Below are positions 1 through 64,000 of a stretch of 64,000 nt of DNA, piece after piece. The position numbers and the translations under genes are program-made. The notes beneath the pieces are model-generated. The model searched no databases and had not been told where the DNA came from. It was given only the letters and a program-made list of their open reading frames with translations. Each line of letters starts with the position of its first letter. Position 1 is the first letter of the stretch. Source of the DNA: Octopus vulgaris (taxonomy: Eukaryota); NCBI GenBank assembly GCA_951406725.2, contig OX597817.1, forward strand, positions 172,856,001-172,920,000. Reading direction: 5' to 3'.

Positions 1-594
1 TTTATGCCAAAATGTAGCTAGGGACCAGTCCTCTTCAAATATGTTAACAGTTTTCAATTTGGTTAAGAACTGAATTAGTGACAAGCTCTGAAAGTTGCTT
101 GTCACTAATGTAATGGGTTCAAATATGCCTGAAGCATATTTGAATTGGGTAGATTGCGGCCTTAAGAATATTATTCAACTACTACTGTAGTTAATATTTA
201 AATGTTGGGTATGTTCCTAGCACTACACTGATAAATCACATGTTTTGTCTATGACTACCTGGCATCATCCATGGTAATTACACTATTGTCACTAGAGCTA
301 CATCAGGAATTACTCAGTGTATGTTGAGCATAAAAGAAATGGAAAATGGAATACACGGGAAACATTACTGCTCACAATGATCATTTCAACCCCTCCTGCA
401 TTGGTCCCTCATGGGTGGGAAACTATACAACTAGTTGAGGTGCAACCTTCAATGCAGATGCATCTTGCCAGGTGATGTAATAAGAGGTATCTTATTAAAT
501 GAACTCTGTTTCGCTTGGATTTAATACAGTATGTTGTTAGTGTCCATAAAATATTGCACCCAAATAAAAATATATAAATACATGCATGCACAAA

Positions 595-828
595 TATCTT
601 ATTTCTTTACTGCCCACAAGGGGCCACACACAGAGGGGACAAACAAGGACAGACAAATGGGTTGAGTCAATTATATCAATCCCAGTGCGTAATTGGTACT
701 TATTTAATCAACCCCGAAAGGATGAAAGGCAAGGTCGACCTCAGTGGAATTTGAACTCAGAACTCAGAGTGGCAGACGAAAGACTGCTAAGCATTTTGCC
801 CAGTGTGCTTATGTTTCTGCCAGTTCAT
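595..828 (-). mobile_element. tRNA-derived SINE, family B (head AAGGCGGCGAGCTGGCAGAAACGTTAGC...GAGTTCAAATTCC, tail AAAGAAATAAGAAA)
   Basis: Closely matches many other copies in the window. B-box GAGTTCAAATTCC is on the minus strand. Confidence 0.85.
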
Positions 829-1917
829 TGAAAGTTTGGAAACATAGCTGAAGTGCAAAGACAATTGAGGAGGGAGTCTCAAAACAAATCCATTTACGTA
901 ACAGAATTAGACACAAGTTTGAAGCAGATGGAAGTGTTCAGAATGTCCACAAGAAATGTTCCAGAAGACTGCAGACACTGAAAAGCCCCACAAAGCAAGA
1001 AAGGGTGTTAGAAGCATATTGTTGGGCTTCAAGAAAATGTGTACAACAAATGCACCATGAGATAGAAATTTCAAAATCATGTCTCCATCACATTTTGAAG
1101 CATTGTCATTGGACAAATTACATTCCAAGAATAATCCATACTCTCAATGAAGATGATCCGGACTGAAAGTGGAGTTTTGTGAGTGGTACTGTGAAAAATG
1201 CATAGAATATGCAAACTTTCCTACAAAGATTGTTTGGAGAGATGAGGCTACATTTATATTAAATGGCTCAATTGTTTACCACAATTGCACCTACTGGAGA
1301 CGGAGAATCCATACATTAAGAAGGAATAGTCTGTTAATTTACCAAGAGTTACAGTATGGTGCAGCTTATTAAAAGGATTAATGGGACCATTCTTTTTGAC
1401 AGTAACTATGACTGATTCCATTTACTTGAACTTGCTACTAGAACCTGTCATACCAATGAGTTTTATTTCCAGCAAAATAGGGCACCCCTATAATACCATT
1501 GTAATGTAAGTCTCTACTTTGATAAAATTTTCCAAACAAGTGGAATGAATGAAGTGGTTCAGTAGAATAATCTCTGCTTTTTCTGGATCTCACATCATTA
1601 GATTTTTTTATGGGGATACATAAAGATAAAGTTTATGGTACAAAACCAACAATAGTCAACATATTGAGGACACCCAGTGTACGAGAATGCACACACATAC
1701 TGAATGAAATGTTTCTTGGTGCTTGTGGTTCTATTGCTTTGCATTATCAGCAGTGCCTGGACCATAACAGTCAACAGTTTGAAAACAGATGTTCATAGAA
1801 ATATTGAATTCTGTGTGTAGATTCTATTAAATTTTGAAAATGAAATGTATTCTAAAATAAACGCAGGCTTTATAATCATGCAATGTGTGAATAGATATTT
1901 TTTAGGAAACTTTGTAT
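829..1917 (+). pseudogene. decayed Tc1/mariner-superfamily transposase (rosa/DD41D-like)
   Basis: Fragmented motifs occur in the expected order: LNEDDPD*xVEFCEW, [13 protein letters not shown]...HNCTYW, VTVWCSL, GPFF, FQQ, DLTSLDFFxWGYIKDKVYGTKP. There are many stops and frameshifts. Confidence 0.8.
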
Positions 1918-1937
1918 AAAGTTCTTATATAAGAAAA

Positions 1938-2728
1938 CTAGCAGCATAGCTCGGCATTGCCCGGGTATGTAAGAGCCCCTAGTGGGCAACAACTAATCCC
2001 AATCTAGTCCTTTCCCTCTAGGGAACGAAGGCGCATGTGTAGGTTGCAATGTCTTCTCTTCACTCCCAAATAACTATCAAACAGCTATCGATAATTCAAC
2101 CCAACCAATTCCTACCAGGAAGAAATTACATTCGAGACTTTACCCCCACTTCTGCTAATAGCTGCTGCAGCCGCAAGTTATTCAAATACTTTTTTTGTTT
2201 AAACTTTGTTTATAACTACCACCCCAAACGTTTTACCTTAAATTTTTGACGTACCCTAAGGGTCCTTGGACGCTACTTGCAAACTCTTGGTTTATTATAA
2301 ACCACTTTGGTCGTGTGCACCAAAAAACCTTTTCCATTCGTTTGTTCAGTTTGGTCACTTTTGACTTTTTCGTTGTTGTCACTCACATTGCTGCCCGCTT
2401 TTTTGCCGTTTTTGTACATTTTTATACATTTTGGGATACTTACCCCACGTGTTCCGAGAGTTAAAAAGGTCGAGTTACGTCCCCTAGACAGTCTGTAGAA
2501 AATGTGTTGCATATAAAAAGCTTAGATTCTCGACCCCATGTCGAATTTATCGATTTTTTTTCAGAATTGGGGGAACTTTTCAAAATTTTTGCTGCGTTAG
2601 TTTTGAATTATGACATTGGGCTATGTGTGTGTCAAGTTTCATCAGAATCAGTTGAAAGCCGTGGTCAGGGTGAGGGTACAACCTGACAGACACACAGACA
2701 GACAAACTGCCATTTATATATAGAGAGA
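1938..2728 (-). mobile_element. non-autonomous Helitron-like element
   Basis: On the minus strand it starts TCTCTCTATATATAAATGGCAGTTTGTCTG and ends with a GC hairpin (CCCGGGCAATGCCGAGC) followed by CTAG. It is inserted between A and T. Its 5' ~270 bp is homologous to 63621-63885. Confidence 0.75.
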
Positions 2729-3149
2729 TACTCATTTCATGACAGCTGGTTATGCATAAAGAAAAGTGCATTGAAGAAAAGAGAATGTGGAATGATCTTG
2801 GCTGCACAGGAACAGGCTCTAAAGATAAAGTGGACCATAGGTAGGACGATAAAGTAGTAGCACAGCTCACCCAGATATAGAATGTGTGCGATGATTCTGA
2901 CACAAAAATCTGAGAATAATGTGAGAATAAATCTTCAGAAGTTTGATCATAACCAAGAAAATATGTCTACTTAGGCTCAGTGAGAATTATATGGAAAGTC
3001 CTCAATACAAGGTAAGAACAAAAGTGAAGAGCAGAAGGAAAAAAGAAGGTGTATAGCAGGTAAAAAAAGCCCTCACCCAAGAGCATCGGTTGTGATTTGA
3101 TAGGAAGTAGGGAACAAGGCAGTAATTTTATGAAACAACTCAACATAAT

Positions 3150-3990
3150 GACAATAATAATAATAATAATAATGATAATGATGATGATGATAATAATGAT
3201 AATGATTTCAAATTTTGGCACAAGGCCAGCAATTTCAGGGAAGAGTAAGTTGATTATACTGACCCCAGTAAATGACTCGTACTTATTTTAACAACCCCAA
3301 AAGGAGAAAAGGCAAAGAGGACTTCAGTGAAATTCAAACTCAGAATGTAAAGACAGACAAAATGTTGCAAGCATTTTGCCCCCTGTGCTAATGATTCTAC
3401 CAGCTTGCAGCCCATAATAATAATAATCCTTTCTACTATAGGCACAAGGTATGACATTTTGTGGGAGAGGGCTAGTCGAATACATCGACCCCAGTGCTTG
3501 ACTGGTACTTAATTTATCGACTCTGAAAGGATGAAAGGCAAAGCTGACCTTGGCGGCATTTGAACTCAGAACATGATGGGCAAAATACCGTTAAGCATTT
3601 AGCCCTGACACGCTAACGATCCTGTCAGCTCAATAATAATAATCCTTTCTATTATAGGCACAATGCCTGAAATTTGGGGGATGGGACTAGTCAATTATAT
3701 CAACCCCAGTGTTTCATGGGTACTTAATTTATCGACCCTGAAAGGATGAAAGGTAAAGTCAACCTTGGCAGAATTTGAACTTAGAATGTAGCGGCAGACA
3801 AAATACCACTAAGCATTTCACCTGGTATGCTAACAACTCTGCCAGTTCATTGCCTTGAGCTCAGGAAGTAAGGATGGACAAAATACATGCTAACAACTCT
3901 GCCAGTTCATTGCCTTGAACTCAGGAAGTAAGGATGGACAAAATACTGCAAAGCATTTTGCCTGGCATGCTAACAATTCTGCCAGCTACT
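3150..3990 (-). mobile_element. cluster of family B SINE copies with (AAT)n/(GAT)n tracts and a 60-bp tandem duplication (3827-3946)
   Basis: Three successive GGCACAAGG...GAAAGGATGAAAGG...GAATTTGAACTCAGAA units. The 60-mer ATGCTAACAACTCTGCCAG...GGACAAAATAC occurs twice. Confidence 0.8.
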
Positions 3991-4646
3991 GATGCCGCCA
4001 CCGCCGACCACCACCACAACAACAACAACTATAATAATAAATGCCCTGATGCAGTACCAGGCAGTGGTTCTTATGGCTTGTGATCTTAACTGACTGGAAG
4101 TGTTATCATGTACATTGTTTTGTCTTGGTATAAAAGATGGGCTACAGCAAATATTCTGCTCAATACCACAGATTTGCTTGTCAGTTGCTTGACCTTAATA
4201 AGTTGAGCATGTCCCTTTTTGGCTGACAATATGTGCATCTCTCATCATGAGCAGAAGTAGTAGGGGAGCATCATAGCCATGTCTTGAGAGGAATTCTTTG
4301 GGGTTTGGATAATTCACCTTTGGAAACATGGGTGTTTTGTTTAACATCCTTAAACAACCCTTATTCAGGGACCTTTTGAGCTGGATGGGTAACTTGACCT
4401 AAAGAAAATTCTAACTGACCTCACCTGCAAGGTCATGCACTGTTTATCTTGATATGAGATCACCATGTTGCACGCATATGGTTGTGATTGATGTAACTGG
4501 TGTACCCTTATCAGACGGGTAGTCATGATGGGTATACTGAGCTTCATATATTTTACCCCGGTGTCACTTTGATGGCATGCACTGCTCTCCCACTCAATAA
4601 TGATAATAACAATAATAATAATGATAACAACAACAACAACAACAAC

Positions 4647-4684
<38 letters not shown>

Positions 4685-5036
4685 CTCTTTTTTAGGATTA
4701 TGAGACACTGGGATTCTCAGGAGAGGAAAATACCATTTTTGACATTCATCGCATTCTCAGAAGCATAAAAGCAATGTAACTCAACACTATAAACTAATGC
4801 AATATTTAATAATTATAACATGCCCTTCATACATATTCTCCCCAGAGTAATTATGAGTATTTGAACTATGAAACTGAGAGTTTACTGTTCTTGAGCAGTT
4901 ATACAATACAATACACGAGATGAGATATAAATCAGTAACTCTGTGGCACAAAAGTCTAAGTTAAGAGTAAACAGTTAACTTATTGAATTACTTTTTCTCT
5001 AAACTATTGTTAGAATTTATTCTCAGATTTATTCTC

Positions 5037-5446
5037 AGGAGTGGCTGTGTGGTAAGTAGCTTGCTAACCAACCACATGGTTCCGGGTTCAGTCCCACTGC
5101 GTGGCAACTTAGGCAAGTGTCTTCTACTATAGCTTCGGGCCGACCAAAGCCTTGTGAGTGGATTTGGTAGATGGAAACTGAAAGAAGCCCGTCGTATATA
5201 TGTATATATATGTATGTGTGTGTGTTTACGTGTCTGTGTTTTGTCCCCCTAGCATTGCTTGACAACCGATGCTTGGGTGATAATGTCCCCGTTACTTAGC
5301 GGTTCGGCAAAAGAGACCGATAGAATAAGTACTGGGCTTACAACAGAATAAGTCCCGGGGTCGATTTGCTCGACTAAAGGTGGTGCTCCAGCATGGCCAC
5401 AGTCAAATGACTGAAACATGTAAAAGAGTAAAAGAGTAAAGAGAGT
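5037..5446 (+). mobile_element. tRNA-derived SINE, family A (AGGAGTGGCTGTGTGGTAAG...GGTTCAGTCCC...AAAAGAGTAAAAGAG tail)
   Basis: Has A/B-box-like head, internal (TA/TG)n and a repeated AAAAGAGT tail. More than ten related copies occur in the window. Confidence 0.88.
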
Positions 5447-6125
5447 AATGTTGGAAGAAAAATTTATTAAGTGAAGCAGGCACAAAATGACCACAGAATC
5501 TTTAACGGTTTATCAAATGCTGCATGATTTGAGCTGTATCTTATTTATGAATAATGCAAGAAATTTTCTTCTCAAGAAACTAATTGATGTTACATAATTA
5601 TGTGTGAGTTTAAAAAGAGAGACAAAAAGTGTGTGTACACGTGCATGTGAGTATGTGTGAGGCTGGTTGCATGTCTATGTTCTACTTAGCATGTGTAAAT
5701 TATTTTATGCATTACATCGAAAATTGCATCTGTTATATAACATGACATGTCATTAAATAAACGAGACACATATATAAGTGGTTCCTTTAATTAAGACATT
5801 TAAATTTCATGATAAAATATGACAGTTTTACAGTTAGGTTCTGCAAGGAAATCACGAAACAAGAAAAGATCAAATATTCAAGTGAGTTGTTGAGGAATCT
5901 TCAAGGATTTTTAAGAAATAGAGTGTACACTGAAAACAATGACTGACATCTCACTGATAAGCAATATAAATTGTGAAATTTGCTTTTATTGAAGGTTAGA
6001 GGAAGGAGCAAGCTGAATGAATGACTGAGTGAATGAATAAGTGTGAATGTAGAGGAGATTAGTGACAGAGAACTACAGTGAGCTGAGGATAAATGCAGAC
6101 AAATAATAATGTGGGACAAGTCTAC

Positions 6126-6164
6126 CTTGGATTCAGTGATGTCCTTTGAATCCTTCATTACAAT
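6126..6164 (-). CDS. candidate 39-nt alternative exon of the MCTP-like gene (IVMKDSKDITESK)
   Basis: A long U-rich tract ends in catcctggcag and the donor is AAG|gtagac. Phase 0-0 fits after exon 8094, and the exon lies in a repeat-free stretch. There is no homology or transcript support. Confidence 0.35.
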
Positions 6165-6526
6165 CTGCCAGGATGAAAAAATAAAAATAAAAACGAAAAT
6201 AAAAACAAAACAAAAAACAAAGAAGGTCTGTAATAGTTTGATTCTGCTTGTAAGTATATTTTATTTTCGCCAAGAAGCTAAAAATAATCCCATACAAAAC
6301 AAACAAAAAAAACAGAAAAATCAAAATAAATTTCTTACAAAAATGATTTCTGGAACTTAATATAAGATTTGCAAACAAAAGAAACAAAAACAAAGAATCT
6401 TGGGGGGTAAATTTTCTCTTCAGATTTTCAAACAAAGAAGGGGGAAAATAGAGTATATCTATCTATCTATCCATATATATATATGTATGTATACACACAC
6501 ACACACACACACATACATACATACAG

Positions 6527-7650
6527 GTGCAGGCATGGCTATGTGGTAAGAAGCTTGCTTCCCAACCACATGGTTCCAGGTTTGGTCCCACTGAGTGACA
6601 CCTTGGGCAAGTATCTCTTGCTATAATTTTGAGCTAAACCAAAGCCTTGTGAGATGGAAACTGAAAGAAGCCTGTTGTGTATGTATATGCATGACACCTT
6701 ATGCAAGGAACTATGTGGTCAGTAAGCAAGCTACTTACCACATGGCCATGTGTATAGCTCTTATATAAATATTGTACATACTGATTTCAAATTTTGGCTG
6801 ATGGCCAGCAAGTTCAGGGAAATGGGTTAGTCAATTACATCAACCCCAGTGTTCAACTGGTACTTATTTTATTAACACCGAAAGGATGAAAGGCAAAGTC
6901 AACCTCAGCAGAATTTGAATTCAGAACATGAAGATGGACAAAATGCTGACAAGCATTTTGCTTGTTATGCTAACAATTTTGCCAGCTTGCTGCCTTAAAT
7001 ATTGTGTATATTAAATGATATTATCTCTCACTGGATGGAGTTCATTTTTTGTGGATCTTGCCTGTAAGATTCAACGTGGTAAGTAGCTTGCTTTCCAACC
7101 ACATGGTTCTGGGTTCAATCCCACTGCGTGGCACTACTATAGCCTCAGGTCAACCAAAGCCTTGTGAGTGGATTTGGTAGACAGAAACTGAATGAAGCCT
7201 GTCGTATATATGTATATGTATATATATATGTGTTTGTGTGTATGTCTTTGTCCCACAAACATCGTTTGACAACCGATGCTGGTGTGTTTACATCTCTGTA
7301 ACTTAGCGGTTCGGCAAAAGAGACCGATAGAATAAGTACTGGGCTTACAAAGAATAAGTCCTGGGGTCGATTTCCTCGACTAAAGGCAGTGCTCCAGCAT
7401 GGCCGCAGTCAAATGACTGAAACAAGTAAAAGGGTAATAGAGAGCAAAAGAGTAAATGTATATGTGTATTTGTTTGTGTTTGCTCCTCACCACTTGATAA
7501 CCAGTGTTGGTTTGTTTACATCTCCATAATTTAGCTGAATTTGCAATAAATAAGTACCAAGTACTGGGACTAATTTGTTTGACGAGACCTTTCAAAGTAA
7601 TGCTCCAGCAAGGCCACAGTCCAATGATGGAAATAAGTGAGAGAATAAAG
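6527..7650. mobile_element. SINE cluster: family A (+) 6527-6750, family B (-) 6785-6997, family A (+) 7076-7455 and a degenerate A 3' part
   Basis: Matches to the family A and B sequences seen elsewhere in the window. Confidence 0.8.
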
Positions 7651-8093
7651 AATAGAAGGTAAGGTCCTTTGAAGAATATTAACATTGTAATTCTTTTCCC
7701 ATCTGTGTGGGTGTTTCTGCATTTATATTCACACATAAACGAAACAACATGGAAAATGCTTGGTAAACATTTATTATTTAATAAAAGTAACATTCACTTT
7801 GGCATACGCAAAATCTCTTTTCCTTGTCTGTCATATTTCCAAGCTGCAGACAATAAAACTCTCTAAGCAGAATGTGCTATTTACTCACCCCATCAACTTT
7901 GCTTGTTCTATACTTATGTTGCCATGGCATTAAGTAGCTAAGATACGATTACGTCTAGAACCTATGTTTATGGCAGTATTTTTCAGGAAATTTTAAAATT
8001 ATATATTTTCTATTTTCTGATTGTGGTGAAAAGGGAATAATCCTGGAATCATGTTGGTGCCAAAGTTTACATTAAAAAAAGGCAATTACTTAC

Positions 8094-8202
8094 ATTTTCT
8101 TTATCTGTCTGAGTCTTAGGGGTGAGAGTCAATTGTAATATAATGTAGCCCATATAAGTTGATTTTCCTTTTTCAGATAACATAACTTTCATTTCCTCAG
8201 TC
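8094..8202 (-). CDS. MCTP1: MCTP-like gene, coding exon: end of the C2A domain (V-TEEMKVMLSEKGKSTYMGYIILQLTLTPKTQTDKEN)
   Basis: Acceptor ttttttttcag, donor AAT|gtaagt, 109 nt. Phase 2 entry completes the GT+G Val codon from the previous exon. MGxIxLxLTLxPK matches the last C2A strand of MCTP. Confidence 0.9.
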
Positions 8203-8454
8203 CTGAAAAAAAATAAATGGCAGAAAATGAAACTTTAAGATGTTTTTTTTTTGTCGTAAGTTTTAAATAACATGATTTAGATGGGTCAGTATCTATATTA
8301 GATTTTGTTTTAGTATTTTGGTTTTGAAGATTTTTTGTGTTGAAACAGATTTTGATGTAGCCTGGATGGGTCATTATGCCAACAATAAACACATGCACTG
8401 GTTCTATTACACTTCTTTTGCTATTATTAATCGATTAGTTAATATTTAACCATT

Positions 8455-10831
8455 TCAGTGCCACATAAAAAGAACCCATGCCAGTGTCACATGAAAAGCA
8501 CTCATGCTGGTGCCATGTAAAAAGCACTTGTGCCGGTGCCACACAAAAAACATCTGGGCCTGTGCCATGTAAAAAGCACCTGTGCCAGTGCCACACAAAA
8601 ACATCTGGGCCTGTGCCATGTAAAAAGCACTTGTGCCGGTGCCACACAAAAAACATCTGGGCCTGTGCCATGTAAAAAGCACTTGTGCCGGTGCCACACA
8701 AAAACATCTGGGCCTGTGCCATGTAAAAAGCACCTGTGCCAGTGCCACACAAAAAACATCTGGGCCTGTGCCATGTAAAAAGCACTTGTGCCGGTGCCAC
8801 ACAAAAACATCTGGGCCTGTGCCATGTAAAAAGCACCTGTGCCAGTGCCACACAAAAAACATCTGGGCCTGTGCCATGTAAAAAGCACTTGTGCCGGTGC
8901 CACACAAAAAACATCTGGGCCTGTGCCATGTAAAAAGCACTTGTGCCAGTGCCACACAAAAAACATCTGGGCCTGTGCCATGTAAAAAGCACCTGTGCCA
9001 GTGCCACACAAAAAACATCTGGGCCTGTGCCATGTAAAAAGCACCTGTGCCAGTGCCACACAAAAAACATCTGGGCCTGTGCCATGTAAAAAGCACTTGT
9101 GCCAGTGCCACACAAAAACATCTGGGCCTGTGCCATGTAAAAAGCACCTGTGCCAGTGCCACACAAAAAACATCTGGGCCTGTGCCATGTAAAAAGCACT
9201 TGTGCCAGTGCCACACAAAAAACATCTGGGCCTGTGCCATGTAAAAAGCACCTGTGCCGGTGCCACACAAAAAACATCTGGGCCTGTGCCATGTAAAAAG
9301 CACCTGTGCCAGTGCCACACAAAAAACATCTGGGCCTGTGCCATGTAAAAAGCACCTGTGCCAGTGCCACACAAAAAACATCTGGGCCTGTGCCATGTAA
9401 AAAGCACCTGTGCCGGTGCCACACAAAAAACATCTGGGCCTGTGCCATGTAAAAAGCACTTGTGCCGGTGCCACACAAAAACATCTGGGCCTGTGCCATG
9501 TAAAAAGCACCTGTGCCAGTGCCACACAAAAACATCTGGGCCTGTGCCATGTAAAAAGCACCTGTGCCAGTGCCACACAAAAAACATCTGGGCCTGTGCC
9601 ATGTAAAAAGCACTTGTGCCGGTGCCACACAAAAAACATCTGGGCCTGTGCCATGTAAAAGCACCTGTGCCAGTGCCACACAAAAACATCTGGGCCTGTG
9701 CCATGTAAAAGCACCTGTGCCAGTGCCACACAAAAAACATCTGGGCCTGTGCCATGTAAAAAGCACCTGTGCCGGTGCCACACAAAAACATCTGGGCCTG
9801 TGCCATGTAAAAAGCACTTGTGCCGGTGCCACACAAAAAACATCTGGGCCTGTGCCATGTAAAAAGCACCTGTGCCAGTGCCACACAAAAACATCTGGGC
9901 CTGTGCCATGTAAAAAGCACTTGTGCCGGTGCCACACAAAAAACATCTGGGCCTGTGCCATGTAAAAAGCACCTGTGCCGGTCCCACACAAAAAACATCT
10001 GGGCCTGTGCCATGTAAAAAGCACTTGTGCCAGTGCCACACAAAAAACATCTGGGCCTGTGCCATGTAAAAAGCACCTGTGCCAGTGCCACACAAAAAAC
10101 ATCTGGGCCTGTGCCATGTAAAAAGCACCTGTGCCAGTGCCACACAAAAAACATCTGGGCCTGTGCCATGTAAAAAGCACCTGTGCCGGTGCCACACAAA
10201 AAACATCTGGGCCTGTGCCATGTAAAAAGCACTTGTGCCAGTGCCACACAAAAAACATCTGGGCCTGTGCCATGTAAAAAGCACCTGTGCCAGTGCCACA
10301 CAAAAAACATCTGGGCCTGTGCCATGTAAAAAGCACTTGTGCCAGTGCCACACAAAAAACATCTGGGCCTGTGCCATGTAAAAAGCACCTGTGCCAGTGC
10401 CACACAAAAAACATCTGGGCCTGTGCCATGTAAAAAGCACCTGTGCCAGTGCCACACAAAAAACATCTGGGCCTGTGCCATGTAAAAAGCACTTGTGCCA
10501 CACAAAAAACATCTGGGCCTGTGCCATGTAAAAAGCACTTGTGCCAGTGCCACACAAAAAACATCTGGGCCTGTGCCATGTAAAAAGCACTTGTGCTAGT
10601 GTCATACAAAAGTACACATGCCAGTACCATGTAAGAAGCACCCAATTTACTCTGTAAAGTGGTGGTCATTAAGAAGGACATCCAGCCATATAAATCATGC
10701 CATAACAGACAAACCAGAGCCTGATGTAGCTCTCTGGTTAGCCAGTTCCTGTCAAACATTCTAACCAATACCAACACAGAAAATGGACATTAAATGATGA
10801 TGATGATGATGATGAGATGATGATGATGATG
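8455..10831 (+). mobile_element. RTE-LINE 3'UTR-type element with (GAT)n tail, hosting the minisatellite
   Basis: After the array the sequence continues AAGCACCC...GTGG...TTAAGAAGGACATCCAGCCATA...ATGGACATTAAATGATGATGAT, as at 16610-16787, 21780-21946, 40070-40243 and 54840-55010. Confidence 0.75.
8511..10596 (+). repeat. minisatellite, about 40 copies of a 51-52 bp unit CATCTGGGCCTGTGCCATGTAAAAAGCAC(C/T)TGTGCC(A/G)GTGCCACACAAAAA(A)
   Basis: The head-to-tail array is directly visible. I counted 40 CATCTGGGCC starts between 8551 and 10562. One unit carries a 6-bp deletion (10464-10509). Confidence 0.98.
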
Positions 10832-11605
10832 AATTAACTAATTTTTTTATTTGATTAATCATTTAATCAGCCAATTAGTCAGTTAAGGTCATCAAAGTCC
10901 TTTTGCCATCATTTATAACCTCATCAATGACATGTCCTCTCTACCCCAGGTCTGCTTCGGGTCTGTGATTGACGAACCAACCAATTAATCAAGCAATCAA
11001 TTGGTTAACTAATAATAACTACAACAACAGAAGTGAAATGGAACCAGTGCATGTGTTTATCGTTGGTGTAATAACCTTCCCAAGATACAACAAAATCTTT
11101 ATAAGATTTTTCTGGAAATCTTTTAGTCATTGTGCAATGGCTATCACGTTAAAGTGTGGGATCACATTGTCATAAATATAGAGCATTGAACTGAACACCT
11201 GAGTGAACACCTGAGTAAGGTGCATAACTCTGCTTGCTCAAGTTAATCTGACCAAAAACAAAAAAAGAGAAAGAAGGAGAGAGAGAGAGAGTTTATTCTG
11301 GTCCTATTTCACAGCCAATAGGTTTCTGTAAAATTTCTCTTTTTCTCCTTTCATTTACATCATGGAAATCAAACATTTTATGAAGAGTAAAGGAGAATTA
11401 AGGTATAGCTATGTGGTTATAGAACTGACTTTTTGCAACCTTATGGGGTTAGGTATGATTCCACTGCATGAAAATTTGAGTAAGCGTCTGCTACTAAAAC
11501 CTGAAGTTGACCAATACTTTATGCACAAAATAAGACTAGCAGGAAACAGTGCTGAAGTCCACTGTAAATAACTATAAACTTTACTGGGCTTACTAGTTTG
11601 ATACT

Positions 11606-11934
11606 GGAAGGTGTTTATAAGACATTTAAAAACACAAAAACAACATTAGATTCACTTCAACATTTAAATCTAATTTGTCAAAATATTTTCGTTGCTTTTA
11701 GACCGCGACCTGTTCACTGACAGATTCCAATGAAGCATGGAATTTTGTCAGTGAACAGGTTGCGGTCTCAAAGTGACGAAAATATTTTAACAAATTAAAT
11801 TTAAAAGTTGAAGTGAATCTAACGGTTTTTGTGCGTTTTTAAATGGCTTATAAACACCTTCAATGCTGCAATTGTTTTTGTTTCAGCACACAATCTCAGA
11901 TCAGGTCACTTGCTATGCAAGTACATCTCCGTAA
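11606..11934 (+). mobile_element. Penelope-like inverted terminal-repeat (foldback) element with 12-bp TSD and variant hammerhead-like motif
   Basis: TAGTTTGATACT is a direct repeat at 11594-11605 and 11935-11946. Inverted arms span 11607-11729 and 11738-11861, followed by a ~70-bp unpaired tail. The motif is TTGTCA-GTGAACAG-GTTGC...GTGAC-GAAAATATTTT. Confidence 0.7.
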
Positions 11935-12349
11935 TAGTTTGATACTATTTGGGAATAGTGCAAGAGAGCTTACAATTCTGATGACAAAAAGCTTAAGTTG
12001 TCATCTAGGTAAGGAAAAAAAAATCATCTTCAAGAAGCCCAGAGTAACACCTCTGCTCAAGCTATACTAACAAAGATCTGAACTCAGCAATACTGTGTAA
12101 TAAATGATACCTTAATGATACTAAGCTGTTGAACAATATACAGTTGCAAACCATGGCTTCTCCTGCACTAGTAATGTGTATCTAGGCAGACTACAATTTT
12201 AATAAATATCTGTAATATAAAACAATGTATTGAATTGCACAAAACCTTGATTGTTCCTCTGATAAGCTAATACTTGAGCCAGTGGAGATTCTACATCCAA
12301 GTAAATATTCTAGTTTATAAAACGATAGCACAGGAAAACTGATGTACAA

Positions 12350-13040
12350 AATTGGTTTCAAATTGTAGCACAAGACCATCAATTGCAAGGAGGGGTTAGT
12401 TGATCAATTTGACCCCAGTACACAACTGGTACATATTTTATCAACCCCAACAGGATGAAAGACAAAATTGACCCCTTTATTCAGAAACATAAGGTCGTAA
12501 AAAATGCCGCTAAGCATTTTTGTCCAATGTGGTTATGATTCTTATTTCTTTACTACCCACAAGGGGCTAAACATAGAGGGGACAAACAAGGACAAAGGGA
12601 TTAAGTCGATTATATCAACCCCAGTGCACAACTGGTACTTATTTAATCGATGCCGAAAGGATGAAAGGCAAAGTCGACCTTGGCGGAATTTGAACTCAGA
12701 ACGTAGCGGCAGATGAAATATCACTAAGAATTTTGCTCGGCGTGCCAACGTTTCTGCCAGCTCGCCGCCTTAAATGTGCTAATGATTCTGGTAGCTCACC
12801 ACTTTAACCAGATGTACAATATTGATTTTAAATTTTGGCACAAGGCAAGTAATTTTGAAGGAGAGAATAAATCGATTACATTGACCCCAGCACTCAACTG
12901 ATACTTATTTTATTGACCCTGTATGAATGAAAGGCAAAGATGACCTCAACAGAACTTGAACTCAAAACATAAAGATGGACGAAATGCTGCTAAACATTTT
13001 GCTTGGTGCAGCAATGAATCTTGCAGCTTGCTGCCTTAAA
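12350..13040 (-). mobile_element. nested and adjacent family B SINE copies
   Basis: A young copy at 12540-12772 interrupts an older copy, with flanks AATGTGGTTATGATTCT / AATGTGCTAATGATTCT. A further copy lies at 12825-13038. Confidence 0.8.
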
Positions 13041-13113
13041 CTGACGTACAATATTGATCGGCAAATGAATAAGCAAATGAAACAAAGTATTGGATAAGGA
13101 AATTGCAACTTAC

Positions 13114-13336
13114 ACATTAGGTTCCAATGTGGTAAGGTCGATAGTGGCTGACCCCATTGAGTCATCATGCATGGCTCGATCATAGTCAAATACCTTTATA
13201 CTAAGTGGCTTTAAAACATCTTCAACTGGGATTGTAAATTTCTCTTCCCAACGAGGATTAAGGTTTTTATATATTATTCGGCTTTTATGAAGTAGTTTAC
13301 TATCAATTTTGAATTTGACATATGGATCACTTGTTC
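13114..13336 (-). CDS. MCTP1: MCTP-like gene, coding exon: core of the C2A domain (GTSDPYVKFKIDSKLLHKSRIIYKNLNPRWEEKF...KVFDYDRAMHDDSMGSATIDLTTLEPNV)
   Basis: Acceptor ctgttttcag, donor GT|gtaagt, 223 nt (phase 1 in, phase 2 out). The motifs SDPYVKFK, KNLNPxWEE and KVFDYDxxxxDDxMG match MCTP C2A, and the Ca2+-coordinating aspartates are retained. The MCTP1 versus MCTP2 label is nominal for an invertebrate. Confidence 0.93.
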
Positions 13337-13473
13337 CTGAAAACAGAAAATATTGTTGCTCTATTATTATGTTTAATGTAAATTCAATAAAAAAAAATTT
13401 TTTTATATTTTTTATTAAAATATAAATCAATAATGAAATAACAAACAATAATTCTATATCTTCAGCACGCTGA

Positions 13474-13824
13474 TTAACCCTTTTTGATTCCAACTTGCCT
13501 GAGATTGCTGCTTGTTCTATGATACAATTTAAAATTTTTAAAGTGGTCTAAATCAAAACATTCCAAAAAAATTTCATGGTTGTTTGTTTCAAACACCAGC
13601 TTATTAATGACAAGGTTATCTTACTAATTGCATAATTTTCAAAATTAATTGAAACAACAGAAACATGATAACAAAAGGGTCAAAATGATGCAAATTTAAA
13701 CTTTCAAACATTTATGTTCATTTATGTTCCAAACAAGTTATTTTACAAAATTCTTTATTATCTTCAAAATTAATTGATACAAAAGCAGAGTATTTCAACA
13801 GAAATATGGTAACAAAAGGATTAA
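13474..13824. mobile_element. TTAA-CCC...GGG-TTAA MITE-like element (piggyBac-type ends), degenerate
   Basis: Begins TTAACCCTTTTTGAT and ends ATAACAAAAGGGTCAA, with the 3' part repeated to GTAACAAAAGGATTAA. Related sequence lies in reverse at ~51150-51372. Confidence 0.5.
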
Positions 13825-14374
13825 AGTAGAAAGGTACAAGTATATTAATACATATGTACTCCCAACTGAAACAATGACTAATGTAATCTACTAATTTTCA
13901 TGGTACCTAAACTAATTTCAACTGCATGTCTTTTGTTGGTTTTTTTTTTTTTATTTTTGATCTGTTATCACATTCACATCTAATTCTCCAAGTTTTTTGC
14001 AACATTATTGAACAAATGAGTTTAATTATGTCTTATTTTCTAAGAAGAGTTATTAACACTGATGGAAAATCTTTTAAAGTGTTAAGCTTATGTAATTCTA
14101 ATGAACCTTTAAATATTTTAGCTTGCTTTTTCTTTGTTGATTTTTTCCCCTTCTGTAATCAAAAAATAAAATAAAATAAAAGCAGAAAAAGTCAAATGAA
14201 AAGTTATAGAGAGACAATAATTTAACAGTAAGAGTATCAAACTCAATGCAATGATAGATTTCAATGGCTTAGATTTGAATTCTTATTCTTATAAATAACC
14301 ATCTTTTCCAATGAATTATTATTCTAAGAATAACAGAGCAGGAGAGAGAACAAAAATGTTACATGACCATATAT

Positions 14375-14774
14375 TACTCTTTACTCTTTTACTTGTTTCA
14401 GTCATTTGACTGCGGCCATGCTGGAGCACCGCCTTTAGTCGAGCAAGTCGACCCCGGGACTTATTTTTTTGTAAGCCCAGTACTTATTCTAACGGTCTCT
14501 TTTGCCGAACCGCTAAGTAACGGGGACATTATCACCCAAGCATCGGTTGTCAAGCAATGCTAGGGGGACAAACACAGACACACACATGCATATATATATA
14601 TACATATATACGATGGGCTTCTTTCAGTTTCTGTCTACCAAATCCACTCACAAGGCTTTGGTGGGCCCGAGGCTATAGTAGAAGACACTTGCCCAAGGTG
14701 CCACGCAGTGGGACTGAACCCGGAACCATGTGGTTGGTAAACAAGCTACTTACCACACAACCACTCCTGCACCT
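14375..14774 (-). mobile_element. family A SINE, full length
   Basis: Reverse-complement match to 5037-5446. Confidence 0.88.
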
Positions 14775-15629
14775 ATATATGGTAGTTTAAATTTTATGGA
14801 TCAGCACCAGGGGTGTGATCCTTTGTTGCCATAAGCATCCTTAATTATAACTGACAAAAGCCACCAAAGGGATAAGCTGGAGATGATGTAGACCTCAAAG
14901 CATTCAAATGGTTCTTTTGTTACAGATCAGCTTGATCAGAAGATACAGAGAAAATAAAAAATTCCAATTCTCCATTCCAAAATCGCAACTGAGCAACAGA
15001 CAGACAGCGGAATTATTTCAAATATTTCACTGATTCTAATTAACAAAATATAAAATTAGGTAGGATTCAATTAGAAAACTGTAATGCACTCAATTTGGTG
15101 ACATATGCAATTTGTTCAAGGAGTCTAACATTGAGCCTTTACTTCAAAATACACCACTCAGAATTCTAAGGTACCAAACTTAGAACTATGAAGCATTTAG
15201 TCCAGCAGTCTGTCGTTAAGCTTTATTTCCACGACTCCACAGTTTCAGATTAGTATTTACTGAATTAACACTTCTCAATTTCTTCTTTTTTAGTTTAATT
15301 TAGTTAGTCCACCCATAAGCAGTTTTCTTCCAGAGTTTTAGATCATTTGCATGTTGGGGGTTTTCCCAGCATCAGTTGATAGCCTGTAGGTCCTGAAAGA
15401 TTTTGTGCCAAGTGGTCCAAAGTCTACATCTTTTTGTTCATCCTGGTGATGTACATCTCACTGCTGTTTCTGGACACTGATGATCTAGCTGTCACAAGAC
15501 GAAAGCAGTCAGTTACTTTCATCATTCTGTTACTCTGTCATTGAGTTTTTACCTCAATGTTCTTCCTAAAACTTCTTAAGTTTTGTTAAAGTGAACAAAA
15601 CACATTAAATAGAAAAAATATTGAAAATT

Positions 15630-16371
15630 TTTATCCTTTACTTGTTTCAGTCATTAGACTGCGGCCAGGCTGGGACAACCCCCAGAAGAATTTTTAGTCA
15701 CATGAATCAACCCAAGTTCTTATTTTTTAAAGCTTGGTACTTACTCTAGCAGTCTCTTATAGCAAACTGCTAAATTATGGGACACACACACACACATACA
15801 GTGGATGCCTTTCAGTTTGTGTCAACCAAATCCACTAAAAAGACTTTGATTAACCTGAGACTATAGTAGAAGATACCTGGTCAAGGTGCCACACAACGAG
15901 ACTAAACCTGGAACTATGTGGTTGGGAAGTAAGCTTCTTCTTATTTCTTTATTGCCCACAAGGGGCTAAACATAGAAGGGACAGACAAGGACAGACAAAG
16001 GGATTAAGTCGATTACATCGACTCCAGTGCATAACTGGTACTTAATTTATTGACCCCGACAAGATGAAAGGCTAAGTCGACCTCGGCAGAATTTGAACTC
16101 AGAGCGTAACAGCAGATGAAATACCTATTTCTTTATTACCCACAAGGGGATAAACAAGGATAGACAAAGGTATTAAGTCTATTACATCGACCCCAGTGTG
16201 TAACTGGTACTTAATTTATCGACCCTGAAAGGATGAAAGCAAAGTCAACCTCGGCGGAATTTGAACTCAGAACATAACGGCAGACGAAATACTGCTAAGC
16301 ATTTTGCCTGGCATGCTACCGTTTCTGCCAGCTTGCTGCCTTCTTCTTACCACACAGCCATGCCTGTGCCT
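15630..16371 (-). mobile_element. family A SINE interrupted by a family B SINE dimer (15938-16342)
   Basis: Family A sequence stops at GGGAAGTAAGCTTCTTCTTA and resumes at CTTCTTCTTACCACACAGCC, a TSD-like repeat. Confidence 0.8.
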
Positions 16372-16454
16372 ATGTGAATATTTTTAAAATAAAATCAACA
16401 ATACTATCAAATTTTTAAGATGTATTACTTGGTACTAGAAAGTTCTTTTTTTAT

Positions 16455-16787
16455 CGCCTGGCCTCCGTGCCGGTGGCATGTAAAAAGCACCATCCGATCG
16501 TGGCCGTTTGCCAGCATCGCCTGGCCCCGTGCCGGTGACACGTAAAAGCACCATCCGTTCGTGGCCGTTTGCCAGCTCTGTCTGGCACCTGTGCAGGTGG
16601 CACGTAAAAAGCACCCACTACACTCATGGAGTGGTTGGCGTTAGGAAGGGCATCCAGCCATAGAAACATTGCCAGATCAGACTGGGCCTGGTGCAGCCTT
16701 CTGGCTTCCCAGACCCCAGTTGCACCATCCAACCCATCCCAGCATGGAAAGCGGACGCTAAACGATGATGATGATGATGATGATGAC
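16455..16787 (+). mobile_element. RTE 3'UTR-type short element with internal GCCGGTGGCACGTAAAAAGCACC repeats and (GAT)n tail
   Basis: Highly similar to 39970-40243, 54660-55010 and 25335-25580 (minus). Confidence 0.85.
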
Positions 16788-17250
16788 CTAAGAGATGTAA
16801 AATTTTCATAAGAACAAATGGAAGTGTTTTTTAGTCTTAAAGTATTAAGATGTATTCTAAGAGGCAATGTTTTGACTTAGCTAAAATCAATAGAACTTTC
16901 TCAGAAGTTAACTTATCTTCATAGTTTACTGTAAGGTACTTATGAATAATTTCTGCATACAAAAATCCCAAATTTACATATAAAATCCCAATCTATTTTA
17001 TACATTAACAATTACAACCCATTTCATACATAAGTTATTCATGCTAAATATTTAATCTTTAATCTTTAATCTTTTACTTTGATTCAATCATTAGAATCTG
17101 AGGCCATGCTGGGGCACCGCTTTGAAGGTATTTATGTTTTACTTTTTAAAGTTTGATACTTATTCTATTGGTCTCTTTGCCAAACTAGAGTTATAGAAAT
17201 TTAAACAAATCAACACTGGTTGTCAAGTGGTGGGAACAACAAGCACAAAG

Positions 17251-17326
<76 letters not shown>

Positions 17327-17381
17327 CATTATTGGTGAATTGAAGAAATGGAGCTGAACGCAGATTGAACAGAAATCGTTT

Positions 17382-17475
17382 TATTTCATTCTACACGTGT
17401 TTCGAAAGGCACAAATTACCAAAATCCGATTGAATAATGGGACCATATTGTGTCTTTCTCTTCAGGAAGAAAATA
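17382..17475 (-). ncRNA. mirror-image type I hammerhead ribozyme motif on the MCTP sense strand
   Basis: Reverse complement of 17508-17601. The two arm differences fall in distal stem II/loop, and the core is intact. Confidence 0.83.
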
Positions 17476-17507
17476 GGAAATCCGTTGGAAAAACAAAACG
17501 GATTTCC

Positions 17508-17601
17508 TATTTTCTTCCTGAAGAGAAAGACACAATATGGTCCCATTATTCCATCGGATTTTGGGAATTTGTGCCTTTCGAAACACGTGTAGAATGAAAT
17601 A
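17508..17601 (+). ncRNA. type I hammerhead ribozyme motif (minimal palindromic stem III, Penelope type)
   Basis: Stem I TATTTTCTTC/GAATGAAATA. Core CTGAAGA at 17518-17524. Stem II GAAAGACACAA/TTGTGCCTTTC. GAAA at 17580-17583. Stem III is the palindrome ACACGTGT. Predicted cleavage after GUA at 17591. Confidence 0.85.
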
Positions 17602-17808
17602 AAACGATTTCTGTTCAATCTGCGTTCAGCTCCATTTCTTCAATTCACCAATAATGTTCTAATTTCAATTATCCGCACCAACGCACGGTTGCAACCCCAT
17701 ATGGTTGTACCTCCAACCGTGCTGTTTTACTGCTGTGATTTTTGCTACTAAGGTATCGGTTAAACTTTTGATTAATCTACTACAAGATTATTCATCTTTC
17801 TATTTCAC

Positions 17809-17863
<55 letters not shown>

Positions 17864-18169
17864 GCACACACACACACACACACACACACTCACAAATAAA
17901 AAGTAATTTTATCTGCACTTAAAAGTAGATGTGTTAGAACACAAAATACTGTGATAGTTACCATGAGAGTAACTCAGGTTTCTTGTGCATATAAGCACTC
18001 TTATTTACATTGCTAGTGAGGAGATGAATCATCCACTATTGACACTGCTGAGACTATTAGATCACAATATTTAGACCTACTCTGGCCTTGCCAATGGTAG
18101 ACACTAACACAAAATCCACTTTTAAGTGGAGATAAATATCACCTTTCAGTATTAATATTGTTTCTGTTG

Positions 18170-18603
18170 GAAGGTGGTGAGCTGGCAGAAACGTTAGTGC
18201 ACCGGGCTAAATGCTTAACGGCATTTCGTCTGCCGTTATGTTCTGAGTTCAAATTCCGCCGAGGTCAACATCGCCTTTCATCCTTTCGGGGTCAATAAAT
18301 TAAGTACCAGTTACACACTGGGGTCGATGTAATTGACTTAATCCCTTTGTCTGTCTGTGTTTGTCCCCTCTATGTTTAGCCTGTTATGGGCAATAAAGAA
18401 ATAAGAAACATTAGCACACCGGGTAAAATGCTTAGAAGTATTTCGTTTGTCTTTACGTTCTGAGTTCAAATTCCGCCGAGGTCAACTTTGCCTTTCATCC
18501 TTTTGGGATTGATAAATTAAGTACCAGTTGCATACTGGGGTCGATCTAATCGACTGCTCCCCTCCCCCAAAATTTCAGGCCTTGTGCCTAGAGTAGGAAA
18601 GAA
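18170..18603 (+). mobile_element. family B SINE dimer with TSD-like flanks
   Basis: Two GAGTTCAAATTCCGCCGAGGTC units. Flanks are AATATTGTTTCTGTTG / AATACTGTTTCTGTTG. Confidence 0.85.
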
Positions 18604-18856
18604 TACTGTTTCTGTTGCTGATAATTATTATCTAATAAATATGTATGTATATGACTGGTTAATCCACAGTTCCTGCAGGCTAAATTCATTCACAGGGCAT
18701 TGGTTGGCCCAGGGCTATAGTAGAAGACACTTGTCCAGGGTGCCACATAATTGCACTGAACCTGAAACCATATAATTGAAAAACAAACTTCTTAAGCACA
18801 AAACTAGCCACACATTCAGTGGTGTTGGAGGTTAAATAATTTATTAATCTGCTTCT

Positions 18857-19184
18857 GTGAAGGCGCATGGCTCAGTGGTTAGGGGCATTCGGCTCACGAT
18901 CGTAAGGTCGTGAGTTCAATTCCTGGTGGCGTGTTGTGTCCTTGAGCAAGGCACTTTACTTCACGTTGCTCCAGTCCACTCAGCTGGAAAAAATGAGTAG
19001 TACCTGTATTTCAAAGGGCCAGCCTTTTCACTCTCTGTGTCACGCTGAATCTCCCCGAGAACTATGTTAAGGGTACATGTGTTTGTGGAGTGCTCAGCCA
19101 CTTACACGTTAATTTCACAAGCAAGCTGTTCCGTTGATCGTATCTGCTGGGACCCTCGTCATCGAAACCAATGGAGTGCTCCCC
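18857..19184 (+). mobile_element. tRNA-derived SINE, family C (central GTGTCCTTGAGCAAGGCACTT domain) with 12-bp TSD
   Basis: A-box TGGCTCAGTGG and B-box GAGTTCAATTCC. TAATCTGCTTCT occurs at 18845-18856 and 19185-19196. Confidence 0.85.
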
Positions 19185-19249
19185 TAATCTGCTTCTAATA
19201 CAATTCTTAGCACTATATATTTTTCATCACAAGAGGATTTTTTCCTTTG

Positions 19250-19442
19250 TTCCTTTACTTCTTTCAGTCATTTGTCTGTGGCCATGCTGGAGCACCGCCT
19301 TTAGTCAAGCAAATCAACCCCAGGACTTATTCTTTGTAAGCCTAGTACTTATTCTATCGGTCTCTTTTGCTGAACTGCTAAGTCACGGGGACGTAAACAC
19401 ACCAGCATCGGTTGTCAAGCGATGTTGGGGGGACAAACACAG

Positions 19443-19515
<73 letters not shown>

Positions 19516-19677
19516 CGACAGGCTCCTTTCAGTTTCCATCTACCAAATCCACTCACAAGGCTTTGGTCAGCCCAAAACTATAGTAGAAGACACTTGCCCA
19601 AGGTGCCACGCAGTGGGACAGAACCCGGAACCATGTTGTTGATAAGCAAGTTTCTTACCACACAGCCACTCCTGCAC
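19250..19677 (-). mobile_element. family A SINE
   Basis: Reverse-complement match to the family A sequence, with an internal (CA)n(TA)n tract. Confidence 0.87.
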
Positions 19678-20246
19678 CATGAAAACTAAAGTTAATCTTA
19701 GTTGGTCTCAAAAGTCATTAATTATAAAAGGAAAGAGACTTAGCACTGCAATGCAATAAAGCTAATGCCTTACACTCATGCAGCATATCATCCCTCTTTA
19801 TGTTCTGAGTTCAAATCCTACCGAGGTGCACTTTACCTTTCGTTCTTTTGGGGTTGATAAAATGAGTACCAGTGGAGCACTAGGGTTGATGTAATCGACT
19901 TACTCACTACCCCAACATTGCTGGCCTTGAGCCAAAATTTGAAACTAATATCTAGTTACACTCTGGGTTCAACTCTGGCCAAGGGAACTTTATCTTTCAT
20001 CCTTCTCATGTTAATGAAAATAGAGTACCAGTCAAGTACTTAGTGGCAATTTAACTGATGAAACCCTTCCAGAAAATGTGTGGTCGTGTGTCAAGGTTAA
20101 AGGAAAAAATCAATATTAGCGTCAGAAAATAGACTGCTTCCCATTATAGAACACAAGAAGGTTTTCTTATACCAGATGCAATATATCTGCATCTCTATAC
20201 TGCTGCCGGTGCTACTGCCACCACTACTGCTACTTGCTTCTTCATG

Positions 20247-20284
<38 letters not shown>

Positions 20285-20917
20285 AAAAACAAGTCATAAT
20301 TCATTCAAGATCCTCGGATAATTATCATGTAATTCAGTATCTTTAGATGACCAATTTTATTTTGTTAGCACATGATGGACTACAATTAGAAGCTGATTTA
20401 TGAATCTGCGTTTGTTATTCTCTGGTTAAACAGTTCTAATTTGAAGTTGTCCTCTGTTGCAAAATAATCATTATGTCGGCTTCATTACAATTTGAGTGAT
20501 ACAAATGATATGTTGATGTGGGTTGTACCGTATTCCTCTCCACAACCAACCCCACCATCTACTGCACTAAATACTTTGTTAGCTTGGCTTTCTTTGACAT
20601 TGAGTAATTTTAGAGGAATTTTAATATCTATTTTAAGCATCATTATAACATCTATTTTGCTGTGTTGTGATGTGCTGGATGGGTTGACTGTATATATTTA
20701 TTTGTTTCACATTTGTCTTTCCATGATAACATAGGCCTAGAAGAAGAATATTATTGAGGCATCATTTTACAGCCGAATGCCCTTCCTGTTGCTAACCATT
20801 ACCTGTTTCTCAAGCAAGGGAACTCTTATTACACAGCTTCAAAAGGACAAAGTCAATGAATGATTTGTTGACAGGAGAAATAACTACACTGTCACTACTT
20901 GCATCCCAGTGACTTTA

Positions 20918-21322
20918 TAATGATAATAATGAAATTATTGTATACAGTGCTCAGGTGCACCATAACTTGTCAAAAGTGCATATAAAACATATGCAGTAAT
21001 GTACAAATGTCTGGAAAGCGAACCGTGTATGAGTCAGATACATGCTTGCGTGTGTTTGGGGGAGGGGAGAAAATCAGGTGTAGTGTTGGCAAATCTCAGA
21101 AAGCATGGAAGTTTTGAAGGATGCAGTGCTCCGACAACTAACAACTGATGCTGGCAGTTTGTTCCATGCTTCAGCAACTCTTAGCGCGAGAAAATGTTTC
21201 CGAAAGTCATGGTAGTTGTGCTGTTTTATGACTTTGTAAATATGTCCACGGGTGTCAGATGGGTGGAGTTTGAAAAGGTGCTCAGTGTTATTGTTTGTAA
21301 GATGATTAATAATTTTATGGGT
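20918..21322 (-). mobile_element. 3' end of a CR1-group LINE
   Basis: Reverse-complement homolog of 51845-52287 (RVAEAWNKLPASVVSCRS...). (ATT)n tail. Confidence 0.75.
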
Positions 21323-21499
21323 GTTTTATGGAGAATCACAAATGTAAACAAACAAACGTGCACATCTTTACATATTTTTTTTTTATCATGTCATGTGTGA
21401 AACCCATATCCTGAAATTTAACCGTACCACTTCTCATGTTTTTATTTCTCTTCTTCTACTAAAAATACTTTCTACTGGCATGAACTAAACATTTCCATT

Positions 21500-21946
21500 T
21501 AGAATGGAAGGAAACTGTGGAAGAGGTAGACCCAGGAAGATATGGGACAAAGTGGTGAGGTATGATCTTTGGATGTTGAGTCTCACAGAGGTGATGACAA
21601 GTGATCAAAACCTTTGGTGATTTGCAGTGCTTGAGAAGATACATGAAGCTAAGCTAAATTGTAGTTGCGGCAGTACCTTTGACATGCCGGAGATAGGTAA
21701 AAGGCACTTGTGCCAGAGGCATGTAAATGGCACCTGTTCAAGTGACATGTAAAAGGTACCCATGCTGGTGACACATAAAAGTAATCCACTATACACTGGG
21801 GAGCGGTTGGCATTAGGAAGGGCATCCAGCCACAGAAACCAAGCCAAAATAGACTTGAGCCTGGTGCAGTTTACCAGTTCCAGTCAGACCATCTAACCTA
21901 TGCCAGCATAAAAAACAGATACTAAATGATGATGATGATGATGATG
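21500..21946 (+). mobile_element. RTE LINE 3' fragment: ORF end, 3'UTR and (GAT)n tail
   Basis: Translates as CGRGRPRKIWDKVVRYDLWMLSLTEVMTSDQNLW*FAVLEK, followed by ~26-bp GTGxCAyrTAAAA repeats and the shared tail. Confidence 0.8.
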
Positions 21947-23499
21947 AATTCCATGTCTCTTTATGTATATCACATGTTCATACCAGCACAGTCATTTCTC
22001 CTGTATACACAGGCTGATACTTTTAATGCCTCATTCAATCTCCAAATTCATTTGTATTCTGCTCTTCATACAGATTGATGTTACAAATCCATCATGTGAA
22101 GCTCTTTAAATTTCTCTTCAGCCCCTGCAGATTTTCTATATCGAACGTTCTGGTCTAACTATGAGGCATAATCATATTTCTTACATTAACTTCAAACAGC
22201 CTTCTTTTAGCTATTAACAAAGGTATTAGCATCATGGATTTTATTTTTTCTTATTTTCACTATAACCACCTCCAAGATACAATACTCACAGTTATGCCGA
22301 TAATACCACACTTCGATCTTCCTTAACATTTTGCATACAAGCATCATCAATATACACCCTAAACACATCATTCCAGACTTGTACAGCTTCTATGAGCAGA
22401 GACTGTAAGAATAGCCTTCAATGGCAACATGACATCGACACTTCTTCAAAGTACAAAGACACAATCACTACATATATTAAAGAAACAGTCTTGTGCCATC
22501 CTCAGATTATATATACATACATAGACACACACACTATATATATATATATATGTATGTATGTATATTTGGTTAATATTATACATATAATATTTCAAGCTAC
22601 AAACCACTTAAAGCAGCTACAAATACAAGGCCTTGATATTGCCAATAATTATTGAAATCTCCAATAATTGCATAAAATAAATCTGCTTTTAAACAGTTTC
22701 TGGTTCCTCTGTTTCCTCGTTAGGTTATTGATAATTTGTATCAGCAGCACTGACTTCATTATCGTAAAGACATTTGTCATTGTCAGAATTCAATGATTCC
22801 TGCAATAGTTATTTTAATGTTCTTTTGCTCTTGGGATATGGTATGCAGAAATCACATCACTGTGTGGTTGAGGAGTTCGCTTTTCAGCCACAAGGTTTCT
22901 GGATTCAGTTCCATTCTACAACACATTTGGAAAGTGCTTTTTACTATAACCTTGGACCAACCAAAGCTTTGTGACTGAATTTGGGAGCGGAGAACCAAAG
23001 GACCATCATTCGTATGTGTGTGTGCATGTGTGAGTAAGATTTACCCCTCAATTACATTACTCCTAGGTCCATTCTGACATGGAACAGTAGTACCTGTCAA
23101 GGAACCATACATGAGTTAAATAGATTTCCTAGGGGTAGAGGCAGCTCCCTTTATTTTTGTGAAAGTTACAAGGAAGGCAGCACTTCTAGGCGAAAGATAT
23201 TTTGACATAAAACTTGCAGTCAAAATTGTATCAATCATCTTCCAATGCTTGTGACTGGAACCTGCTACGACAGCCAAGAGAGTGGCAAAAGTGTTATACA
23301 AGCTTTTGTCATTTAAACCCGTTGATGTACAGATGTCTCATTATTGCTTCATTTCCTGATCTGTTGTGTATTTTTTAGTCCTACAGTAATGGACGTGTAG
23401 CATGAAATGTCATATCCACACATGTGTAAGCATGAAAGCAAATCAGAACAATCAGGCTAAATAGTTGATGGCTATCATCTGACAAGATGAAGCAATCAC

Positions 23500-23544
<45 letters not shown>

Positions 23545-23909
23545 GTGTATCTATCTACAATCACTCATATACAAAAATGCAGTGATCTGCATTGCTTTCA
23601 GTTGCTTCTGTCAAGAAACCATCGAGGTGCTTCATGCCTTTGAAGATGTGTGGGGTAAGTGATCCCTAAGTTGAAATTCAAGTAAGGATTAATATCAGGA
23701 AAGGTTTCCAGCTGTAAGACAATGGCTCAACATATTTGTCTAACCCATGCAAGCAAGAATGAGAAAGAAGAAAAACAGGAGAGCTTAGCAAAATATGTTC
23801 TGAGACATTCATTAAGAAATATTTAAGCATCATGAAACAGAGACAACACAGTTATGTACTAATTCCACAGATAATCTTTATCCTAAGCAATACATTCTTT
23901 GGACACAAC

Positions 23910-24163
23910 CTTCAGGGTTGGTGAAAGCGATGTGGTGGACAATGAAAAACCTGGCTGATGACAGTCAAGGCTGATCTGGAGCCCAACCTAGGCCCCCATA
24001 TCTACAGCGTTCGCTGCTGGAATAAGGAGTGGTTGGAGGTCATGCGGTCATTAGCCTCTAATCGCCAGGCCTGGCCGGCGTTTGTGAGAGATGCAGCATT
24101 GAGGATGAATGAAGCCAGCTCAACCCACCCCGGGTGAATGCTGTCTCAAGAAAGAAAGAAGAA
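23910..24163 (+). mobile_element. 3' end of a second RTE-clade LINE with 8-bp TSD
   Basis: Translates as GW*KRCGGQ*KTWLMTVKADLEP...WLEVMRSLASNRQAWPAFVRD. (GAAA/GAA)n tail. GACACAAC occurs at 23902-23909 and 24164-24171. Confidence 0.7.
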
Positions 24164-25334
24164 GACACAACAGGCAACTTTTAATACTCAATCAATTTCT
24201 TTCAACTTTACTGGAAATATTATTAATAAAGAGAACAGAATGATTTGGTTGTGTTTTGCTTCCTGAAATAGCATATTGTGAAGCAGCTATATTTGGTATG
24301 AAATCTAGATCTAAAGAAAAACATTTTTAAAAGCGGCTTGCTCATAACTTCAGTTTCACTGATGCAGTAGCTTGCTTTTCTGGCTAATACAACTGAAATC
24401 TTTTTGGTTACAATGTAGTCCACATACTCTTAAATAATCTTACAATAATTGGATGACTGAAGATTTAATGAAATCGTCAATATTAGCTTAGAGCAGACAG
24501 TATTTACATTAACAGTTTTTCATACAGCTTCTGGCACGACTGCTTATCTTTAGGGGATAATTTCACTCTTATGACGTCAATTGATCACATTTTAGAAATT
24601 CGCTTGGAGAATTTCACAATATATCTGAATGTGTAACTTATTCAATGCTGTACTCTCTCTCTAGTCTTAAACTAAGATGACAAATAAACTATGCAACAGC
24701 ACATCACACTAAAAGAACTGACACCAGCAAAAGTTCTTTTACAGTTTAGAAATATGAACTCAGTGTTCTTTGATCATATTTATAACCTTTTACTTAGACA
24801 CATCTCTTTCATGTTAATGACAACATATATGGTCTATCACTCATTTATATAACCTCATTAAAATATTTAAAGCTAGTCATTTATCTTTAAACATATTATA
24901 TCTTTTATCATCTAAAGAATATTATCAATATTTGTTGTCAAATGAGAGAAGCAACAAATTGTTATGATGATGATGATGATGATGATCATCATCATCATCA
25001 TTATTTAACGTCTATTTTTCATGCTGGCATGGGTTGGATGACAAGATTATTAATATTGCCTTTGTGAAAATCACATATTTATAATGTTCCTTCTGATATA
25101 TGTTACCTAACAGGTAATTCTTTTCTTAACCCCTGTATAGTTCTAAGAGGCTCGAATTAACAGATGCCATCATCTGCTTCTTGATGTAAGGGAACTGGAA
25201 TAAACTGAACTGCAAAAGCTTTGAACCGTTGAACTTAATGCTTGTTTTGAATTTTCTGTCATATTAAAAAAATGTTGCTCATCAGAATCTTTAAGACAGC
25301 AATACAGAAGGTGTCCTGGCCAACTCAGGAATAC

Positions 25335-26270
25335 ATCATCATCGTTTAACGTCCGTTTTCCATGCTAGCATGGGTTGGACGGTTCAACCAGGGTCTGGGA
25401 AGCCAGGAGGCTGCACCAGGCTCCAGTCTGATCTGGCAGTGTTTCTACAGCTGGATGCCCTTCCTAACACCAAACCCTCCATGAGTGTAGTGGATGATTT
25501 TTATGTGCCACCAGCACAGAAGCCAGTCAAGGTGGTGCTGGCATTGGCCACGCTTGGATGGTGCTTTTTATGTGCCACCCTCATCCATACACATCACATT
25601 CCCAAACCATCACAATTTCCTCTCCTGCACATTCTATCTGATTCCTCTCATCCCCAGCTTTTCTTTCAATATATTTGCATGCACACTGACACTGCAGCAT
25701 CCAGCAGAGCATGTTATCTTCATATCTTCTAATCTGCACATGTCCTCTGCATTTCTGACCCAAGTTTCAAATCATGTAGCATTGCTGTTTGTACACAAGC
25801 ATCAACAATCTGCCTTTCATTCTGAGACAGAAACCTTTCGTTATCAACAGAGGCAGCAACTTTCTGAACTTTCCCCAGCCTCTTCTTACACTGTCCACCA
25901 GACTTTCAGAACATCCACCAACATTGCAAATGAGATCGTTTAAGCAACAGAAGCTAATTATCACCTCTGAGGATCCACTTGTGTATTTCATCATCATCAT
26001 CATTTAGTGTCTGCTTCCCATGCTGGCATGGGTTAGATGGTTTGATTGAATCTGGTGCTGGAGAGCTGCACCAGGTTCCAATCTGATTTGGTATGGTTTC
26101 TACAGCTGGGTGCCTTCCTAATGCCACCCAAGAGTGTAAAGGGTGCATTTTATGTGCCACCAGCATAGGTGCCTGTTACATGACACTGGCATTGGCCATG
26201 ACTATGATTTCACTTGGCTTGATGGGTCTTTTCAAGCACAGTAAGGGCTCAGTCACTTGTCCTTGCCTCC
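25335..26270 (-). mobile_element. RTE LINE fragments (ORF piece 25580-25975 plus two 3'UTR/tail pieces)
   Basis: Translates as GGCSESLVDSVRRGWGKFRKLLPLLITKGFCLRMKGRL and QERKL*WFGNVMCMDE. (CAT)n tails on the plus strand. Confidence 0.8.
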
Positions 26271-26822
26271 ACAATTTCCAGTGTGCTCTGAACATTTATT
26301 ACTCCTCAGCATCTGCCAAATACAAAGTCTGTTTTCCGTCAACTTGTATGTATGTATATATATATATATATATATAATTAAGATGTTTACTTCACAACCA
26401 TATTGCTTAGGGGTTCATTTCCTCACCAGGGCACCATGGATAAGCGTCTGCTACCATGGCTCTAAGTGAATTTGGTAAATGAGAACAGTGCAGAAGTTTT
26501 TGTGTGTGCATGCGAGCATGCATGCGTGTGTATGTGTATATTTGTATCTCATAAGTGGGAAGTAAACAAACCAATAGCAGAAATTAGATGCTGGTTCGTT
26601 TACTTCACTTTGACTAAATGGTTAATCAAAAGAAGAACAACAGAATAAGTAATAGACTTTAAAAAAGGAGGTTGATTTCAGTGACTAAATCTTTCAAAGT
26701 GGTACCTCAGCATAACTACAGTCCAATAAATGAGACAAGTAAAATGAATATAAGAAAGAGAGGGAGGGAGAGGCAGTGTCTGAACACACAGATGCATAAT
26801 CACAAATATATATATATATATA

Positions 26823-27190
26823 TAGGTGCAGGAGTGGCTGTGTGGTAAGTAGCTTGCTTCCCAACCACGTGGAACCTTGGGCAAGTGTCTTCTACTGTGA
26901 CCTCAGGCCAACCAAAGCCTTGTGAGTGGATTTGGGAGATAGAAACTGAAAGAAGCCCATCATATATATATATATATGTATATATATGTGTGTGAGTTCG
27001 TGTTTGTTCCCCAACATCGCTTGACAACCGATGCTGGTGTGTTTACGTCCCCATAACTTAGCAGTTCGACAAAAGAGGCCGATAGAATAAGTACTAGGCT
27101 TACAAAGAATAAGCCCTGGGGTCAATTTCCTCAACTAAAGGCGGTGCTCCAGCATGGCCACAGTCAAATGACTGAAACCAATAAAAGAGT
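26823..27190 (+). mobile_element. family A SINE
   Basis: Matches 5037-5446, with a short deletion in the head. Confidence 0.85.
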
Positions 27191-27202
27191 ATATATACAT
27201 AA

Positions 27203-27233
<31 letters not shown>

Positions 27234-27664
27234 CATACACAAACACACACACATGTATACATGTACACACACACTGTACAGTTTCATGCTATCCATACTT
27301 GATAGTATAGATTTTTAGTTTGGGCCAAAAGCCAAAAATTTATGGAATATATGTATATACAATTGAATCCAACTTAGTATGTAACAGGCAATTACTTTAT
27401 TGAATCTACAAAGATGAAAGCACAGACAATCCAATTGGGATTTGAACTTTGAATGTAAAGGAACCTAGCAAAACATCATTTATAATTCTCCAACTCATTA
27501 ACCTATTTATTTAAAAAAAAAACAAAAAAAGAAATCCACCTGCCTCTTGTTTACCAGTCAAGGCTGCGACAATTTAAACGGTGCCAAGTCTGCCTCTTGC
27601 TCACTGAAATATGTATGTGTAAACATAACAAATATCAAACACATATTTCTTTACCGCATTATGT

Positions 27665-28955
27665 AATAATCCTTTCTACTAAAGGCACAAGGCCTGACAT
27701 TTGGGGGGAAGTAGGGCTTGTCAATTACATCGACCCCAGTGTTTCACTGGTATTTAATTTATTGACCTCGAAAGGATGAAAGGGAAAATCTACCTCGGCA
27801 GAATTTGAACTCAGAATGTAAAGATGGGCGAAATACCGTCAGCTCTGAAATACCGTGTCAGCTCTCCACCTTAATTGCATTATGTAATAATACTAGATGA
27901 TACTGATTAAATAGGTAAAGTTGAGCAGATACCTTCAAATTTTGTCCTCTAGCTATTGAAGATGGGAGACGTGTTAGCCATTCAAAATACACGAAGACTG
28001 TTAACTTCACTTAAACATTTATCATTTGGGGCAAAGTATTGAAGGCCGATCTCAAAATGCTGAACTTTACAAAGATGACAGAGGACCGAGATATGTGGTA
28101 CGTTGCTGTGCTCAAGAAGACCTGCCCACCACAACAGAATTTTGATCCAAAAACCAAGGTGCCACATACAAAACATTGGTATGGGTGTTGGTGCCATGTA
28201 AAAAGTAGTGGTGATGGTACCACATAAAAAGCACCCTGTACACTTTGTAAAATGGTTGGCATTAGGAAGGACATCTGACCATAGAAACCAAGTCAAAATA
28301 GAATATGGAACCTGGTGCAGGCCCTGTCAAGTTGTTCCAATTCATGCCAGCATGGAAAACAGGCACTCAATATTGATGCTGTTGATGATGATGATGTCAA
28401 AATTGTCTTTGCACAAGCTGCAACCTGATTACTGACAAGGCTATACTGCATTTCTTGTCAGAGACCAGGTCACAGTTCGTGTGACAAACATTTTGACACC
28501 ATATTACAAACAAAACATGTTTACATGAAGTTAACAGTGTTTGTGTATTTCTTATTTCTTTATTGCCCACAAGGGGCTAAACATAGAGGGGACAAACAAG
28601 GACATAGAAAGGGATTAAGTCAACCCCAGTGCATAACTGGTACTTAATTTATCGACCCTGAAAGGATGAAAGGTAAAGTCGACCTCGGCAGAATTTGAAC
28701 TTGGAACGTAAAGACAGATGAAGTACCTCTTCCTTTACTACCCACATGGGGCTAAACACAGGACAAACAAGGACAGACAAAGGGATTAAGTCGATTACAT
28801 TGACCCCAGTGCATAACTGGTACTTAATTTATCGACCCCCAAAAGGATGAAAGGCAAAGTCGACCTCGGCGGAATTTGAACTCGGAATGTAAAGACAGAC
28901 GAAGTACCGCTAAGCATTTCGTCCAACGTGCTAATGTTTCTGCCAACTCACCATG
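27665..28955. mobile_element. family B SINE (-) 27665-27873, RTE 3' fragment (+) 28020-28396, family B dimer (-) 28548-28953
   Basis: Family B matches. The RTE-type peptide ADLKMLNFTKMTEDRDMWYVAVLKKT is followed by the UTR repeats and (GAT)n. Confidence 0.75.
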
Positions 28956-29596
28956 TTTGTGTGTTTCTGAATGGCTAAAAAATACGTATCCTCTATGTTG
29001 CAATCATTTTGGTTTCAACACGTGGTCTCAGACCAAATCATTCACATGGCAAGGACATCTCCAAATTAAATAAAGTAAAATGAAATAAAACCTTATTTAC
29101 AATTTATTATTTCTTTTTAAAATCTCTATCTCAATAAAGTTAATAAATGTAAGTAGTTACAATTTGTTATTTAATGCCAACAACTTTGTCAGCTTACAAA
29201 GTGAATTCTGTATTTTAAAATTTATTTCATCAATTTCCTTCCGTATCAGCTAATGGATCCATTATTTGTCAATGATTTGTATTATCTGAGAGGATTATTG
29301 TGATAATGCCTTGTTCTGATTCATTTCCCCAACATTGTTTAAACCAGCTTTCTGCAGGGGGGGGTGGGGGTGAATAATTGATTCAAGTAAAGTGTGAGAC
29401 AAATGAGAGAGAGAAAGTGTGTGTGTGTGTGTAAGTGTTTCTATGTGTGCATGTGTGTGTGAATGCTTGTATGTGTGCATGTATGTGAGTGCTTGTACAT
29501 GTGCATATGTGTGTGAGTGTGTGTGTGTGTGTGTATGAGAGAGAGAGAAGGAGGGGAGTGCTTGTATGTGTGTAAGTGCTTTTATGTGTGCATGTG

Positions 29597-29645
<49 letters not shown>

Positions 29646-30640
29646 ATTTCAGCTATCTCAACAAAAGTGGTTTAAGTTTTTCTGAAACGGTTAACTTTTT
29701 CCAAATAGTCTCTTTGCTTTGATTGAAAACCTCAGCTTTCTTTGGAAAATAGTTTAAATCTTTTCCTTGAAGACATAGCTATTTAGCTGTAAAATATAAA
29801 TATATTCTTAACTTGTTTGGTATCATGGCTTCATTCGACATTTTTTTAGCCACACACAATATGCAGTGAAAAATGTCGATCATCATTTGCCGTCCAAACA
29901 AGGCCAAAATTTAAATATCTATTGCAATATCAATGACTGAACCATACCTTCATCTTACTAACATTAACCCTCTAGCATTTAAATTAGCCATTTCAAGCCG
30001 AAAGAATTCACCTTTTTTTTTTTCAAACTGGCCAGATCTGGGATTACCCTACAATTTTATTCTAGATATAAACAATCATGTCACTGAAATCTCAATGCTA
30101 CAAAGTAATGCATGTCTACATCGAAGAGGCCAGGGAACAGAAGAAAGAAGAAGAAAGAAGACATGCACCCAACACCAGAGCTGAAGACACCTCCGAAAGG
30201 GGGGGGGGACACCACGTCAAAACGGTAGAAGAGTAGGGGCCGAAACTGGACATGGTTCATCCTGATGATGTCTTGAGCTAACTGGATCCTACAAAGGAGC
30301 TGTTGTGGTAGCAGACCACGAAACTCGGTTGAAATTCCTCAGCATTACATTTGACTAAATGGTTAAGCCTCATTGCTTTTGAGGAATGTTCACTTTCAGA
30401 TTCACAATCATCACTGCTATGTTTCTTCTTAATAAATAAACTTATCCATTGTATGACTAAATATACTTGTCTTGGTCAGTTAGAATTCATGAATGGTACA
30501 ATGGATGCATCATCATCATTACCCTTCATTTTCTTTATCTAATGTCCATGATCCCCACTGGTATGGGTTAGATGGTTTGACAGGATCTAACAGGTTCAAG
30601 GACTGCATCATGTTCCAATGTCTATTTTGGCAGAGTTTCT

Positions 30641-30881
30641 TATTTCTCTACTGCTCACAAGGGGCTACACACAGAGGGGACAAACAAGGACAGACAAAGG
30701 GATTAAGTTGATTATATCGACCCCAGTGTGCAACTGGTACTTATTTAATCGATCCCGAAAGGATGAAAAGCAAAGTCAACCTCGGCAGAATTTGAACTCA
30801 GAATGTAGTGGCAGACGAAATACCGCTAAGCATTTCACCCGGCGTGCTAATGTTTCTGCCAGCTTGCCGCCTTAGAAACAC
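30641..30881 (-). mobile_element. family B SINE with 15-bp TSD, nested in a (GAT)n-tailed element (30508-31010, minus)
   Basis: TTTGGCAGAGTTTCT occurs at 30626-30640 and 30882-30896. Confidence 0.87.
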
Positions 30882-31369
30882 TTTGGCAGAGTTTCTATGG
30901 CTGGATGTTCTTCCTAATTCCAATTTCAACTGCTTTAAAGTGTGTACTGAGTGCTTTTTTTTTTCATGGCACCAGCACTAGTGAGGTCTCCATGGAACTT
31001 GCAAGACTAAGATCCCATTCAACTAAGTGGAATGACAATAGAGATGGAAGTGATATTATGCTAGGAGATAAGAGAAATGGCCAAAACAAAACAGGTTTCT
31101 TGCTGTAGAAGTGCTAAATGATTACTTACATTATAGATGAAAGCCATTTCAGTATATTGATATTGTAATCAACAATCTATCTCTGTCTGCTTGGAAGTTT
31201 AATTTTAGGGTGTTTAACCTTTAGCAAACAAATTGGCCAAAGCAGACCTAAATAATCTACCTGTTTTGTGTTCAAACTGGCCACATCAGACCTCTCACAA
31301 CCACCCTGCAATGTCATTCTAAAATTAAACAAATATATCATCAAAATCTCAGGTAAGTATAGTAATAAT

Positions 31370-31645
31370 GAACTTATTGTATATAGTGCTCAGGTGCTCT
31401 ACAACTTATCAGAGAAAGTAACCAAAAACTGCATGAAGATCATACAGGAAGTGAACAGTGAAAAAGTCTTTTAAGAAAAATAAAAAGAAAGAAAAAGAAA
31501 TGGGGGGGGGCATCAGGTGTACTATTGGTGAATTTCAGGAAGCATGGAAGTTTTGAAGGATGTAATGTCTTGACAGGTAAGGACTGATGCAGATAGTTTA
31601 TTCCATGCTTCAGCAATTCTGAGTGTGTAAAAATGTTTTCAAAAG
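31370..31645 (-). mobile_element. degenerate CR1-group LINE 3' end inside a TTAA-type MITE
   Basis: Homologous to 20918-21200 (CAGGAAGCATGGAAGTTTTGAAGGATG...TTCCATGCTTCAGCAA). Confidence 0.65.
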
Positions 31646-31714
31646 GTATGATTAATTGAAGACATTGTGAATAAACAAACATTATATTTGACAGAATAAT
31701 CTGAATTCTAAAGA

Positions 31715-32227
31715 GTTAAATTCAAACACGACAATGACCTGAAGCATGTGCTAGTAGGCTCGAGATTATCTTGATCTAAAACAGATAAATATATTACCCT
31801 CGCCTTCTCAATCACCCGATATGAACCCCTTTTGTAGTTTATGGGAAATTTTGAAAATTGGATTAAACGGAAAGAAATTTAAAATAGTTCCTGATTTAAA
31901 GACATTTATGATTAACAAATGAGGAGAAGTAACTGAAGAAACATGAAATGGTAGAATCATCAGTAAAAAAAAAAAAAGGAAGAAAAACTATTTAAGGGAC
32001 TAAAATTAGTCATGCCAATTATTAATTAAAATTTTTTTTTCTCTTTTGATGTAGAGAATATTTACAGTAAAAAAAATATAATTTGATTAGTAAAAATGAA
32101 AATGAGTGTGCAATTGAAAACTTACTTGTTTTCTATTAGCAACTCAGTTTATTTTATTTATTTTAAGTCTTACGATCAAAATCAAAACTGATTTTTAAGT
32201 TTCCATTTTATGTTTTATGTACTGTAT
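31715..32227 (+). pseudogene. Tc1-like transposase C-terminal remnant
   Basis: Translates as FKHDNDLKH...YLDLKQINILPSPSQSPDMNPFCSLWEILK, which resembles the Tc1 FQQDNDPKH and WPSQSPDLNPIENLW motifs. Confidence 0.7.
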
Positions 32228-32461
32228 GCAAATGAAACAGAAACCACAAACCACTCCCTCACTTCCATTCTGAGCTTAGTTTGGTTGACATGCTTACAGT
32301 TATATTCTGTTCTTTTAGATGTAATGTTTCTATTTTTGTCATACCCCAAGCTACACCTCATGGCACACCAGTGTGTCACAGCACTATGTTAGAAACCACT
32401 AACATAAGGGATACCCTCATAGGTTTGTCTTAGCAATGGTTGATGTTCTAAGTGTAAATAT

Positions 32462-32823
32462 TTAACCCTTAAGCATTTAAACTGACCATATCTGGCCCAA
32501 ATATTCCGCCTATTTTATGTTCAAACCTGTCAGAAACCAGACTCTCACATCTGCCCTAGAATACCATTCTAAAACTAAGCAATTGCATCATCAGAATCTT
32601 GAAGCCGTAAGATAATACATGCTTAATTCAAAAGAATATGAATAAATAAGCAATGCAAGCACATAAATATGCAGAATACGCACATACAGGTGCACACACA
32701 TACATACATATATACATACATACATACATACATACATACATACATACATACATACATACATACATACATACATACATACATACATACATACATACATACA
32801 TACATACATGCATACATACATAC

Positions 32824-32854
<31 letters not shown>

Positions 32855-33175
32855 CATACATACATACATACATACATACATACATACATACATGCATGCA
32901 TGCATAGGCACACACACACACACACTGACCCACACACATGCGCACAAACAAACAAAAAGGAACGCAGTGTAAATAACGGACAGAGATTCAAAACTATTGA
33001 AAAGGTTGCAAGACGCAAGGAAAATTTTAGGAAAATAAAAATAAGAAAAAAGTGGAAATTTTACCGGTGAGTGTGTTACATTATAAGGCACAAAAAGAAA
33101 CTGACCCTCCCCAGACACAACAGAATGAATAAATAAGCAATGCATTTGATAGTAATCTGAGTGTTTTAGGGTTAA
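32462..33175. mobile_element. TTAA-CCC...GGG-TTAA MITE (piggyBac-type ends) interrupted by a TSD-bounded insert
   Basis: Ends are TTAACCCTTAAGCATT and GTGTTTTAGGGTTAA. Related copies start at ~29964, ~31214 and ~33404 (that one ends GTTAAAGGGTTAA at 33850). Confidence 0.7.
32698..32893. repeat. (CATA)n microsatellite
   Basis: About 49 near-perfect tetranucleotide units. Confidence 0.97.
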
Positions 33176-33602
33176 ACAAAAAGCAAGATTGTTTGGTTTC
33201 TAAGTTCCCCCAGACTGTTGACAATTACGAGACTTCCTCCTCTGCCAGTTTAAGTAAATTCACAGGCACACCTCTGCACACACACACACACACACGTGCA
33301 CTTGCATCGGATTTAGAAACATCAACAAAAAGTTAGGTACAGGCAAATACATAAGCAAAAGAAAAGAAACACGAAACCCCAGCAAAACCCTAATCCTTTG
33401 CTGTTAAACCCTTTAGCATTTAAACCAGCCATATCCAGTTTTATGTTTAAGCTAACCAGATCTAACCTCTCCTACCTACCCAACAATGTCATCCAAAACA
33501 TAAACAGTTACACCATCAAAATTTCAAAGCTACAGAATAATCCATAATTAATTCAAAACAATGTAAATGAATAAGCATTACATTTGCCAGAGTAATCCCC
33601 AC

Positions 33603-33643
<41 letters not shown>

Positions 33644-34342
33644 GACGCACAAGTACCTACACACACATATACTCACAAGGCAGTTATGTTCCACCTACCA
33701 AATCTACTAACAAGGCTTTGGTTGGCCCGGGGCTATAGCAGAAGACACTTGCCCAAAGTGTCACGCAGTGGGACTGAACCCGAAACCATGTAGTTGGGAA
33801 ACAAGCTTCCTAACCACACAGCCATGCCCGTATGAATGTTAAAGGGTTAAACTAAGAGGGGGTATTTTGATTCAAAATTTTACCCCATTTATTTTGTGTA
33901 TGTACATATTAACATATAAAAAGATCTAAAATATTTAATTTTTTTTTCTAAACTGAAAATGAATTAAAACTTGAAATGAAAAAAAAAAAAGCGTTTATGT
34001 GAATACCTTTTTTTTTTTCATAAATTCAGCAGCAGTTCATGTTGAAATTTCAAATTTAATGGTTGAAATTTAAAAAAATTTATTCACTGATAACCCACCA
34101 TTAGCAAACATCTGACATTATTTGTTTTGTTTCCATAAAAATTCAAACATCTTAGATGTTATCAATTTGAAATTTCCTCAGTTCAAAAGAACACACGAAT
34201 ATATGTACTTTACTGCATCAGACAATTGTTTGTTAATAAGAATGACAGCTATCTGCGAGTCTCACAATTGTCGATTCCCCTAATGAACATAGCTAAATGT
34301 AAAAGAAAAAACTAAATAAAAAATTTCAACGGAAAGACTTAC

Positions 34343-34448
34343 CACAACTATCACGTATCACAAGATCTCTTCCTTCTTGAAGTAGTACAACAAGTTGAAA
34401 GAATGGATGCTGCAAAAGGTTGCTTTGATGTTGTCGAGATGAACCTTC
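34343..34448 (-). CDS. MCTP1: MCTP-like gene, coding exon: linker plus start of the C2A domain (EGSSRQHQSNLLQHPFFQLVVLLQEGRDLVIRDSC-G)
   Basis: Minus-strand acceptor ctgtttttccag and donor G|gtaagt. The exon is 106 nt and ends in phase 1, matching the phase-1 start of exon 13336. It gives ...GRDLVIRDSCG|TSDPYVKF, the typical MCTP C2A strand 1/loop 1. The ORF track misses it. Confidence 0.9.
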
Positions 34449-34820
34449 CTGGAAAAACAGATAGAATAAATCTGATTATAATAATGGCTTCTTATGTTGG
34501 CATGGAGCCTGGAGGGAGGAAACGAGAGAATTCTGACAATAATGTATTTCCTAATAGTGAAATGGTTCTAATTGAAGAAGAAATTGGGCAGGAGTTAAAT
34601 TTGTTTTCCAAAAATAACAATTTCTTTGTACAAAAACACAGATGTTCAATTTAGTTTCTAGATTTAAGAAGTGATAACAAAAATTGTTATATTTTGATTG
34701 TGTGTGTGTATGTGTGTGTGTTTGTGCTTATGTGTGTGTGTTTGTGCTTATGTGTGTGTGTTTGTGCTTATGTGTGTGTGCACACTTGCATAGGTTGTGT
34801 AATTCGGCAAGTTTGGATAA

Positions 34821-35886
34821 TCTATATATATATAAAACTGTAGTTGTGTGAGTGTCTGTCCCCTTCGATTTAGATTCCTAACTCCTCCCACATTTTGCGG
34901 TGCAGTTTAACCAAATTCGGGTATCTTATAGTCGTGATTCATATCGAGCCCGTCTGACTATTAGCGCGCATCAATGATGAGTCTACAATTTTAAAAATAA
35001 TTTAACATCATTTTTTATTCCATTTTAATGCATAAAATGCATCGTGTGTCGATGGCGGCGGAGTTGGCGTCCACGCTCACAGCTGCACCTGTTTGCTTCT
35101 CTCCCTTCCCTCCCTCGTGAAGCTGTGGGGAAGGGAGTGTAAAGAAATCAACGTCGTAATGCGTTGTGAAGGAAACCAGCGTTCTTTTAGAACAACGACT
35201 TCATGGCTTGAAGACACCAAAACAAAAATGGCTAAGAACAACGACTTCATGGCTTGAAGACACCAAAACAAAAATGGCTAAGAAAGCCCGAATTTATAAG
35301 GGAAGTAACTCTCTAAAAATGCTTATATAGTTATTTCCCTTACAAACCCGAGCAACGCCGGGCGATACTGCTAGTCTATATATATAAAACTGTAGTTGTG
35401 TGAGTGTCTGTCCCCTTCGATTTAGATTCCTAACTCCTCCCACATTTTGCGATGCAGGTTAACCAAATTCGGGTATCTTATAGTCGTGATTCATATCGAG
35501 CCTGTCTGCATATTAGCGCGCGTCTACGATGAGTCTACGATTTAAAAAATAATTTAACATCATTTTTTATTCCATTTTAATGCATAATTTTTCGTGTGTC
35601 GATGGCGGCTCAGTTGGCGTCCATGGTCACACCTGCACCTGTTTGCTTCTTCCCTTCTTCCCTCCCTCGTGAAGCTGTGGGGAAGGGAGTGTAAGGAAAT
35701 CAATGTCATAAAGCGTTGTCAAGGAAACCAGCGTTCTTTTAGAACAACGACTTCATGGCTTGAAGACACCAAAACAGAAATGGCTAAGAAAGCCCGAATT
35801 GGCATCTATAAGGAAAGTAACTCTCTAAAAATGCTTATATAGTTATTTCCCTTACAAACCCGAGCAACGCCGGGCGATACTGCTAG
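34821..35886 (+). mobile_element. head-to-tail dimer of a non-autonomous Helitron-like element (34821-35374, 35375-35886)
   Basis: Each unit starts TCTATATATA..AAAACTGTAG and ends CCCGAGCAACGCCGGGCGATACTGCTAG. Junctions are A|TC, CTAG|TC and CTAG|T, with no TSD. Unit 1 has a 47-bp internal duplication. Confidence 0.85.
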
Positions 35887-36694
35887 TTTTGTATAAAAAA
35901 GGAACAAATGTAGACATTTTACAACTAGTTGCTGTTTAACCCCAAAGTAAGCCCTCATAGAACAGGCCTATGATCAGACGTTCCAGCTATGACCCCCCCT
36001 CATCTTTTTTTATTTTTTTTTTTAGATATTTTGGCCCATAGTATCCGATATTCTTTGGCAGATAACAGCTAGTCCTTTGAGAGAGATTTAATTATTATCT
36101 ATCGCAGAGCCTCTCCCAACAGTTTCTGAATTAAATTACTGAAGGTACCCCCTCCCCCCATACATACATATGTACATACATACACATATACATACATGCA
36201 CAGACAGACAGATAGAAGTGGTGCCTCTAAAGATTAAGCATCTAAATAATAATTGATCACATCCTTATTTTCAGGTCAAACAGTACAGTACAAGATATAT
36301 CAAGAAGAATTATGTTTGACAACATCTACAGTGAAGACAATAATATGTTTAAAAGGAAAGTATCTCAAGGGAGCATTCTGCATATTAAATATGCATGCAG
36401 TCAGGACTCACATAAATGATGTATGAAATTGAAAAGATTTCAACTGAACAACAAAGAATATTAATGCAATCAGTAGACAAAAGCTCTCACAAAGAATGTT
36501 TAAAATCTAACAGAAAACAAGAAAGATAACTCAAATAAAATCATATTTTAGTCAACTATCTTTTGAAAGCCACAATTACTAATGATGAGTGTACTAGTTG
36601 CAGGAAGAATGATTCAAACAGTTTTAAATTAAAGATAAGATATTTTGGGCAGTGAATTTAATATTGTGATGTAAAATGCAGGACTGCCAAGGTG

Positions 36695-37185
36695 TAAAGG
36701 CATGGCTGTGTGGTTAAAAAATCTGCTTGCCAGCCATGTGATTTTGGGTTCAGTTTTACTTGACAGCACAATGTGCTTTCTACAATAGCTCTCAACAAAG
36801 CCTTGTAAGTGGATTTGGTAGATGGAAATCAAAAGTAGCCCCCCCCCCCAAACACACACATGTATATATATATATGAAGGCACATAGCCTAGTGGTTAGG
36901 GTGTTGTACTTATAATCACAAGACTATGGGTTCGATTCCTGGACTGGACAACACATTGTTATTCTGGAGCAAGACATTTCATTTTATGTTGCTCTCAGCA
37001 GTCTTTTCAACATCTGACATGTGGCACAGCTATGCAACCTTTACAGATAATGTCAATTTGTTGAAGGGAATGAGCTTGTGTGAACACAAATATTTGAGCA
37101 CCATAAACAAATCATCTGTTTGGTTGTTCAGCGAGAAACTGCAAAAACTTCATCCATCATCTAATGACAGGAGAGTTCATAACAT
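36695..37185 (+). mobile_element. degenerate family A head followed by a family C-like SINE
   Basis: GGCATGGCTGTGTGGTTAA...GTGGATTTGGTAGATGGAAA, then GGCACATAGCCTAGTGGTTAGG...GGGTTCGATTCC. The second part is homologous to 40947-41245. Confidence 0.7.
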
Positions 37186-37249
37186 ATCTATCTATCTATC
37201 ATATAAATATATAATTATAATATTTTTTTATAAGACTTAAAGCTTAGAA

Positions 37250-37558
37250 GCATTGGGCTATCATCTCTTCGGCCCAATGAAAGAGGGTTTGCGAGGCAAA
37301 CATTATTCCAGTGACAAGGAAGTGAAAACTGTAGTGAAGAAGTGGCTCAAAGAATAGTCAACTGAATTTTTGGAGGAGGAGATACATGCTCTCATTCAAA
37401 GGTGGAACATTACTATTGAGAGAAATGGTGACTATGTTGAGAAGCAGGGATGTGATCCACAGAGAACCAGCTTCATTTTGATGTATGATACATGTTCCTG
37501 TGTTGGTAATTATACCTGTCCTAAACAAAATGGCATTACTTTCTGACTCAGCCTCGTA
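37250..37558 (+). pseudogene. mariner (DD34D) transposase 3' remnant with right TIR
   Basis: Translates as YHLFGPMKEGLRGKHYSSDKEVKTVVKKWLKE*STEF...IHALIQRWNITIERNGDYVEK. Ends GCATTACTTTCTGACTCAGCCTCG-TA. Confidence 0.8.
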
Positions 37559-38509
37559 TGTATGTGTGTGAGTGTGTATATGTGCCCCTGGGTGGGGAAT
37601 GTCTCCTGGTCTTGACATTTTGTAACAGTTATAAACGAGCCCCACTATCATACGAATGGTGTCAAATTTTTAACCCATGAAACCATGTGCAATCATGGGG
37701 AAATACACTTTCTCTTGGAGACAAGAAGGGCATCAGAAAATCTACAGCAATGAAATTCCATCTGACTCATGCAAGCATAGAAAAGTGGACGTAAAATCAA
37801 TGATGATGATGATGTCATTAATTAGCGATCACTAATTTATAATATAAATATAAACAAAACAACTTGTATCTTGTAACTATAAATTCTTAAAAATTAATAC
37901 AGTAATGTTTAAAAGTCAAGTGCATCGCAGTATCAATAAAAGAAGGTTTTCAAAATTTCTTTAACCTTTAAATACAATATATAAAATAAAACTACATATG
38001 AAAGCTTACACATTTTATACACAGCTCGTGACATTTCAACTCCCACTAATATCAACATTTTCATTGAGCGAATGATAACCATTGATATTTAACCTGAAGA
38101 ATAATTTATTTCAAACGACCGATCATATAAAACTAAATGTCAAAAATATAAAAGAACACTGATCCACCTCACTGAGAATGTTTGTTTTTTTTACATTTTT
38201 ATACTTTTTTTTCTATATCATTGCACCAGAGTTGTTTTTGTTTTTTTGGTTTTAGTTTTGTTTTTCAGATTTGTATAATTATTTTTCCTGAGACTTATTT
38301 AAACTCTTGACCTTATTTAAACTCTTGAATATATAAATACTTAGATATTTATATATTCAAGTAATTAATTAATTTTTCATTGTATCTATTTATTTTCTTT
38401 TTCATTTATTTTTCAACTATTTTCTTTCTTTTTTCCTGATTGTGCAGAAGTAATTCTTGGAATCTGAAGTAATTCTTGGAAAGAAGTACTTACATTATCC
38501 ATAACAGTT

Positions 38510-38885
38510 GTTTCTGGCATAGACTGTAGACCTGAAATTTGGTGGGAGGAGATAAGCTGATGCCCTTAACTCTCCCCACATCCCCCATATTTGGCTGCTA
38601 CTTTATTTTACTAACCTCAAAAAGATGAAAAACAAAGTTGACCTCAGTAAGATATGAACTCAGAACAGAGATTTTAAATTTTGGCACAAGGCCAGTAATT
38701 TTATGGGAGAGGGTAAGTCAATTACATCAATCTCAGTGCTTGACTGTTACTTATTCTATCAACCCCTAAAAGATGGAATACAAAGTCAACCTTGGTAGAA
38801 TTTGAACTCAGAACGGGAAGACAGACAAAATGCCACTAAGTATTTTGCCCACAGTGGTAATGATTCTTCCAGTTTGCCATCTTAG
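38510..38885 (-). mobile_element. two degenerate family B SINE copies
   Basis: AAAGTCAACCTTGGTAGAATTTGAACTCAGAAC motif and GGCACAAGGCCAG tail variant. Confidence 0.7.
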
Positions 38886-39819
38886 GCAAGTAAATATTGG
38901 AAAGCAGTTTTTCCCAAAGCTCTAAAGATTCTACATTAGAATGAGATAAAAGTAACGTGATGTGTTTACAAATATGATGCAATACTTGAAGCAGAGTTTA
39001 AACTTTATATTAATGTTTATATAATGCTCACAAATAGGATGAAATTTACATGTAATGAGGAGAGGAGAAGTCTAATGTTTTCAGCTAAGGAGCGCCTTTC
39101 TCAAAGAGAAAACATTTCCTTCAACTAGAATTTGTTTTCTCTTTTTTTCTCATATTACAAAAACTCATTCCATTTTGTGAACTTAACTGAAGAGACTTTG
39201 TGCCAAATCACCATCTTAAATTTCCTCAGACTTGTGTGATTTCTTTTACTCACACACATACACACACAGCTACACAATAATTTTAGAGAAAAGAAACACC
39301 CACAAAAATATCTGATATGAGAATAACTGCCTCATATTACTTCACAGAAATTCCTGGTCATTAAGATCACACAAGCCATATCATAATACTATAGTAAGTA
39401 TATCTAAACAATGGAGATGTGTACCATCATCATAGCTATCGATGATTTTACATCTGTCCTATGTCTGCTTGTATTGGCTGGATAGGAGTCTTTGAGGCAA
39501 TGCCTTGTGGCCAGATTCTCTTTCTGGCATCAACCCTTTTAGTGATACAATGTATCAATTTGAAAAGCTAGGAAACACACACACATGTCAGCCATCCAAG
39601 AATTTGGACCTAGAGACCTCCATTTCCAGCGACTTTGAGGTCCACCTCCCAGTGGTGTCGGGTGTTAACGAAGAGCCCTCGACTACAACAAGACAACCAA
39701 AGTTTTTTTTTTCTCAAGGTCTGGATCTCCCGCTCCTAAGCCCTAGACTATCACCTAATCACCCTTAACCGTCTTGTTGCTTAACAACAACAACAACACA
39801 TATGTCACCACCACGACAA

Positions 39820-40695
39820 CAACAATGTCTACTTTTCCATCCTTACACCTGTACCCAAAGGAATTTTCTGAGGCAGATTTTTCTAAGGCCAGGTGTCCTT
39901 CCTGTAGATGACCCTCATCTGTTTCCAAGCTAAGTAATATTTTCCCACATCCAGACATATTTGTCATCAGCGCCGCCTTGGCTGGCTTCCGTGCCGGTGG
40001 CATGCTAAAAGCTCCAACCGATCGTGGCCGATGCTGGACCCCCTGGCACCTGTGCAGGTGGCATGTAAAAAGCACCCACTACACTCGCGGAGTGGTTGGT
40101 GTTAGGAAGGGCATCCAGCTGTAGAAACTCTGCCAGATCAGACTGGAGCCTGGTGCAGCCCCTGGCTTCCCAGACCCCAGTTGAACCGTCCAACCCGTGC
40201 TAGCGCGGAAAACGGACGTTAAACGATGATGATGATGATGATGTTGCTGTCTTTGTTTAATGCCTACTTTTCCATCCTTACACATGTAACAGAAGGAATT
40301 AGTTGAGGCAGATTTTCTAAGGCCAAATGCCCTTCCTGTAGGTGACCCTTATCTATTTCCAAGTTAAGTAATATTTTGCCATGCCCAGACATATTTCTCA
40401 TAGAAAATTGGAAACAAATGACACCACTTGTATGACAGTGACATTCTTTTACGACTATCAAGTGATGTCAAGACAAGGGGACACAAATACATGTCTATTT
40501 GTGTCTCTTTGTGCATGAGTCAAAATAAACATAGACACACACACACACATATAGTGGTTGGTGTTAGGAAGGGCATCCAACCATAGAAACCATTCCAAAT
40601 CAGACTAGTGTTGGGTACACTTTCCAGCTTGCCAGCCCTGGTCAAACCACCCAACCCATGCCAGCATGGACAACAGACAGCAAATGATGTTGATG
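39820..40695. mobile_element. cluster of (GAT)n-tail elements: minus copies 39820-39965 and 40262-40490, plus copies 39970-40243 and 40553-40695
   Basis: The shared GGAAGGGCATCCAGC...AGCATGGA...GACGTTAAA.GATGATG tail occurs in both orientations. Confidence 0.75.
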
Positions 40696-43204
40696 AGTTC
40701 AAACTTAGAGAAAACAAAAGATGAAGATAGGAGAAGGAACAACAAGCAGGTGTATTAGTTTAACGCTCAAGAAGAATGGAAAAGTCTTTGATGTTTTGAA
40801 CCTACACTTTTTGACCAAAAGGATTGATAGGAAAATAAAATAGAGAGAGAATGAAAAAAACAAAAACAGAGAGAGAAAAAAATGAGTAGGAATTTATGGT
40901 TCAACATGATGAAATGGCCAGAAGTAAGAGGCTGAGTTATATATAAAGGCACATGGCTTAGTAGGGTGTTGCACTTAGAATTGCAAGATTGTGGGTTTGA
41001 TTCCCAGACCAGATGTTGTGTTCTTGAGCAAAGCACTTCATTTCATGTTGTTCTGAAATCATTTTGTCATCTGACATGTGGCACACAGTGCACCTCTACA
41101 GGTAATGTCAATTTGACGGAGGGAGTGACGTTATGTGTACACAAACATTTGACCACTATAAACAAATCATCAAAGTGGTTGTCCAGCAAGAAACTGCCAA
41201 CTGCCAGACCCTCATACGTCGTCCAGCAATGGGAGATTCCATGGTATGTATATATGTGTGTGTGTATATATATAGACACACAAGCATATGCAACAGGCTG
41301 GTTTCATTTACGATCAACTAAATACATTCACAAAACTTTGGTCAGCCTGGGGTTGTAGTAGAATACACTTGCCCAAGTTACTATACAAAAGGACTGAACC
41401 TGAAACCACAAGGAGCTTTTTATTAATCCTGAAAGAATAAAAGCTAAGCAGACATCATTGGAATTTGAACTCACTGTGCGGAGTGTTGGAACAAATACTG
41501 TGAGGTATTCTATCCAACACTCTATCAACCAATTTGTGAATTTGCTGCATTGAGTAATGTATTATAGCTACAATCACATCAAGCAGTCATAGTACCTAAT
41601 CATGGTCTGCAGATCAATAATTCAATACTATAACACCTGAACCACTTTATCTTTTTAATACTTGAAATTAAAGGAGAAACAGAGGGAGAGAGAAACAGAA
41701 GGGAAAGAGATAGAGAGAAGAAAGAATGATATATATATAGAGAGAGAGAGAGGAGTGATGTAGAGAGTAAAAAAAAACCTTTGAAACAGAAATAAAATAT
41801 CAATACATAACATATAATTACTACTAGAAATTCTTTACCGATATCTTTCAATCCAACCAACACACTTTCATATCATTGACAGAAATCTTATTTTATTTAT
41901 ATTTTTTAAGAAAGAAAAATACCCCCAAAAAAAACAAACAAGAAGACAATTTCAAAATGATTTTGAATCAAAAATCATATATATAAAAACCAAAGTTTAA
42001 ATTAAAAATTTCGAATTTAATTAAAACAAATCATGAATTCAATTAATTCCACATTCAAATCACACACTGTAATACTGCAATGACATTTGATGAATCTTTG
42101 GGGCATAGGAAGTGTGTTGTGCTGTTAAGGAAATGATGAGTTCTTTAAGACAAATTGGATAACTAAACGTGATACTGTCAAACCCAGTTCAAAATACAGA
42201 ATAAATATATATATGTATGTAAAACTATGATTCACTTGTAATTTTCATTTATCGTACAACTTTACTACCATATCATTTAAAGAACTTTCGACACTAATGA
42301 AATGATTAAATGCTCAAAGAAACATCTTCAAGATGGATTGTGGTAAGAGTCAATTAAAACTTGATATTAGTTCTTGAGAAAGTAAAAACAATAAAGATGG
42401 TATTAAACAGAATGTAACTTGGTTATATACAGTCAGCAAAGTACATAGAAAACTGTAATATGAATATTAGTAAGTATGATTTCATGCCTGGAAGCCTAGA
42501 ATACCATTTACAGTCTGAAGAATATGAATAGAAACTAGGTCAAGAATTGTAAATGGGTAAACAATATGTCAATGACTGGATGAATGAAAGGAAAATAGAT
42601 ACACGGACAAAGAATGAATAAGAGGAAGAGAGAAGGAGAGAGTGTTATACTGGTTTAAAATTTTGGTACAAAACTAGCAATTATGGGAGCGGGGGTAAGT
42701 TGATTACATTGACCCCAGTGCTCAGCTGGTATTTATGTTATCAGCTCCAAAAGGATGAAGAGCAAAGTCGGTCTCGGCAGAATGTAAAGACAGACAAAGT
42801 GTGGCTAAGCATTTTGCCCAATGTGCTAAGAATTCTGCAAGTTCACTGTCTTAGAAAGTGTTATATTCTATTTACTTCTGGCCTTCCTTGTTGCTGGTCT
42901 TTACTTCCCCTATATGTCTACTTTCTGCTCCTTCTTTTAACCTTTTCTGGTGAGTTGCAGTGCTCCTGAGTACTGTGTATGAAAAGCTACCACACTGGAT
43001 AAAATGTTTAATGGCATTTCTTTCAGTTTTACATTCTGAGTTCAAATTCCACTGAGGTTGACTTTACCTTCCATTCTTTTGGGGACAATGAAATAAGTAC
43101 CGGTTGAACACTGGAGTCAATGTAATCGATTTGCCCGACTAACAAAATTTCATGCCCTGTGCCTAGAACAGAAAGAAGTATCATTACTGTTAATGTTATA
43201 ATGA

Positions 43205-43855
43205 TTGAAGGGTGCTTTTAACAGGCCCGTTATGAGACCCTGGTATCAGCCATGGCTTTGATCTCACTTGGTTTGATGGGTCTTCTCAAGCATGGTATAT
43301 TTCCAAAGGTCTCGGTTAACTGGAATTGCCTCTGTGAGGCCCAACATTTGAAGATCGTGCTTCACCACCTCATTCCATGTCTTCCTGTGTCTACCTCTTC
43401 CACAGATTCCCTCCACCATCATAGTGCAACACTTCTTCACACAGCTGTCCTCATCCATATGCATCACATGACCATTCCAGTGCAGGCGTCTCTCTTGCAC
43501 ACCACAACTGATGCTTCTTATATTCAGCTTTCCTCTCAGGACACTTACACTCTGCCATGCATGCACACTGACATTACACATCCAGCAGAGCATACTGGCT
43601 TCATTCCTTACAAGCCTACACATGTCCTCAGCACTCACAGCTCATGTTTCACTGCCATGTAGCATGGCTGTTGTCATTCTTTACTTCCCTTACGTATCAT
43701 ACAGTCTGCCTTTCACTCTGAGCTAGAGGTCCTTTGTTACCAGCAGAGGTAGGAGCTCTCTGAACTTTGTCCAGCCTATTCTTATTGTAGTAGCTACGCT
43801 TTCAGAGCATCCGCCCCCACTACTGACTTGGTCACCTAGGTAACGGAAGCTATCA
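43205..43855 (-). mobile_element. RTE LINE ORF 3' fragment
   Basis: Translates as DSFRYLGDQVSSGGGCSESVATTIRIGWTKFRELLPLLVTK and CGVQERRLHWNGHVMHMDEDSCVKKC...EGICGRGRHRKTWNEVVKHDL, a typical RTE C-terminus. Confidence 0.88.
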
Positions 43856-43894
43856 TGTTCTTCTAGTTTTCCCCCCTTGGCATGTGACAGAATC

Positions 43895-43897
<3 letters not shown>

Positions 43898-43958
<61 letters not shown>

Positions 43959-44065
43959 ATATAAATGTATACATACATACATATATATAAATAAATATAT
44001 ATATATATATACACACACATACATATATGTACATGCATGAACATACACAAACACACATACATACA
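43898..44065. repeat. compound (TA)n/(TAGATA)n/(CATA)n microsatellite
   Basis: Directly visible. Confidence 0.95.
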
Positions 44066-44339
44066 ACGGGTCATCGTTTAAATATAGTTTCATTACATAG
44101 TTAATGAGAAATAGAATAAAATCAGGAACTGCGAAATTACAGGGCATAAAGTGTAAGATAATAATATATAATGACAGCGTCTACGATTACTTTCATACCA
44201 ATATTGTATGGAAACATTCAATGAATGCTACAGGGACCTAATCATGTATCCGACCAGCTTGGGACTAGCAATGCCCCCTCATTTCTGAAGTTACTAGTGT
44301 TTTGGGTCTTTAAACCAAGGCTTCGTGTATATTACACAT

Positions 44340-44545
44340 ATTCAGAATAAATGGCTGGATGTGATTGAAGAAGATCTCAAGAGGCTCAATGTCTCCTTGG
44401 AGGATGCAGAGAAGCTGGCATTGGAGCACCAGTGATGGAGAGCACTGGTGGACCTGGTCAGTTCTATGCATGATGTCATCTCTGGAACCACAAATCTGTG
44501 ATGATCCCAGCCCCATAAAGCATGAGCATGAAGTAAGCAAGCAAT
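44340..44545 (+). mobile_element. short RTE-like LINE 3' remnant
   Basis: Translates as IKWLDVIEEDLKRLNVSLEDAEKLALEHQ*WRALV. Confidence 0.55.
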
Positions 44546-45082
44546 TATGTATTAAAATGATCTTTTGCAGATTTTAAAAATATATTAGGGCAAACTTATA
44601 AAAGAAATATATTCTCAGACGAATTCATATTTCAACAAAATGACATCAAGAGTTATTTCCCCTGCTTACTGTTTATGCATGTGCAACAAAGAAAAAAAAG
44701 TATTTTGATTCACTAATCTGCCAGTTTTGAACATAATGAAACCAAAATTTAATGAGTTTGAGCCTCTCACCCAATGAGTATTTCTGCCAAATTTGGTGAA
44801 AATCTTTTCAGCCATTTTCCAGTAATTTTGCAAACACACAGATAAACAAAGATGAGCAACTACAATACCCTGCTTGCGCTTACATGTGCAGGGTAATGAT
44901 GGATAAAGATATTACTCTTCAAGCTTCTTTCATTTAATAGTTGTCACTTGTCACTTATGATATGATCTTTATAATGTTTTACCATCTATTCAATGGAGAT
45001 GTAACTCCTTTAGGGAACAGTGGTATATGAAATATATAATACATAATGGAAAGTAAATCATAAAATTGTATTTAACAGATAG

Positions 45083-45538
45083 ATGCAGATGTGGTTGCGT
45101 GGTAAGAAGTTTTGTTTGTCAGCCACATGGTTCTGGGTTCAGTCCCACTGTGCAGCACTTTGGGGGAAGTATCTTCTACAATAGTTTCAGGCACAAATCA
45201 AAGCCTAGTGAGATGGACTTTGTGGACAGAAATTGAAAGAAAGCAGCTTGAGTGTGTGTGTTGGGGGTCAGGGTGGGGGTGCATGAGCATTTGTGTGTAC
45301 TCTTGCTTTGACATGTCACATGATGGCTGTAAACAAGCTTCACTGTCATACAAGTGTTGTTCATTGCTAGTTTTCTGTGGAAAACATATCAGGCCATAAG
45401 GAAATATTACCTTGTTTGGAAGCAGGTGAGAGTTGGTAACAGGAAAGGCATCCAGCCATAGAAAATCTGCCTCAACAAATTCTGTCTCACTCATGCAAGC
45501 ATGGAAAAGTGGATGTTAAATGGTTATGATGATGATGA
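45083..45538 (+). mobile_element. tRNA-head SINE with RTE-like (GAT)n tail (family D)
   Basis: A family A-like head (GTGGTAAG...GGGTTCAGTCCCACTG) is joined to GGAAAGGCATCCAGCCATAGAAAATCTGCC...GCATGGAAAAGTGGATGTTAAA(TGA)n. Relatives lie at 37560-37815, 47620-47870 and 62590-62835 (minus). Confidence 0.75.
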
Positions 45539-46298
45539 GATTAAAAAGTAATAAACTTCTGAAGCAGGATCTCTTTGATCACCATTTAATCATTTCACTT
45601 AAAATTCTCATAACTCTTGTAATTAAATTTTCTTTGATGTGCTCAGTGCAAGATGTTTTCTCTTTTAGTTTTCCACCAGCAGGTTGTCTTTCAGAGATGG
45701 TATTAAAAACATATTATAACAAACTAGACCAAATAAGCGCATAAATGTAGAGAGATGTGCAAGTGCACAGCATCTTTTATACTGAAGCTAATGTATAACA
45801 TGTACACCATAGAAATGAGAAAACGGTCAAACACTGAAGAACTACAGATTCAAAATTAGTGAGTTTCAAAGTCAGAATGTTTTCTGGAAAACTGGATAAA
45901 TAGTTTGGTACTTGTACTTCTAGTCCACTTTCCAGTGTTATTGTTTGGTTTAGAAATAAGGGGATGATAGGTGCTCCTCAGAGTTTCTGCTGTGCAAATA
46001 TTTATTCCATGATTTGTCTCTGATGCAAAGATTGCTAAACATGCATAGAATTTTGTGAAGAGTCAATTAAACAAAGGAACAATGAGTTGTAGATATTTGA
46101 AAAGCTCTCAGCTTCACCCATCAGGTTGGATTTAATGAAGTAAATGAAGATGTAGTGGAGTTACTTGAATGCCTTAAAACGGAAATAACTAATGAGGTGC
46201 TCATAGGGAGGTGGAACAACACTATACTAGAAATGGAAGTAAGGATGTACCAACGACTGTCATGTTACAACACACACACATATACACATTTATGTACC

Positions 46299-46530
46299 TA
46301 TTTCTTTACTTCCCACAAGGAGCTTAACATAGAGGGGACAAACAAGGACAGACAAACGGATTAAGTCAATTACATCGACCCCAGTGCATAACTGGTACTT
46401 AATTTATCAACCCCGAAAGGATGAAAGGCAAAGTCGACCTCGGCGGATTTGAACTCAGAACGTAACGGCAGACGAAATACGGCTACGCATTTCGCCCGGC
46501 GTGCTAAAGTGTCTACCAGCTCACCACCTT
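46299..46530 (-). mobile_element. family B SINE with 18-bp TSD
   Basis: TATACACATTTATGTACC occurs at 46281-46298 and 46531-46548. Confidence 0.9.
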
Positions 46531-46584
46531 TATACACATTTATGTACCAACTAAGGTTGGGTAGGCAAGGCAGGCAGGCTAGAC

Positions 46585-46927
46585 CAGTAGTTCTCAACTA
46601 CTTTTTGCCTAAGGGATCTTTTGATTCTTACTTTGGTTGGGTGGACCCTCATAGTTATTCAATATTTTTTTTAAAATCATATCATATTTTTATAATTAAA
46701 TATTAGGAATTGTATTATTATTTTTTTTACTTGTTTCAGTCATTTGACTGCGGCCATGCTGGAGCACCGCCTTTACTCAAATCAAATCGACCCCAGGACT
46801 TATTCTTTGTAAGCCTAGTACTTATTCTGTCGGTTGCTTCTGCCGAACCGCTAAGTTACGGGGACGTAAACACACCAGCATTAGTTATCAAGTGATGTTG
46901 GGGGTACAAACACAGATAAACAAACAT

Positions 46928-46960
<33 letters not shown>

Positions 46961-47266
46961 CATATACGACGGGCTTCTTTCAGTTTCCATCTACCAAATC
47001 CATTCACAAGGCTTTGGTCGGTCGGCCCAAGGTTATAGTAGAAGGCACTTGCCCAAGGTGCCATGCAGTGGGACTGAACCCGGAACCATGTGGTTGGTAA
47101 GCAAGCTACTTACCACACAGCCACTCCTGCGCCTATAAATTTTTAAAAAATTGTTAAAACATTTTGTGTATTGTAGAAGTATAACCAATTTATTGTACAT
47201 CAATTTTAACAAAATCTCATATGCCCCATCACCCAAGGGCCATATGAACCCTGGTTGAGAAGCATG
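46585..47266. mobile_element. hAT/Charlie-like MITE with nested family A SINE (46720-47134, minus)
   Basis: Imperfect TIRs CAGTAGTTCTCAAC / GTTGAGAAGCATG. Flanks GGCTAGAC / CTCAAGAC resemble a degenerate 8-bp TSD. Confidence 0.6.
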
Positions 47267-47500
47267 CTCAAGACAGACTCATACTATAAACATTGATTAC
47301 GAAACATAAAAAGTAAATGATTTCCAATTCATTATAATAAATCTAAATGTATACACGAAATTAATTATATAACTCAATGTTTGAATGTTAGGCAGGAACA
47401 GTTCCCTCTGAATTTCAGAAAGGCACAACCTTTATATATGTATATATGTGCCTCCAGTTTCAGTCTCACTACATGACACCTAACTCCAGGCTGGAAGCAG

Positions 47501-47567
<67 letters not shown>

Positions 47568-47585
47568 TGTGCATGTGTTTGCATA

Positions 47586-47619
<34 letters not shown>

Positions 47620-47949
47620 CATCTATTGATGTCTCCAAGTCTTGATGTTGTGCAATAGTCATCAACAAAAATCATTGTTATACAGGCAATGCCATTTGTC
47701 TGAAATCTTCCATGAAAAATGTTTGGTCATCGACCTGTTTATGTCCAAAGGACTAAGGAAAATGTCCCCTTGCTTGGAAACACAAAGGGCATTTGACTAT
47801 AACAAATCTACATCAGCGGAATTTCACCTAACGCATACAAGTTAAGAAAAGAGAATGTTAATCAATGCTAACGTTAACACATCCCAATATTCAAATCACA
47901 CAAATGAAGATCAAAATTGCATTAAGGTTTGTGCCATAAAAGTATTATA

Positions 47950-48166
47950 CAAGGGGGAGCTGAAAAGTTCCTGGATTTAAGGGTACTATGAAAAGCCTGG
48001 TAGGAGGCCCGACCTTCTGAGTTCTTTTACAGACCTTAGGAAAACTGAAGGACCACTGCAATAAGTGTGTAAATCTGAGAGGGGAATATGATAAATAAAA
48101 CCATAATTAACAGATCCTTCTGTATTTTCTTTTACTCAAAGCCAGGAACTTTCCAGTACCTCCTCG
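47950..48166 (+). mobile_element. mariner-derived MITE
   Basis: TIRs TA-CAAGGGGGAGCTGAAAAGTTCCTGG / CCAGGAACTTTCCAGTACCTCCTCG. Internal remnant KLKDHCNKCVNLRGEYDK*. Confidence 0.75.
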
Positions 48167-48184
48167 CATAGACATTGGTTAAAT

Positions 48185-48587
48185 TCTTTTATTCTTCTAC
48201 ACATTTCATTCATTTGATTGTGGCCATGCTGGAGCACCAGCTTAAAGGGTTTTAGTCAAAGAAATCGACCCCAGGACTTATTCTTTGTAAGCACAGTACT
48301 TATTCTATTGGTCTCTTTTGCCAAACTGCTAGGTTACAAAGACATAAACACTACAACATTGGTTGTCAAGTGATAGTAGGGGATAAACATAGACACAAAG
48401 ACACACACACACATATATATATATATGACAAGCTTCTTTCAGTTTCCGCCTACCAAATCCACTCACAAAGCTTTCGTTGGCTAAAAGCTATAGAAGACAC
48501 TTGCCCAAAGTGACACACAGTGGGACCGAACACAGAATCATGTGGTTGGGAAGCAAACTTCTTACCACAAAGCCACACCCGCATCTA
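48185..48587 (-). mobile_element. family A SINE
   Basis: Reverse-complement match to family A. Confidence 0.85.
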
Positions 48588-48589
48588 TA

Positions 48590-49475
48590 TTTTGGGAATT
48601 TTATTTAAGAATTGCCATTAATTGTCATTAGCACCAACCTGAAACTCATCAAGTTTTTTAGACAGCACTTAGAATGTGACTACAAATATATAATTCTCTT
48701 ACAGAAATCTGAATGAAGATATACTAAACGTTATGAAAAATTCCATTGCTATCCGGAATCATATGACAAAAACATCAGTAAATAACCCGTGTAGGGGAAA
48801 TACGCAAACTATCTTCCGATAGAGAAATATTTAATCAAGTCACACCTCACTAAAATGATGTATTAATCAGAAATGGTTTCCAAGAAAAATTAGAACTTAT
48901 GGACCAAGTCCCCCAAACTGTAAGACTAAGAATAGATATATTATGTGGTGTAACCCCACTGCCACATACACACACAACAGCATCTAATATAGCTAATTTC
49001 CTGTCCCTGATAAGAAAACATTTCCCTACCATCCATAATTACTATTAACTTTTTAATAAGAATAATGTTAAAGTTGGACACAACTGCTTGGAAAGCATTG
49101 TATCCCAAATTTCCCATTACAACTAAAGTAATATAAATAGAAACAGAACAATCTAACTGCCAAAATTCTATAACAACAGCACATCTAGCCCACTCATTGA
49201 TAAGTATCTTACAAGTGCTTGTGTACAAGACAAAATAACATCTACCAATGGCATTGAAACGAACACATTCATAAGCAGACATACAAAGTACAGTCGCTCC
49301 TTCAATTTCAAATATAAAATTATTGACATTTCATTCTCTCGGTACTTTTGGAAACTGAAGGATAATAAGATTGACAACATTCCTATTAGCTAAAATGATG
49401 TGGAAACTTCAAGTTCACATTCCAGTAGTTCTAAGAGATACAACTTCTGTCTGACCAAGAAAATCCTGGTGCAGT
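48590..49475 (+). pseudogene. decayed Penelope-like element ORF (RT C-terminal region, linker and GIY-YIG endonuclease region)
   Basis: Manual translation across frameshifts gives STNLKLIKFLDST, SYRNLNEDILNVMKNS, SSDREIFNQVTPH*NDVLIRNGF, IMWCNP, NFLSLIRKHFP, LFNKNNVKVGHNC, LSRYFWKLK and SKRYNFCLT. These follow the order of the Penelope motifs NLKxVNFLDVT, PYRKPN, LSSNxEIF, IIWFNPP, FLxLIxKHFP, IFNxNTVKVSYSC, LSxYIWxLK and KRCNLCLxEK. The GIY-YIG residues themselves are eroded. Confidence 0.7.
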
Positions 49476-50585
49476 CCTCTTAAAGAAGTTAAACATCTGT
49501 GTGTAGGCATAAAAAAATGACCACCTAAAGAAATTCCAATCTGGTGCAGCCTTCCAGCTCTGGTCAGACTGTCCAACTCATGCCAGCATGGACAACAGAC
49601 GTGAAATGATGATGATGGTCAAAGTTAAAGTAATTTCATATTCCTCACAATTTCTATTTTGAATTTAAAAAGAAAAATCCAGAATTTTATCTTTATTATT
49701 ATAGTTCATGTTTTCAGAAATTTACATTATTCTGAGATGCAAATAAAATTTGGACCAGAATATTTTCCTTTCATATATACACTATGTATACACTATGTAG
49801 CTGCCTCTATAAATTCTTTCTATATTTTAAGTTAATATTTCAAGTCGTTGGTAATTATATAAAAAATAGAAATAAGAAATTGTAAGTCTTTTATTAGAAA
49901 ATGCATTTACATTTACAATAGTGATAGTAGTAGAGAAACATTCATTTAATAACTAACTGCATAATACCAATTGGAGTAGAACAGCTATTATAAATTGTAT
50001 CACATGATGCTTTCAATTCATAGCATCCAATTTACTTGATATTTTTCCTCATATCTTTTTTATAATAAATCTATTTTGAGAATCTACTTTTAGAATTATT
50101 TTGCTTTCTCATGGGTGTTCTAGTCTTTCTTTTCAATGGCAAAACAAAATGGATTATTTTACTCCAGTACCAATGAATTGATCGAAGATGCCTTGAAGAG
50201 CTATAAATTTCAAAGCTGCAAAGCACAAACAAATACAAACTGAATGAAAATGAACTTGTTCACTCATATATTGCGGTTGAATTATACGCTAAGAAACTGG
50301 GTGGTATTGAAAACATTGTGATTAGCTGCTCAGGCAAAGTACACATGTAGCTCATAAGATAAGACCATAAATAATAGTGATGCCAAGGACAACGCCCAGA
50401 ACACTACGACCATCACTACAAACGTCACTTCCTCTTCTTCAAGCAACCACAACTCAGATGCATTTTACCCTGCCAGGAATCTCTGGCATGCATTAGCCTT
50501 GATAGGGTCTCAGTTTCATGTTGTGTATCTCTACCAATAACATCAATGTAACTGAGTGGTTTTTGTCCTTTATTAAGGTGCAAAT

Positions 50586-50812
50586 GTTTCTTATTTCTCT
50601 ACTGCCCACAAGGGGCTACACACAGAGGGGACAAACAAGGACAGACAAACGGATTAAGTCGATTATATCGATCCCAGTCGAGACTGATAGAACAAGTATT
50701 AGGTTTACAAAGAATAAGCTCTGGGGTCGATTTGCTCGACTATAAAGGCGGTGCTCCAGCATGGCCGCAGTCAAATGACTGAAACAAGTAAAAGCGTAAA
50801 AAGAGTAAAGAG
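50586..50812. mobile_element. fused SINE 3' ends in opposite orientation (family B minus 50586-50678, family A plus 50680-50812)
   Basis: Family B tail sequence switches at CCCAGTC to family A GAGACTGATAGAA...AAAAGAGTAAAGAG. Confidence 0.7.
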
Positions 50813-51844
50813 TATATCAGCTGGAACAAAACAGAGAATCAACGTTACCAAACAGAGAAACAATTCTGTTAACAATAATGAAACCAACATCAGAGACAAA
50901 ACATACAAAAGAATTAACGAGATAAATGGATATCATTTAAGAAAAAAATCACTAAGACGAATTGGTCCAACATTTTCTGACTGCAAGACAATGACATGAA
51001 ACTGAAACAGATTATGCCAATGACAAAAGATCTATGAATTAATTATGTCCAGTTTTCATAAAAGTGTTAATCCAAGATAATAATATTCTTATGAAATGAA
51101 GAACAAAGTTCTCAAATGAATTAAGCCTTAAGTAATTATATTTTGGTTGAAACACCCTGTTTTTGTTTCAATTAATTTTGAAAATAAAGAATTTAGTAAA
51201 ATAATTTTGTCATTATTTATCATTAATAGCATTTGTTATTAATATGAAATTTCAATATAAGGTTTTAATGAAATTTTGATGTAATGTTTTAATTTAGATT
51301 ACTTTAAAACAGGAAGTCTGTATCATAGAACTAAGGGTGAGCTCAGGCAATTTGGTTTCAAAAGGGGCTAAACACTGACAATGGACAAAACATTGATAAT
51401 GAAAAGGGACACTCCCAAAAATTGAAAATAAAGATAAACACTTTTGTAACTCTAGAGAGAAGTAAAGAAAACCTAGAAGACCCAAAAATTAACTCAAAAG
51501 AGTTCTTTAGATTTCAAAATAAACTGCTTCATTGCATTACTCAACAGAACCTTCATTTGAAGGAAATAGCTCATTTGAAACAGAGCCTTAAAACACAAGT
51601 GAATCACTAACTGAAAAACTCCAGGGGTATTTTCACTATTCTGCTGGTAATTAAACTTGCCACACGTGTAATAAACTTGATCTCAGCAATAGGCCTTCAT
51701 GGTTTTAAGAGAGTTCTAAAATGTAAAAAAGGCTCTAATCAAAAACTCAGATACTTTTCCAAGATGTTTTTAAAAGAGTAAATTCTTAAAAGAACTAAAA
51801 AAAAAAAGGCTCGTGTCTTATCTAAAAGAAATGAACAAATGCTA

Positions 51845-52287
51845 CATTGAAACTCCGATGTCTGGCAGCTGACTTAGCAGACACCCATAAAATTATTAAC
51901 CATCTTACTAACAATAACTCTGAGCACCTTTTCAAACTCCACCTGTCTAACACCCGTGGATATGTTTACGAAGTCAGAAAACAGCACAGCTCCCATGACT
52001 TTCAGAAATATTTTTTCATGCTAAAAGTTGCTGAAGCATGGAACAAACTACCAGCATCAGTTGTTAGTTGTCGGAGCACTGCATCCTTCAAAACTTCCAT
52101 GCTTCCTGAGATTCGCCAACACTACACCTGATTTTCTCCCCTCCATACACGCACGCAAGCAAGTATCTGACTCATACACTGTTCACTTCCCAGACATTTG
52201 TACATTACTGCATATGCTTTATATGCACTTTTGACAAGTTGTGGAGCACCTGAGCACTGTATACAATAATTTCATTATTATTATTAT
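51845..52287 (+). mobile_element. 3' end of a CR1-group LINE (ORF2 C-terminus, 3'UTR, (ATT)n tail)
   Basis: Translates as LKLRCLAADLADTHKII...SNTRGYVYEVRKQ...FFMLKVAEAWNKLPASVV...SFK, the typical CR1 TRGHxxKL...FFxxRVxxxWNxLP end. Confidence 0.8.
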
Positions 52288-52956
52288 AAAAATAAACCTG
52301 TTGTAGTCTTAAAGGAAAATATGTTCCTAAATGATATTGAGTCTGGTTTACAGTTCAGGTGGAAGTTGAGGCAACATTTTGAGTAGATGTTAAGGAAACT
52401 GATCAAGCAGTCACATACAAAAGCTATATACTTTATGAAGAGTTTCAAAAAAGCTTAGCTATGAGATAAGCCACAGCTACACTAAGAAACAATAAACAAT
52501 AAACAAGAAATAATAATAACAATAAGAAATTCAGAAACTGTATTGAGACAATGAGGTTGTTTGCAACTTTCAACCATTCATATGTGAATGTGGTATACCT
52601 AGAAAAGTAAGAGACAGATTGGATAATGACTTTTTAAAGGACAGAGGTCAAGTAGTGGCAGTCAATGGTGCTCTTTCAAAACAGACAACACTTTTAATGG
52701 AAACTGCCTTTGGGATATTATTGTTTGTAATAGAGCTTTTAGACAAAACTTCAGTTATTAGAACAATCACTCTTGCTAACTACAGAAATGGCACCAAATA
52801 TCAGAGGTGATCATATTTCGGATAATACTAAAAACATATAGGATGTATTCAATAAACATGAATGCTGATGAAACTGAAGTGCAATATGTTGGAAGGTTTC
52901 AGGCATTTTGGTATTAAGCCTCTAAAACATTACAACCTAAATATATAGGATCAAGG

Positions 52957-53212
52957 GTGGAGGCGCGTGGCTTAGTGGTTAGGGTGTCAGCGCCATGATT
53001 GTAAGATTGTGGTTTCGATTCCTGGACCGGGCAACGCATTGTGTTCTTGAGCAAAACACTTCATTTCACGTTGCCCCAGTTCACTCAGCTGGCAAAAAAT
53101 GAGTAACGCTGCGATGGACCGGCGTCCCGTCCAGCTGTGGAACACATACGCCATAGAAACCGGGAAACCCATGAGCCTGGCTAGGCTTTAAAAGAGCGCA
53201 TTTATTTATTTT
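52957..53212 (+). mobile_element. family C-type tRNA SINE with 15-bp TSD
   Basis: TATATAGGATCAAGG occurs at 52942-52956 and 53213-53227. A-box TGGCTTAGTGG, B-box GGTTTCGATTCC and a (TTTA)n tail. Confidence 0.88.
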
Positions 53213-54584
53213 TATATAGGATCAAGGAAAGATTGCAGTCCTTGAGTCAGAATCTGTATGAAAAGAAGGAAGTGTATTAAACATTATTACGTTGTATTAT
53301 GTGTGTATTATTACAATATCAACAACATGTGGGCAATAAGCAAGATGGATTTTAAGAACATTGAGAACAGTAGAACAAGAAACCATGTTGGTTATAGTGA
53401 AGACACTTGTTTTATATTGTCAGTTTTACTGCTTCCAACTATGGTCCTTTCATAGTGCCAACTTCACTAGAATCACTAGAATTAGTCCATTACTGAAGAT
53501 TGCTTTTACACAATAATTGCACTGCCAAGAGCAATTCAAAGATTTAAATCTCTATTCCCTTGATGGAAGTAAAGAAAGATAGACAGTAATTCACATAAGG
53601 TAAGCAATAAACTTTGGTTTCAGAAGCTGTAAAACTGTTGAACAAGTTCCACAGCAAAGTGTGAAAAGTTCCAGCCCTTCTAGGCTAGAAAGATATACAA
53701 TAGTCTGAGGTTCAAATAATACCAGATATTTGAAATATTCCTGTAATTTTGTCCAATGCTCGTATGTATGTATATATGTATATATGTACGTATATAATAG
53801 ACCATTATATAAATAAATAACGTGAAATACATGAAGGGACGAACAAAAAGACAAACAGGTCATTCAAGCCTTCATTCTTCAGTCAGAAACTGATCCTTCA
53901 TCGCTGATTTTGGCTGTTTAATTCTGAGATCCGCTCTGAATCAGCCAGCCACAGAAGGAAAGAATGAAACGCAACAGAGACGAACAGGAAACAAAAAATC
54001 TTTTTTGGGGGACAGTAACGATTAAAAACATAATTCGAATTGATTACTATTTCATTATTTTAAGTGTAATGCTCAAGAAAGCAAACCATTGAGTGTGTAT
54101 AACTATGTATGTATGTATGTATGTATGTATGTATGAATGGATGGAGAGACAGACAGACAGACAGACACACATGTATATTCATGTAAAAGAGATAACTAGA
54201 AGCCTTCTAACCAATTAGTACATTCTAAAAATGTTTTGGAAAAGTGGAGAAAGAAGAAGCTAAGTGCTGAGGAGGAGGAAACACTGCTAAGTCTTCAGAA
54301 AGTAGGTAACGTAAATAACTGTGTCAATCTTACGAGCCACATTAGTGCAAGAAATCCAAACAAACCCAGTGGTACTTTAGATAGTCTGCATCAACTGGTA
54401 ATGATGGAATATCCATGGGAGGGTCATGGCAATATATTACCTCCACCCGTTTAATACAGTAAATGAGTTAATTGCATTGCAATTAAAAACATTTATGCAT
54501 TAAAAATCTGGGTACTTTACCAACAGTATATTGGATAAATGCTATCACATAGTGGGTTACACCCATAACCCCTACCTTACTTTG

Positions 54585-54638
<54 letters not shown>

Positions 54639-54654
54639 TTATATGGAAATTGCA

Positions 54655-55011
54655 GATGTGTTACCAGTGCCGGTGGCATGTAAGAGAACTTTCCGTTTCG
54701 CGACCGCTGCCAGCACCGCCCCGTTTCGTGTCCGTTGCCAGCCTCGCCTGGCCCTCGTGCCGGTGGCACATAAGAAAACACCATCCGTTCGTGGCCGTTT
54801 GCCAGATCTGTCTGGCACCAGTGCGGGTGGCACGTAAAAAGCACCCACTACACTCACGGAGTGGTTGGCGTTAGGAAGGGCATCCAGCCGTAGAAACACT
54901 GCCAGATTTGACTGGGCCTGATGAAGCCTTCTGGCTTCACAGACCCCAGTTAAACCCTCCAACCCATGCTAGCATGGAAAACGGACGCTAAACGATGATG
55001 ATGATGATGAT
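54655..55011 (+). mobile_element. RTE 3'UTR-type short element with (GAT)n tail
   Basis: Homologous to 16455-16787. Confidence 0.85.
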
Positions 55012-55161
55012 ATTTATACATACATATATATATACTAGAAATGCGGAAAGCCGGTTTATGTGATAATCTTCGGTTTCTCGTCCATAAAGGGTTTAGCTTT
55101 ATGGCATATTGTCAGATTCCAAAACCTGTTGGCCCAAGACCTCTTAAGGATATAATATACA

Positions 55162-55556
55162 CTAGCAGTATCGCCCGGCGTTGCTCGGGTTTGTAAGGGA
55201 AATAACTATATAAGCATTTTTAGAGATGTAAAGTATAATAGCCATCTCAATATGGCTAACCACAAAGGGAGGTGTTACTGTAGCTTTTTACGTTCTGAGA
55301 TGTAATAATAAATTTTTAGAGAGTTACTTCCCTTATATATGCCAAAAATGCATTAAAAATGGAAAAAAATGATGGTAAGTTATTTTTAAAATCGTAGACT
55401 CATCGTAGACGCGCGCTAATACCCAGAAGGGCTCGATATTAATCACGACTATAAGATACCCGGTTTTGGTTAAACTGTACCGCAAAATGTGGGAGTAGTT
55501 AGGAATCTAAATCGTAGGAGACAGACAGCACACAACCTCACTTTTATATATAAAGA
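55162..55556 (-). mobile_element. non-autonomous Helitron-like element
   Basis: CTAGCAGTATCGCCCGGCGTTGCTCGGG is the reverse complement of the 3' end at 35347-35374. The 5' end reads TCTTTATATATAAAAG on the minus strand. Internal homology to 34860-35030. Confidence 0.8.
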
Positions 55557-55931
55557 TATATATACATATTCTTTTTTGTTTTACTTGTTTCAGTAATTTG
55601 ATTGTGGCCATGCTGGAGCTCCACATTGAAGGGTTTTAGTTGAACAAATCAATCCCGGGATTTATTTCTTTTTTTAAGCCACGTACTTGTTTTATTAGTG
55701 TCTTTGGCTGAACCGCTAAGTTGTAGGGACCTAGACATGGTGACACTGTTTGTCAAACAGTGATGGGGGGGGGGTGACAAACACAGACACACATGTATGA
55801 CAAGCTTCTTTCAGTTTCTGTCTACCAAATTCACTCACAAGGCTTTGGTTGGCCCAAGCTGCCATGCAGTGGAGCTGAACCCAGAACTATGCAGTTGAGA
55901 ACCAAGTTTCTTACCACACAACCATATTATA

Positions 55932-59060
<3,129 letters not shown>

Positions 59061-59085
59061 ATATATATATGTATATATATATATG

Positions 59086-59161
<76 letters not shown>

Positions 59162-59162
<1 letters not shown>

Positions 59163-59535
59163 TAATGTTTGTTTTTATGTTGTTATGAAAAAAATATTTA
59201 TGGATTTGTTTTGCAAGGTTCATGATGCGAAATTGTGTGTTGAATCGGATACTGTTACATTTGGGATTGGTCATTTGTTTTTGCTTTTTGCCAAATAACC
59301 ACACACAGTATTTACTCATTTTTCACTTCAGATTTATTATTATTCTTATTTTTGTGTGTTTTGCGTGAAATCTGAAGGAGAGTTGCTGAAGAGGTCACAG
59401 GATGTGTAATGAAAGATTTCAGACAAGGAACACTAAAATAAGAAAAATAAAGCTTGAAGTGAAAAATGAGTTTATAGTGTGTGTGTGGTTAATTGGCAAA
59501 AACGAAATAAAAGAAGACCATCTCAAATATAATAA
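59162..59535. mobile_element. degenerate Penelope-like foldback next to (TA)n, with eroded hammerhead core
   Basis: Imperfect inverted arms at ~59259-59373 and ~59414-59530. CTGAAGAGGTCACA...TGTG..GAAAGATTTC lies at 59386-59420. Confidence 0.55.
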
Positions 59536-60204
59536 TAATAAAAACAATTTCACGTTAATCTGATGGGCTACTCTATACACTTGTTAGACAGGTTACCACA
59601 GTGGCTTAGCACATATTTGGAGGTACTGCTCGCCTAGACAAGTCGGAGGACTACATCTTGTTCATGTGTTTCATTTTTGGTTTGGCTCCAATGGCTGTAT
59701 GCCCTCCCAGCACCAGCACCAGAGTTGTCATATCCCTGATAAAAGTAAAAGTTTCTCACAACCCTTTCGTGATACCAAGTAACCATGTCCTTAGCACAAT
59801 GAAAGGGTCCTCTCAACCCCACTTACCAACCACTTTACAGAGAGAGTAGCAAGGGTGACAGAGGCAAGAATGGTAGTGATATGTGACAAGAAGAATGTGT
59901 GATATGTGAATGAGTGACAAAGACAACTCATTTGGCCCCTAACAATTACCGTTACTCTAAAGAAAACTCAGGTGAGATCCACATCTGAAACTGTGCATGC
60001 TGTTGCAACTACAAACATCCTTGGCTGCATCCAAAGAAAGACCATGCAACTAACTGGCATAAAATTATTCAAATTTGCATCAGCCCTTGGCCCACAAATA
60101 TGCTGATTCTTCCCTCTCTCTCTCTCTCTGGCACTTCTATTGCCACTGTGATGGCCTCCACTCAATGGAGCCACCTGGTTGTGTACTATTTCCATTCAGG
60201 TTCT

Positions 60205-60597
60205 CTCTTTATCTTTCTTTTACTTGTTTCAGTCATTTGACTGCGGCCATGCTGGAGCACCGCCTTTAGTCGAGCAAATCGACCCCAGGACTTATTCTTT
60301 GTAAGCCTAGTACTTATTCTATAGGTCTTTTTTGCCGAACTGCTAAGTTACAGGGACGTAAACACACCAGCATCGGTTGTCAAGCGATGTTGGGGGACAA
60401 ACACATAAACACACACATAAATACATATATATTCATATGTATGACGGGCTTCTTTCAGTTTCCGTCTACCAAATCCACTCACAAGGTTTGGTCAGCCCGA
60501 GGCTATAGTAGAAGACACTTGCCCAAGGTGCCATGCAGTGGGATTGAACCCGGAACCATGTGGTTGGTAAGCAAGCTACTTACCACACAGCCTCTCC
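60205..60597 (-). mobile_element. family A SINE, full length
   Basis: Reverse-complement match to 5037-5446. Confidence 0.88.
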
Positions 60598-61251
60598 CGA
60601 ATTATTTGTTTCACTTTCTCTCATCACATATGTTGTGGTCAACCCTTTAAGCCCCACACAAGCTACTATGCCCAGTTGTTACTTCAGAGGACATTTGACT
60701 TCTGGAACTTCCTCTTCAAGTCTTGCCTGCTGGTGTTGACTTGTAGCATAAGCAAAACATTAACAGTATCAATCTCCCTAAGCTCAGAGAATCTGCAAAG
60801 GCAACAGACACTGCCCCATTCTCATGACTAAGCAAGTAATAAACCCCCACCCAACACAGAGAGATTGACAAACAGACAGATATAGATAGACAGATAGAGA
60901 AGCAGAGAGAAAAAGATAGATAGACACATATAGTTGTACAAATATTCATAATACTTGACATTGCAAGATATTCTCTTCTTCAGCTGTTGACTAGAGGTCA
61001 TAATGGTTTTGGCACTTTCTGACATCAACACACCATCTAACATGAATAAGCAGTGCTGCTACCAAGGAATATTTTCTAATATTGTGCATGTGTGTGAGCA
61101 TCGCCCCAAACAATACAAGTTGGTTAAGAACTTCACTCTTCAATCATGAGACTCCAGGTTTGAACACACAATGCAGCAGCTTGAGAATTCCAGTCTAAGA
61201 GAGGTTTGTGTATGTGCATGCATGTGTGTAGGCATATGTGTATGTGTGTTT

Positions 61252-61738
61252 GTTATTTCTTTACTGCCCACAAGGGGCTACACACAGAGGGGACAAACAA
61301 GGACAGACAAATGGATTATGTCAATTATATATGTATTTCTTTACTGCCCACAAGAGGCAAAACATAGAGGGGACAAACAAGGATAGACAAATGGATTATG
61401 TCAATTACATTGACCCAGTGCGAAACTGGTACTTTATTTATCAACCCCGAAAGGATGAAAGGCAAAGTCAACCTTGGCGGAATTTGAACTCAGAACGTAA
61501 TGACAGATGAAATACTGCTAAGCATTTCGCCTGGCGCGCTAATATTTCTGTCAGCTCGCTGCCTTATTATGTCAATTATATCGACTCCAGTGCATTACTG
61601 GTACTTATTTAATCGACCCCGAAAAGATGAAAGGTAAAGTCAACCTCGGCGGGTTTTGAACTCAGAACGTAATGGCAGACGAAATACCGTTAAGCATTTC
61701 ACCCGACGTGCTGACGATTCTGCCAGCTCACCACCTTA
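61252..61738 (-). mobile_element. nested family B SINE copies
   Basis: A family B copy is interrupted by a second one. The direct repeat ATTATGTCAATTATAT occurs at ~61315 and ~61566. Confidence 0.82.
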
Positions 61739-62863
61739 AATATGTGTATGTGTTTGTGCAAGTGCAAGTGTGTAAGTGTGTGTGTGCACGTATGTACACA
61801 TTTTGCATATGTATGAGTGTGAGTGTGTGTGGGGGTGTATCCCAGTGCACATCCATCTAAGGTGTATCCTTGGAACGAATAAGCTAGGAATAAGTATAAA
61901 CATTTACATCAACCGGGCCAGGAACAGCTAGAAATCTAAATGAGTCAAGATTTCAATGAGCTTGAACACAGCCAAATGTAAATAAAGTTAGATTTTCAGT
62001 TGGTTGCTATCTTGTCACAATTTATTTAGGATGAGAGATGACTAAGGTTACCTAAAGAACATCTAGAACATGATATTATAGCAACAATAATAATAAATAA
62101 TGTGAAACATGTCTGTACTGCAACGAAATTGCATTCAAGCAGAAAATGAAAAACAATCATTTTTATACCATGTTTTTTTTCTTTTAAAAAAATGTAATTT
62201 AATCAACTTCAGACTTCAGTAAGATTTAATAATTCAATATAAATATGTTTTCTAAATATACATACATACAAATGCACACATATATGTGGAAAGACATATG
62301 TGGCAGAAGGCCAAGGAAGACATGGAAAGAATTGCTTGAATCAAAGAGCAAGAAGTTGGGCATCGCAGACAAAACGACTAAGTCTTTGGAGAAGACAGAT
62401 GATATGCTGCAGTGCAGATTTATCCAATTCTGGCCGGCAGAGATAAAAATCTTAGAGATTATGTATTGCATAGAATATCATAAGTGGTCACACGATACAA
62501 GCATATCTGTATGTTAATAATATACAACGTTTATACGTTGATTCTTATAATCTCAATTGCTGCTGCTACTACTACTACTACGTGTGTGTATATCCATAAT
62601 CATAACCTACACTTTGCCATGCTTGCATAGGTCAAATGGAATTTGCTGAGGCAGATTTTCAAAGGTCAGATGTCATTCCTGTTGTAAGCCCTCGTCTATT
62701 TCCGAACAGGGGAATGTTTCCTAAGGGCCAGATATATTTTCTGCAGAATATTGGTAATGCAGTACACTGCTTTTTATGATGGTGACATTCATTTTACAAC
62801 CACTGAGTGATATCAAGAAAAGGGGACAGACACAAACACCTCCCCATCCTCCCGCCATTCATA

Positions 62864-62898
<35 letters not shown>

Positions 62899-62899
62899 T

Positions 62900-63259
62900 T
62901 AAGTAGGTGAATGAACTATCCTAGTATGCATAATTCGGTTAACCGATACCTGGGTAGCAAATTCACGTCAGAAAACACGGTTGAAGCTACATGCCAAGGG
63001 TAGAAATCCCATGTTCTCGTGTGGAAATTTGTGTGTTTTTTTTATCGATGAATAAATGAAAGAATGGAGTCGAACGACGATTTTAACAAAATTCCTTTAC
63101 TCTCGACATATGTTTCGAAGACTGCATATTCTTAATTCCGAAGGAATAAAGGGTGCATTATGCCGCCTTCTCATCAGGAAAGACAAGGAACCTATGTCAG
63201 CATCATGACGAACAAAAACTTTTAGATGACTGCCCACATGGTGTCCACAGTGATAATCT
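62900..63259 (-). mobile_element. Penelope-like pLTR fragment inserted in (TA)n
   Basis: (TA)n at 62861-62897 and 63260-63281. The minus-strand tail GTAGCTTCAACCGTG...TTTGCTACCCAGGTATCGGTTAA matches 17707-17763 (GTACCTCCAACCGTG...TTTGCTACTAAGGTATCGGTTAA). Confidence 0.8.
63094..63188 (-). ncRNA. type I hammerhead ribozyme motif with canonical GUC site
   Basis: On the minus strand: stem I CCTTGTCTTTC/GAGAGTAAAGG, core CTGATGA, stem II GAAGGCGGCATA/TATGCAGTCTTC, GAAA, palindromic stem III ACATATGT, and GUC at 63107-63105. Confidence 0.87.
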
Positions 63260-63620
63260 TATATATATATATATATATATAGTTGAAAAGGGGTTAGGTA
63301 TTCATATACAAACCAAAAGTAAAAACACGGAAGTATGTTTAAAGATACTTCTTATTGTCTTTTAATAGGACAGGATAAGTCTTTTTATGTTTGTTACTTT
63401 AAGCAACTTTTCTAAAAATATTTCTGGTTTTGATGTGTATGTACATCTTATCAAATATTAAAAATTCAAAGTCAAAGATTAGGAAATAAGAACATGTTCT
63501 TAACTACACACAGAATATGAGAACAAACTGTTTTAATTTCCTGACTTTTTCTAATTTCCTAATCTTTGACTTTGAATATTTAATATTTGGTAAGATGGAC
63601 ATATACGTCAAAACCAGTAA

Positions 63621-64000
63621 TCTCTCTCTATATAAACGGCAGTTTGTCTGTGCGTTTTCTGTGTGTCTGTTTTCTCGTACCCTCACTCTGACCACGGCTT
63701 TCAACCGATTCTGATGAAACTTGACACACACATAGCCCAATGTCATAATTCAAAACTAACGCAGCGAAAATTTTGAAAAGTTCCCCCAGTTCTGAAAAAA
63801 TCGATAAATTCGACATGGGGTCGAGAATCAGAAACCCAAACCACAGACCGTCTAGGGGACGCAACTCCACCTTTTTAACTCTCAAAAAAAATTTACCATA
63901 ATTTTTTTTCCATTTTTTTTCTATTTTTTGGCTATAACTCTCTAAAAATGCTTTATAGTTATTTCCCTTACAAACCTGAGCAACGCCGAGCGATACTGCT
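63621..64000 (+). mobile_element. non-autonomous Helitron-like element, cut by the window edge just before the expected terminal AG
   Basis: Starts A|TCTCTCTCTATATAAACGGCAG. The 5' part is homologous to 2728-2460 and the 3' part to 35305-35372. Confidence 0.8.

What the first reader, a model, noticed from the sequence alone, without database searches (positions are those of the whole stretch)
62900..63259. Unmasked canonical hammerhead (CUGAUGA/GAAA/GUC) with covarying stems relative to the 17.5-kb copy
It has the same architecture and a homologous 3' tail as 17497-17810, but the stems differ while still pairing. Stem II is GAAGGCGGCATA/TATGCAGTCTTC versus GAAAGACACAA/TTGTGCCTTTC, and the stem III palindrome is ACATATGT versus ACACGTGT. 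This covariation points to selection on structure in the parent elements. There is no antisense arm here and the ribozyme is on the MCTP strand, so it could cut a transcript if the gene extends this far, which is unknown.
Basis: partly seen in the sequence, partly recalled or inferred. Interest (0 to 1): 0.72.

Follow-up and report, generated by a model that had tools for sequence, protein, structure and literature searches.

The report
Octopus Penelope stump with intronic hammerhead
This is a 358-base leftover of a very common octopus jumping gene (a Penelope-like element) that carries an intact self-cutting RNA motif inside an intron of the MCTP gene, on the strand that is read; the motif is predicted to cut only when two copies pair up, so here it is likely silent, and leftovers of this kind are already known.

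Summary
The hammerhead is real, at the stated place, and lies in a sense intron of MCTP (12 of 15 isoform proteins span it). It is part of a 358-bp piece (63257-62900, minus strand) of a Penelope-like retroelement inserted in (TA)n; a core motif occurs 11,265 times in the genome (control 250). The 17.5-kb copy is a younger subfamily of the same element. Covariation holds for stem II across 24 subfamily copies, but records selection in parent elements, not at this site. Helix III forms only in a dimer and no partner lies in cis, so a cut of MCTP pre-mRNA is unlikely. Hammerheads in (TA)n-targeted Hydra-type elements, including an octopus family, are published, and this scan found the same class before on other DNA. 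Extras: about 45% of copies reaching this 5' end stop there, at a predicted promoter start; none pile up at the cut site; two-armed insertions use two 3' ends about 150 nt apart; and the parent protein lacks the cysteine linker proposed to target TA repeats yet still targets them.

The parts
62900..63257 (-). 358-bp solo pseudo-LTR piece of a Hydra-like Penelope element (subfamily A): 153 nt up to and including the predicted cut, 205 nt after it
   Evidence: 40 scored genome copies 92-100% identical, same 3' end; RT + GIY-YIG ORF upstream in longer copies
63250..63257 (-). 5' end ATTATCAC = predicted transcription start of the parent (TCA+1TT; TATAA about 28 nt and TGACGTCA about 41 nt upstream in the parent, absent from this copy)
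   Evidence: start site is inferred
63178..63191 (-). hammerhead stem I, 5' strand
63171..63177 (-). catalytic core CUGAUGA, unmutated
63117..63170 (-). long stem II (12 pairs, one G.A mismatch) with an inner hairpin
63106..63116 (-). GAAA core and palindrome ACAUAUGU (helix III; 2 bp as a monomer, 8 bp between two molecules)
63105..63105 (-). C17, predicted cut on its 3' side
   Evidence: cleavage untested
63091..63104 (-). hammerhead stem I, 3' strand
63045..63060 (-). position of the family's short 3' end (about +50 to +57 from the cut), used by the second arm of two-armed insertions; internal in this copy
62900..62912 (-). long 3' end (...CACCTACTTA), likely a reverse-transcription start; in tandem copies it lies 53 nt before the ORF's ATG
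63261..63281 (.). (TA)n target remnant on the 5' side
62860..62899 (.). (TA)n target remnant on the 3' side
17322..17812 (.). two-armed inverted insertion of the young subfamily B (long arm +, short arm -); the arm that is sense to MCTP is predicted 97% paired with the other arm
34335..34454 (-). MCTP exon that follows the ribozyme-bearing intron (28,651 nt past the predicted cut)
13113..13340 (-). MCTP first C2-domain exon (fixes the gene's strand)

Best explanation
The feature is a 358-bp solo pseudo-LTR of an endonuclease-bearing Penelope-like retroelement, inserted in a TA repeat in a sense intron of MCTP, likely made by reverse transcription of the element's uncut 5' leader RNA, and its intact type I hammerhead is predicted to need a second copy and so is likely silent here. 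In the parent, tandem units of about 3.6 kb put the pseudo-LTR in front of the next ORF. Transcription likely starts 153 nt before the cut site. The RT-endonuclease protein likely nicks (TA)n and starts copying at one of two internal sites, about 55 or about 205 nt past the cut site; copying from the far site to the RNA's 5' end gives exactly this piece. The hammerhead was kept by selection in the parent, where two copies in a tandem transcript could pair through the 8-nt palindrome and cut out a unit-length RNA. At this site the copy has no promoter of its own upstream and no partner in cis; it is intact because it is recent. Shown: sequence, family, flanks, gene position, end distributions, stem II covariation. 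Inferred: start site, RT starts, dimer need, silence.
For: Family: 40 of 40 scored copies 92-100% identical with one 3' end; 11,265 motif matches against 250 reversed-pattern control. Parent: ORFs of 804-899 codons upstream, best fold matches are telomerase RTs (E 9e-9), look-alike clusters carry GIY-YIG and RVT_1; tandem period 3624-3625 bp. Target: (TA)4+ at the short or long end in 63 of 73 position-ordered copies. Two ends: 27 of 28 two-armed insertions not chosen for their 3' end have one long and one short arm. 5' end: of 292 copies with the boundary word, 64 lack the parent's preceding C (30 of 30 examined have unrelated upstream DNA) and 9 of 30 examined C copies are broken too, about 45% in all; 6 of 7 position-ordered copies that reach -143 stop by -153, 0.61 expected; TATAA at -26 to -28 in 16 of 21 and TGACGTCA in 18 of 21. 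Cut site: only 32 of 2544 copies have a purine before the 3' fragment and 12 of 30 examined are true breaks, about 0.5%, against a background of 0.8% per nt. Dimer: monomer helix III probability 0.014-0.017; double hammerhead -63.8 against -58.2 kcal/mol for two monomers; palindrome centre TA 40, TG 22, CG 4, CA 1 of 67. Literature.
Against: No cleavage, RNA end or expression was measured. The start site rests on motifs and copy ends; microhomology with the inverted arm explains some junctions, and subfamily B shows only a broad cluster of 5' ends (10 of 30 long arms between -149 and -182) with many longer copies. The cofold minimum (-65.6) is slightly below the double hammerhead (-63.8). The monomer's active fold costs only about 3 kcal/mol over the minimum, and axolotl type I monomers with a short helix III still cleaved 6-22% in an hour (PMC7229834 passage), so slow cleavage is possible. 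Tertiary loop contacts were not assessed. Neutrality of this insertion was not tested in other individuals or species.
Confidence: 0.85

Rival explanations
1. Same origin, but the solo ribozyme does cut MCTP pre-mRNA at a meaningful rate (as a slow monomer, or completed in trans by family RNA or helped by the element's protein) and lowers or tunes MCTP output.
For: Sense and intronic for 12 of 15 isoform proteins; core unmutated; no antisense arm; 28.7 kb must be transcribed before the next exon; thousands of copies could supply a partner; the Anolis PLE hammerhead cleaves with its protein; the CPEB3 intronic ribozyme modulates its mRNA (passages).
Against: Helix III barely forms as a monomer; single metazoan PLE motifs gave no detectable cleavage; no same-family unmasked partner in 183 kb; an intact core is expected in a copy 97% identical to its nearest relative; such motifs are common in octopus introns (three more of other families in this gene).
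Confidence: 0.08
2. The 358-bp piece is an ordinary random 5' truncation of cDNA begun in the downstream pseudo-LTR, and the shared 5' end reflects an RT pause or microhomology, not a transcription start.
For: Many boundary copies are inversion junctions with GAT or CATTAT microhomology; subfamily B has widely spread 5' ends; 5' truncation is the rule in PLEs.
Against: Solo copies in (TA)n break at the same base (L193, L210, L213); excess over background P = 3e-6; TATA and initiator-like words sit at the right spacing.
Confidence: 0.15
3. It is a self-standing non-autonomous retrozyme or SINE-like unit that spreads as a small circular RNA.
For: Fixed length of about 358 bp in many copies, no ORF, type I hammerhead; retrozyme monomers are 170-400 nt and related to pseudo-LTRs.
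Against: No head-to-tail arrays of the short unit were seen in the loci held; the sequence runs on into the coding element upstream and into the ORF leader downstream; the ends are not permuted around the cut.
Confidence: 0.03

Closest known systems
Hydra clade of EN+ Penelope-like elements, incl. Hydra-1_Obim of Octopus bimaculoides (Craig et al. 2021, PMC8557442; section 11 and supplement parts read)
   Same: C-terminal GIY-YIG, DKT motif, no CCHH cysteine pair, CxxC and CxH around the conserved E and N, (TA)n insertion, type I hammerhead with palindromic short helix III near the 3' end, inverted 5'-truncated arms.
   Different: Different family from Hydra-1_Obim (by eye against the supplement). 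RWL instead of RWK; CxCX5C linker absent in 4 of 4 ORFs (79 of 85 homologues and Hydra-1_Obim have it) and replaced by a 145-170 aa disordered N/S-rich linker; unit 3.6 kb instead of under 3 kb; stem II of 12 pairs plus an inner hairpin instead of 3-7 pairs.
Type I hammerheads in PLE pseudo-LTRs (Cervera and de la Pena 2014, PMC4209133; parts 1-2 of 4 read)
   Same: Core boxes, G10.1-C11.1, 1-2 bp helix III with palindromic loop, mostly solo copies from truncated PLEs, families with compensatory changes, predicted dimer action.
   Different: [quoted passage not shown]
Poseidon PAc of Anolis (Frangieh et al. 2024, PMC11167929; main text read)
   Same: Two internal RT starts that define two 3' ends; AT-rich targets; uncut RNA as template; no ends at the cut site.
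   Different: Ends about 150 nt apart rather than 30-40; both lie before the ATG, and the hammerhead is about 260 nt upstream of the ORF rather than overlapping it; evidence here is genomic only.
Metazoan non-LTR retrozymes (PMC7229834 passages; bioRxiv 10.64898/2026.07.22.740005 part 1 of 5)
   Same: Short non-coding unit with a type I hammerhead, related to pseudo-LTRs.
   Different: Not in tandem short repeats; continuous with a coding element.
CPEB3 intronic ribozyme (PMC10919898 passages)
   Same: Self-cleaving motif on the sense strand of an intron, kilobases before the next exon.
   Different: HDV-like, active as a monomer with measured half-life and host effect; here a recent repeat copy with no such evidence.

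Membership tests
Type I hammerhead ribozyme | Core CUGANGA / GAAA / UH | tested here: met
   CUGAUGA, GAAA, GUC at 63177-63105
Type I hammerhead ribozyme | Three helices, open end in helix I | tested here: met
   Stems I and II fold; helix III 2 bp as monomer, 8 bp as dimer
Type I hammerhead ribozyme | Covariation in the stems | tested here: met
   Stem II: 7 of 12 pairs change on both sides; 0-23 of 1000 simulations reach the pairing, 0-16 the double changes. Stem I double changes and the dimer pair are not significant alone
Type I hammerhead ribozyme | Self-cleavage after H17 | not testable with these tools
   Needs an in vitro assay
Type I hammerhead ribozyme | Match to an Rfam hammerhead model | tested here: not met
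   No hit at gathering score or E up to 10; likely because of the 54-nt stem II; a library match, not a biochemical criterion
EN+ Penelope-like element | Telomerase-like RT in a single ORF | tested here: met
   Model pLDDT 79.7; top five fold matches are TERTs; Pfam and PDB sequence searches blank
EN+ Penelope-like element | C-terminal GIY-YIG endonuclease | tested here: met
   VYQ...YVG/YIG, R, H, E, N aligned with homologues; GIY-YIG in look-alike clusters at 26-50% of members
EN+ Penelope-like element | Pseudo-LTR with hammerhead; tandem and inverted insertions | tested here: met
EN+ Penelope-like element | Optional 30-40 bp tail at one end | tested here: inconclusive
   Two ends exist but are about 150 nt apart
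Hydra clade | DKT motif | tested here: met
   Both ORFs that include the region
Hydra clade | No CCHH motif; CxxC and CxH around E and N | tested here: met
   One C inside the GIY-YIG core; CNLCVSE and CPH
Hydra clade | RWK motif | tested here: not met
   RWL in both ORFs; RWK/R in 79 of 85 homologues
Hydra clade | CxCX5C linker | tested here: not met
   0 of 4 ORFs, none in other frames of 3 checked; so filed as Hydra-like, not as a plain member
Hydra clade | (TA)n insertion | tested here: met
   63 of 73
Hydra clade | Placement in the RT tree with named Hydra families | not tested
   Reference sequences were seen only as supplement text; nearest database homologues (29-42% identical) carry the Hydra motifs
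Non-LTR retrozyme | Tandem short units each with a hammerhead, no coding parent attached | tested here: not met
   Solo or two-armed copies continuous with the coding element

The most novel reading that the evidence does not exclude
Solo, sense, intronic copies such as this one are half-ribozymes that are switched on in trans: when the still-active element is expressed, its RNA (through the 8-nt palindrome and stem I) or its protein completes the double hammerhead and cuts host pre-mRNAs such as MCTP, so that a retroelement gates the processing of many octopus genes.
Probability: 0.06. Interest if true: 0.75.

Novelty: new variant of a known kind. Interest (0 to 1): 0.3.

Why it matters
As a site it matters little: one of about ten thousand similar motifs. 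As a family it offers tests of open points in Penelope biology. (1) The cysteine linker was proposed to direct (TA)n targeting; this lineage lacks it and still targets (TA)n, so targeting likely lies elsewhere. (2) Copy ends mark a predicted start, two RT starts used one per arm, and no ends at the cut, which extends the Anolis in vitro result to thousands of genomic events and places the hammerhead in the 5' leader, where a cut would remove the cap. (3) Subfamily B has many open 899-codon frames with identical endonuclease ends, a ready source for biochemistry. If sense intronic copies could be triggered in trans, it would link retroelement activity to host pre-mRNA processing.

Tried and rejected
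Rfam: no hammerhead match. Pfam and PDB sequence searches of the ORF: blank. Sequencing runs: no RNA holder listed; four contig sets laid on the site cover only the repeats and cannot show ends, strand or an empty site; reads over the parent promoter could not be examined, so start and cut ends in RNA remain open. Cap-templated G: the window copy has a G before its 5' end, but G is 23 of 64 and most of the 11 examined are explained by the inverted arm; rejected as weak. Counting pair-preserving changes on internal versus terminal branches could not be done; a forward simulation from observed copies was used. Stem III TA/CG as stand-alone proof of covariation: rejected. Heterodimer with the 17.5-kb arm: rejected (that arm is predicted 97% paired, palindromes and stem I differ, an exon and 45 kb lie between). 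I first misread the MCTP strand as plus; searches corrected it. One search's parent/broken labels had an off-by-one error, corrected; one search's pair counts held duplicates, corrected. Orientation bias of copies in introns could not be tested without an annotation. No paper on this family was found in searches; subscription journals and Repbase/Dfam were not searched, and the bioRxiv supplements were not seen.

Full report
OBSERVATION. On the minus strand the window reads stem I 5' (63191-63178), CTGATGA (63177-63171), a 54-nt stem II domain (63170-63117), GAAA, ACATATGT (63113-63106), C63105 and stem I 3' (63104-63091). The unit runs from 63257 to 62900 between two (TA)n tracts. The 17.5-kb copy has CTGAAGA and GUA and an inverted arm. 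A type I descriptor finds only these three motifs in the window, and 0-1 in each of 10 shuffles of 183 kb. The ribozyme strand folds with z = -2.47, the other strand with -0.35. Rfam has no match.

WHAT IT BELONGS TO. The host is an Octopus (an MCTP exon is 99% identical to a protein labelled Octopus sinensis). The 360-bp query has 3626 candidates in G000; all 40 scored are 92-100% identical and end at the same base before (TA)n. The 17.5-kb copy has 1432 candidates, the 40 scored 99-100% identical. The 16-nt core pattern occurs 11,265 times against 250 for the reversed pattern; 67 of 86 distinct position-ordered hits that I fetched are of this family (hits with the common subfamily B word beyond the first 30 loci were mostly not fetched). 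Longer copies continue upstream into one ORF (899 codons in subfamily B, an 804-codon open stretch in subfamily A). A model of the B protein (80-sequence alignment, pLDDT 79.7) matches telomerase RTs best, and look-alike clusters carry GIY-YIG and RVT_1 in a share of members. B forms tandems with a period of 3624-3625 bp and is young: 150 of 150 scored endonuclease ends are 98-100% identical, many in 899-codon frames. So both window copies are pseudo-LTR pieces of two subfamilies of one Penelope-like element.

COVARIATION. I collected 93 distinct complete motifs (193 occurrences, 26 clusters at 9%) and hand-picked 24 real copies across clusters, leaving out those with chimeric 5' ends. 85.5% of 854 cells pair; 52 cells change on both sides against 24.8 in shuffles (0 of 500); slid controls pair at 37-50%. 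RNAalifold independently recovers stem II only. Because shuffles ignore kinship I simulated independent sites on the tree, starting from three observed copies at two rate scales. Stem II: 91.6% paired against 63-81% (0-23 of 1000 reach it), 24 double-change cells against 5-9 (0-16 of 1000). All 29 pairs outside the search motif: 0-12 and 0-16 of 1000. Stem I double changes (21-265 of 1000), the inner hairpin and the palindrome centre (35-173 of 1000) are not significant alone. The palindrome centre is TA 40, TG 22, CG 4, CA 1 of 67: the wobble-compatible form spread and the mismatch did not, which fits a dimer, but these are few independent events. The structure was drawn from the window copy, which favours it in the slid control. 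The signal concerns parent lineages; it says nothing about this insertion.

THE HOST GENE. MCTP is on the minus strand. Mapping 15 of the 19 cluster proteins on the window plus 119 kb beyond it gives exons at 140130, 137749, 113534 and 76232 (window numbering continued) that splice to the exon at 34454. 12 of 15 span the site, two are short models ending upstream, one gave no match. The ribozyme is therefore intronic and sense, 28,651 nt before the next exon.

WOULD IT CUT? As a monomer helix III has two pairs with probabilities 0.014 and 0.017; the double hammerhead scores -63.8 kcal/mol against -58.2 for two monomers and -65.6 for the cofold minimum. In the only other same-family sense motif in 183 kb, the 17.5-kb arm, 97% of bases are predicted paired with the antisense arm. 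Cervera and de la Pena report no detectable cleavage of a single metazoan PLE motif and low activity of dimers; Frangieh et al. report no cleavage without the protein and uncut RNA as the main template. Against this, axolotl monomers cleaved 6-22% in an hour. No RNA data bear on the site.

HOW THE PIECE WAS MADE. Copies have two 3' ends, about +55 and +205 to +210 from the cut in A, about +62 to +70 and +219 in B, and (TA)4+ follows one of them in 63 of 73 position-ordered copies. Two-armed insertions carry one of each in 27 of 28 cases not chosen for their 3' end and 26 of 26 that were. In tandems the long end lies 53 (A) or 48 (B) nt before the ATG. The 5' end of the window copy is shared. 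Of 292 copies with the boundary word, 64 lack the preceding C and 228 keep it; 30 of 30 and 9 of 30 examined are broken there, about 45% overall. In the position-ordered sample (20 ends after removing one edge and one gap case) 6 of 7 copies reaching -143 stop by -153, 0.61 expected. Upstream in the parent lie TATAA at -26 to -28 (16 of 21) and TGACGTCA (18 of 21), and the boundary reads TCA+1TT (promoter consensus recalled). D. virilis Penelope also starts inside its pseudo-LTR, from a TATA-less promoter (passages). At the cut site there is no pile-up: 32 of 2544 copies have a purine before the 3' fragment and 12 of 30 examined are breaks. The simplest reading is cDNA of an uncut leader from the far RT start to the RNA's 5' end. 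Subfamily B shows a broader cluster and many long copies, and microhomology explains some junctions, so this step is likely, not shown.

COMPARISON. Craig et al. define the Hydra clade and list Hydra-1_Obim with a hammerhead and (TA)n preference. The octopus ORFs have DKT, CxxC and CxH and lack CCHH, but have RWL and no CxCX5C linker (0 of 4; 79 of 85 endonuclease-bearing homologues among 120 have it, as does Hydra-1_Obim). A 145-170 aa linker (median 53 in 64 homologues) takes its place and is predicted disordered. I therefore file it as an EN+ PLE, Hydra-like variant. Earlier notes of this scan reached the same class in this and other octopus genomes, and one noted the stop at the predicted start; none mentioned the linker loss. 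I had reached these readings before those look-ups, and they are unchecked AI notes.

VERDICT. Real, ordinary as a site, with a few testable family-level features. Interest 0.3.

Noticed in passing
window 56475-59174 (-): Uninterrupted 899-codon frame that reads like the RT ORF of a LINE-type retrotransposon (label from recalled motifs), in the same MCTP intron and sense to it.
   Followed up: no
L183:655 (+), L184:5539 (-), L185:4564 (-): Three further hammerhead-like motifs of other families in upstream MCTP introns; the last is weak.
   Followed up: partly
G000:C4 beyond the window (L063-L190): MCTP has at least four alternative 5' coding starts spread over 64 kb, all splicing to the exon at 34454.
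   Followed up: partly
L062:1920-3860: An inverted pair of a different Penelope-like endonuclease fragment, with cysteine linker, directly beside the subfamily B tandem.
   Followed up: no
L007:1900-2500 and L169: Subfamily B insertions sit in the (TA)n tail of older copies of the same lineage: elements pile up in shared microsatellites.
   Followed up: no
L113:1500 and L126:1500: Another family with palindrome ACAGCTGT and a short stem II, core apparently altered.
   Followed up: no
window 63620-63900 and about 2216-2686: A very high-copy repeat next to the insertion, also present near the start of the window.
   Followed up: no
window 8435-10789: A 2.3-kb tandem minisatellite that opens long frames on the minus strand, just upstream of the MCTP exon at 8201.
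   Followed up: no
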